A stretch of DNA of 64,000 nt from NCBI GenBank assembly GCA_965637545.1, contig OZ281496.1:10230001-10294000 (forward strand). Reading direction: 5' to 3'. Origin of the DNA: Phallusia mammillata (lineage: Eukaryota). The first letter of the stretch is position 1. Each line of letters begins with the position of its first letter. Shown here piece by piece: positions 1 to 64,000 of this stretch. Made by a program: the position numbers and the translations under genes. Under the pieces are notes generated by a model. It ran no database searches, was not told the origin of the DNA, and saw nothing but the letters and a program-made list of their open reading frames with translations.

Positions 1-189
1 TTCAAAAGACAAGTAAGAAAGTTAATAATGGAGCACAAAAACAAACATTTGTATTGATAATATCATTTATACAGTAGTGCTCATAATATTTTACCAATGC
101 AACAAAAATTGCACAAAATTGGGTTAATACATGTGTTAAATCTGTGTTGTATATTTTAAATTTGACAAAGTATCTTTAGTTTGATCAAT

Positions 190-830
190 AAATTAAATCA
201 CCTACCTTCACTTCCAGCATAAAGGACGATAAGCATTCCTATCCAGCAAAGAAACAGAACCATCATATCAAAGACATTTTTAAGTACGACGTATATTTGA
301 CGTCAAACTGATTAAAAACTGCGTATTTTACACGAAAAAAGAACACTTTGACTGCAGTATGCAAAAACACTTCCAAAAGGTAATTACAACTACGCTTGTA
401 ACCACTCACGCGCTTTGTTGGGCTGATTACACGCAACATAACAGAACAAGCAAATGCATCCGTTATAAATCAGCTCTGTGTATTAATTTGAAAAATGAAA
501 CGCTAAAAAAGGCAATCAGATATTCCTGATGCCATGCACCGAGTATAGGAAAGCAGCAATTAGTAAATATTTAACCTATCAGTATTTGAAATCGACACCA
601 AAGCATTTTATAACTGATGAGGGCATTGTCCTTTTACATATCATCCAGGCGGTATCTTATAAAGCATATTTTTTTCTAACAGTTTTGGAGTGTCTTGTAT
701 TCGGTGTTGGTATACGTTTGTGCTGATGACTGTGCTTTGAAAAATCACATCAACTTTCAAAAACCTAAAACAATCTTTCGTTTTTTTTTCAATGCCTTAT
801 TGTTTAAATCAATTGTGTTTAAGCTATCAT
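190..830. repeat. Dispersed non-coding repeat, unclassified family
   Basis: 430-830 aligns by eye with 37410-37800 (e.g. ATCAGCTCTGTG...GAAACGCTAAAA.AGGCAATCAG.TATT). 190-520 aligns with 51370-51680 (CCTT.ACTTCCAGCA, AACAAGCAAATGCATCCGT.ATAAATCAGCTC). Confidence 0.7.
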
Positions 831-2965
831 ATTTCGTGAGAGCCAACTTTTGAGACCCCCAAAATGTTATGTGTTGTTATGTTTTGCAAGTGAAACCGTT
901 AATTTGTTTGGTCCAAATCAACGCACCCTTAACGAATTAAAAAATGGAGTTTTCTACGTTTCGGTAAACAGAATGATTTTCTGCAAGTTATTGGGATTTC
1001 TGTTTGATATAAAAAAAAACACTACTTGGTTGGACGTTTTAGCAGATACATGATAATCAAAAAAGCATAGTCCAGCACCACAAATTACAACTAATAAACA
1101 TTTTACATGAAACATATCAGAACATTCTCTAGTATATTACTTCCATCTGACAAAGGGCATCATATAATGTAAAACAATAACAATGCATTTGAACTGCTCT
1201 TTATCGCCACCAATGGTGTTGTCGTGTGTTTACCAAAGTCTTGGCGTCGAACCAAGTTGAAAGTCTGTTGTTATCTGCCACTGATGTCTTCATTTCTTAT
1301 ATTTAGTCTCTGGTGACCATACACAGAACACACTTACTTGCAAAAGGTCTACGACATATATAAGTTATAATACGCCAAGCCTATTGAAGCCGTTATACCG
1401 AATCCTTCCAGGTTTGCGCTTGGACAACATGTTATATAGGCTCAGTGTAAAGAGTACAATCTAGATAATATCATTATCAAAACTAGTCTCAAACCAACGC
1501 ACAATGCGATATTTCGAAAACTAAAAAATATACAATTCCCAAATTTTACCACAATATTCTACGCTTTTTAAGCTTTTTAGCGCACAAACTTCTGACAGAA
1601 AGTTTATAATTCGCGTATTTTAGTTTATATTTATCGAAATGAACATGATGAGATCATCGCATCAACGCCACACTTACACAAAATGTTCTATGAATAGTGC
1701 TTACTTCGATTTTTCGTCGCCGTATGTCTGATGTTCAAAGTCACCTTAAAGCGCATAGTTGTTTTAAGGGCAAGCTGTAATTCAGTGTGTTTATTATACC
1801 ATTTCAAACCTTTAGTCCGTAAGTTAGATCGAGTAATCGAGATAAATACTGTTTCAACACTCTTAGAAACACTGTATTGTATCTGGACTGATTTTAAGTC
1901 GATCGCAGGTGTTACAGAAAATAATATGAGTAGTTGTTTTGTAATACGTTTTTGAGGAATGCTGCTGTTGCTGTACATAGATGACTTTATTTTGAGAATA
2001 ATGCACTACATACCAATGTGACTAAAACCTAAACAAATCGTTGGGGGCAATCATGCCTCTTTTTATATTGCAAGCAAAAATTGTATTCGCAGATAATTAA
2101 AATACTCTTCCTGTAGGCTAGATACTCCAATTAAAGGGCATCAACTTTACTTAAACACTGTGTTTGGACAAAATGCCTAAAACTACGTAAACAGGATGTT
2201 GATTTTGAATAATTGGAGCATGCATAGGTTGTTAAGTGCCTTGCCTTACCACAACGCCCTTTCGAATTTTAAACGGTGCTCTGCAGGCATCGTTAAATGT
2301 TTAATTTCACACCAATGGCCTTGTTAATCAATGGTTACAAAAAGCCGCAATAATTGTTAATGATTATTTTTAATCATTGTTAAATAACAGAGAACAAAGA
2401 CAGACTGTCAATTGTAGGCGTCCTACCGAATTAAGTCAGACTCTCGATATTCGATATTATGCCTTTAAATAACCTTGCCACATAAGATTGCTTGGAAGGC
2501 CGGCTTGATTCGCTATAACGCCTTTAATGTGCCTGGTGTAACTTCATCCAATCAAATAATAACGTTATAACGCCACGTAAGTGACATATACGTTGTACAT
2601 TACGGATGGCCAAATATGGGTAGAAGCAAATTCCTTATTATTTGGTTATGTGAAGCATTGCAATTGAGGTTAAATTGAACATGTAAAATGATCTAACAAA
2701 TCTTTGACAGAAACCGAAAGGATTTACAAAATTCCAGACGAAATCCCACCAATTTTATTTTTCATACAATTGTTTGCTCGTTTTTTGCGTTTATATTAAG
2801 GTATTACAAGTTTATAATCTTTATGGTATTACAAATTTAAAAACTATAAATATATTGTCAGTCCGGCTTTTTCAACACTGCACATTTTTAAGATTTTGTA
2901 AGCATGCGTTCACAAACATTTGATACGATAATGCATTTAACGTTATTTGATACAATAATGCATAT

Positions 2966-3157
2966 CAGGAATCGGCAACCTTTTTTGCACTGCCGACCGT
3001 TTATGAAACTGAAATGTTATCGCAGACCGGCCTTCAAAAAACTGCGAATATTTGACAATAAAAACACCTAAATTAGCTTATCATCCCCGGGATACACGAG
3101 GGGGAGAACTCTTTGCGGACCGGCACCGGGCCGCGGACCTGTGGTTGCCGACCACTG
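2966..3157. mobile_element. Non-autonomous hAT MITE
   Basis: Termini CAGGAATCGGCAACC / GGTTGCCGACCACTG. Body homologous (inverted) to 52668-52881. No clean TSD. Confidence 0.75.
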
Positions 3158-5021
3158 ATTTGTAGCATTCATAGCGTCGATTTGTACTGGGCCGTTGTAG
3201 TATAGCAATGTCCTTTGGACCAACTCTGTATGCACTTTGTATTCAAATTGAACATCCTGTTGATGCAAGTGTGTGCATTTTTAGTTCTACAAACCGGGTT
3301 CGTATTAAGTTTGTCCCCTCCAATATGTTTGAAAGGCTGCAGGAAAATTATGCAAATAATGCGTGCATAAAATTAGCGCTTACAATATAAAAGAGGCGTA
3401 TTTGGCCCAACAACAAGTTTTAGGTTTAAGTCTTGCTGTATAGTCGTTTTTAATGAACAGATTAGTAGTTTGACGTAAGGATGGTTAAAATTATATTCGA
3501 GTTGAATGGACCTTTAGCAGAACGGAAATATAGTTGAGTAGCGAACGTTTTAAATAACTAAGCCTTTTTCTTTATATAAATGATATGATTTAATCCGAAA
3601 CTTTTAAGGAACCAACCCTATGCTGATGTTTCCATGAGCTTAGTTTACATGATCCGTTTTTACGAAGACAAAATACATACTAACTTATAACTTATTTCTT
3701 ATTAGTAAAAGAGACCGTTACAAAAAATAGTGTCAATTTGTGGTCGACTGCATATTTTCTATAAAGTGGAAACAATCACATTATCGCACATGTAAAAAAA
3801 CAGTTAAATAAATATTAAAAATATTTGCAGTTTTAAAAACGAATACACGTTCTTGTATTGATAACATCACTAACAAAATATCAAATAGGATATCAGGAAA
3901 ATTAATTGCTGAATTAGAAATTTCATTAATAATCTGTTTTTCTTACCAAATAATAAAGCCCCTTTTTACTGGCAGAATAAAATAAATCAATTAAAAGCTA
4001 TTATATAGGGAAACGTGTTACATATTAGGAGCCGGCACAAGACCCTATTGCTACAAATAAGTTGGCCGTTGAGAATAATATGTGTTTCGTAGTTTAAAAT
4101 AATGAGTTGTACTTCTATGCTGCAACATACTTAGTTCTATCATGCAAGCAATGTAATTTTACACAAAACATTCTTCAATTTTAACCTAAATAATTTTAAT
4201 TAAACCAAAGCTTTGTTTTTACATAGAGGTCAAAAAGATGTTGAGGTTATTGTTGATGTTGATTTTGGTTGGATGCGTGCACAGTGAATGTAAGGGTGAA
4301 GATCTAAGTCTTGCCCCTAAACCTTATACAAGTAAGTTTTTTTTACTAGTTTTGTAAGAGCTGTGTGTAATCTGTGTGGTATATTATATAATGAGTCACC
4401 AGAGACTCTGTATAAGCGATGGAGACTATAACACACTAAGTTTAGTAAGCATTTCATCCACTGTAAATATCTTTCACTATAGTTTTAAGCATATTCAGTA
4501 CTTTTTTAAAAACAAAAATAGCATATGAAACAAATGTGCAAGTATAATATTATTTATAATCGGTGGATGGGCATAGACTTATAAAAGTTTACAGTCTATT
4601 TTTAGTATTGTAATAAATTGTTATGCGGTTTTGCCGTAAATGTTTTTACTTTCATAATAATGCCTTTCACCTACACTTTTTTAAATACTGCATGTAGGGT
4701 CCGACTTCCGAATTTTACTACGCTTTTTTAAGTGTTAAAATGCCATGAAAGTCCCGCATGCAAATTTTAAGCAGAAATATCGCATGGAAAATGTAGCCTA
4801 GTACGACCTCCATATGGTAATTGTGAACTTAGAATAGATGAACACAGGAGGTTCATATGCAAATTATGTAACAGAAAAAGAAACTTATAAATCACACATT
4901 TAAAGATGGAACGTGTACGTAGCTACTTATTTCATTGAAGTTACTTCGATAAACTATAAATGAAATATTTGTGTTTAAAAGCTTGTGTGGGTATTCATGT
5001 CATTTTTTTCCTGACTTGTAA

Positions 5022-5110
5022 ATCATACTACGTCAGGCTCATATAAGGTGCCATATCGAATCAGCCGATCACCGGAAAATCTACCAACACTATACCTCGT
5101 GGCAAACCTA
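5022..5110 (-). repeat. 3' part of tRNA-containing dispersed repeat (family T1)
   Basis: Minus strand reads TGCCAC...GATCGGCTGATTCGAT...CCTGACGTAGTATGA, matching the tail at 53850-53930 and 54190-54265. Confidence 0.55.
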
Positions 5111-6401
5111 CATTTGGCCAATTTCCGATAGGTGGCGCAGAGAGCATTTTTGCCAAATGAAACGACATATCTATAAAAATGCTCACGGTTAAGGCCATTA
5201 AGGTAGGGGTATGGTATTAGCATTTAAAATTTAATAAAACTAGTAATATAACTTAATTTTTCATGTGAAATTTTCAAAAACTTACATCCTAACCGAATCC
5301 CTCTTTAGCTGCGAAATAAATATTTCAGGTCTTTGCGCCACTTATTAAAAATTAGTCAAATGTGGATCTGCCGTGAGGTATGGTGTTATGGACCCCACCC
5401 CAGTCACCAAGCGTTCCCACATATGCCAAAGTATAGGCCAGCACATCCACCAGGTCGGCGTAAACGCTATAGGGCTGATCCCATTTACGAATGTATGTTC
5501 ATCGGTTGTTAAACTGGCGAGCCCCTATTACGAAGATGACATGTGCAGATACGAGGTTGTAGCGGCAACATGTCAATGCCCGCCATATTGTATTGCTTTT
5601 CCCAAAACATAAGCACAGTTACGTACAGCTGGCTAGAAAACTAGCTTCCCGTACATTACAGAATATACACCGCTCTCGCGCAATATGCAACAAGTTCTTC
5701 CTGACTAATAAAATTCCACTTGACCGCTCACATCGACAGGAATCCTCCGCACACTATTGTGTATAAACAGCGATTTTGCTGAAAAATGCCATTGTTATGT
5801 TAACGTTTGGATAGGTAGCAGCTAAAGAAAAGGCTAACATGCGTCAGTCATGGGACTTTTAACGAAGGCTGAAAAACTGACTAAGTGTTTAAATAGAGGC
5901 TTATTCGCCGGCCAAACCAAAATTGCGGCCCTGAATTTGAGCCTTCCCGCAGCCATTAGACATACTAGGCCGAGTAGAAATAAATAATTAGTCGGAAAAT
6001 CAAAGTCGGACTTATTAGAGCTGAGACATAGAGTAGCAAGTTAATACTTAACCGTGCTTGTTAAACATTAATTATACCATTAAACATTTAAATTTGGTTT
6101 TGGATTCTTTTGTAATTTAGGGTTAATTGGTGTTTTCTCTTTAATTACGATTCTAATTGAATAAGACTGCTTGAAACATTTCTGTCCCTGACAACCAAAT
6201 AAACCATCAATGTAGTCAACGGATTATACAAGTGGTGTCTCCAAGGAATCTTGAGGCAGCAGTTTAAACTATAAACTTAGCGAGGCTGATAGCGCAAACC
6301 TATTGCGTTGTTAATTCGCGAGAGTAGCATTCACAGTACCATTAAGAACTCACACGAACCCCACAAGGCAGTCGGCTTCGACGGATTACAATTGAGACTG
6401 A

Positions 6402-6465
6402 GCCTGTGTAGCTTAGTTGGTAAAGCGCGAACCACAAAAACGCTCTTGTAGAAAGTTCTAATCCT
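6402..6465 (+). pseudogene. Degenerate tRNA-like sequence (family T1)
   Basis: GCCTGTGTAGCTTAGTTGGTAAAGCGCG...GTTCTAATCC. A-box and B-box are recognisable; anticodon arm does not pair. Confidence 0.65.
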
Positions 6466-6761
6466 TTTTTTGCCACATGGGAATGCTTGACGTCCGCTTG
6501 ATTTTATAACGACTTCCACAGGCCCGGAGTACTATAATAAACAACAAATTTACCTTACTATAGATAAAATTTACTCGTTTTACGAAATGGTTAAAACACA
6601 TTCAACTTCATAAAGGGCGCCTTACTTGCAATGGTTGATTTGTGCCCGTTTGCCGTAGACGAAGTGTGTATATTTTAAGGCCGGAACAATGCCATAATGC
6701 CAACATTTTTTCTAAAAAAGTTGCTTGTTACAATTAAAACTCTTCACATTTTTACGTTCAG

Positions 6762-9700
6762 AACCTGAAAATCTTTCGGTGTGCGAGAAACCGTACCGTG
6801 GTCCCAGATGTACCTGCCCTTTTTCCATGTTCGAATGTGCTTGTCACAAGTTTGGGGTGTGGTGACAAACCAGGATGCATTGAGATGAAGAAGGTAAATA
6901 ACTGGGGCAACGACTGTGGGGATTATAGTGACGAATTCGGTGATTATTGTCCTTCCGGTTTTCAGTGCCACTGTTTCAACACTACTTGCAATGGTGTGGT
7001 TGGTTGTGTACATTATCCGTGCAATGGCTTGGTTGATTGCCCTGATGGGAGCGATGAAGTTAATTGCAGTTGCCCAGCTGATGGGTTTGAATGTGACTGT
7101 TTGAAAACAAACAACTTATCAGGCCAAGGTAAATGCTTAGGCGACTTTTGGCTTTGGGTGGAATGATTGGAGTGATGAAGTGAACTGCTCTTGCTCAGCT
7201 GAAACCTTCGAATGCTTGCTACAAAACCAGCAACTGCACAGTTGATAATGCTTGTCAAGACAAGCAAATGGTTTGCAATGGGCAAAATGATTGCGGAGAC
7301 TGGAGTGACGAAATTAACTGCAATTGCCCACCTCATACGTTTGAATGCCCTTGTTACAAATCAAAAAACTGCACATCAAGTGTTGGTTGCATTAGGATGG
7401 ACGGAAAATGTAATGGATGGAATAACTGCGGTGACTGGAGCGACGAAATTAATTGCACGTGCCCAGCTGACTACTTTGAATGTCCGTGTTACAAAACGAA
7501 CAACTGTACTACACTAAATGGCTGCATCAACAAAAACGAACGGTGTAATGGAAAGAATAATTGTGGAGATTGGAGTGATGAGGTTAACTGCACATGTCCT
7601 GTTCATCAGTTCCAATGCTCGTGTGTTGCTTCGAAACAATGCAATATTAGTTCGGAAGGAAGTTGTATTGACCGATCTGAGATTTGCAATGGAAATCGTG
7701 ACTGTTTTGACGACAGTGACGAGACACATTACGCATGTAACTGCTCTGGAGTTTATGCAAGATGTCCGTGTGATCCTGGTCGCAAACATTGCCCATCAAC
7801 AGGAAGATGCATACCGTTTAAATGGTTAGGTGACAACATTACTGATTGCTCTGATAAGAGTGACGAACTTTGTTTATTTTCCAACTTTACATGTCAGTCT
7901 TGTACAATGTTTGCCACAACTTGTGAGAGTGGACTACTCGCCAAGTATCTTGTGCATTCCACAGTTCCACCAGAGTGCTCTGCAGTAATTCAACCATTCT
8001 GTGCTGATGACAGCAACAAGTGCGAAACCGGAAAAGTAATTTGTGTCTCAACAACATGTGAAATGGCTCCACATTTTTGCTGGGATTTGTTTATTTGTGA
8101 AAATCGGCAAATCGTAACCATCGGTGACTTTTGTAATTCTGTAAGTAGTTGTAGTGACAACAGCGACGAAATTAAGAGAGGAATTGGATTTAAATGCTCT
8201 GGATCATCGAGACAAGGTGTTTGTGTTTTACCTCAAGCAAACATCTACGATTCGTTTGCTCAATGTTCTGACAAATCAGATCTTTGCTTTATAAACGGTC
8301 AGTTTAGGTGCTTTCAATGTTTGGACAAAAAACTTATTATATCACCCAAGCAAGTTTGTGATGGCATAGTAGATTGCTTTGATATGTCAGACGAATGTTT
8401 ATGTCCAGATCAAAGCCTGTGTGACGAAATAAAAAGTGCTTGCCAATTTAATCATACAGCAGGTGCCAATAGCACCTTCTGCTCAGACCACAAAAAATAC
8501 TACTTATACGAGAAAAACTCGGAACAGCCTCGTTGTTTAACAGATAACGCAAATTGCCACAAAGTTAGTCGTACAGGACGATGTACTGGAATAGTTCGTG
8601 ATGGTATGTGGTTACGTGGTGAAGTAGGTTGTCCAAATATGTTTGATTGCTTCGCAAAACAAGAAATCAACATACATTTAAATCAAGTGTGCGATGGAAA
8701 AGTCGATTGCGACGACGGCTCAGACGAATTTACAGAACGTTGTCATAGTTCCCGATTTTGCTGCAAAAACAAAGCTAAGATTTCCATTGACAGAAAGACT
8801 GTTTGTGACGGAATTATCGATTGTGACAATGAATCTGATGAAAGAAAATGCAGTTGTGAAAAAGTAAGGTTTTATTGCACAAATAAAGAACCTTTGTCAG
8901 TGGAATGGAGACTGGTTCAAAATGGAATTCAGGATTGTTCAGACGGAAGTGATGAACGTGTGAACTTGGCAAGGGACGCGTTTGCAGATGTAAATGAAAT
9001 GATTGCCAATCCAATATACCGAGTAATTTTCTGGATAACATCTGTGTTAGCCATGGGAGGAAATACGATTGTTTTTGTTGCAACTGCTCACAGCTTATGG
9101 AAAGCAGACTGAAAGCAAAACGTGTTTATCAACACCAGTGTTTATGTACTGAACCTTAGTCTCTCCGATTTCCTTATGGGCGTTTACCTAGCTGTTTGCA
9201 ATTATTTTACAAGCAACTCGATTTTCTGGCTCGTATTGTTTGCACGATAAAGAATGGAGATCAAGTAGTTTGTGTTCAGGACTTGGAGCCCTTGCAATTG
9301 TGTCCTCTGAAGCATCAGCATTTACTCTGACAGCAATGACCACGTTTCGCCTTGTATCTGCCTTTAAACCTTTCACTATTCGAAGTGTAGGTGTAAGTAA
9401 AATTGTAGTTGCTGAACTGGTTTCCTGGATTACATCTATTGCGTTTGCAACAGTACCGTTGCTTGAAGTCACTTCAGGATACTTTACAACTGATGTTTGG
9501 TTTCCCAACAACTTTTTTGGAACCGATTTTGTTTCCCGAGAAAACATGACACTTCTTGCGGAACGAATTGCTAAAGTCAAACCACAAAGTTGGTTCTCCG
9601 TTAAACAAACCATCTCCGAGGCATTTTCTCGTAATCCACCCAGGGGAGAGTTTGGATATTATGGGGAAACGAGTGTTTGCATGCCAGGTTTGTTTGCCAC

Positions 9701-10151
9701 AACCAATGAATTCGCTTGGGAATATTCAACACTTCTTATCACGATCAACTTCCTCATGTTCGTCTACATGGTGGTTGCGTATGTCCTCATCTACAAACAG
9801 AGCAACCGCATGAAAGGATCCAGAAGCACTGATGTGAGCACCAAGATGCAGAAGAGGATCTCCAGGTTGATTGTGACTGACTTCTGTTGCTGGATTCCAG
9901 TTTGTGTCATGGGATATTTAAGTGTTGGAGGAATCAAGATGCCACCAGATGCTTATGTGTTGAGCGCTTGTCTGTTACTTCCAATCAACAGCGCCCTTAA
10001 TCCCTTGCTCTACTCCAAAGTAATAGAAGATCAACTAATCAATGTGAAGAAATGGGTGGTTGGAAAATGTGCATTTGTAGGTCGCTCATCGGAATTGGCT
10101 GTGAGGTACAACCCCGATGCAGAAGATAGAGTGATTGAGATTGTTGAGTAG
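6762..10151 (+). pseudogene. LDLa-repeat rhodopsin-class GPCR (RXFP/LGR type C/GRL101-like), disrupted
   Basis: ~14 D-x-S-D-E LDLa motifs in ORFs 6798-7166 and 7268-9112. These run into TM1 (YRVIFWITSVLAMGGN), TM2 (LNLSLSDFLMGVYL), YC.HD.EWRSS.LC, GYYG..SVCMP, DFCCWIP and LPINSALNPLLY. Splice acceptor TTTTACGTTCAG before 6762. Frameshifts near 6855, 7120-7215 and 9195; in-frame TGA at 9110-9112. Confidence 0.88.
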
Positions 10152-11736
10152 CATGACAATTTGAATTTTAATGCAAACATACTAACCACTAGACAAATTG
10201 GACCAATTTGTTTATTTCTTGTCTACGACTAATTTTTAGAGAACCAAATGCCGAACAAAATAAAAATTCGATTTGTACTGTTAGTTGCTGGTGTTTTGTG
10301 TTATATATTGTTTAATTTGTCGTTTTTATATTGCAACTTTTTACGTATGTTCAAAAAGTAGGCTAATTGAGGCCAATTTTCACTCCATACAATATATGGA
10401 GTGGCAAGTCTTTCGTGTTAGATGCTTTTATGTTTCTGTATGTATATACCGTAACTTATCCGTGTAAATCAAACTGTCACTGTCTAATACACTTTGAGAG
10501 GTGGCTGGTATTTTGTGCTAGATATTATCAAATAATTTATTTCCTTTTTTAAAGTATTTGTGTTGAAATATATTATAGAAATTTCGACTGCATAGTAACC
10601 TTTGAAAAATGGCTTATCGTTTCTGTTAGACATTGTTAAAGTTCTTCGTTACTGTATTTCTTCCTACTCAGTTTGTGTCAAAAACAATTATTACTGCGAA
10701 TTTGGACTGCGCAGTTCCCTTCAAAAATTGGCAAGCCGTTTGTGTTAAATATTATTGTCTTGTTCCTGTATTTTGTTTTTCAGTTTGATTCATTTGTGTT
10801 TATAAATGTGCATTTTGAAGAAAATTCGAATCTAAACTACGCTTTAAAAAGTGGCTCGTCTTGTGTGTACCAAATTGTTGAAATGTTTGTTCTGTATCTT
10901 GTTACTCGGATAAATAAATCAAATGTGACTAAGTTCGATTCTGTAGGTAAATTAAAAATTTACCGATTCTTTGTTAGGTATTCGCCGCAAGAGAAATACA
11001 ATAATAGTTAAGGCACAAGGTAACTTTGGGAACCAATTTGGCAAGTGCAGACTTTAAACTTAGTAGTTATATTCGGTCAGGCATATAAAGGATTCCGTAC
11101 CACGGTTTAATAACGAAGTCAAGTTTTAAGCATTGGTTCCTAGCCAGATTCTAGAAAGCTTATGACTCTGTTTTACTTTGTTGATTTACTTTTGTAAAAG
11201 TGGTTGGGGCCAAAGCGTGGTAGAAACGTTTTGTACCAGATGACTCAAATGCAATTAGTTATACGAGGCAAACAGTAAGGCGCTGATATTGATGCAAAAA
11301 AAAAATAACTGGGAATTGTACTTCAGGAAAAAAAACAGATAATCAAGCAATTTCGTAAACGTTATTCTTTAGTTTATGCATCCTAAAGTTTGGGACATAA
11401 GCTTTGGGGCAGAATATATTAAGCCTTTCCGTTCCAAACGTCCCAAAATATGAAAGTGATAATTTGAATACATTTCTCCCAAATTAGTATTTTACATATT
11501 GCCAACGAAGGTGCAACGATAATAAAGTTTATTTACAAATAGGCACTGCGTTATTTAACAGTGGTGTGTTAGAAGAACCGAAAGTGTTTACAACAACATT
11601 ATACACATAATGCGAAAAAAACTTTGTATCTAACAAAGAACATTTGATGGCTGATGCTGTTTCACCCAGTGATTTCATTTTCATTTTGTCAAATTACACT
11701 CATTTTGTGAAAGTCGCTTGTCATATGGGTTCAGGT

Positions 11737-11800
11737 TCGGTTCGGTTCGGTTCGGGTTCACTTGGTTTTGTTTTTAAGGGTTCGAGTTCGGTTACGGTTT
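11737..11800. repeat. (TTCGG)n-type short repeat
   Basis: GGTTCAGGTTCGGTTCGGTTCGGTTCGGGTTC...GGGTTCGAGTTCGGTTACGGTT. Related CCCGAA units occur at 29300-29350. Confidence 0.5.
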
Positions 11801-11861
11801 TTAAAAATTTATACATAAAAATAAATTTTGCAGAGATCACTTTGTATGATTAAACTACCTA

Positions 11862-12192
11862 GAGCTGTGGTTCTCAACCTTTTGTTGAACTTTTGGCCTC
11901 GTGGCCCCCCTTACAGTAACTTTTTGGCCTCGTGGCCCCCCTTAAGTAACCATGTAGGACCTGTGGCCCCCTTAAAATGTAGATAGCAATCTCGTGTTGG
12001 AATGCGATATTAATTTTGGCTTTAAACAGGTCTAATAGAGTAAACTGGCAGGTCTAATAGAGTAAATAAACCCTACTTTAAACAAACAGTATGTGAAATA
12101 GTCGATTAAATTCGGGAATAAAGTTTAAGTGATAATTACTTTTAGTGGGTGTTTCTTGTGAATTTACGCCGTGGCACCCCAGAACACAGCTC
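11862..12192. mobile_element. hAT-like MITE with internal short tandem duplications
   Basis: GAGCTGTGGTTCTCAACC ... AGAACACAGCTC imperfect TIR. Internal repeats TTTTTGGCCTCGTGGCCCCCC x2 and CAGGTCTAATAGAGTAAA x2. Confidence 0.55.
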
Positions 12193-14391
12193 GGTTTTTA
12201 AACCGGTCCAAATTTCTATTCGTTTTAATTTAATTCTAGCCATCATCAACCTGCCCTTATCAAACTCCAAAAGAATTTTGCCTGTGCACTGTGCACCGTA
12301 AACCCTCTAGGAATAAAATTTTAGTCCAAAGTATTAAACTTCAACGTACGGCGAAAGCATATATTTTTGTGTTGAACAGTAAAAAAGAAAAAGATGCAAA
12401 GTTTGAATAATTATATCCGCCTCGGAAATGTATAAACACTTTTGTCAGTTAATTAAATCGGTAAAGATAACCATGAGGATGATAATATGCTATAATGTAG
12501 TGCATGACATTGTCAGAATTGGACCAAACTGTATTTATTTTTAATCATTGTTTTCTATTCATCACATGTTTTGCTATTGTGTATTCATTACTTAAAGCAA
12601 AATTTAACTGCTGAGATTTTTAACAGTTTAAAAGCTCTATTGCAAAGGCGATGTCAAAGAATTTTTGTTGTCATCATTTCTCAGTGAGAGTTAAAGTTAG
12701 CTACATTGCTGTAGATATAACAATTGATGTTTCGTTGGGTTTTGTGTCTTTCATATCCGTCAATGGCTTTAGCTTCGCCATGAGGACTTTGTCTTTTTGC
12801 GGCTGCACATTTTCTGTAATTGATTGTACGTTGGGTGTTTTGCTGTCTTTTACCGGTTTTTCAACAATCGGCACTGAAAAGAAATGTTTTGTTTAAACAC
12901 AAACAAACACTAAATACATCGTTAACAATGTTGACAAACGCTTTCTCTTAATTATTTTCGCTTTTAATGAAATAGCAAATGCAAGTTTATAAATGTTTAT
13001 CTGTATTCACGACGCTGGATTAGTAGCTGTGTAACAACTACGTTCTTCTACCAAGGGGCCAAACTGTCGTTATTTCTAACATTTGTCTTTATTTTATTGG
13101 GCGGTGTCTTAGAAAAAATGTCTTTGATTTTGTTGTCATTTATACGTTTTACACTTAAAAAGTGAAACAACGGTTACCGGTAGCTTCAATTGAAATATTT
13201 CAATATTAACAAGTAGACCATATCTGTCCGTCGGTTTTCAAGATTACGAAAGCGTTTATTACTAACGACTATGACCTTCGTTTCTGGGAAAGTGCTACCG
13301 GTTGAACCGTGAAACTTAAATATTTATTCAAGGTGAGTGTTTGAATTTTGACCGATTGATCAACATTCATAATTGTAATTGGTTGAGTGAATAGTTATTT
13401 AATCTTGCGAAATACTTATCACTAAGAAACACTTGAAAGGAAACATATATGAACTTGACCAGAAACAAAGTCTGTATTGAAAACAATTCAAACAAGTTGA
13501 CTCATGGCAGAGTGTCTGTTTATTATATACACAGTTTGGTATAAATGCGCTATGGTAATCCCAAATTATCCCAATGCTTTGAGTGAAATAGCGTATGGAC
13601 ATACTTAAGCGGAATATCAGTAGAGGAATTAAACATCTCAAATGCATTGCTCGTATTTTAAAACTTAATAAGTCCAATCCAACATATTCAAGTGATGACA
13701 CCACTAAGCATACTGCTTTCCCACGCAGAATTTCAGAGGAACAAGCTTTTACACAGTGCCATGCCCTTTTGCACAGTAAATCTCTAACGCGCGACTTGCG
13801 CGACAAAAGCAATGCTTTAAATATAGCTTTGGCTTTGCTAACATAGAGATACCTTTGGGGTTATTCCCGGTCACAAACCGGGTTTACTATTGTGCACTCA
13901 GATCGCAAAGTTGACCCTATTCAAAGTCGTACAATAAACCGCTTATCTATTACTATTGGCAACGTTCCATTTCAATTTAACTCGCTCAAAATAAAGATTT
14001 TATGAGATTTGGTCAACCCTAAGTACTGGATTTATGGCTTGCGATGCGTTATCGGTGTAATGAAAAGGATCAGAGCGCTTGGCAAAGTTAGGCAAACACA
14101 AAATGTGTGTAAATCAGGAAGTCAAAAAGCAACGCCCACTTCCAATGTCAGCTTTATGCTAGCTATTTAAATGCAGGAAAGTATTCCACAGCCTTTAAAC
14201 TATAGGTGGCGCAACGAACACATGTCTTATAAGGAATTCTATATACATAGGTTTAGGTTCGATGTTTTTTTTTTATAACTAAACCCCTATTTTAGTGTCA
14301 AATAACACTAACTTCACTTAATTTGGCAAATCAACTTGGAGTTTAAGCTGTCCAGTTTGAAAAATCAAACAACTTGTTTGTTTTCCTCCCA

Positions 14392-14520
14392 CAGTGGCCG
14401 GCAACTGCCAAGCCGTGGCCCAGTGCCGGTCCGTAAAGAGATTTATACCGGCCCGCATTCTTTTATGGGTTAAATGCTTTCAGCTTTTAAACGGGTCGTA
14501 AAAAAAGTTGCCGACCCCTG
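14392..14520. mobile_element. Short hAT MITE
   Basis: CAGTGGCCGGCAAC ... GTTGCCGACCCCTG termini. Confidence 0.7.
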
Positions 14521-15244
14521 CACGATAAAATTGTGGATAAAGGTTGGCCCCACACTGTAAATCGTAAAGGTGTAAACGACCACCGATACAGGTGGTTCAA
14601 AATTTCCACCAAAAGGTGGGAAGTTTTCTTAATATCCCAAGGGTACACTGTAAACGCAAAGGTTGTTGAACTTCCACCAACATGCGTGGTCCCAAAAGTA
14701 TCACCCCGGGTTGCAGTTTCCCACCTTATCGTGGTGGGTGTAATATCACACCCTGCGTTTTATCACATTTAGGTTCATCCAGCTACACCCACCGCATGCA
14801 TTAGTATCCAACCTATAGCTGCCATGTTTTCCAACCTGTGTACCTACCTAATGTGTTTGCATTCATATATAGCTGATACAAGTCACAAATGGGTTTATTG
14901 GTGCCAAATGTAAACACAATCTACCAGTCACAAATGCGAAATACCAGCGGGCATATCATGTCACATGAATGAAAGAGGCAGCATTTATATATATGCCACA
15001 ATCACACATTGGTAAAAAACGAAACTAATTACAAGACAAGTGTGCTCATTTACTTACATAGCAATTGCACACACAAAATGCAATACACTATTATCAATTG
15101 GCTTTACGTTCCGAAAATTGCCAAACATTATAAAACCAACCAACTTTGGCCAACCTGTAACTGATGCATTACAAGCAACAATCAAATAAACAGTGAGCAC
15201 AATTCCCAGAAACATTTTAACAACCAAAGAGGCCACCTTGAAAT

Positions 15245-18222
15245 CTACAACCTATTCAAAATGCGTTGTACAGTTATGTTGCAACTGGCCTGTATTTTTA
15301 TGACACGGCAAATTAGTTCTAAAGTTTTTTTGCAACTATTAGGAAAAGCAACATCAAATACCCAATAGCAAGAAATCAATGTTACAATTGCTTCAATTAT
15401 ATCAAAACACACACAAATACACTGGTGATCAAGGTATACTTCAATCTTTTCTTCACGAGCACATATGACTGGATATGGAGACTTTGGTAGAACATCCTGC
15501 AAAATATTCATTCTTCTTAAACATGTAAATGCTGCTCACCTATTTGTATGTATTCGACAACAACACATTGCAACATATTTTATGAAAATCTTTGTAACTC
15601 TCTCTAAATATTGTCGGCAAGAAAATAATAGGCTCCAACAGTAAACCTAAAAGTAAAGTTGATTTATTGCAATGACTTATAACAAACATACTCTAATACC
15701 ATTTGCACTAGATCCAAACATAGATAAAAGTTGGCGGATGTTTGCCGGGACCAGTGATGGCTTTACGGCCTTGTGTAAATTTTCTTCCACTCTCTTAAAC
15801 TCTTTTACAAATATGTCAAATAACTGTATTTCTGACAAGACTCTGTTGGCCTCGGATATCATCTGTACCAAAATACAATAATTAATTTTGGAAGCAAAAT
15901 TAATTTCTAACTCTTACTCACTATGGAAGGAAATTTAAATGCTGGATAACACTCTTCAACACTCTTGGTCTTCAAAAGTCTACGCTGGCGGTCAAAAAAA
16001 GTGCGACTCATGCGATCCTCCAACAAAAAAAGGTTTGGGGTAGCTTTTGTACACTCATTTTGCATCATTTTTATGTGCTGTGTAATACTTGTCTCATCCT
16101 CAATGATAGCATTGCTCTGAACCTTCAATAATTACAACTCATTAAACTGCTAACTACTGCACTAAATAATTTACACGTTGATTTACATTGTAAACAAATT
16201 CACAAAATGCTACAGTATCAGTACAAGTTCCAACCTTTGTTCTACGCCCACTTAGCATGACATTGTCAGTTTTCTGCTCACTTTCACATCTGGGTGTTTT
16301 TGTGAAGCCATACTTTTTCTTTTTACTTGCTACTGCATCCACATTATGTAAAGGCCTACGCATATCTCGAAATCTGCTTCGTAGGCTTTGCACCCAAGTA
16401 ACCTGTTGTAAATGTTTAAAATTTAGTTAACTAGACACACACAATAATCTGCTCTCGATTAAACATATATCACAGGTGAAGTGCAGTTTTTGTCAGCAAG
16501 AAAAGGAATTTTTTTCACAAGCTCTAAATATGCATTTCTATACTGAAGAGGTGATGGATACCTGTCCCAAACAATACCCAAATTGTTAAAATTGATTACT
16601 TAATTCTGATAATAACTTACAAGTTTTTTGATGCCAAAGAATCAAAAATTATTTGAACCAATTTGCGTCTTGTTGTTTCCTTTAAAACACTTTTTCCTGC
16701 TTCCACATCATTCAGATCCATTAATACATTTACAGGAATTTGGGGCAGTTTGTAAGTGGCGAACCAATTAGCACTTGGCTCACTTGTGTCATCACTTGTT
16801 GAAGTTGTAGCAATGCTTGTATTTGTATCATCTAAGCCAGGGGTGGGCAAACTACGGCCCGCGGGCCGCATGCGGCCCGGCAAAGGAGTTCATGCGGCCC
16901 GCCAAATGTTTCCGAGTAACGCTGAATAGTACTATGAGCACAGGAGCAGAGTTTTTAAATTACCGGGGGTGTGACTTGCCGATACCAATACCATGTGCAG
17001 TATCTGTACCCGCACGATCAGTTTTTTTTAAGGTTTGGTTTGGGTGACCGCTAAGTAGTTTTAAGAGACCGCAAGTGTTTCATTTAAATACCAAAAAATA
17101 GCCATTTCCAAATTTTGGGAAACCGCTGGAGAAATTTGGGGGGCCGAAACACCTTTAAAAAAAAACACTGCGCACGATACTTTGGAACCAAACACAGATA
17201 CTTTTCACGTGCTTTAGCCTGCCACGTTATTATGCAAATCGTCACTTGACACAATTTCTTCGTTCGATAAAAGTAAAAGCGATTCACGTTTTCAAATACA
17301 GCCCACTTTGCACTGTTGACGCCCAAACTTTGACACAAGGACTTCATTAACAAAAAACGTGGTTCAGCCTTTGTTGCAACAAACGCTTGTTTTTTCAAAA
17401 AAAACAATTACAATTGTAGCGTTTCAACCACTGTTTGTACAATCATGAACAAAAGTATTTGCAAGCTGAAAATATGCTATGTAATAATTTTGCGCAGGGG
17501 TGCACAACCTGCGGCCGCAATCTATTTTGCTAAATATTTTGATTTTCAAACTGCTAAAACAGATTTCGTGGGACTGGAAAAAAGATTACCAGTCTAGTAA
17601 CCATATGCGCCAGGCTTTTTATCCGCTTATTATGTGCAAACAATGCGAAAAAGGGCACTGCAATCGTCACAATACAGTTTATGACGTCATAAACAGTTAG
17701 CTCTGTTCAGCTAAACTTGTGCACAAGTTAGAAATTGTTAATCAGAGCATCTTAGGCGACTTTAAATGGTATATATATGATACAAACCTTATTCTTTGCA
17801 TCAGTTGTTTTAAAACAAAACAACAAGCAAGCAATTGGCGGCCGTTGGTGAAATACCAAGCGGCCCGATAAGATTATAAACTTTAATGCGGCCCTTGAAC
17901 TGAAAAGTTTGCCCACCCCTGATCTAAGCATTCTTGTTGCTCTGAAAATTCAACATAGTTACCACTACAATAATTAACCCCACGTTAGAAACATATGAAC
18001 TACAAACTTACGATCCAATTTAACCAGCAGTCGGCCTTTTTGTGGAATTTCATTTAAATCCATTACATCCACCCAATCATCAAACTCATTATTGTAAATT
18101 TGAAATTTTATGGCACCTGCAATGCCAAATGCATTGGAAACCACATCATATAGCTCACATTTCATTTCACATGATACTATTTTCTTCGAATCATTATATG
18201 TTGTATGATACACAAATGCCAT
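15245..18222 (-). pseudogene. Spliced CACTA accessory gene (PB1-like N-terminus; SAMD3-like C-terminal region), interrupted by a hAT insertion
   Basis: Exons: 18222-18012 (KFQIYNNEFDDWVDV); 17941-17922 plus 16829-16621; an exon from 16561 (YPSPLQYRNAYLELVKKIPFLAD); then 16393-16154, 16128-15907, 15871-15677 and 15511-15245 (EAIVTLISCYWVFDVAFP). GT-AG introns of ~60-70 bp. Confidence 0.78.
16838..17921. mobile_element. Non-autonomous hAT element, 1084 bp
   Basis: TIR CAGGGGTGGGCAAACT / AGTTTGCCCACCCCTG. Perfect 8-bp TSD ATCTAAGC (16830-16837, 17922-17929). Lies in exon 2 of the CACTA accessory gene and has a nested hAT-like end at ~17496. Confidence 0.93.
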
Positions 18223-18433
18223 TTTTAACTTTTTGCACCTAAAACAAACAGTTTAAAACTTTTGTATGAGACATAATATTAGTAATATCACAGACTTTAA
18301 AGTGAGCAACTCAACATACTCAGGATAAAACACTGCATTTGACAAACACAGTTAAGTAAAGTGAAAATCCATGACACAGTAAATATACACCAAAGAACTT
18401 GCAGAAAAAGTAAACTACCACCTTTGCACACCC

Positions 18434-20826
18434 TTATTTAACAACTTGGTAATGTAGTCTGACATAGGACTTTTCTTTGTACATATACATATCCAAACAA
18501 CAGTGTAACTCTGATCCTGGTTCAAAAAAAGGTGGTTTTCTGTGTCTGCTATTTCATAACAGTGCAAATGCGAGTTAAAAGAAAGGGTCTCCAAATGTAG
18601 TCCATGAATGACCAATTTTTCGTTCACTAAATAAATACCCTTCACCCTTGCAAAAAAAGGAATACCATCCACAACATCCAAAACAGAAATTCCATTTTCT
18701 GTATAAAAACGTCCGAGAAACTTGATTTTTTTCACTTTGCTGATTGAATTTTCCTGGCCTGATTGACCACTTTCATAATCTTCAAACTCACTTCTTATTA
18801 ACTGTTCGACAGAAACAGGCAACTCTTTGTCACAAACTTTTTCTTCCCCAATTATGTGTGGAATTTCACCTAAAACACGATTGGACTGTTCCCAACATTT
18901 TCGGTACTGAATACGCTCAGCTACAGTCTTGCAAATATTTTTAAAGTTTTTCGATTTTACTCCAATATTTTTTAGTTTGGTGTGGAATGATTCAAACCTC
19001 ATGCACCATATATGTGACAATGGACCAAAGTTAAGAATGTGGTTTGGATAATGAAGCATATAATGAAATTTGGGTTTAATGTAATCCTTTGCCACCGAAA
19101 CAAACAATTGATAAAATTCAGGTACAATGACTGCAAGATAATGTACTAATTCCTTTGTTACAACAGGAGCAAAAATTATATCCATGCATTCTGAGAGTGA
19201 AATATATAACTTCCAAAACACATCATCATCAGGAACTAAATCAGCAACATAAAATGAAAAAAGGCGAAAAAAACACCAACTTTCACTTGCATTAAGGTGA
19301 ATTTTTCCATTTGCATGAACTACATCTAGAGGTAGGCACCTTGGCTTGTTTGCCATATCAGACTTACCAAAAGCAAATCCACGAACTCTTTCATTAAAAC
19401 TGGAGTATGAAAGAATCCCACTTTGGTGAAAGTGCTTTAATATTGCCTGCAACAAAGCTGGAATAACCCCTTCCAAACAATCGTGCATGATGTCTGGAGG
19501 TATTGATGTTACAGGGCTAAAACCCATAACGGATTCTAGAGGGCAATTAGAAACAACACCATAAACTCCAGAAAGTGTGTTGTCAATCTGCACATCCCTT
19601 ACATGAATTTCATGGGCTGCAGATGTTCGCAAAGTGAAATTTTGTGGATGACACTTAACTTTTATATCTTCGTATGAGCACATACAAAATCTGCAAATTC
19701 TGCCACTACTGAAGCATTTTCTAAAGCCTCCAATGTCATGTGCACCTAAATTATCTGCAGAAAGGGTTGCAAGACTTCCAAAAAAAGTCTGACATTTACC
19801 ATTGATTTTACAGCTAATGCCTTGTCTCTCTAATATATTCAAATCTTTCAAAAGTGGTTGCAATACTTGTTTATAGCCAGTTTGATGTAACACATATGTT
19901 TTGACAACTAAGGTCAAAAATATGTGATGCAGTGAAGATGTGTACTTGCTGGAGATATTTCCCAAAAAGAAGTAAAAACAGGTAAGCTTATTCTTTTTGC
20001 GTGAGGTGCCCAATGGGTTGCACAGTTCCAATTCATCACAGTACAAGTGAATTCTGGCAAGGTTGCCTTGAAAGTACTCATAACTTTTAAAAAAATCTCC
20101 ACAACAAAAGCTAAAAATTAGATTTTTTTCACTATGCTTTCTTTCTGTTACTATGTTTTGGTAAATTTCTGGTTGCTGGATATACTGTCTCAAAGTATCC
20201 AAAATAGGAACGTACTGATAACTATGTGAACCCAATACAACTTCCAATGGGTTTATCAAACCAAAATTTGCAGTGAGGCATTTGTTAAGTTCAGTTTCAG
20301 ACTGTAACCTTCCCCACAAAGCAGCAGAAAAATTTCTATCCGCCAAGTATGTATGATCTACATTTAACTGTGATAAGTGTGACATCTGCAATATGGATTG
20401 GTGAAAACTGCTAAAATTGGCCGTAATTTCTGACATGATATGAGAAGCAGCAGATTTGGGAAGAACATGCCCTTCTCTGATATTTAGATACAATTTAATT
20501 ATGTTTCGCACAAAATCTCCCTCAGTTGGAATATAACATATGGGCAAATCTTCTTCAACACGAGCATTACTACCAGTTTCATCAAAAGCATCGCTGGTCT
20601 CAGATGAAAGGACTTCACTAGCAACTATATTGGCATGACTTCTCACTAAATGTTTTTCAAAACTTCTTATACTTGTGTAAATCTTACCACATCTATAAAC
20701 CTTACAAGTGAGAACTAACATCTGACTGGATCTTGCGTGATCATTTCTCATGTGAGCAAGAAGATATTTGCGATGATTAAGGTGCACACAGTTAGCAAAT
20801 GGACATTGAAACTTTGGATTCTCCAT
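18434..20826 (-). CDS. EnSpm/CACTA transposase with N-terminal C2H2-like fingers and a 1-nt frameshift near the C-terminus
   Basis: 803-aa ORF with HLYCDELE...YFFLGN, ADNLGAH..GGF..CF.SGRICRFC, PPDIMHDCLEGV, KPKFHYMLHYP and WCMRFE. Adding one base to the 7-A run at 18524-18530 restores ...LFFEPGSELHCCLDMYMYKEKSYVRLHYQVVK* with the stop at 18434. Confidence 0.9.
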
Positions 20827-21040
20827 CTAAACAAACAAGAGTTCCAATAACTCCTCCAAATTATCAAAAAAGTCGCCCTCGGAAATTATTTTAACGACAC
20901 TTTCTTTTTAAAGCATTACACATCATTTTACCGAATAATTTTAATTATGTCTTACCTTGAATCTTCTTAACAATGTTGCTTTTATCAGATAAACCTTCGC
21001 GATGTTTCGACAAACCCGAAGGCATTATAACGCAAACGCC

Positions 21041-21065
21041 AAAATGGCGATGTAAAGTCACGTGA
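21041..21065. promoter_or_regulatory. YY1-like (AAAATGGCG) and E-box (TCACGTGA) motifs upstream of the transposase
   Basis: Motif matches 5' of a probable non-coding exon whose donor GTAAGA is at ~20957. Confidence 0.35.
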
Positions 21066-22072
21066 TCGCAAACCACGTTGTGTCAACCGAAATCGTATTT
21101 AAATATTTGTTGTTTTTTCTTCGTTTGTAGAAGATTGTGATACATTCATATCAATAAATTCACACACATTTCTTTTTCAAGCTTTTCAACAGGCATATAT
21201 TCTCTTATTTAGTCCAGGTCTTTATTTAAACAAGAAATTTTGGACGTTTTTTTGCGATGTTACCTAACCCTGTCGGTAAAAACAAAAGCTACCCGACGTT
21301 GGTGTTGTGTTGCAGCCATGAATATCCGAATGTTTGCCGTTAGATTGGGTCATTTTTAGATTCTTTAAAGTATTGCATCCAGAGCGAAACTTTAGCTACT
21401 CCACTGTTAACAGCAGTTGGGTTGCTGACAACTCAGGATATTAGTTATCAACCCACCATAGAGCATTAAAAACCACCTTTGTTAATTTACCACCCTTCTC
21501 AAGGAGGTACAACACATCCTGCGGTTAAACTGGCATCAATTCCAACATGTTAAGTGGAATTTTTACGAACATGCCAGATATTCCACCCCAAAACAGTGAG
21601 AGGGTGTGTGGTACAAACATGTAAATTTAATTTCCACCTTTTCCATTTACAGTGTAGAAACAACCCGATCTTTCCAAGCGGGTGTTTTTATACATTTTCA
21701 CCCAATTTTATACTGGATTTTCCTAGGTGGAATTGCAAAAATTCCACCCGTAAGTAATAAAAACGGCCTCGTAATTAAGGTGTATTTCCACCTTTCCACC
21801 CTAACATGCCATATCTTTTGGGAGGAAAACACCAATTCCACCATTGGCAAAACAATGTTCTCACCCTAAAACAACACTTCAAATTATTAACGAACACATT
21901 TTGTATTACCTTAACAAGCAAGTTAAAATGATGCACTGTAGATACTTAAACCATTTAACATGAACAATTCAAATGTAGCACTGTAAACCCAGTTTTCAAG
22001 TTACAAAACTTTTTCAGCAAAGAAAGATACACACATATTTTTATGGCAGACAAAATCAAAGTCTTGGTAGCA

Positions 22073-23901
22073 TTACAATGAGTTTATAATGCGCAGTACA
22101 TGTAAAGGTATTTTTACTCCAGTTAAATTTGGAATATAGCCACACACAAATGCCATGGTTTTACAACATTGAGGAGGTATGACAACATCAAATACCCAAT
22201 ATGCCGCAATCAAAGTTGCAAATGCTGTAATAAGGTCACCCCCAACACAAATTTCTGTTCCATCAATGTGCACATGAGTTGACGAAGGTGCTACAGTAAC
22301 AAGTGGACATGGCCAATGGACATTCTACAAAAGTATCTTTTTCAGTTTGCAGATTTAAGTGACCATGTCAATTTACAATACCTTACCTTATCAAAAACAA
22401 AAAAAACTGCTCATTTTCTCTTGGAAAGCTGCTGGTAAAAACAAGATCCATGAATTCTTCATTTCTACACACACACACAAAAAGATATTAAAATATTTAT
22501 TTTCTAAAATAATACCCACCAAACCTATTTTTTGCTGACATGTGCCACATACTACACTCATTTTTAAACTAACCTAAAATAGCATCATTGACTTGTCCTT
22601 CCCACTTAATTTTTGCTTTGATTTTTTTAAACTCATCTGCATGCAACTTTTTCATGTTAATCCCTGATACCTGTTCCATCTCCTCTAAAATCTAGAATAT
22701 AAAGTATTTTAAATCACCACTGTTTCTTTATAGAAAGCTAATATCAATGAATAAAATTGGCATCAAAGAACTAAATAGGCACACCCATTTTGATGATTTT
22801 AAAGGTTGGTAAATCTCAAGTAGGTCTTTAGCTGTTCCTTTAAAATTTCGACGAAACTCGTAAGTTCTTTTTAGTCTATCCCTTATTGTTTCCTCACAAG
22901 GTTCTCGCTTGCTCATTTCTTTTTGAAGCTGATCTACAAGCATATTTGTGCCAAAATCATCAGGCTGTGTCATTTTTGCCTGCAATATGAAATTAGTGTT
23001 TCAGATATCCACACTACTCTTGCAAATCAAGTATTTACATCAGTTTTTCTTTTTTTGCTACAGTCCTCATTTACCACAACAGACTTGTTGCTCCTCACAT
23101 GACCATACTTTCGCTTCATAACTTCTCGATAACTGTTATTGGTAAACTGTCTGCGCCAGTTTGTAAACTTGGTTCTCAACATTTTCACCCATGTTGTCTA
23201 CAAATAAAGTAAATGTAAAACAGCTTTATACAAATCCTTTTCAGAAAGCAAAAGAAAAAAACATACAAAGTAACAGCCAGTATTTGAGAATCGATCCCTC
23301 AGTATCGGGTATTCAGCAATTATAGTGACTGACACACTTCTTGATATTGATACGGCATTGGATATCTGTGAATGGTATTTGTTAACTCAACAAAAAATAC
23401 AGCATTAAACTTATTCTTACAAAGTATACTTGACCATGTCTGCAAAAATTATGGCCACAATCCTTCTCCTAAGTTTTCTCCCAATGTGTGCTGTGACTCC
23501 CTCCTCAACACTTCTAATTTCTGAAAAAATATGTGCCGGTAAAGCTCCGGAACTTTATATATCATCGGCCAACTTCTGGTGTCTTCACTTGATGAGGTAG
23601 AAGGCAACTCTTCTTTTAACTCAACTGTGTCTGATTCTGGTATGGTTGAAGAGAAGCTATTCTCCTGTTCCATATGTTGAAGCTGTTCCACATCTTTAAT
23701 TATTACTTTAAGTTTGCCTGTGGTAGGAGCTTCTTGAAGCGTGTCGAAATCAATCCAGTCACTAAATTGTTCAACATAGTACTGAAGTTTAAAATCACTT
23801 ATACCAAACACATTGGCAATCTCCTCATAAAGGTCATTGAGGCATTTTACAGTGACAAGTTGCTTTGTCTGGTTATGTGTCACATGAAATGTATATGACA
23901 T
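22073..23901 (-). pseudogene. Accessory gene of the outer CACTA element, frameshifted
   Basis: Paralogous to 15245-18222 (FKLQYYVEQFSDWIDF; RRRIVAIIFADMVKYTL|YP; AFATLIAAYWVFDVVIP). Frameshifts near 23520 and 23325. Confidence 0.78.
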
Positions 23902-23954
23902 TTTGATGAATATTTGAAAAACACAAATGTGGTAAACCTACAAACAAGGCAGGT

Positions 23955-24400
23955 ACTTTAATTTAATGTAACTGTTGTAAAGTATAAGCATAAAAGGGAC
24001 CAGCAAGCTCACTGGCAAGTTTTACCACCTGCCAAAAATTGCATAATAAATGAACACAGTATGCATGAAGCTGTTTGTTCACAACTAGGTCATAAATATT
24101 GCCAACTAAAAACCAAGCATGTTTAAATGACCAACCAAATTTCACTTTAAAAAAAAGGATTATCACCGACAACATTAATCACAAAAATGTCACTAATTTT
24201 GTAGTGGTAGCAATCAAAATACAAATCCATGCCACCATAAGAAAAAAAATCTCCAAAAATTGAAAATCAAAAATATCTAATGCAGTAGGTAACATACTAA
24301 TGTCCAACTTATGACAATTATGTGTTTTCCATACATCATAGTTTCGTATTGTAAACAACAAATATTGTAATGTTTCCCGGCACTTAAGAAATCTTCAGTA
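23955..24400 (-). pseudogene. Internally deleted transposase remnant of the outer element
   Basis: LHAYCV...VVKLASELAGPFYAY resembles the inner transposase C-terminus (LHCYEI...PGSELHCCLDMY). RNYDVWKTH may be a finger remnant. Confidence 0.4.
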
Positions 24401-24607
24401 CTAACACTGCATAGCTGCACTGGGCATTAGAGCGTGTCAATAAAAACAATTTAAACACAGTATATACAAACTGTTTTGTTTTTAAGAAACTTCTGATCAA
24501 ACCTCTTACTGTCTAACTGCACAGCATTACCTGATTAACACAGATAAACACAGGCTACAAACTCAAACGCGTGTTTTTCGCAACAACGTGGACTACAAAA
24601 TACAAAC

Positions 24608-24617
24608 GCGCATGCGC
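24608..24617. promoter_or_regulatory. NRF1-like palindrome GCGCATGCGC in the outer CACTA promoter region
   Basis: Exact motif at the 5' end of the element's minus-strand transcription unit. Confidence 0.35.
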
Positions 24618-24989
24618 AGTAGTTGACCATTGGGGTGGTGGCGGCAGTTTTTTTTCCAACGCCTTTTACAAAACTACTGAATAAAAAAAAAACACTAAAC
24701 AACAATCAAACAAGTTGATTTTCGAACAAAATGTAATTTAAGTAGGCTACGCCCGGTAAGAAACATTGTTGACCACGAAACTGGCACAACGGGGGGAAAC
24801 CCATATTCCACCTTTAATGTAAAGGCAAAAGTAGTAAAATATGCCCGAAAAGGTACATATAAAAAATACAACCCACGTAAAAGAGTGGAAAAAAATCCAC
24901 CCAACACAAATCCACCTTTAGCATTTACAGTGCATAGGCTTTAGCGTAACAATGGGTCGGTCAACTTTTATATAGACTTTGTTTGCGGC

Positions 24990-25201
24990 AGCTCCACATT
25001 TAGCTAGATTTCGATAGGGTGGCGCAAAGACATTTATCATGAAAAGAGGGGTGTAGTGGTTTGTAAGTTTTAAAATTGTACATACAAATTAAGTTTAGTT
25101 TTAATTTGTGATAATAATACCATACCTCTTTTTTCTTAGGATATACCGTTATAACTATTGCTATTTACGCCACCTATCGAAATTTAGCTAAACGTGCGGC
25201 T
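24990..25201. mobile_element. MITE-like element with ~35-bp inverted repeats
   Basis: CACATTTAGCTAGATTTCGATAGGGTGGCGCAA versus TTACGCCACCTATCGAAATTTAGCTAAACGTG. A related motif occurs at ~5120-5140 and ~14200. Confidence 0.6.
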
Positions 25202-25285
25202 GACATGAGGTATGAGTAGAATTTCTGTTCAGGAAGGTTTCATACCAGACGTTAAGTTGAAAAATAGAAATAAGCACAAAAATCT

Positions 25286-28257
25286 TTAAAATCCCTTACT
25301 TCTGAAAATAACAGTGTTGAAAACAATAGCAAAGAATCCAGCACCAGTAGAGCACCATGCGATGATAAAGCTGTGTCCCCAGTATGCTGCGGTTGTCTGG
25401 ATACGTGATGAGTACTCGGCAGTGTAGGCTATGCACCCAGCCAGATTTAAACACCCTGTATAAAAAATAGTTGTATTGTTAAAGGGGAAATACCACTTTG
25501 GGGTTGTGTTTACGCAGCAATTGTAAAAGCAATAAAACCACACAGCGCGCGTTTTACGTGGTTTGCTGGGTAATAAACCTAGGCGAGTGTGCTTTAAACA
25601 TATTGACGGTTATTGGAAAGGCCCAACAATACCCTACAATAAAATTTTCCACAGTTTGCTTAGCAAAATGCGAAATGAGCAAACGACGAATTGCAAATGT
25701 GCAAAACAACGCTAGAACATTGTTTTTATGTTTTTTGTAACAAAAATCAGACCAAAAAATAGTACGTCAGGCTAATCGAATGCGGCATACTGAATTAGCC
25801 GGTCATTAAGCATTTCAATATGGCAAGGCGTAGGTTAGAACAAACTAGCCAGCGGTGGGATTGAAATCTACGACAAGAGCCTTTTCAGGACTCACGCTCT
25901 ACCAACTGAGCTACACAGGCTGAGCGGTAAGCACATTAAAAGTGGAATCACATGCACCGTTGCCTGCCTCATATGCTGCATATATCAGCTCCGCAGTAGG
26001 GTATTGCCAGGCTGACCAATAATCAAACCCACATGAAACATTTAAGTTGCATATTGATTTTGTTTCACATTTTTCGTACTTTTGTCGCGATCGAAACATT
26101 TAGCTTTTTAATGTTCTGCAAACCTGAATAGCTTTAAAAAGCTCCAGTAATCTTAGGGTTTGGACGCGTTCGAAACAAAGAAATACAACTGCTTGTGACT
26201 GTTTTAGTGCATTTGTGTCGCTATGTGTTATTTCGTCAAGCGCAAAAACTCCACCCTACAACTCAATGTAACTTACAAGATATGACGGAAAACACAAGAA
26301 TGACCAATCTCATGGTTTTATTCTCCTTGAAGAACTTGAGAAAAGACCCGACAAAAGCGCCGCACCACGTGAAGATTGAGATGCAGATGAAGGCAATGGT
26401 GATGTTCGTTAAAACTGTAAAACATAATATCAAAGCAATTTATGAAGTATAGAACCAAAAACAAATGCTACTTTTGTATATAGCAACAGTAACGAATCTA
26501 TGCACAAAGTTTAATCATAAGGCATAAATTGGACATTAGTTGCAGAAATTTAGACATTCTCTCCTAAAAATTATCGTATTTTTGTGCAAGTTTATTCGTA
26601 ACAACATTTACAGTTTTTCCATTTGGAATGCGTCGTTTAAACGCAATGATTTTCCACCATCAGTGCGTACAACCATTGATGCACCAAATCAGTTTTTTTT
26701 AGGTTCTGTCCGAAACCGAATATTCAAGAGTTTTACACAAGCACTTCCGCCGAATAAACCGAATCGTTTAAGGCGGTACGCGAAGCAGAAAGCTATTCTT
26801 TTGACATAAACACATGAGGTTTGCTGCCGGGTAAGCGTTAGTATTGCCACAACATTATAATCTTAAATCTAAATATTTTAATGCTGTCTCGCCCGTTGTT
26901 GCCTGCTTGCAAAAAGAGTTACCGATGTTTTGTGAGTAGTGTACTAAACGATAACGCTTTAAAAAATATACTAGTTGGCGCGATATTAGTTTTTGTGTAG
27001 GTTGGAAGGTTCTATTTTAAAATGTTTCTCTGTTAAGTAGTGACCAGCGTGTATTTTTTGTGCAATTTTAATCACATGATAATTGGAGGGAAATTTGCCA
27101 TTGTCAAGGATTGTGTTTATGTTATACGCAATAACATTTTTGTACTATCCGTTCATAATCTTTTGTACAAGGGGTTGTTATACAGGAGTGACTCCAAAAG
27201 TGAGCAAAACATGTACTCTCAGTTTCGGTACAGCAAACTTACACAAGGCCGATATGTTTGGTTATCGTGCTTATGTAAATATTAGAGCAAGTTGTTCAAA
27301 GCCCGACCCTTGTCTAACACATGAGGTAGCCAGTTCGGCCTGACATTATAGGGGAACTTCCATTAGGTGAACAACGTTTTACTACAAACTGATATTTCCT
27401 GACACGAAGATTAGTGAATAGGGCAGTAAATAGTTTGGCTGAAGTAAACCGAAAGTAGATTTGCCGTTTGAAATAAATTTTATGTTTTTCCAATGCAAGG
27501 GGTGTGCAGTGTGCAGTCTTTTCACTGTGAGGCCAATTACAATCACCATAATTAGATGGGCCGCCCCACCTTTATACAACACAAGGGGATTTTACTTTGT
27601 TGCATACCAAATATGCCTATATTGAGTTGAAAAGTAAAATTCGCATTTGATTCTAGCCGCATTATTGTCAGGTCACAGAAAAAAAACACCGGGCGCATTA
27701 ATCTGCTCAAAAATATTTAAAAATTGGACTCGTTTTCAGTAGATTTGAAATCCAAGCATCTCTGCTGGCCGCACAACCTTCAATCAATGGGCCGCACTTA
27801 GCCCGCGGGCCGCAGTCTGCACACGCCTATTTTAAAGATATGCCATTATCCTTTTGAAGGCGTCTCGTATAGGACGTCGAAACGACGCTCTATGGAAGTT
27901 GCGTTTTAAATTCTTACTTTAGACTCCTAATTGACACGTATGAAATACTTTGACAAGACTATTGTCATTACAGTAGTAGTAAAAAAAATAACAACAACGT
28001 TTTTATGAAACCTTATTTTTGACACACGCAGCATTGGATAGAAAATTCACTTGTCTTTAATTCCCTTCAATATTAATAACGATTTTGAACTTACCAGGCA
28101 CTTCGTGAAACAAACACGTTCCATTGATACAGTACTCGAAAAGTCCATATTTCACACCGTCTTCAACAATCCACGAGTTAGAGTCTGTCGCTACAATTGC
28201 AAACGCAAGCGCAGCTAGAACAAAAGATGTTGCGACTACATTGATTGTACGATACAT
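25286..28257 (-). CDS. Claudin/PMP22/EMP-superfamily tetraspan protein, 3 exons, 156 aa
   Basis: Exons 28257-28095 (163 nt), 26414-26277 (138 nt) and 25455-25286 (170 nt) join in phase with GT-AG introns. Product: MYRTINVVATSFVLAALAFAIVATDSNSWIVEDGVKYGLFEYCINGTCLFHEVPVLTNITIAFICISIFTWCGAFVGSFLKFFKENKTMRLVILVFSVISWCLNLAGCIAYTAEYSSRIQTTAAYWGHSFIIAWCSTGAGFFAIVFNTVIFRSKGF*. Has the W-GLF-C-C signature and G.SF..AW in TM4. Confidence 0.88.
25847..25920 (-). tRNA. tRNA-like cloverleaf with GAA (Phe) loop, probably a pseudogene or SINE head (family T1)
   Basis: GCCTGTG TA GCTC AGTTGGTA GAGC GT GAGTC CTGAAAA GGCTC TTGTC GTAGA TTTCAAT CCCAC CGCTGGC. T-arm is mismatched and there is an extra base before the anticodon stem. 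Flanks are shared with other copies. Confidence 0.5.
27840..27890 (+). ncRNA. Degenerate hammerhead-like motif, Penelope pLTR fragment (family A)
   Basis: GCCATTATC CTTTTGA AGGCGTCTCGTATAGGACGTC GAAAC. The core CTGATGA is mutated. Confidence 0.5.
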
Positions 28258-28449
28258 TGTGTGTTTAAAATTGTGTATCTGAAAAAAAAGCAATTGTGTA
28301 TCAAATATATGATATAAATCTGCATCACGTCTATTTATAGGTTATTGCTTGAAATCAGTGTCAGATATTATTTAACTTGGCAGCAGCATTTTGCAATCAA
28401 ACTGACGCCACTGTTGCATGTAATTTTACTTGATTTAAGTCAAATACGC

Positions 28450-28725
28450 GTAGCTATCGACAAGTTACCGAGAAAAACAACTACTCAACTCAAACCTAAA
28501 CAGCCTTAGATTTCAGCACTGCCCAAACACCCTTCGCTCAAAGCAGTAAAACACAAAAAGTATGTGGTTTCGTTTAAGTAACTATCGACAAAACTTGACT
28601 AGGGTCATTAAGCAACTCAAATCTGAATAGTTACATTGGATCACAGCACTGCTAAAACACCCTTCGTTCAACGCAATAAAACACACGTAATATATGGTTT
28701 CATGTACTTAACCATCGATAAAGCC
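28450..28725. repeat. Tandem duplication, ~130 bp x2
   Basis: CTATCGACAA...CAACTCAAA...CAGCACTGC..AAACACCCTTCG.TCAA repeated twice. Confidence 0.65.
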
Positions 28726-30164
28726 TAAGTGTTTGTTTTAGAAGCTATAAGTGTGTCATGTAAAGTTAACCTTATTTGAACGAGTTCAAAATTTAGCAGG
28801 GCGTATTTCCAAGGAACATTTTTATCTATTGCTTTGGTATCTCACCACATTTTAATGTCACCAAATTATTGTTTTATCATAAAAGTCCAGAGTTCCGCTT
28901 TTAGCGCATTTTTACCATCTATCTGCATTCCAAGCTGTTGTGATTCATGTGTACCCTTTTTGAATTACCAGTGACATACCCTTAATAGAACACATTTATG
29001 CACTAGCTAACACGCAAATGTCGTGGTAAGTTCTAACTTAAACGCATTTTAAGTTTCATTGTGTAAATATGTCTCTTCAAAAATGTTTAGAAGTTTGCAC
29101 TACATACAAACACTCTGATTTTATATTAAAGGATAGAGACATTGTATTTGTAAGTAAGCTGTAGACAGTGCACACTGTCGACCTACATTATCTTATGTAT
29201 ACAGCTGGTGACAAGACATTGACCCTATTTTCAAAGTACCACTCCGTTTTCGAGAGTTGTAAAGGGGCTCGAAATTCGAGTTGGTACGGCCTGAACCCGA
29301 AAGTATAAGCCCGAACCCGAATCGTTTTCAAAAAGCCCGTTTAGGCCCGAATGTTTGATTAATAGTTCTGTAACAAAGAAGACATACACATTGGATGATA
29401 ATGTACAATGGCCTAAACATGCATTTTACGGCTCTTGGACATTAGGTGTAGTCCAGCAACTAGCTACTCAGCTATGCAATTTAGACTCAAACAATTACGG
29501 ACATAGAATGTGAAGCTAGGCCAAAATCAAGCCCGCTTATTAAAAAATATGCGCTTAAGAGATCAACAATGTAGGAAGTGTAATAAATTCAGGTAATATA
29601 CTGTAAATATTAAATACTACCAAACAGTTAGCTGACAAATCAATGCATTTATTCCTGAAATCTACCGCTGAGCAGTTAACCCGATAGGAAATTCCTGGAA
29701 AACCCCACTAAGTCTGACCTCTAAAGTGTGCCCGGCATAATGTCATTTGAAGTGTGCCGATAACGCGTGATAACATTCCATTCTTTCGTCTGACGTCATA
29801 CTTGACGTAATACTGTTTACCTACATGGCGACAATCTTGCCTGCTTGCCAGCTCCCGTCACGCAACGCTTTGTAATTACGGTCTTGAAAGCTATCTTGAA
29901 AAAATAATTGTGCCCTCTACTTTTGTACGGCTATGTTTCGTTTACCAAGAAAAATATACTTAACTCAACAGAAAAAAAGCACTATACGTATATTTCCTAG
30001 TGTTGGTTCCAAAATGTACACATACTTTCTTTGTGTCTGTTCGATTTGATTAAATTTCGACTGTTTAACCTTATCCTAATATGTCAAAGCCAGACGAAGC
30101 TATTTGAAGTACCCTAGATTTCATACGACTGGAGCAGTATTAAGCAAAGTGAATGCCTGTAATA

Positions 30165-30490
30165 AGCAGTGGTGCTAGGGGCGGTTTTCCTGTCAAATTG
30201 AACTGGTTTCAGATGTCGAGTTGCGGGTTGCTATCACTGCTTGCAGGTTGCGTTTTATCATGCGGGTTGCAATAAACTTTAATATTTTACGACCTTTTTG
30301 CATTAATGCGTCTTTGCAAGTGTTGAAATCTCAGTAAAATTTGTTTAGTATTGGCCAAATTTTTATTAATTCTTGCGATTTTCGAACAAGTTTTGACAAG
30401 CATGACATCTCAGAACTTGTCCTAACAACACCACATAAACATTTATGGTTTCAATGCCCCTATTTAACGACAGTGACTTCAAGGTAGGTT
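30165..30490. repeat. Dispersed repeat, second copy at ~38695-39040
   Basis: AAGCAGTG.TGCTA.GG...GTCGAGTTGCGG.TT.CTATCACT.CTTGCAG.TTGCGTTTTAT...TTGAAATCTCAGT.AAA...CACCACAT.AACAT.TATG.TTTCAATGC shared by both copies. Confidence 0.7.
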
Positions 30491-31679
30491 AGTGATGACA
30501 ATGTTTGTCATCACCTCTGTGTTGTACCGCAGTGTTAACTTAGATACAATCCAGATAGAGTAACACTGATGTTTATGTGTTCACCAAACTTAAATACAAT
30601 CGTCAGGATGAAAGAGTGGTTAGCGCAATCAACTTATGTTCGCAAGGTTGTAGTTTTGAATCCTATCTTTTTCCTTTTGTGTTTTTTTTTCAGAGCAAGA
30701 AGCTTGAGCTTGCTCTCTCCCAATGTTCACTAACTTGGGTAACCGACCGCCCAAGCCAAAATCAAATTGCAATATCGCCAATCTGGCATGTTCTGTTGAT
30801 GAATCGCGATGAACTGTTTGAAGTATTTGTTTTCGGTGTTCTGTTTTAAAATGTAGATTGAACCAGCGAAGATTTTTTGTGTTACATATTGGTGGGCGGG
30901 TAAACCCTGAATTCGTTATGCTTTTAAATAAGCTGCCTGTTTGATTCAAATACAACGAATATTACTAGTTTTATTTATTTCATGTAATGTGAGAACCTTC
31001 ATTTGACACTGGTTTTGAATAATGCCGCAATAGTTTCATGCTCATGAAAACAGAAATAGTGTAACAAGATTTACATTCTTCCGAAGGCAAGACCGTGGTG
31101 TCACCCTTCTGCCATTTTGACGAAATTCAAATATATATATATATGAGTTTTGGGCATTTGACTTGACTTTGTTTAGTTTTACACTTCACTGTCTAGCGGT
31201 CACAGATTTGCTATTTTACGTCCACGAGGTGTCGTATAGAAACGGTTCTTGTCATTCTCTACTGTGTGTGTGTTTTTTTTTAAATAAAAGTAAAACGGGG
31301 ATGCACATAGTCTGATAATATGAAACGCTTGACACGTATGACAACTTAAAAATGCATTCAAAACTTCCTTTAAAACAAAGTACAATGTTAGCATCTTTTG
31401 ATGATTGCATATTGCACAAACAGCACGCTACCAAATATATCCAAATGTTATTCTACATAATATGGAAAACACATTGCATAGATAAAATTACTCTTTGGAG
31501 CAGGCCAATATGAACATAATAATATTAGTAGAGTTTCTTTAATGTGCTTCATCATGTGGGTGTGTAAACATCCACCTTTGAGCAAATGTTATTCAGCAAA
31601 GAACACCTTGGTTTGTGTCAAAATGGTCTGTTTATTGAAACGCAATGTCAATGTTCCACTTTGGACACTGCTTCTTTTT

Positions 31680-32335
31680 CATCATCATCATCATTTTTCT
31701 GTCCTGCTTAATCCCTAATTGAGGGTCGCCGGGGCAGCAGCTCAAGATTGAGCCTCCTCACTTCACGGTCTTCCACCACTTCCTTCAGTTCATTTAGATG
31801 AAGTCCCAAACGATTCCAGGTTAAACTTTCAACTTGACCGAGCCATCGAGTTCGAGGTCGTCCAGTGGACCGCTTCTCTTTTGATTTTGCCAACAAAGAT
31901 TGTTTGGGAAGGCTTTCCTTAGGCATTCAGCTAACATGGCTAAACCAACTCAGCTGGGATCTTTCGATTCGGAGAAGTAGAGCATCGACGTTCAGGGATT
32001 CGTGGATTTCAGAGCTACGTACTTTGTCAAGTAAAGTAACCCCTTCCACCCTACGCAAAAACCTCCTTTCAGACGCTTGTACTTGTGATCGCACCTTCTC
32101 GGTCATTATCCACGACTCATGACCATAAGTAAGAATGGAAATGAAAATGGTTCTAAATACCGCCATCTTTGCCTTCTTCGACAATCCTCGCTTCCTGACA
32201 ACCGAAAGCTGCAATGCTTTCATCACAGAGCTTGCTTTCCCAGTTCTGACATCAATTTCCGTGTCTTGTTTCCCATCACTTGTAAATGTGACGAGATGTT
32301 GAAACTACTCCACCTGTTTCACTGAAACTCCATCT
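31680..32335 (-). mobile_element. 5'-truncated RTE-clade non-LTR retrotransposon
   Basis: VKQVE*F...SDGKQDTEIDVRTGKASSVM; ILTYGHESW; ERRFLRR..GVTLLDKVRS; QLSWF.HV; RSTGRPRTRW. The 3' tail is a (TGA)n repeat. In-frame stops present. Confidence 0.85.
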
Positions 32336-32491
32336 ATTACTTCTTTTTCAAATATCTCATCCATGCATCTATGAGCTTTTTAATGTTGTGAAAAATGTTG
32401 AATCAAACTGTCTTTCCAAATGGGCACTTCTGCGAGAGGTTTTTCTCTGTAACACTCGACCGCAGCAAAATGTTTTTTTTTTCACAAAACA

Positions 32492-33109
32492 TCACATCGA
32501 TGAGAGGTCACATTTTTTATGAGTCAACACGTGTCTTTTCAATGTTCCACTTTGGGTAAATCTTTTCTCACAAATATCACACCGATGTCGTTTCTCATTA
32601 GTGTGAATCAACATGTGTATTTTCAAACACTTACCTCGGCTAAATCTTTTTTCACATACATTACATTGAGCAGGTTCTTTATTTTTGTGAGCCCACATGT
32701 GTTTGTTCAAATTCTCCAACTGGGCAAATCGTTTTTCACAAACATAACATCGATGAGGTTTTTCATCAGTGTGTGTCAACATATGTCTTTTCAAACTTCC
32801 ATTTTGGGCAAAGCTTCTGTTACAAACAACGCATTGATAAGGTTTATCTTTGGTGTGAGTCAACATGTGTCTGTTTAATGTAGCAACTTGACGAAATTGT
32901 TTTTCACAAAGGTCACATCTATAAGGTTTCTCATTAGTGTGAATCAACACGTGATTTCCTAAAGCTCCTGTCCGTTTGAAGCTTTTTCCACAAGCATCAC
33001 ACCGATAGGGCTTTTGATTGGTGTGAATCAACATATGTCTGTTCAAAGTTCCAATTTGAGTAAAAGTTTTTTCACAAACATCACATCGATGGGTTTTCTT
33101 GTTTGTCAT
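32492..33109 (-). CDS. C2H2 zinc-finger protein, 7 tandem fingers, no KRAB/effector domain
   Basis: 7 x C-x2-C-x12-H-x3-H with TNEKP-type linkers. Splice acceptor TTTTTTCCCAG at ~33160 upstream. A degenerate 8th finger follows the stop. Confidence 0.85.
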   Translation of the reverse strand: MTNKKTHRCDVCEKTFTQIGTLNRHMLIHTNQKPYRCDACGKSFKRTGALGNHVLIHTNEKPYRCDLCEKQFRQVATLNRHMLTHTKDKPYQCVVCNRSFAQNGSLKRHMLTHTDEKPHRCYVCEKRFAQLENLNKHMWAHKNKEPAQCNVCEKRFSRGKCLKIHMLIHTNEKRHRCDICEKRFTQSGTLKRHVLTHKKCDLSSM

Positions 33110-33431
33110 ATTATTTTAATCATAGAGCAATGTGCAAAAGAGATCTAGAGGATAATCTGGGAAAAAATGAAAGGTTAGTTTTTATTCATGCACACAGGGT
33201 GTATGTATCTGCATTTAGCAATAAATTTTTTCAAGAAATGTCTTTGCAAAAAAAAAACACTTTTAAAGTTTTTTTTTTTTAAAACACTTTTTCTCCAACT
33301 TATGCACAACCTTTGAGTACAACAAATGTACATATAAATGTACATTTAACTGTCAGAATATTTGAATAAGCTATTGCTGCCAGACATAACATATAACCGT
33401 GTATTGCTCAGCAAGCAGTTTTGTTATATAT

Positions 33432-33480
33432 AATCGACGTTTCGACACCCTATTCAAGACGTCTTCATTAGGACAATGGC
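33432..33480 (-). ncRNA. Minimal hammerhead-like motif (family A, CTAATGA variant)
   Basis: TTGTC CTAATGA AGACGTCTTGAATAGGGTGTC GAAAC GTC GATTA. Confidence 0.55.
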
Positions 33481-34231
33481 ATACCTTGCAAAAAATATTT
33501 CTTATAAAGCGACGAATTTCAATCAACCACACGTATAAACAGCGATAACAAGATTGTGCGGCTGCAAACTCGCACCAACGTATTGATAAAACAAGCTCAG
33601 AGATGTAAAAGCGGCCGGATAATTAATCGGTATTAGAACACCTTTTTTTACGTTCATTATGTTAGCGCAGGAATGGATGTTCCAAGACTGTAGGAAACTT
33701 CGCTTGTGGTAATCAGTATCACTTGAGCAGTGGTCAACATACGGCGGATTAAATCTGTTAACCTTGGTATGTAAGGTAAGGTGACGAAGACACGTTCTTT
33801 GTACTGGATCTGTTTCCGTGTAATCTTTTATGATTACGGAGAATCTAGTTCTAGTAGCCATTTAACCGCAGGGCCTCATTTACCCTTTGCGATTCCGTTT
33901 GAAGCATTGCCAGGTCTGTCATCAAGCGTCTGTCCTGATCGTTAAGTGCTTTGACAACAGCTCCTTTATAGTTGATGGTGGGACGTGAAGTGTAAATAGC
34001 TTTGTTGGACACACACGTGAAAAGTTTACCATCCGCCGCTTTTAAAATCTCCACATCTATGAAGGTAAACTGGTACCTTTCCGAAAAATTATCGCCCGCT
34101 TTTACACCATTGAGCTTGTTCTATCACTACGTTGGTGCGAGTTTGCAGCCGCGCGATCTTGTTATCGCTGTTTTATGTGTGTGGTTGGTGTGAATTTGTC
34201 GCTTTATAGGAAATTTATCTTGCAAGATATG

Positions 34232-34280
34232 CCATTATCCTGATGAAGGCGTCTTGTATAAGACGTCGAAACGTCAATTA
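34232..34280 (+). ncRNA. Minimal type I hammerhead ribozyme motif (family A, intact core)
   Basis: CTGATGA (34240-34246), stem II GGCGTCT/AGACGTC, GAAA (34268-34271), palindromic ACGT stem III, predicted cleavage triplet GTC. Confidence 0.68.
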
Positions 34281-34599
34281 TTTCTATGAAACTGCTGAAA
34301 GAATTATTCTCGGCTATACTCGTATATTATGCCTTTCAGTAAGAGCTTATTTACTATTCATTCTATGTTAGGGCTCGATAGGCTGCAAAATCTAATACAA
34401 CGCTTGTCTAAAGTTTCATAAAAAAAACAGTGGTATTTCAGCATGTGTTACGTCGAATATGAACTAACATAGTAAACAAAACCGAACACACTAGCTTTAC
34501 CTCGCTACAAAAGCATAACCTTAACTAGGCTACAAAGAACAGCTGTTATGCATACGCAGAGAAACAGTAACCAGTTGTGCAGTTGCTACACCAGACATC

Positions 34600-34725
34600 C
34601 TTACGTTCGCGTATCACAGGAAGTAATTAATCAGAGCAGTCAGGGCGCAATGCTGCATAGCTAGACATGCCACATTTTTTCTACCGAAAATCGTGACGGT
34701 ATTTGTTTATTGGTGCAAAGATGGC
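34600..34725 (-). promoter_or_regulatory. Putative promoter/non-coding first exon of the ZNF at 32492-33109
   Basis: Donor GTAAGG at ~34603, ETS-like CAGGAAGT (34617-34624) and YY1-like AAGATGGC (34718-34725). The ETS- and YY1-like motifs recur at 37360-37367 and 37947-37954 upstream of the next ZNF. Confidence 0.45.
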
Positions 34726-35312
34726 AGCACAAGATATGGTGCGACATAATCAACAAAAAGAACGTATAACATAAGGTACGATGCTACGCTTTCCAATTTG
34801 GAACATACCACTCTGCAAACATTCTTTAAAAATGTATATGAAGGTTAAAACATTACAATAACGTTAAAGGTCGTATTTGCATTTAATTTAGAACATAATA
34901 ACAATAATTTAAATAGTTTTTAAATATCAAGGGAAATTAAGGACATTTCAGAGTTGCGCAGCTATTTTCGACTTGGTGATTGTTTATTATTATTTCGCTT
35001 TGTTTAAAATATTTTCGCTAAGTTTTTTTTTCATCATGCAAACAAACTCAACTCAAATGATCCTTCTTTTTTCCTGTTAAAGTAAACTTGAATAATACGA
35101 TAGAAAATTCTTTATTAAACTACTTTTATACAGTTGCCGCTTTGAAATTAATTAATCATACAAATGTTACATTAATGGCATTTCTCACTAATGCATGCTA
35201 TCATGTTAAATTTCAATGTTTCACTTTGGACCAAAGATGACATCTTCTTGGTTTCTCATTGTTGTGAATCAACATGTGCTCTCCAATTCAATCTTTTCTC
35301 ACATATATCACA

Positions 35313-36155
35313 TTAACGGCATTTCTTAGCAGTATGAGTCGACATGTGTCTTTTCAAATGTTCATTTCGCCGAAAGCGTTTATCACAGACAACACAATGA
35401 AAACGTTTCTCATTGGTGTGAGTCAACATGTGTTTGTTTAAATACTCTAACTGGGCAAATCTTTTTTCACAAACATTACATCGATGAGACTTTGCATCAG
35501 TGTGTTTCAACATGTGTCTTTTCCATTTTTCACAAACTTTACATCTTTTAGGTTTATCATTAGTGTGAATCAACATGTGCCTTTGTAAATGTTTTCTTAG
35601 AGCAAGTCTCTTTTTACAAACATCACATCGATAAGGTTTTTAATTAGTATGAATCAACAAGTGTCGCTTCAAAGATGATGTCCATTTAAATCTTTTTTCA
35701 CAAACATTACACCGATGGCGTTTCCTATTAGTGTGAGTCAACATGTGTGTTTTCAAGTCTCCGGTTCGAGCAAATCTTTTTTCACAAACATCACATCGAT
35801 GAGGTTTATGTTTGGTGTGAGTTAACATGTGTATTTTCAAGTCTCCTCTTCCAGCAAATCTTTTTTCACAAATATCACATCGATGAGGTTTTTGATTAGT
35901 ATGAATCAATAGGTGTCGTTTTAAAGATGCTGCCCACTTGAATCTTTTCTCGCAAACATCACACCAAAAGGGTTTCTCATTAGTGTGGAGCAACATGTGT
36001 CTTTTCAAATGTTCAAACCGAGTGAATCTTTTTTCACAAACATCACACCGATGGCGTTTCCCGTTAGTGTGAATCAACATGTGTCTTTGCAAAGTTCCAC
36101 TTCGGCTTAAACTTTTTTCACAAACATCACATCGATGGAGTTTCTTATTTGCCAT
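35313..36155 (-). pseudogene. C2H2 zinc-finger gene with premature stop
   Basis: The 171-aa ORF (6 fingers) and ORF 35313-35576 are in the same frame. They are separated by a TAA at 35640-35642 in the linker TN*KP. One downstream finger is internally deleted. Confidence 0.82.
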
Positions 36156-36247
36156 ATTGCTTTACTGTTTTAAACACGGAGCAGCCTGCGAAACGGATCG
36201 AAACGAAAATCTTGGAAAATAAAAAGGATTTTTTTATTACCTTACAA

Positions 36248-36679
36248 CAGTGGTTCCCAACCTTTTTGTAGTCACGGACCACTTTTACAAATTTTATAGG
36301 TCCGCGTACCCCCAACGTAATTTTGTTTTATTTTTCGTTTCTGGCAGTATATGTTATTACTTTCGCTTTGGGGGCAGAATTGTAATCAACGTTCACAGTT
36401 CCTAAATCTCAATAAATTTATGTCTGTACCAGTCGATGTAACAAAGAAATAAATTTTCTGGAGTGCAACACTTGAAACAAAGCAGAATTAGTTCTGTTGT
36501 TTATGTGTGTTATGATGTCACAATGGAAGTAACAATCTCAAGTTTTCTTGATCCAAAGGTTTAATCTGTTAAAATCGGTTTAGAAACTTAAAAATATTGT
36601 ACTGTTGGTGAAAGGTACCAAGTACGTTTGCCTCCACGGACCCCTTAGGAGTCCACTTACCCCAGGTTGGGAACCACTG
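36248..36679. mobile_element. hAT MITE in the ZNF intron
   Basis: TIR CAGTGGTTCCCAACC / GGTTGGGAACCACTG. TSD CCTTACAA / CTTTACAA. Confidence 0.88.
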
Positions 36680-36904
36680 CTTTACAACGTGTGTGTAACT
36701 GCATTTAGCAGCATATTTAGGACAATACTTGTTGTTTTTAAAGAGGTTGTGCTACATGCAACATTTTTTAAACCGATAATATCTAAAGCACATGAGTTAT
36801 CGCAGATATAATTGATAATGCAAAAGCGTATTTGAGATATTACATACTTTGAAAACTGACCATTCTATATCAGTGAGTGATGCTGTTAAAGCTTTCAATA
36901 TTGA

Positions 36905-37025
36905 CGTTTTAACGTCCTTATGAAGGCGTCTAGCATGGGACGAAGAAACGTCGATTATTTGTAATAAACATGGTGTATGAGCAAACTTGCTGTATATTCA
37001 TTTTGCCTGGCAGCAACAGATTGTT
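36905..37025 (+). ncRNA. Penelope pLTR remnant with degenerate hammerhead (family A)
   Basis: GTC CTTATGA AGGCGTCTAGCATGGGACGAA GAAAC GTC GATTA. Downstream sequence is similar to 33360-33430 (reverse complement). Confidence 0.5.
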
Positions 37026-37404
37026 TGTCTATATTGGGACTCGGTAGACTACAAAGTCTAATACAACATTTGTTAACAGTTTTGAAAACATATAGGCCAC
37101 ACTCCGCTATCTGCATTCCTAATTCTCGGCATAGCAACGAATGCGATACAACATACCATAGCACAGGGGATACATTTAGATTGTGCGTTCTGAACAAACA
37201 CAAGCAAAATGGTCCGCACCAATCTATCTTTTTATCATTTACACTTGCTACTAAAAATCTAATATAACTAAGCTTATGAGACCAGCTGTTGCGGTTACAC
37301 GGAGAAATAGTAACTAGTTGTGCAGCTGCGACCTCCGCCTTTTGTACGTTCTCGTATCACAGGAAGTAATTGACCACATTGACAATAAAGCGGTCTGGGA
37401 CCAG

Positions 37405-37864
37405 AAGCACTGTATTACACGCAACACAACAGAACGATGTAATACATCAGCTCTGTGTCTCAATGGAAAAATAGAAACGCTAAAACAGGCAATCAGGTAT
37501 TTCCGATGTCATGCATCGAGTATAGGAAGCAGCAATTAGTATTTTACTTATCACTGCTTTAAATTGTCACCAAAGCATTTTGAATCTGACAAGCGTATTG
37601 TCCTTCACATATCATTTACGCGGTACCTTTAAAGCATATTTTCTACCAGTTTCGGAAATCTTTTTAGCCGGTGTTGGTATAGGTTTGTGCTGATGACTGT
37701 GCTTTGAAAAAGTCACGCAAATGATCAAAAAGTTAAAAAACTGTTTCGTTTTTTTTTTTTCAACGCAATACTGTTTAAATCAGTGGTTTTTAGCTTTTAT
37801 ATTTTGTAACCCAAAAATCGTAAAAATCTTGACATTTTGAACAAAAAATAGAAACGTTAATGAA
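37405..37864. mobile_element. 460-bp insertion flanked by a 12-bp direct repeat
   Basis: GTCTGGGACCAG at 37393-37404 and 37865-37876. The insert is homologous to 430-830 and absent from the paralogous region at ~34630-34650. Confidence 0.68.
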
Positions 37865-39879
37865 GTCTGGGACCAGTTAAATGCTGTATAGCTAGGCGTG
37901 CCATATTTTTTGCACAGAAAACAGGGACGTTATTTTTATTGGTACAAAGATGGCAGCGTAATGTACAGTACAAAAAAACAAACTACGTTTAAGGTACGAT
38001 GCTACCCCTTCCCATTTGGAACGTACCACTCTACCAAAATTCTTTAAAAATGAACGTGAAGGTTATATGGTAACCATTACCTTAGAGGTCATATTTCCAA
38101 TAATTTCGGATCGTAAAAACAATAGTTAGTTTTGTAAATGTTACAGAAAAAAAATCTTTACCGCCTCCAATTGAAAAATGTGGTTATTTCCAATGCCAAT
38201 CAATTTCTTGCTAACATCAGTACAATGCAGTTATTCCAGCTATTGATTTCTGCAAATCTGAAAATTTGGAAGCTGAAGTAAAATATTTATTCATGAGGCC
38301 TTGTCCCCACATAGCTGCATAAAATGCAAACCTTAGTTTCCGCCGCTGATGTCAAAGAATTAGGAAATGAAAAATGTAGCCAATATTGGTTGATTATAAT
38401 CAATCAACTCACAATCGTATTGTGAAAATCGTATACCGCCAAACGGGCTGGACATCGGGACAGAGCCAAAAATCCGGGACAGTTACGGCTACGATCATGC
38501 ATAATTCACAAATTGTGGCCTCCACATTTAAACTGCTATGTTTTCCTTTATTGCTGTTTATCAAGAAACACATACTGACTCAAATAAGCAAATAAATTGA
38601 CGCACTTGTGTACATACATATATCTACCAGTGTTGGTTTAAAAAACTTTCTTTGTTCGTTTCAATTACATATTATTACGACTGAATGTCTTGCAAGCAGT
38701 GATGCTATGGTGGTGGTTTTCTTGTCCAATTGGGCTGTTTTTCGACGTCGAGTTGCGGTTTACTATCACTACTTGCAGATTGCGTTTTATTAGCAGTGTT
38801 GCCAAACGCATTTTTATTTTGCATGGATTTTTACATGCACGTGTCTTGGCAGGCATTGAAATCTCAGTTAAAATTGGGCTTCTTTTTAGGTTACTTTTTA
38901 TTGTTTTGTTTTGCAGTTTCCGTTTTTAGACCAGTTTTGACAAAAGCACGGTTACGTATTTTAGAATTTGTCGTTGCAACACCACATCAACATCTATGAT
39001 TTCAATGCTTCTATTTAACAATAGTGACTGAAGGGTTGGAGGTAAGCAAGTCATATAGTTAAAAAAAATTTTAAGTATTCATCACTTTAAATGTGGACAT
39101 CACATTAAAAACGATAGTTCTCCAACATTTTGTTACAAAGCTTTACTTTCGCGTCTCGTTGTTTAAAATCATGACAACTTCCAGATGGCTCAACGCACTC
39201 TTAGAAGGCATAGACTTTGTCTGCACTTTGTCGTGCAGGGCCTTTAAAGACCGATCCCAGTAGCGTTTAACGATTGCCTTTTTCGCTTTCCACTTGTGTT
39301 TGCGCGATTGTTGTGACGTTGCACATTTTTTATTTGCAGCGTAAGCCTGAGTATGATATAGCAGCACTCGCAAATGCAGTTGATCGTCTCGCGATTGGCG
39401 CCTTTCATAGCCCCTTAGGCAAGCTTTGGTTAGCTCTGCGCCAGAACTGTGAACATGTGCAGACGATTGGACATTTTTAGAATGACTTTGATACGTAAAC
39501 GAATTACACTTTACCCCTGAAACTGTTTGTGTTAAAACGATACTTAAAACACTAAATAACCTTTCTCACTTATCAAACGCGAATAAAAAAAGGTGCTCCC
39601 ACAACCAGTCGGACCGGCAACAACACATGTAAATTGAAGAACAAACTCGATACTTGCTTAAAACAAAAATAACAAATGCACACGCTTTATATACAATACA
39701 ACCAAATACCACGAGAAAAATAAACTTTCCCGGCTGAAGCCTTTTCCCTTTTGCGAACTTATACACAGAACGTACTGACGGTTTCCAATCATGTACGTCC
39801 GAAAACCGAAAATGTGAGCAAGAAATCGTCTGAAAAACATCTTGACACATTGTTTGGCCGGTGGTGTAAATTTATCCTC

Positions 39880-40450
39880 GATCAAACACCACTGACACAT
39901 TGGCGACTTATACGCTGAATTTTGGTCAATCTGAGTTTGATAATTACAGAGTGGTACATCATGTTGGTTTTTAATGATCCAATTCGGTCAAAGGTTCTTT
40001 CACAAACATTACATCTATGAGGTTTCTCATTGTTGTGAATCAACATGTGCTCTGAAATTACGTCTTTTCTCACAAACATCACATCACTCGCCTTTTTCAC
40101 CAGTGTAAGTCAACGTGTTTCTTTTCAAATTTCGCGAAAGCGTTTACCACAACACAGTAATACGATTTTTCATTGGTGTGGATCAATATGTGCTAAATAA
40201 ACCTACCACTGCAGCGAAATGATTTTTCACAAAACATCAGGTCTCATTAGTGTGAATCAACATGTGTCGTTTTAATGCTCCAATTTGAGTAAATCGTTTT
40301 TAACACATTTCACACCGATGTGGTTTTTCATTCGTGTAAATCAACGTGTGTGTTTTTAAATTTCCACTAATGCGAAATCTGTTTTCGCATACGTTACACT
40401 GATGAGGTTTTCAATTTGTGTGAATCAACATGTGTGTTTTTAAATACCCA
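39880..40450 (-). pseudogene. Degenerate C2H2 zinc-finger array
   Basis: Repeated HMLIH.NEKPHRC.VCE fragments with stops and frameshifts. Confidence 0.78.
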
Positions 40451-41671
40451 AGTTGGGCAAATTTCAAACATGTGCATGTGTTTGAAAAACGAAAATTCGC
40501 TTCGTATGACACTTTTTTGTTTCGAAACAAAATTCAAAACGAAATTTTTGATGCTCTTGAGCGAAAAAATGTAGTTGAGTTTTACAAATTAAAGTTCGTT
40601 AATTACATTTCATCGAGCGTTGATTATTATATGTGTTTGGTTTGTTGGTTATTTTTTTAATCTGTTCAAAGGTGGCAGTCAATTTTGCGTCTTAAGTAGA
40701 AGGCAGTACGACATGTCAAATCAGTTTTCATAAATTCCACAATCAGCAACAATTCAGCAACATTCTGTCTGATCTATTTAACTAAAATGTGTTTTAATGT
40801 TTTTCAAGCTACAGTAAAGTGTTGTAAAATTGATGTTAGTTTGCACAGGAGAGTATTATTATCAAATAATAGCATAGATTTAACAAATCACAAAACTTTT
40901 AACAGCTTGTTCTTATCAATTAACTAAATATTGCGGAATAAAAATTGCACGCAAATTATTAGCGTCAAATTCGAATTTATGTGATGAAAATTTTTTATCC
41001 TTCATTTCAACCAAACGACTTATATGTGTTAAACATTTTAATTCCATTTTTTTTATCTTTTCCAGCTGTCATTGTTAAAGGTTTATGTAATGGATGGTGT
41101 TAAATTATTTACGTGCATTGTGATGTTTTAATAGCTCTGAAGCAAAATCAATAAAATAGTTAAATCCCTACAAAACATACGTTGTCTGGTAATGGGTTCA
41201 TTACTGGCAGGGATAGTTAGACTGTGTGGATACGTTTTCGTTTACAGAAGGTTTTACATAAAACACCATACATGTTGTTGCATTTAACATTTTTGTGCAG
41301 TGTCCAACACGGTGTGTTAGAAAGTTAGTGAAAGTGAAACATTTATAAGCGTTGCAGACGATTGTAAAAAAATAATGTAGTTCGATAATTGGCAAATGGT
41401 AAAGTTACTTAAAAATTTGAATTACTAAGTTGGTTACTTCAGTGAAAAGATCAGTTTGCTTGATACAATTGTAATCTATGAACCGTATATGGAAACGATA
41501 AAACGTGTTGATTAGATCTAATTAACATTAAAAAAAGTTGAAACAAAGTCGTTTACAACACGTTCGTTACTCTTCCTAAAATCCTTTCATCTTGTATTTG
41601 GTAGGTTTTGTTTTAATAAATCATATTTATTAACGTTCGTTCATTACCCCGGTAAAATTTGCAATTTCCAA

Positions 41672-42562
41672 ATGGAGACGACTACACCAGAAATTGTGAT
41701 CAGAAATTATTGGTTGGATGTGATTGAACCAGTTGCAATTTCAGTACTTATCTGCATCATTTTTTATCTTGCAATCTCATCATCCGTGTATTTGGCTGCA
41801 AAGCAAGAAAATGAACTGAAAACAGTTAACAGATGTTGCTGTGTTGCTTCTTATATTTTAATCTTATCTCTACTTCCACCTCTGCTCAATATCACAGTCA
41901 AAAAATATTTAAGCGGTGTGTGCACATTCAGCTTAAGTGTGCTAGTTATTGCAAACGTGGGCAACCGTTTCTCGGTATATCTTATTCTGTGGCTACGACA
42001 ACATGCTTTGTACAGATCAGTAACTTCATCTACTAAATGGAACAGGGTGGCAAAGTATGCAAACAAGTTTGTTTTGCTCCTTTTCGCTGTTGCATCTTCA
42101 CTTTCTATATTGCTCTTATTATCAACTGGAACAAAATATGAAAGGCGTTACGGTTGCTCCTTTGAGAAACTTGGTTCGTTGGTCGCCTTTATCTACGGCG
42201 GTTACATCTTATCTCACATTCTCTTGCTTTTTCTCATCTTACTTCCGCTCTCAACTTACTACAGAAACCTCTCAGGCATCGAAGATGTGAGCAAGCGATT
42301 AATTGCAAGCACTGTAGCATGTGTAGTAACAGATATCATGTTCACTGTTCTTCTACTCTTGTTGCATCCTTATGTACGGACATCTCCCTATCTTTCACCA
42401 CCAATAATCGGTTGCATTCACGTCTTGGATCAGGTCGCTCTGAATGTTACTTTGATCCTCTCATTTCCCAACTACAAGCAAAGATTATTTTCCTTCCCTC
42501 TGGTGCTGGAAAACAGACGAAATCGCGTTATTCCAATAGTCTCTCTTCCATACATGGGATAA
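41672..42562 (+). CDS. Intronless orphan 7TM (GPCR-like) protein, 296 aa
   Basis: Uninterrupted ATG-to-stop ORF with about seven hydrophobic segments. Cys at the top of TM3 (GVCTF) and in ECL2 (YGCSF). YLILWLRQ sits where DRY would be. Confidence 0.75.
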   Translation: METTTPEIVIRNYWLDVIEPVAISVLICIIFYLAISSSVYLAAKQENELKTVNRCCCVASYILILSLLPPLLNITVKKYLSGVCTFSLSVLVIANVGNRFSVYLILWLRQHALYRSVTSSTKWNRVAKYANKFVLLLFAVASSLSILLLLSTGTKYERRYGCSFEKLGSLVAFIYGGYILSHILLLFLILLPLSTYYRNLSGIEDVSKRLIASTVACVVTDIMFTVLLLLLHPYVRTSPYLSPPIIGCIHVLDQVALNVTLILSFPNYKQRLFSFPLVLENRRNRVIPIVSLPYMG

Positions 42563-43030
42563 AACTGATCACAACAATTTTGTCACTGATTAATTATCTT
42601 GTTGTTTGATTTGTGTTTTTCGTTGTAAATTTTAATCAATTTTAGTTAGGATATACATGGACTTTCTGGAAAATGACACAAGCTAAAATTCACCAGCGTT
42701 AGCCGAAAAGTTGAGACGAAATCACACACCCACTGACTAAAATTGATCAGAAACAATTTTGACAAACATTCACCAACTTTTTGTTGGTTTATTGTTTTAT
42801 ACCGTGTATGTTTTTCGTACCAAGCGGGCACACAAGCAAAGAATGTCCGAAAGTATAGGATGGAAGCAACAACAAAGGCAGATGAATCATGCAAATCGAT
42901 CCAAAACTTTTTGAAATCCTGTTAAACAACCCAGACACGGAAAACTTCTAACTGAACATTTTATATGCTTTTAAGTGTGTGTGTAATAGCCCTATCGTAG
43001 CAACAACAGATGTCTGCGAAAATTTATCTG

Positions 43031-43213
43031 TTCGCAATCATGCAGAAAACACACAAAATAATTAACTCGAGCTTGACATATATTGAATAAAGTTATCGCC
43101 TTCAGCAAAATCGAAACTAACTTTGCAATCATGCAGAAAACACGCAAAATGATTAACTCGATCTCGACTTAACAATGAATAAAGTAATCGCCTTCAGCAA
43201 AACCGAAACTATC
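43031..43213. repeat. Tandem duplication, ~90 bp x2
   Basis: GCAATCATGCAGAAAACAC.CAAAAT.ATTAACTCGA...GAATAAAGT.ATCGCCTTCAGCAAAA.CGAAACTA repeated twice. Confidence 0.75.
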
Positions 43214-44876
43214 TTTTGATGTATGAAAGCATTGCGGTATCTATCCACAAAGTATTTTTGCGTATATTAATTTATTTGTTAGCGTGAGTATCAAGTTTGA
43301 CGCTCTCCCAAATTTAAAAAATAAATGATAAGTCCAACTACCCTCATCAAATTTCAACAAACAGATGGAAACGTATGGACAAATGCATCTACTATTTATG
43401 GATGAACGACGGTGTTTGAATATTTTATGCCTTGTGTACATCCGAATAAAACAAAGACCTGTAATCCAATCAATGCATTGTTGTTTAAATATGTGTGCCA
43501 TTTAATTGTAAAAAGGCCGTTATTATACAAGATTCTCTAAGTTTGATTTGCAAGCTTTTTGCGCATAATGACGTTTCATGGTCGTGCAGTTATTCCCCGT
43601 TTTGCACTAAAGGTATCAACTCAACTTATATATGATGTCATTCATGGGCTTAAAATGATCAGAAAAAATTCTGACTAGGCATAAAGGATTTTGGATTCAG
43701 AACCTTGTTGTTTTTCGTTTCTTTTGCTGCGCATTTGCGTGTTTTCTAAACCTATTTAAATTGAACAGCACGAACAATGAAAACAGCTGTCTTGCGCAAT
43801 ATCAGCTAAAAATGACTATAATGAGCTATGCAAATCATGCTGAATAATTTAATGCCAGAAACATTAGTAAAACACGAATGATTTGTTTTCTGTGTTTTGT
43901 GTAATAACTGAAACTCTACTGTATATATATTATTTAAATATTTCATGTTTGATTCCTGGTATTCCTACCTTAATACAAGCGTTCTAATTCGATGAACGTA
44001 TGCATGATACGAAGTCAAATACTGTACCAAAATAAATTTTGTTATACAAGGCAAAGCATTTGTTAAGCCCCAAACGTCCTAACGTTGCGCAGCCATTTCC
44101 GACTGGGTGATTGTTTTTGTGTTGTTATTGTTTTGCTGTGCTTTGTCACGCCAAACAAATTAAATCAAACCTAAATGCTCTCACGCTCTACACGATATGT
44201 AATCGATATACATTTTGTGAAACAAAGTTTTTATTTTAATGAAATACAGATGAAACATTTGTTTAAGTGTTGTGTACTGTAGTAAAAATTGCAAAAAAAT
44301 TCAAGTCGCATTTTACATGCATCAACCGCTAATTATACAAAATGTCAAAAGCCAGCCTGTTAGAAAAAGTTATCCTATTTGTAGGTATTAGGAAATAGTA
44401 AACTAAATAAAGTAGAAAAAAACTATTGAAGCTATTGTTGTTCGCTTGGTATTAAACCAGTTTGGTGACCTTTCTTTTATTTAAAAAAAAACAAAAAATG
44501 TGATCCCTGTGCAAACCGTTCAATTAACGTATGAGCAGAAGACTCAAAAACAAACATCCGCAGCGACATGATAATCCTTTAAATGCCTTTACCGTGGTTG
44601 GTAAACGTTGATCACATAACAAAAATATTCCGTCATAAATCAACAAAACGAACCCGATGTTGTTTGACGTCATCATATGTCAACAACTCGTAATCAGTAG
44701 GTTTACTGAGTTTATAAACAAATTCCAAGCAAAAAAAATGTTTGCAATTGTTTCACTATACCAGTGTGCCGTACCTCTGTTTGGTTGGGTTGGCCAAAGT
44801 ATAGGCCAATTCTTCTTGACTAGTCCAATATATTTATGAAACCAGCAAGATTAGCAATTAAAATACATAACCAAGA

Positions 44877-45000
44877 CAGTGGTTTCGTTAAAAACAGAGC
44901 TGATCATTTGGGTCAGTTAAGTTACACTTTTATCTGACTTAAATTGAGCAGAACAGAAAGCTACTAAAAAGCTTCGCGTACCACAGGTTGAAAACCACTG
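44877..45000. mobile_element. Short hAT-like MITE
   Basis: CAGTGGTTTC ... GAAAACCACTG termini. No TSD found. Confidence 0.45.
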
Positions 45001-45237
45001 CACTATGTAAACGAAAAGGCCAGGTGATTTCTTGAGGTGAGCGTATATACGTCTCTACGTTATCTTAAACATTCTTATAACCGTACTGGATTCAAAAAGC
45101 GAAAAAATCTAAATACACTCGGTTTGGTATCGTAACATTTACAATGCGAAGTATGATGTCTAGCACACAACAATATGCAGTTTAATAGTTCATCCCCATT
45201 CCTTTCTTGTGTACTTTCTTGTGCAGTATATATATAT

Positions 45238-45343
45238 ATTTCACGGGGTTTGGAGCCTGGACCCTTCCGTGCACGAATCCCGATCTGTTTTTTTTATGTC
45301 TGTATATGGGTCAGGCGCGCCGGACAATTCGGCCAAGTACCTG
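45238..45343 (-). mobile_element. Short SINE copy (family T2)
   Basis: Reverse complement matches 51963-52082 (ACTTGGCCGAA...CCTGACCCATA.ACAGACATAAAAAA...GATCGGGATTCGT...AACCCCGTGAAA). Confidence 0.7.
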
Positions 45344-45354
45344 TTCATGTACAG

Positions 45355-45839
45355 CAGGGGCGTGCAACTGTTTATCGCAGTGGGCCACAACTTACAGTTA
45401 AAATGATGCTGGGGCCCAGACAATAAAGCAACACATACATTTTTAAAAAGCTTATTTAATGGCAAAGCGAACACATCCAGTTACTCATTGAGTACTTTTT
45501 AATCAATGGGATATCTGCTAACCTTTTCGTAGAATAAATGTCAATATATTTACTGCACCTATAAATCATGTTACTAAATCATTGCTAGAAAGGCAGTTCT
45601 GTCATAATGCACACTATGATGCAACAATGGGAATATGTCATCACAGTGGATAAAACCTCATCACGGTGTGACGTTTTATAAAGTCAAAAATACCAGTGAT
45701 GGTGTACAAATAGCAACATGCCATGCTCTAACAGTAAAAGTATTCATACTTAATAGAGTACTTTGAAGTCTGCGCGGGCCACGAAAATAGGTGCCGCGGG
45801 CCGGACACTGGCCCGCGGGCCGTATGTTGCACGCCTCTG
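45355..45839. mobile_element. hAT MITE, 485 bp
   Basis: TIR CAGGGGCGTGCAAC / GTTGCACGCCTCTG. Perfect 8-bp TSD ATGTACAG (45347-45354, 45840-45847). Confidence 0.88.
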
Positions 45840-45977
45840 ATGTACAGCATAGTATTTCATTACTGCAGACTATTTTACGCTCTGTCATCTAGCGGTTACA
45901 AACTCTTAATTTTAATGACCACTAAGTGTCGTACAGCAACGGCTTTCAAATATCTATTGCGTTTCACTATACATAAC

Positions 45978-46084
45978 GGGGGCCTGAACTTGGCCGAATA
46001 CATCATATATATTTATATATGTACAAAGTACTTGATCGGAATTCGTTCCCAGGAGCGTCTTGAGCCGAACCCCGTTAAAAATAT
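45978..46084 (+). mobile_element. Diverged SINE copy (family T2)
   Basis: GAACTTGGCCGAA...GATCGGAATTCGTTCCCAGGAG...CGAACCCCGTTAAAA. Confidence 0.55.
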
Positions 46085-47540
46085 CTAAATATCGGGTAAG
46101 CACTTGGTCTTAACTTAACAATGTCACTAAAACTTTCTGGGTTCAGAACAAGGCACAATGCTAGCATCTTTGTATTGCTGCAAATCTCTCTCTATATATA
46201 TATCCCTCATCCGCATCTCGAATCAAGTGCATACTCCAAAACCTGCACGTACACTTGGTTAAATGCCCCTGGATTAGAAAATTCCCTCGTTTTGGCGATC
46301 TCTTTAAACTTGTTATTGATTGCGTGTTACCCGTTCTGACTTCACCAACATTTGCAAGTAATTTAAACTCAGTTGCACATAACCTAATTTTCTGTACTTA
46401 ATTTTACGGTTGGTGCTGCCCACATAATTCTTATATTCCGTTCTTACAATACATTTAGAGAATGTTAGTTAACGCACACGTGTTTATTACCACTATATTC
46501 ACAATTTATACAGACACAAAAAATATACATTATTTTCTAAGATCAAAGAGACCAAATCGACACAAAAGATTCAAAATACACCGATTCAAATTTCGTTGGT
46601 CGAGGTAACAATTTTGGTTAAGAACACCAAAACTTTTTGAAAAGGTGTTAAAATATGAAAGCCAAACCCAGGAAAAACAAATACTTTACAACGCTTTCAA
46701 AGGCGATAGAAAGATTTCCATATTAAAAATGTCAAATACATTTCAATTAAAGGGTATTGCATTGTTGCCAATGTGTGAACAACACCATAGGTGCACCTGT
46801 TTAGCACGTCAAGCCATGGTGTAATGAACGTAATGTAAACAAAATTCTGATAACAAGACAGACAACGTTGTCATAGCGGGAAAATGCATGGGCTGGCAAA
46901 TCGTAAATTGATTCCAGTGAAAGAAAAGGTTAAAAGATGACAAAGATGCATAAACAACATGTACGTTAAAATACAACGAAACGTTAAGCTGTTCATGTTT
47001 ATATGTGTGGTTTAATATACAGCAGAAGTAATGAAAGCCGAAATGATTTGCTTTAAATATGTGCAAGCAAAGGTAAAACCCTGGGTAATTGCATTAAAAC
47101 GCAACGCGGAAAGTTTGCATGAAACAAATACAAAAAACTTATCATTGAAAATGTCTTTTACACTAGTGCTTCCCACCAGTATATTATACTTGTAGAAAAA
47201 GAACACAATGTTTCTTCTCCAAAACTGTGCTGTTGAATAACTCATTTTGACACAAAGAATAACAATATTGTAAAATAACAGACGCTTCAGAGTTCCAATT
47301 GCATCATGAGATCGATTGTGTTTAGATAATCCAAAGTCACCAATAGCAATTTGCGGAAACAGTTTGTCAGGTTAGAACTTCGATACCCCGACGTTGCATG
47401 GCCAATGGTACTAATAATATCCCGACAAGATCAATACATCTAATATAAACACTAAATTACTACTGCCGTTATTGTTATGACCAGAACAAAAAACGTCAAT
47501 GTGTAACAAATCGCTCAACAGGTGGTTTCAAATTGAACCT

Positions 47541-50500
47541 TTAACGTAAGTGAGGTAAGCCCGTGTCTGCGCTGTCTCGTTGCTGTTCATTAGACCAAGT
47601 TTTACACGGTAGAATTTCCTGTCTGGTGACGCGGTTCATGACGCAGTACAGATGGAAGACGACGATTCCCTGCGATCCGTTCACCAGGCTGTTGATGTAC
47701 ATGAACACCTCGTTCGAAATGTCGTACCCTATTCCTGCAAAAATGCACAAAGTTAAAAAATATTAAATGTTGTGATTGGATTAAGTTGGGGAAAGATATC
47801 TACATGGGTGATACACAGGCTTCCTGTAACTGGGCAAAAGAATATTGGAAGATTGTTCAACGTTTGTAAATCCTACTAAATGATGCAAAAAGGGGCATAT
47901 TGCAAAGCAATATTTCGTGAAATGGCATTGAGTAAAAAAACTTTGGTTCCATTGTGATTCATTTTCTACATAGCTTATGGACAGTTGTGACATCCAACAG
48001 ATTTTGTGAGGCACTACGCAAGCCTACGATGCAAGGGTTATGTCACCATATGTACTGATGAAATAAGAGCTTGCAGTTCAAGAGTGTGCACTGAATGAAG
48101 CTTAACGATTGGGTATAAATATGTATTCTTTGCTTTGTATGCAACACACCTGTGAAGAATACCAAACTCCAAGTGCCTCCAAGCATTACGAGCAGAAGAA
48201 AGAATGACTTTGCTGCTCTCAGCGCATTCTCTACTTCTGCATTTTCGTCTTTGTTGTGCAAACTTCGTGTGTTGCTCATCACGTGAGTGGTCTTCACGAT
48301 GATCATGGTATTCATGAAGAGTATGAGAGCAAGAGGAGCGAAGACCGAAGCGTAGAAGATCGGAGTACCGGGAGCTAACCAGCATCTGTCATACTTAGGA
48401 ATGGATGAAGTTTGGTTTTCAAATTCGTTACACTGCTCAAAGAACGGTTGGGGTTGCATGTAACTGTCACTGGAAAACCCAACACCCGCAGCAACACCCA
48501 CTATAAGAGCTGGAACGACCCAACCTACTACCATAAAGACCTTAACACGGTTTTGCGGATCTTGTGCCTCGAACGCATATGGAAAGGAGGTGGCCATCAC
48601 TAGACGAACTCCTTCGATGAGGAACCACATTCCTGTAAAGGAAACCAAGATTATGACTACGATTTAAACTTTTTTTTGTTTAAAGCCTGCATGCTTACCA
48701 ACACATAGCAAGAGGTAATGCACGGTCACCGTGAAAATCATGCATGAGATTTCATGTGAAACCGCGAGGTCATGTGACATGTTGGTTGCGTGAAGCAGCA
48801 GAAAAGCCAAAGACAAGCTGATTTGAACCGGATTCCTATCGTCGTGTCGCTGATGTATGCAGAGTATGACTATGGTGGCAATGAGAAATGCTATAGATGC
48901 TGCCTCTGTTGTGTAAGATATGATCTGAAAATACCAAGTCAAATTAAATGCAATTATTTACTAAAGCCGTATATTTATCTACCTTAACCCATTCAGGTAT
49001 TGTGATGGTTTCCACAGCCAGAAGCACAGTAAAAATAGTGAGGTGATTGCATTTGCAAATGACGTCACCTGATACGTCATCAATGCTTGTGACGCAACCC
49101 ACGTCAGAGTACTTCTTCGATAACCGTTCGACGAAAAGACAGATAGGTGCTAGTTTTCTAATCATCAGGTTTGTCGAATTTTCTTTTTCTTTTTTAATCT
49201 GCTTACAGACTGATTCAGACGACGCTGGGGTTACGACAAGGTTTGCGTTTCCTTGCAGTTGATCGTTACCTGCTGTGTCATTGGATGAACGCAGGAAGCT
49301 ATCGGCGTCCCAGCCATTAATGACAATAAAGGTTGTGTTTTCTGCAGCTATGTACCGGGTTACAGCGAGAGAACTCGGGGTTATACGTTGGGTCTCTGTT
49401 GTTTTAGTTTGGTTTATCTTATAGACAAACACAGTAGTAACAATTCGACTAACGTTGTTTGTTTCTAGTTGGAATTCAATGTGAGACGAACGAAGCTCAA
49501 GAATAGAGTTGTAGTTGTATCTTTCCTCTGTAATTTCTGAAACTACGATATGCAGTTGAGTTTCCCCGAAGTCGTAGGTGGTTCCGTTGGTATCAATGTG
49601 ATTCTGCGAAACTTTCTCGATTTGGTTTTCAAGATTTTTAAATCCATCTGCTTCGTCAGGTATGAGATGTCGCACCGTTTCCAAAAACATCTCGTCTGTG
49701 AAATAATGTGTTTATAATAGAATAGACGTAAATGAAAACCTTCAATGCGCTCATAAAACGTCTTTAAATATGAGTGATAACAAAGCAGTGAACACTATTT
49801 TCTACTATTGTGTGATGTGATCCTGTAACAGACAACCATGTTGAAGCGCCCTACTTTCTTGTTGCTCTTAAAATGTGATTTTGAAAACGGCCAACTCACG
49901 TTTCGGAATTGAGCAGTTTAAATCAATGTCGATGTATTTATCTACTTTACTGCACGGATCTTCAACATTGAGTGATGCTGGTATAGAACAGTGAGGTTTG
50001 TTTTGACACAAATTCATAATCATGGCCACACCCTCCGATCCATTGCAGTCGGTACTTTCCTTCGCAGATCCATGACAAACCCTGAAATAAGTAATGAAAT
50101 TGCCTAGTTTCGCTTCATTTGTTTCAAAAATAGTAAACGTACGACAACAAAGGTATGGGCTACTTTCTCTTTTTGTTGGGCATTCAATAAAATTAGTTTA
50201 ATGAAAAGGTGATGAAAAGGAAATAACCTAATATCAGCAGTTATGGTGTTTCCGCACTCAAATCAAATCTACAAACATATAAATAGAAAAAATACTACAC
50301 AAAGTACTGTTGCTTAAAATTAAACGTGGCATCGAATGTTGAAACATGGCATCGAATGCATTAACTGATTGTTTGCATTAAAAAAATGGTTTAGTTACAT
50401 AAAAATACATCAAATATAAGTTATTCCTTCACACTTACTTTGAGTATGGTTGAAGTCGTCCATAAAGTGCTGAAATTATTTGAATCTTTTTCCCAGCAGG

Positions 50501-50702
50501 ACAACTAATATTCAAAAAATTAAGATTGCACACTAAACAAGAAAAATGAAGTTGCATTGAATGTTTTTCGCAATAAGCAATTGACTTAGGAGCCAATGTA
50601 AAACAAAATATTATTTTTTATTTGCACAAACAGCGCATTTACCTATGCATCTTCTCAGGCCTGTTCCTGGTCGACATCCTGTTTTGGGAGTAGATGTGCG
50701 AG
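47541..50702 (-). CDS. Adhesion GPCR, latrophilin-like (Gal/rhamnose-lectin + GAIN/GPS + 7TM); 5' exon not located
   Basis: In-phase exons 50702-50643, 50532-50439, 50081-49900, 49695-48983, 48924-48699, 48632-48150 and 47734-47541. Lectin motifs C...L.ISCP.G..I.I.SALYGR and C..K..C.I.AS...DPC...KY. GPS GC..........CKCNHLTIF. 7TM motifs HY.LL...WFLIEG, GW..PA.IV, CWL, GGTW and NGSQG..VF..YC..N. Confidence 0.85.
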
Positions 50703-50924
50703 CTGTAAGTAATCAGCAAAATGTTTTGGAGTTCGGACAGATATGAAAATTAGTTAAACGTATTGAGCACTTATTGAAATTGTGTGGTTTAACCTTGAGA
50801 CAAAAATCCGCCACATGTCAATGGCCGTGTGCTTTAGACTTTTCAAGTTAAAAGTAACTGCATTGTAGCACTTTTTTTTGTTCCCGAGAGCTAAAGTACG
50901 TTGCACTTTTTTGTTTTCATAGTT

Positions 50925-50975
50925 ATCGTCTCGGCAAATAGTCATGCCATCATCAGCGATATGAAGGGCCATACC
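50925..50975 (-). ncRNA. Degenerate hammerhead-like motif (family B)
   Basis: GGCCCTTCATATCG CTGATGA TGGCATGACTATTTGCC GAGAC; GAAA is mutated to GAGA. Inverted paralogue of 51135-51190. Confidence 0.5.
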
Positions 50976-51134
50976 AGTTTTACCAGTATATATCCACTTA
51001 AGTCACGTAAAAGAATGATAAAAAAGGTGCGACACAAGCGTCGCATATTAACAAAAGATAATAAGGTGCGCAGCAGCGAGGTGTAAGCCACCTGCATGCG
51101 TGCGAAGTATGGTTATAAACAGATGCAACTGCTG

Positions 51135-51192
51135 TGGCCCTTCATATCCCTGATGATGGTCTGAGCATTTGCCGAAACGGTTGAACAATAAA
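51135..51192 (+). ncRNA. Minimal hammerhead-like motif (family B, intact core) followed by AATAAA
   Basis: GGCCCTTCATATCC CTGATGA (51150-51156) TGGTCTGAGCATTTGCC GAAAC (from 51174) GGTTG AACAATAAA. Confidence 0.6.
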
Positions 51193-51962
51193 GCATGCAG
51201 TATTTTAAGTCTATTTGGGCCGTTGTTTTCATCGTTAAACTAATGAACACATCCGTATATGGTTTTCAAATTTTACCTAGTTTCGCAGAATTACAACCTA
51301 TGTTATAAAATTCCAAATTCAGATTGTAGATGCTTTACAAACAATCAAACTGTAGATGCTTTACAAACAATCAAACGACTTACCTTTACTTCCAGCAAAA
51401 AGTGCGACGAGCATTACTACCCAAAACACAAACAAAAGTTTCATCTGATGAGGCATATTTTTTGTTTCAGCGGATGTCTAACTCAAACTAATAAGCAACT
51501 AGTCATACATTAATACGCACAAGATAAACAAAATTCTGATAGAATACTGACTAGTGAGTATTATTTAAACTCACTATGCTGGGCTGGTTACATACATCAG
51601 AACGTAACAAGCAAATGCATCCGTCATAAATCAGCTCCGTGTCCCGTTACAATTAAGGTAACGCAAAAAAAGCAATCGCGCGTTCATGGTGTCTCGTAAG
51701 TGATAACGATCAAACAAGCAACCTACAAGGTATATAGAAGAAATAATGCAACTGAGACACTAAGCCGATTTCACTTTGGTTCCCAAGCATTTGCTTGGCG
51801 ATTGTGAGCCAGTTTACACTGTTGTTTATGCCCAGTTATGGCATTGAACAGAATACGTAAAGCAAGGCTATAGTAGGCGGTTACACCCAACAAATTTGAG
51901 TGCCGTTGGATGGCTACACTAGCAAATACGGTCTATCTCTTATCACCAACTGCACTGATGGG

Positions 51963-52082
51963 GGAGGCAGGAACTTGGCCGAAGTTGGCCTGACCCATAC
52001 ACAGACATAAAAAACCTGATCGGGATTCGTCCCCGGGAGTGTCCTGGGCTCGAACCCCGTGAAAAAATAAATAATTAAAAAA
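51963..52082 (+). mobile_element. ~120-bp Pol III-type SINE with A-rich tail and 15-bp TSD (family T2)
   Basis: TSD AACTGCACTGATGGG at 51948-51962 and 52083-52097. A-box-like TGGCCGAAGTTGG, B-box-like GGATTCGTCCC, tail AAAAAATAAATAATTAAAAAA. Confidence 0.8.
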
Positions 52083-52667
52083 AACTGCACTGATGGGACA
52101 TAAGTTGAAACAGTGGGCATTGTCTGTAGCTTAATAATGCTACTATTTAGTTGAGTATAAAATATACATTTTAAACATTTTCGGCCAAATGCATTATTTT
52201 ATGTTTACTAAAATTAATAAGTGACGTAAAAATATTGTTGGGTTTTAGTATGATATCTTGACAATTTAATATTGTGCTTATGTTATTTTTTTCTTTTCTT
52301 GTGCATATTTGTGTTGTTTACAAGCCATAGTTTCGTTTTTGTGTTGTATTTTAGGCTGAACTTAAGTTTCTCATTCGTATCATGGTGAACAAAGCACAAA
52401 CTTTTGGTTATTGCTTTTCGCCGTTAAAACAGATTTGCGTCGTCGTGTAACGAAAAATGCAGCGCTGCATTTTCTTGTGCTACAAAAAAAAACTTTTCCC
52501 AACGGCAACTAGAGCTCGATTAATCAGACAGTATATCTTTCCAAAGCATTGTATTGAAAACTGCTCTTTGTCACCACCAGTGGCTTAAATAATTTCAAAA
52601 ACCAGTTTCTCACAAACAAAATTATTACAAATATTTCTTAATCGTTTTACGTATCCATTCTCTAGGG

Positions 52668-52881
52668 CAGTGGTCGGCAACCGCCGGTCCGCGAGGAGTT
52701 CGTACCGGGCCGTATACTTTTTCAGGTCAAATGCTTTGAAACATTTTGCTCATGTATTCCGGGGATGATGAACTAATTTAGGCGTTTTTATTGCTAAATA
52801 TTTGTTGTTTTTTCAAAGACTGGTCCGCGATAAAATTTCACGTTTAAAAACGGTCAGTGCAAAAAAGGTTGCCGACTACTG
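52668..52881. mobile_element. hAT MITE
   Basis: TIR CAGTGGTCGGCAACC / GGTTGCCGACTACTG. TSD CTCTAGGG / CTCTACGG. Confidence 0.85.
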
Positions 52882-53753
52882 CTCTACGGTATAATAAGGT
52901 ATTGGACATGCATTACGCTGTTACAGCCAAATATGCATATATATCTTAAGCTTAAGGACGAATGATTTTTTTTATTAACATAAAATCTATGGACATGAAG
53001 TGGATTATAGTTTTTATCCACCAAGCAACTAGCTGTTTGATTTTATATTCACGTATTTCAGAATAAAGTATTGCTAAAACTCTCAAAAACCGCCAATTTC
53101 CTCATGTGACTTTTTCCACCCTTTTTTATTTGAAGGCTGCTAGAGTATATGTGTTAAGATTTTAGCAGTGACTAACTATAATTGTATTTACATTTTAAAG
53201 TAATTTTTGGAATATCTTTAATGATACTTGTCGTAGTTAGAACAGGAAAGTTACAAGAACTCGATTAAAACGATTTGCCTAAACGATGCGTGTATAAAAA
53301 ATATTTAATGCTTTGTTGTCGGTCCAGTGACAAAATACCATGAGGAACCAGTTTGCCAGAAATATTTCACGTTAAATTGTCAACCAAGATTTTAATGATT
53401 TCAAATATTTTAGCAACTCAGTTTATTTGCGAATAAAGTTACAAAGCATCATATACAGTATTGTTTTGCTTTATGGTCCAATCGCTTAAAACTGTAATTA
53501 GTAATTTGGTAAAGTCATGGTGCTGTATCATTGATAGGTAATATAACGCAAAACAAAGATTATTGCCAACATCAGAACAACTAAACTAGAAAAATGATTA
53601 CAATATGTCGAAACAAATTCAGCAGTTTAAGGGTTAAATAATTTATCGTTTACTGGAGATGTGATGAAAGCATGAAGTGTAAAATTGCTTTGAGTTTTCA
53701 ATATTCAGTTGTGACAATACAGAGTGTGTGCACAGATACTGAATAGTTAAGAC

Positions 53754-54005
53754 TTAAGGCAAAGATGAATAGCTGGGATCAGCCCTGAAGCGTCGATGCA
53801 GACTAGTCGTGGGTTCAAATTCTACCGCAAGCCAGACTTTTCTAGCCTACGCCTTGCCATACGGTAGTGAATGCCAGCTGACCGGCTGATTCGGTTCAAC
53901 GCCTTCAATAGGTCTGGCGTACTATGATTTCTGTATGAGTGTGCCGTGATTGCTGGTCTGAATCAACGCTTCAGAGCTGATCCCAGCTATTTATCTATGT
54001 CTCAA
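53754..54005. repeat. 53-bp imperfect inverted repeat enclosing the 3' half of a T1 tRNA-like repeat
   Basis: Left arm TTAAGGCAAAGATGAATAGCTGGGATCAGCCCTGAAGCGTCGATGCAGACTAG. Right arm reverse complement TTGAGACATAGATAAATAGCTGGGATCAGCTCTGAAGCGTTGATTCAGACCAG. Confidence 0.8.
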
Positions 54006-54105
54006 CTGATTACTGGTCGATCTGGCGATCCCCTAAGCTGACATGTGTAGCATACGAGGCAGGTAACGGCGCTTGTGATTCAACTGTCGGCGGATTCTCC
54101 AATGA

Positions 54106-54172
54106 GCCCGTGTAGCTCATTTGGCAGAGCGCGAGTCCCGGTAAGACTACTGTTCGAATCCCACCGCAGGCT
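54106..54172 (+). pseudogene. tRNA-like sequence with GGT loop, internally deleted (family T1)
   Basis: GCCCGTG TA GCTC ATTTGGCA GAGC GC GAGTC CCGGTAA GACTA ..GTTCGAAT CCCAC CGCAGGC. Flanks are homologous to those of the 25847-25920 copy. Confidence 0.6.
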
Positions 54173-55124
54173 GGATTTTTCTAGCCTACGTCTTGCCATA
54201 TGGTTGTGAATGCATGGTGACCGGTTGATTCGGTTTAACGCCTTCAATGATCTGACGTATTATGATTTCAGATACTAAATATTTTTCTTTTCATGATTGT
54301 TTTCGGTAACAACTGTACAACGGATTAAAAAGTCTTTCGTAACAATCACCAAAGCAATGCCCTTTTTAGTTTCTAGTTTTATGGGAGCTAGCTAATCTGG
54401 CCATGCGTCGAATTGCTTCCTGTAGTACGAGAACGTGGAAAAGTTGTAAGTCGCAGCTGCACAACCGAATAATGTCTAAGTTATGGATGTTTGTAGTCCA
54501 GTTAAGGTTTGCAGTAGCGAGGGAAAGCTAGTGTGTACATAAGTTAGATTTGGAAGGACGTATTCGTTTGTCTGTCACGCTAACAACACACCGTCAAATC
54601 ATTTTACCAGTGGTCGGTTGTGTTGTGTTAAATTTGGCTATTATGGGCGTTACGTATTTGCAGTTTGAAACAAACAAGCTACGAGGAAGTATTACCTGGT
54701 TCGAGTTTCCACAAAGTGGACTGAGTGCTCGGAAACACCGATATATAGCATTTATTGCCCATAACGATTGTTTTGACTAGAAGGATGACTTTAGTTTACT
54801 TTTACTACCAGCTAAATCGCTTTAACAGTTGCGTGTATTTAGTTTTAATTTATTGCACTTCGGATGTAATCTTGAGGGATTGAAAAGTTTAAGACCCATT
54901 TCCCTTAAGCGCAATGACCAGGGCCACTATGCCCAGTTTGTACCAATATAAATGAAAAGAAATCGTTGCACAGCTGACAGGCATATTGCGAAGCCAGTTA
55001 ATTTCGGTTAGTTTAAATCCATACAAGAGTATTAGGATTGCAAATAGTCAAACTCATGATTTCATTAGAAAGTATTACAAAACCTAAAGTTGTAACTTTA
55101 ATATTCTATTCACGTAGCATTCTT

Positions 55125-55522
55125 GTTGTTTCATTGTGTTGTTTGTGTAAAAATATTTGCAATAAGTGGACATTTAAAAACCCACACGTTGACACACACC
55201 AATGAGAAACCTCATCGATGTGATGTTTGTGAAAAAATGACACACAACAAAAAAAACATGTCAGTGTGTTGTTTGTGAAAAACGCTTCAGCGAAAGAGGA
55301 CATTTGAAAAGACACATGTTCACACACACCAAAGAAAAGCCTCATTCATGTGATTATTATGACAAAGGATTTGCTCAACGTGAACATTTAAAAAGACACA
55401 TGGCGACACACACCAAAGAAAAACCTCATCGACGTAATGTTTGTAAAAAACGATTTCGTCAAGTTGGGGCTTTAATAAGACACATGGCGACACACACCAA
55501 AGGAAAACCTCATCGATGTGAT
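55125..55522 (+). pseudogene. Degenerate C2H2 zinc-finger array truncated by the Maverick insertion
   Basis: FHCVVC..., HTNEKPHRCDVCEK, HTKEKPH... with frameshifts and lost Cys. The last finger breaks at CAT CGA TGT GAT|AGTAGTAG. Confidence 0.82.
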
Positions 55523-55725
55523 AGTAGTAGTGGGTCAAGTGGCCGCGGTGCGGCGTCTTTTTTGAGGCGGAATCAATGTGTTTTTGAGAAGAGGAGGCGG
55601 TAGCTTTTTTTGGGGGGTGTATAGAGGAGGTGGGTCTTTACACACGTACAAACACCCCCTCCTCATGTACTTTCCCTATGTTTTTAAGTAGGCGTAGCCT
55701 TCCTCTCAACGGTCGGGTGTTGGGG

Positions 55726-55731
55726 TATAAA
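55726..55731 (+). promoter_or_regulatory. TATA box upstream of the Maverick plus-strand gene block
   Basis: GGGGTATAAA ~40 nt before the ATPase start. A mirror TATAAAAA lies on the minus strand at 62667-62674 before the ORFan. Confidence 0.45.
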
Positions 55732-55771
55732 TTTCATTGAATGGGGTTGCTTTGTTTCATTTTTCTTGACT

Positions 55772-56368
55772 ATGGAATTTCTTCATCCATTTACTTGCGT
55801 TGTGGCCGGTCCAACCAGTTGCGGTAAAACGTATTTTGTTGCTCGTTTGATAAAGGAAAAGCAAGTCTCTCCCCCACCCGATCGAGTTGTTTGGTGTTAT
55901 GGAGAGTGGCAAGCAGCGTATGAGGGTATAAGTGGTGTGGATTTTGTAAAGGGCTTGGCCACGGATTTGAATCCCGACGAACGAACGCTGCTGGTCATTG
56001 ATGATTTGATGAGCGAGTGTGACAAAAGTGTAACAAACCTATTTACCAAGGGAAGTCACCACAAAAATGTCAGTGTCATCTACATTGTCCAAAACCTTTT
56101 TGATAAAGGCAAAGAGCACCGCACAATAAGCTTGAACGCTCATTACTTGGTGGTATTTAAAAATCCGAGAGACTCTTCGCAAATCATTCACCTGGCAAAG
56201 CAAGTGTATCCCGGGCGCTCGCGTGTTGTGCAAGAAGCATATAGTGACGCTACATCCAAGCCACACGGTTATTTGTTACTTGACTTCAAGCAGTCAACCC
56301 CGGATAAGTTTCGGCTGCGGAGCAACGTCTTTCGCGGTGAGACACCGTTTATCTACTTCCCCAAGTGA
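55772..56368 (+). CDS. Genome-packaging ATPase (A32/FtsK-HerA family)
   Basis: Walker A GPTSCGKT, Walker B LLVIDDLM, SHH..VSVIYIVQN, ISLNAHYLVVFKNPRD, PHGYLLLD. Confidence 0.92.
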   Translation: MEFLHPFTCVVAGPTSCGKTYFVARLIKEKQVSPPPDRVVWCYGEWQAAYEGISGVDFVKGLATDLNPDERTLLVIDDLMSECDKSVTNLFTKGSHHKNVSVIYIVQNLFDKGKEHRTISLNAHYLVVFKNPRDSSQIIHLAKQVYPGRSRVVQEAYSDATSKPHGYLLLDFKQSTPDKFRLRSNVFRGETPFIYFPK

Positions 56369-56370
56369 AA

Positions 56371-56712
56371 ATGTCCAAACGCCTCCGCAGACAAGCTTCT
56401 TTGCTGACAACTCTCTGCACCGCTAAGCCTAGACTTGTGCGGACGATTATAAAAGGAGCGGACCACGACTTAATAAATTCCATTTGTGAATGCTGTCACA
56501 ATGTTTTAAAGGGGAACGTAAACCTCTCTCCGAGTGAGCGTGGAAAACTTAAGCGTTACAAAAACGGTCTTCGGGAACTTGGAAAGAAGTCTACCAGTCT
56601 AAAGAGAAAACGCAAAATAATTCAACGTGGTGGATTTTTGTCTGCGTTATTGGGGCCTTTGATCGGGACTGTGATTCCGGCAATTGCTGGACTGTTCACT
56701 GGAGGAAAGTGA
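56371..56712 (+). CDS. Small basic Polinton protein, putative core protein with hydrophobic C-terminal peptide
   Basis: DLINSICECCHNVLKGNV and a K/R-rich stretch, then QRGG|FLSALLGPLIGTVIPAIAGLF. Confidence 0.8.
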   Translation: MSKRLRRQASLLTTLCTAKPRLVRTIIKGADHDLINSICECCHNVLKGNVNLSPSERGKLKRYKNGLRELGKKSTSLKRKRKIIQRGGFLSALLGPLIGTVIPAIAGLFTGGK

Positions 56713-56743
56713 AAATAAAATAAAAAACACATAACAAATTTCA

Positions 56744-57400
56744 ATGGAAAACGTTCAAAAACTCGCTTTGGTTGATCCACGAGTATTAAAATCCCTTCAA
56801 CAAAAAACTCCTACCCAATCCACGCCTATTGAAAATGCAATGAGTGATTTGGATAAAGTAATGAACGGAATAGTGAAAGAACCAGGGGATTTGGAAAGCA
56901 AAGTGAAGTTGTACAACCAAGCTCTGCAACGATACCGCTTTTACAACAGCGAACTTATCAACAAACCAATGGAAATTTCTATTGTCGAAAAGGAAAAACC
57001 CGGCAGTGAAGAATCAAATCTGGAGGAAAAGCGAAAACAGGAGATAGTTGCCCACATCATCGCCTCTACGCCCAAGACATTCAAACGGAAAGCCGAGCGT
57101 GTAATGGGATTGATACGAGATAATCCTAATATCGACTTTCAAGCGACTGGCCAGCTAGTATTGAAAGGTCAAACGATCGAAAATAGCAACATTGAAGACT
57201 TGGTGCACGATATTATACGCAAGAGAAAAAAGACGGGCGGCCCCATCGGGTGGGATCAGTTTATGTTGGCTTTGACAGAAGCCAATGCTCCTAAGACATT
57301 GGTCGGTGATAAAAGGGAGGGACAGGGCATCTTCCAGGTGCCAGTCGCTTCACCTCGCAAACGTAGCACACGTCTTGCAAAACGATGGGTCGCTCTGTAG
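56744..57400 (+). CDS. Conserved Polinton protein of unknown function, 218 aa
   Basis: KLYNQALQRYRFY and PIGWDQFMLALTEANAP..LVG motifs. Position between ATPase/core genes and the integrase. Confidence 0.75.
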   Translation: MENVQKLALVDPRVLKSLQQKTPTQSTPIENAMSDLDKVMNGIVKEPGDLESKVKLYNQALQRYRFYNSELINKPMEISIVEKEKPGSEESNLEEKRKQEIVAHIIASTPKTFKRKAERVMGLIRDNPNIDFQATGQLVLKGQTIENSNIEDLVHDIIRKRKKTGGPIGWDQFMLALTEANAPKTLVGDKREGQGIFQVPVASPRKRSTRLAKRWVAL

Positions 57401-58446
57401 ACTTTGCGGGGGCATACTTTACTCCGTCCAGTGTAGGAAGCCTTGGTGGTGTAGATCGACTTCGGCGGGCAACTCATTGCAAGCAGTCAACAGCGCGGGA
57501 ATGGTTGCAAAAACAGGACACCTACACCCTCCATAAACCCATTCGAAAAAACTTTCTACGTTCTCGGGTTGTGGTCGGTGGGATCGACAGCCAGTGGCAG
57601 GCCGATTTGGTCGAAGTTATTAAACTGAGTCGATTTAATCGTGGTTTTAAGTATCTGCTTACCGTCATTGATGTATTTTCAAAATTCGCTTGGGTTGTAC
57701 CAATAAAAAACAAAACCGGAAAAAGCCTTGTTCAGGCCTTCGAACGTATACTCTCAGAAAGTGGGCGCTGCCCGCAAAAACTTCAAACAGACCGTGGAAA
57801 AGAATTTGTAAACACACTCTTTCAAAAATGTTTGTCCAAACATCACATACAGTTTTTTACAACTTTTAACGATGAAACGAAGGCGTCTATTGTGGAGCGG
57901 TTTAATCGAACTTTAAAGGAGCGAATTTGGCGATATCTTACTAAAACATCGGGGTCGTCGTACATTGACATTCTCGATGATGTTGTGGCCAGTTACAATA
58001 AGAGCTACCACCGCAGCATAGGAACTTCCCCAGCGTCTGTAACACAACTGAATCAAGAAGAAATTTGGCAAAGATTGTACGGTGACCTCCTCCCCCCGCA
58101 GGTGTGTAAGTTTACCGTAGGTGCGCCAGTTCGAATTGTCACCACCAGAACCAAATTCCAAAAGAGCTATCTCCCAAAATGGTCAGGCGAAGTGTTTTAC
58201 GTGAAATCGCGAAGGTGCGGTTCGATTCCGACCTATACTTTGAGAGACTACAATGGTGAATCGATCAAGGGCACCTTCTATGAAGCAGAGATGCAGCTAG
58301 TTCAGAAATGCACCTATCAAATCGAAAAGGTGTTAAAAAGGCGAAAAAGGCGGGGTGTTAGCCAAGTGCTTATAAAGTGGTTAAATTATTCAGATGAGTT
58401 TAATTCGTGGATCAATGCAGGCGACATCGTCGCACACACCGGCTGA
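57385..58446 (+). CDS. Retroviral-like DDE integrase with C-terminal chromodomain
   Basis: WQADLVE, KYLLTVIDVFSKFAW, LQTDRGKEF, KASIVERFNRTLK. C-terminus YQIEKVLKRR...VLIKWLNYSDEFNSWI. Confidence 0.95.
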   Translation: MGRSVDFAGAYFTPSSVGSLGGVDRLRRATHCKQSTAREWLQKQDTYTLHKPIRKNFLRSRVVVGGIDSQWQADLVEVIKLSRFNRGFKYLLTVIDVFSKFAWVVPIKNKTGKSLVQAFERILSESGRCPQKLQTDRGKEFVNTLFQKCLSKHHIQFFTTFNDETKASIVERFNRTLKERIWRYLTKTSGSSYIDILDDVVASYNKSYHRSIGTSPASVTQLNQEEIWQRLYGDLLPPQVCKFTVGAPVRIVTTRTKFQKSYLPKWSGEVFYVKSRRCGSIPTYTLRDYNGESIKGTFYEAEMQLVQKCTYQIEKVLKRRKRRGVSQVLIKWLNYSDEFNSWINAGDIVAHTG

Positions 58447-58723
58447 TCAACCGGAGAGAAACGACTGGACTTGTTGTGGAAAGTTGTTGCCTCGTGCCGA
58501 GGTTGTTTTTCTGTCCCAGGTTTTTGTTATTCTCATCGTCGTGATCACCAGTCTTGTCAACTTGACAATAGGTCACCCGAATCCCAATCTCTGGACCGCC
58601 TTGCTTGCCAGTGGAGTTGGATACCTTTTGCCCGCTCCTCGCCTAAGACGCGAGCGACATGTTTTATATCACCCTGCCGAGCAAAAGCAGTGCTCGTTTT
58701 TTTCCAGAAAACACGGTCACTAA
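58415..58723 (+). CDS. Small two-TM membrane protein overlapping the integrase and penton genes
   Basis: MQATSS...EVVFLSQVFVILIVVITSLVNLTIG..NPNLWTALLASGVGYLLPAP. Confidence 0.65.
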   Translation: MQATSSHTPADQPERNDWTCCGKLLPRAEVVFLSQVFVILIVVITSLVNLTIGHPNPNLWTALLASGVGYLLPAPRLRRERHVLYHPAEQKQCSFFSRKHGH

Positions 58724-59612
58724 TTACGTTACGCAGCTTCCCCAACTCATTACATTGGATCCGGGTCAGTGGGAAGTAGCTCTCACTGACTTCCACTTTC
58801 CCACAACATGGAAAAACGTTCAGCCAGGAGAGGGTTGGTGCAGAGTAACTAGGAATGGAGTTGAAAAAACCGTAACTTTGCCGAGCGGGTATTACGAGTC
58901 GGGGGAACATGTTGTGGACCCCCTAAACGACCTTCTCAGCAAAGAAACATGGATTCCTCCAAACATACCAACAAATACTCTTGGGGTAGTGGAGGCCCCG
59001 GTAAACAGTCCGAATGTGGCTACTATGCAGGAAGCTATACGCTCTAATCGAGTAAGAGCAAGTAGGGGGAAAAGGTCAAGGAGTCCACTCCCTCAAGGAA
59101 CTAAACCTCTCCGAAGCAAAGCGTGGAAATTGAAGGAGATGACGGGAGGTAGTCAAAAGACAACGCCTAATGAGTTAAAAGCTTTCACCTTTGATCGGCT
59201 TACGCAACAGACCACGATCAGTCTCGACAAACGAGAGGAGATGGTCATTTCTGAGCGTTTGGGACGGGTTTTGGGGTTTGATCAGACACTGTTTGCTCCT
59301 GGATTTCACTTCAGTACAGGCGTGTGTGATGTAAATGACGGCTTTACGGCATTATACGTTTATACGGACATTATTCATCCAAGGGTTGTCGGAGATGTTT
59401 TAGTGCCTCTCTTGGACACGATTCCAACACCAAGCCGAAAGGGTAAAACACACTCTAAACGCTTTTCCCATCCCTCATATCATCCCGTCCGTCTGCGTTC
59501 CTTTGCTACAATAGAAATTGATATAAAGGATGATGTGGGGCGCTCTGTACCATTTGAGAGTGGACGCGTGATAGTGACACTTCACTTTCGCAAGCGACCT
59601 TTTCAAGTCTAA
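58659..59612 (+). CDS. Minor capsid protein (penton, single jelly-roll) with internal basic insertion
   Basis: MFYITLPS..S..FFPENT..NY...LP..I.L..G.WEVAL; LPSGYYES; LYVYTDII....VGD..VPLL; Y.PV....F.TIEIDIKDD.G..VPFE.G.VIVTLHFRK. Confidence 0.88.
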   Translation: MFYITLPSKSSARFFPENTVTNYVTQLPQLITLDPGQWEVALTDFHFPTTWKNVQPGEGWCRVTRNGVEKTVTLPSGYYESGEHVVDPLNDLLSKETWIPPNIPTNTLGVVEAPVNSPNVATMQEAIRSNRVRASRGKRSRSPLPQGTKPLRSKAWKLKEMTGGSQKTTPNELKAFTFDRLTQQTTISLDKREEMVISERLGRVLGFDQTLFAPGFHFSTGVCDVNDGFTALYVYTDIIHPRVVGDVLVPLLDTIPTPSRKGKTHSKRFSHPSYHPVRLRSFATIEIDIKDDVGRSVPFESGRVIVTLHFRKRPFQV

Positions 59613-59613
59613 A

Positions 59614-64000: not shown

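Follow-up and report, generated by a model that had tools for sequence, protein, structure and literature searches.

A Maverick/Polinton of 16,536 bp interrupts a C2H2 zinc-finger (ZNF) array of Phallusia mammillata in the middle of a finger, and a 6-bp target-site duplication (TSD), TGTGAT, flanks it on both sides. The window, the 64,000-nucleotide stretch of chromosome C3 that was analysed, holds the left junction; the 3′ terminus of the element lies at G000:C3:10302058, 8,058 bases past the window end. Positions 55508-55522, the host finger just left of the element, read CCT CAT CGA TGT GAT (P-H-R-C-D), and the first base of the Maverick is 55523, where AGTAGTAGTGGG begins. At the right junction the element ends in ...CCCACTACT, followed directly by TGTGAT GTTTGTGAAAAAAGATCT; beyond the duplicated hexamer the host sequence is GTTTGTGAAAAA, and the ZNF array picks up again in frame (CDVCEKRSTRSDNLKTHMFTH...) for about five further units. 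The insertion cut the finger at its first Cys-Asp and the TSD doubled this pair, so that a full finger stands 3′ of the right end. The chance expectation of a 6-bp TSD match is ∼4 × 10−4, and what comes after the match is, moreover, ZNF sequence as predicted. Features of the host array and of the termini are as follows.

55135..55522, + strand: 5′ part of the host C2H2 array, broken (Pfam zf-H2C2_2 and zf-C2H2; TRF period 84)
55186..55188, + strand: ACG, probable lost start codon (ATG in all 3 paralogues that match it in upstream context)
55231..55264, + strand: finger 2, shortened (∼36 bp missing of the 84-bp unit), with the reading frame switching in an A8 run (from the frames)
55313..55522, + strand: 210-bp repeat with a second copy 3′ of the Maverick (97.1% identity)
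55517..55522, + strand: left TSD copy, TGTGAT (junction reading)
55523..55525, + strand: extra AGT, absent at the family's other four termini
55526..55573, + strand: left terminal inverted repeat (TIR), 48 bp, a perfect match to the right end
G000:C3:10302011-10302058, beyond the window: right TIR, inverted partner of the left TIR
G000:C3:10302059-10302064, beyond the window: right TSD copy, TGTGAT, after the right TIR; ∼5 finger units come next

The insertion is a textbook one, and a sharp prediction made from sequence alone was confirmed. The earlier note had placed a Maverick in mid-finger with TGTGAT as its TSD, and had foretold that the far end, beyond the window, would show TGTGAT and then resumed ZNF sequence. 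Both junctions agree with this; only the count of terminal triplets does not, as the right end is (ACT)2, shorter than the predicted repeat. An assembly artefact at the left junction is ruled out by short-read contigs that bridge it, one from X1 (record 4; 55477-55554, no differences) and one from X2 (record 11; 55473-55554, one difference), both from a single study that may be the source of the assembly itself. A 6-bp duplication at both ends is standard for a Maverick, and PMC8097293 gives (AGT)2 ends with 6-bp TSDs as the norm.

A search with the left end of the element returned five family termini in the assembly. Four carry (AGT)2, whereas the left end described here carries (AGT)3, a count unmatched among the 16 termini of eight other Mavericks and also present in the contigs of X1 and X2. 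A longer TSD that would take in the extra AGT is refuted by the intact downstream duplicate, which has the pre-insertion CGA TGTGAT GTT. An additional three-base jump-back during protein-primed replication may have added the triplet. Adenovirus replication starts by such a jump on a similar repeat, according to PMC5175343, and this analogy makes an extra jump plausible. Slippage at a later stage or an untrimmed end would also be compatible with the data.

The element is an ordinary new member of the known Maverick/Polinton class. Its identity, as claimed in the earlier note, is borne out by a DNA polymerase of type B (polB), an rve integrase, TIRs with AGT/ACT ends, the 6-bp TSD, a packaging ATPase and a protease; the viral reading frames are open, as had also been stated, since the ten long frames that were checked lack internal stops. 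The following frames lie in the window.

55688..56368, + strand: packaging ATPase frame, Walker A GPTSCGKT (Pfam Adeno_IVa2, E 9e-5)
56341-56712 and 56735-57400, + strand: two open frames without Pfam match (ORF list)
57367..58446, + strand: rve integrase (PF00665, E 9.5e-16) with a C-terminal chromodomain (Chromo, E 8.6e-8)
58647-59612, + strand: open frame without Pfam match, likely minor capsid protein by its position in the usual Maverick layout
59578-60048, + strand: open frame without Pfam match (ORF list)
60036..61355, + strand: likely major capsid protein (from homologues)
61343..61801, + strand: adenovirus-type cysteine protease (Pfam Peptidase_C5, E 1.2e-5)
62015..62677, − strand: open frame without Pfam match (ORF list)
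63026..64000, − strand: C-terminal part of polB, in a 1347-aa frame that continues past the window

The likely major capsid protein has 2172 homologues at E ≤ 1e-20, of which the closest (77%) is an F54H12.2-like protein of Phallusia mammillata; the two named homologues are both F54H12.2-like. It has no direct Pfam match and a PDB search gave none either, and one of 120 homologues among the matches listed carries PF21738, which we take to be a double jelly-roll capsid-like family. The polB frame has a weak DNA_pol_B_2 match (E 0.006) and a DTDS motif. An NCBIfam search with nine proteins gave none above the cut-off. In its (AGT)2//(ACT)2 ends, 6-bp TSD, TIRs and 16.5-kb length, the element resembles the animal Mavericks/Polintons (adintoviruses) described in PMC8097293 and PMC8502044; the same holds for its gene set, in which polB and an rve integrase bearing a chromodomain are joined by an ATPase, a cysteine protease and a likely capsid gene. 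It differs in that one terminus has (AGT)3 and in a 258-bp internal array whose length varies between copies (6.9 versus 8.9 units), and its 48-bp TIR is among the shortest in the vertebrate range given in those sources, 46-1,447 bp. The tandem arrays, 141 bp ×3 and 258 bp ×6.9, lie in the interior beyond the window (L006:4550-6853); the 8.9 units of the copy on C7 largely account for that copy's extra 496 bp. About 5 kb at the right-hand end of the Maverick has no frame above 110 aa.

The host array was likely already a pseudogene at insertion. The 210-bp repeat is part of a 252-bp, three-finger internal duplication. Its two copies differ at 6 of 210 positions (2.9%) and are thus ∼40-fold more diverged than the Maverick copies, so the host duplication, at 97.1% identity, is far older than the spread of the near-identical elements. 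The same two Cys are absent from both duplicate copies (CDYY at 55349, RRNVC at 55430); these losses are therefore older than the duplication. In addition, the family appears to start at an ATG matching 55186, and this start was probably lost in the host gene. The frame switch in finger 2 falls in an A8 homopolymer and may be an assembly error; the contig comparison lists no indel there. The Cys losses common to the older duplicate, the frameshift and the probable loss of the ATG support the earlier note's claim that the target was already decaying. The opposite order of events, in which a functional ZNF gene was first disrupted by the insertion and then acquired its lesions, is very unlikely. 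Degenerate fingers are found in working ZNF genes too. Loss of Cys by itself may leave a gene working, a single open frame is retained by 21 of the 35 arrays sampled, and the deletion and the frameshift may be younger than the insertion; against this, the Cys losses are common to a duplicate ∼40-fold more diverged than the Maverick copies. Likewise, the probable start loss is within a contig of X5 (54507-55217, with one difference from the window, most likely at 54538), and X5 has no junction contig. Further to the left, 53770-54300 is a very-high-copy short repeat, probably a SINE or MITE, with a contig depth several hundred times that of unique flank.

The interrupted array belongs to a large family on C3. 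Between ∼1.4 and 17.7 Mb this chromosome has several hundred apparently finger-only C2H2 arrays, reminiscent of zebrafish 4q, and further arrays lie in the window on the − strand (32477-33096, 35316-36161 and 40244-40445). A 28-bp motif of the target context has 177 exact copies in the assembly, with 97 of 100 among the matches listed on C3; a rarer variant is on C3 in 21 of 22 cases, spanning 1.7 to 17.7 Mb. The general linker pattern has 941 matches in the 240-Mb assembly. Calibration on 78 fingers from 25 matches gives ∼2,900 fingers, or ∼0.10% of the assembly, which at eight fingers each would be roughly 350 arrays. Among 35 sampled arrays, mostly picked near motif matches and so non-random, 21 read through in one open frame and 14, the host array among them, are interrupted by a frameshift or stop. 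The sampled arrays appear finger-only in the frames read, where an ATG stands shortly 5′ of the first finger and nothing suggests an N-terminal domain; 34 samples of 10 kb taken on the other chromosomes contained no finger. Tandem ZNF genes that number in the hundreds on a single chromosome are also described for the FiNZ-ZNFs of zebrafish chromosome 4q (PMC10547256) and for mouse KZFP clusters (PMC11952569), as are transposon fragments multiplied by segmental duplication in zebrafish 4q and young mouse KZFP clusters; the arrays described here differ from both in appearing finger-only in the frames read. Several hundred finger-only genes, many of them broken, may interest the field of ZNF-transposon coevolution more than the insertion does.

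To place the insertion among its relatives, we traced all 12 integrase matches in the assembly at E ≤ 2.5e-36 to their element ends. One of the 12 Mavericks, the C3 copy, is in a ZNF array, and the other eleven are outside. The ten elements with both ends have ten different 6-bp TSDs. The family of the C3 element comprises three copies: the C3 copy inside the 84-bp ZNF array; the C7 copy (TSD AAACCT), which borders a 195-bp array whose TRF call stops 143 bp from the junction; and the C79 copy, cut by the contig start and adjoining a 175-bp satellite. For eight further elements both ends are known, each pair with a 6-bp TSD; none of these sites is at a ZNF or tandem array, and a ninth element, of which a single end is seen twice, is in plain DNA. 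Tandem-array sites thus number 3 of 3 for this family versus 0 of 9 for the other Mavericks. All eight integrases scanned have a chromodomain match, four of them below the Pfam cut-off, so the chromodomain does not single out the family and is ruled out as a family-specific trait.

Several side observations belong to this survey. A relative on C2 (L056; ∼15784690 and 15791900) with 73% integrase identity has one of its termini in two copies, which are in direct orientation and have the same flank, as in a local duplication; the opposite end could not be located. The 175-bp satellite (a 350-bp dimer; C79, C48 and C6 at 12.41 Mb) has 266 exact 26-mer matches, among the matches listed mostly on an unplaced contig, and is possibly centromeric. 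Ten degraded polB relics lie at 11.5-18.3 Mb of C3, partly duplicated with their flanks, and one has a context common to relics on C2 and C5. Flanks are common to the relics L039, L041 and L042 and to L044 and L045, leaving perhaps five independent units. That old Maverick relics are over-represented around the ZNF genes was considered and rejected, as all ten 10-kb loci lack fingers and the common flanks mark duplicates, as in the mouse KZFP clusters of PMC11952569.

We think it probable that the Maverick landed by ordinary integration without ZNF preference and then survived at a harmless site. As expected from its class, the rve integrase would have made a 6-bp staggered cut in the finger, whose repair would have doubled the Cys-Asp codons; the insertion may have been kept because it had no cost, having struck a dead copy in a family of some hundreds. 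Under uniform insertion, at least one ZNF match among 12 has a probability of ∼1.2% with arrays at ∼0.10% of the assembly; the argument from chance leans on the post hoc choice of the case and on presumed purifying selection. That the Maverick specifically targets ZNF genes or the TGTGAT linker motif is scarcely credible. Such targeting would account for a match in a sequence class of only ∼0.1% of the assembly, and the 28-bp target context offers 177 exact copies; yet both sister copies are outside ZNF arrays (the C7 TSD is AAACCT), as are all 11 other Mavericks, and with one of three family copies and one of 12 Mavericks in arrays and ten different TSDs among ten, it is largely refuted. The ZNF enrichment implied by the earlier note, which had proposed a genome-wide insertion map, is accordingly not supported by the 12 Mavericks traced.

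For its companion idea, enrichment in heterochromatin, here widened to tandem DNA, the evidence is mixed: it agrees with the three family copies and disagrees with the nine other elements and with a non-tandem family site in X3. Gao et al. 2008 is reportedly a study on chromoviruses (Ty3/gypsy elements with a chromodomain integrase). The family integrase might likewise have been steered to silent chromatin by its chromodomain, the ZNF match being a by-product, and we regard this as rather unlikely. The family chromodomain is above the Pfam cut-off, and the placement of all three copies within or next to tandem arrays has P = 0.0025 at a 13.6% background. PMC8502044 mentions a predicted chromodomain with a possible part in site choice, raised there only by analogy with LTR retrotransposons, PMC8909793 describes chromovirus targeting, and PMC10547256 reports H3K9me3 on KZNF and FZNF clusters. 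Several points weigh on the other side: 7 of 7 scanned integrases of the nine other elements also match a chromodomain, with none of the nine at a tandem array; over all 12 Mavericks the probability of at least three in tandem DNA is 0.22; the X3 site is non-tandem and the C7 copy is an edge case; and survival in gene-poor, harmless DNA predicts the same pattern. The background (period at least 50, at least 200 bp) is 5.5% in 34 samples outside C3, 26% in 22 samples from satellite-rich C3 and 13.6% over all 56, a sampling that over-represents C3 and leaves out unplaced satellite-rich contigs. Including the X3 site, 3 of 4 versus 0 of 8 gives a post hoc Fisher p = 0.018. All targeting tests are post hoc, with tandem content as a proxy for heterochromatin, and the tandem sites of the family are a weak hint of a heterochromatin preference. 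Like chromoviruses, as covered in PMC8909793, the element has a C-terminal chromodomain on its rve integrase; heterochromatin targeting is reported there for some chromoviruses, whereas the three copies here offer no more than a hint of it. It is a doubtful proposal that a currently spreading Maverick family homes to silent chromatin by its chromodomain and that the zebrafish-4q-like ZNF cluster of C3 is such chromatin; if true, it would be population evidence for a Polinton chromodomain guiding site choice. A literature search by title, covering few subscription journals and no supplements, returned nothing on Mavericks that target either ZNF genes or satellites, and the part of PMC6431247 available holds nothing on Maverick targeting.

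Returning to ordinary integration at a harmless site, the Maverick likely arrived in the array recently. The C7 and C79 sister copies are 99.8–99.9% identical to the C3 element over the part of the window compared, with 6 substitutions in 7,896 and 4 in 8,477 positions, respectively (0.05–0.08%). The insertion is probably polymorphic among individuals and a segregating marker. X3, a run of a different sample and study, has contigs with two alleles of the host array, that of the left copy and that of the downstream copy; they exit the window at 55522 into ZNF-type sequence, depth is zero at 55524-55530, and no X3 contig crosses the left junction. This suggests an empty site in the X3 individual. 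The empty-site allele that the earlier note proposed to look for is thus partly supported: X3 has the left-copy host allele and no junction contig, but contigs demonstrate presence and cannot prove absence. X5 has no cover at 55440-55488 and was left out of the empty-site count. Family termini in X3 and X5 have flanks other than the host ZNF array. The X3 flank matches C1 at two places, which are duplicates of each other and non-tandem; the assembly has no insertion at either, and the one scanned over 10 kb has no finger. The flank of X5 has no match in the assembly at one mismatch. Over 55537-55801 the X3 and X5 individuals have a diverged variant of the family, with a different terminal segment and at other sites; the X3 variant has 15 differences in 258 bases. 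Should the tandem-repeat hint hold, the insertion would matter more: the part of the chromodomain in site choice could be tested by resequencing alone, in a young family whose sites differ between individuals.

Elsewhere in the window, two open frames have no Pfam or NCBIfam match (18415-20826, − strand, 803 aa; 41522-42562, + strand, 346 aa). There are also two long-exon GPCR genes, one at 7184-10151 (+ strand), in which a rhodopsin-type 7TM frame comes after eight LDL-A repeats, and one at 48043-49711 (− strand) with a GPS and a secretin-type 7TM.
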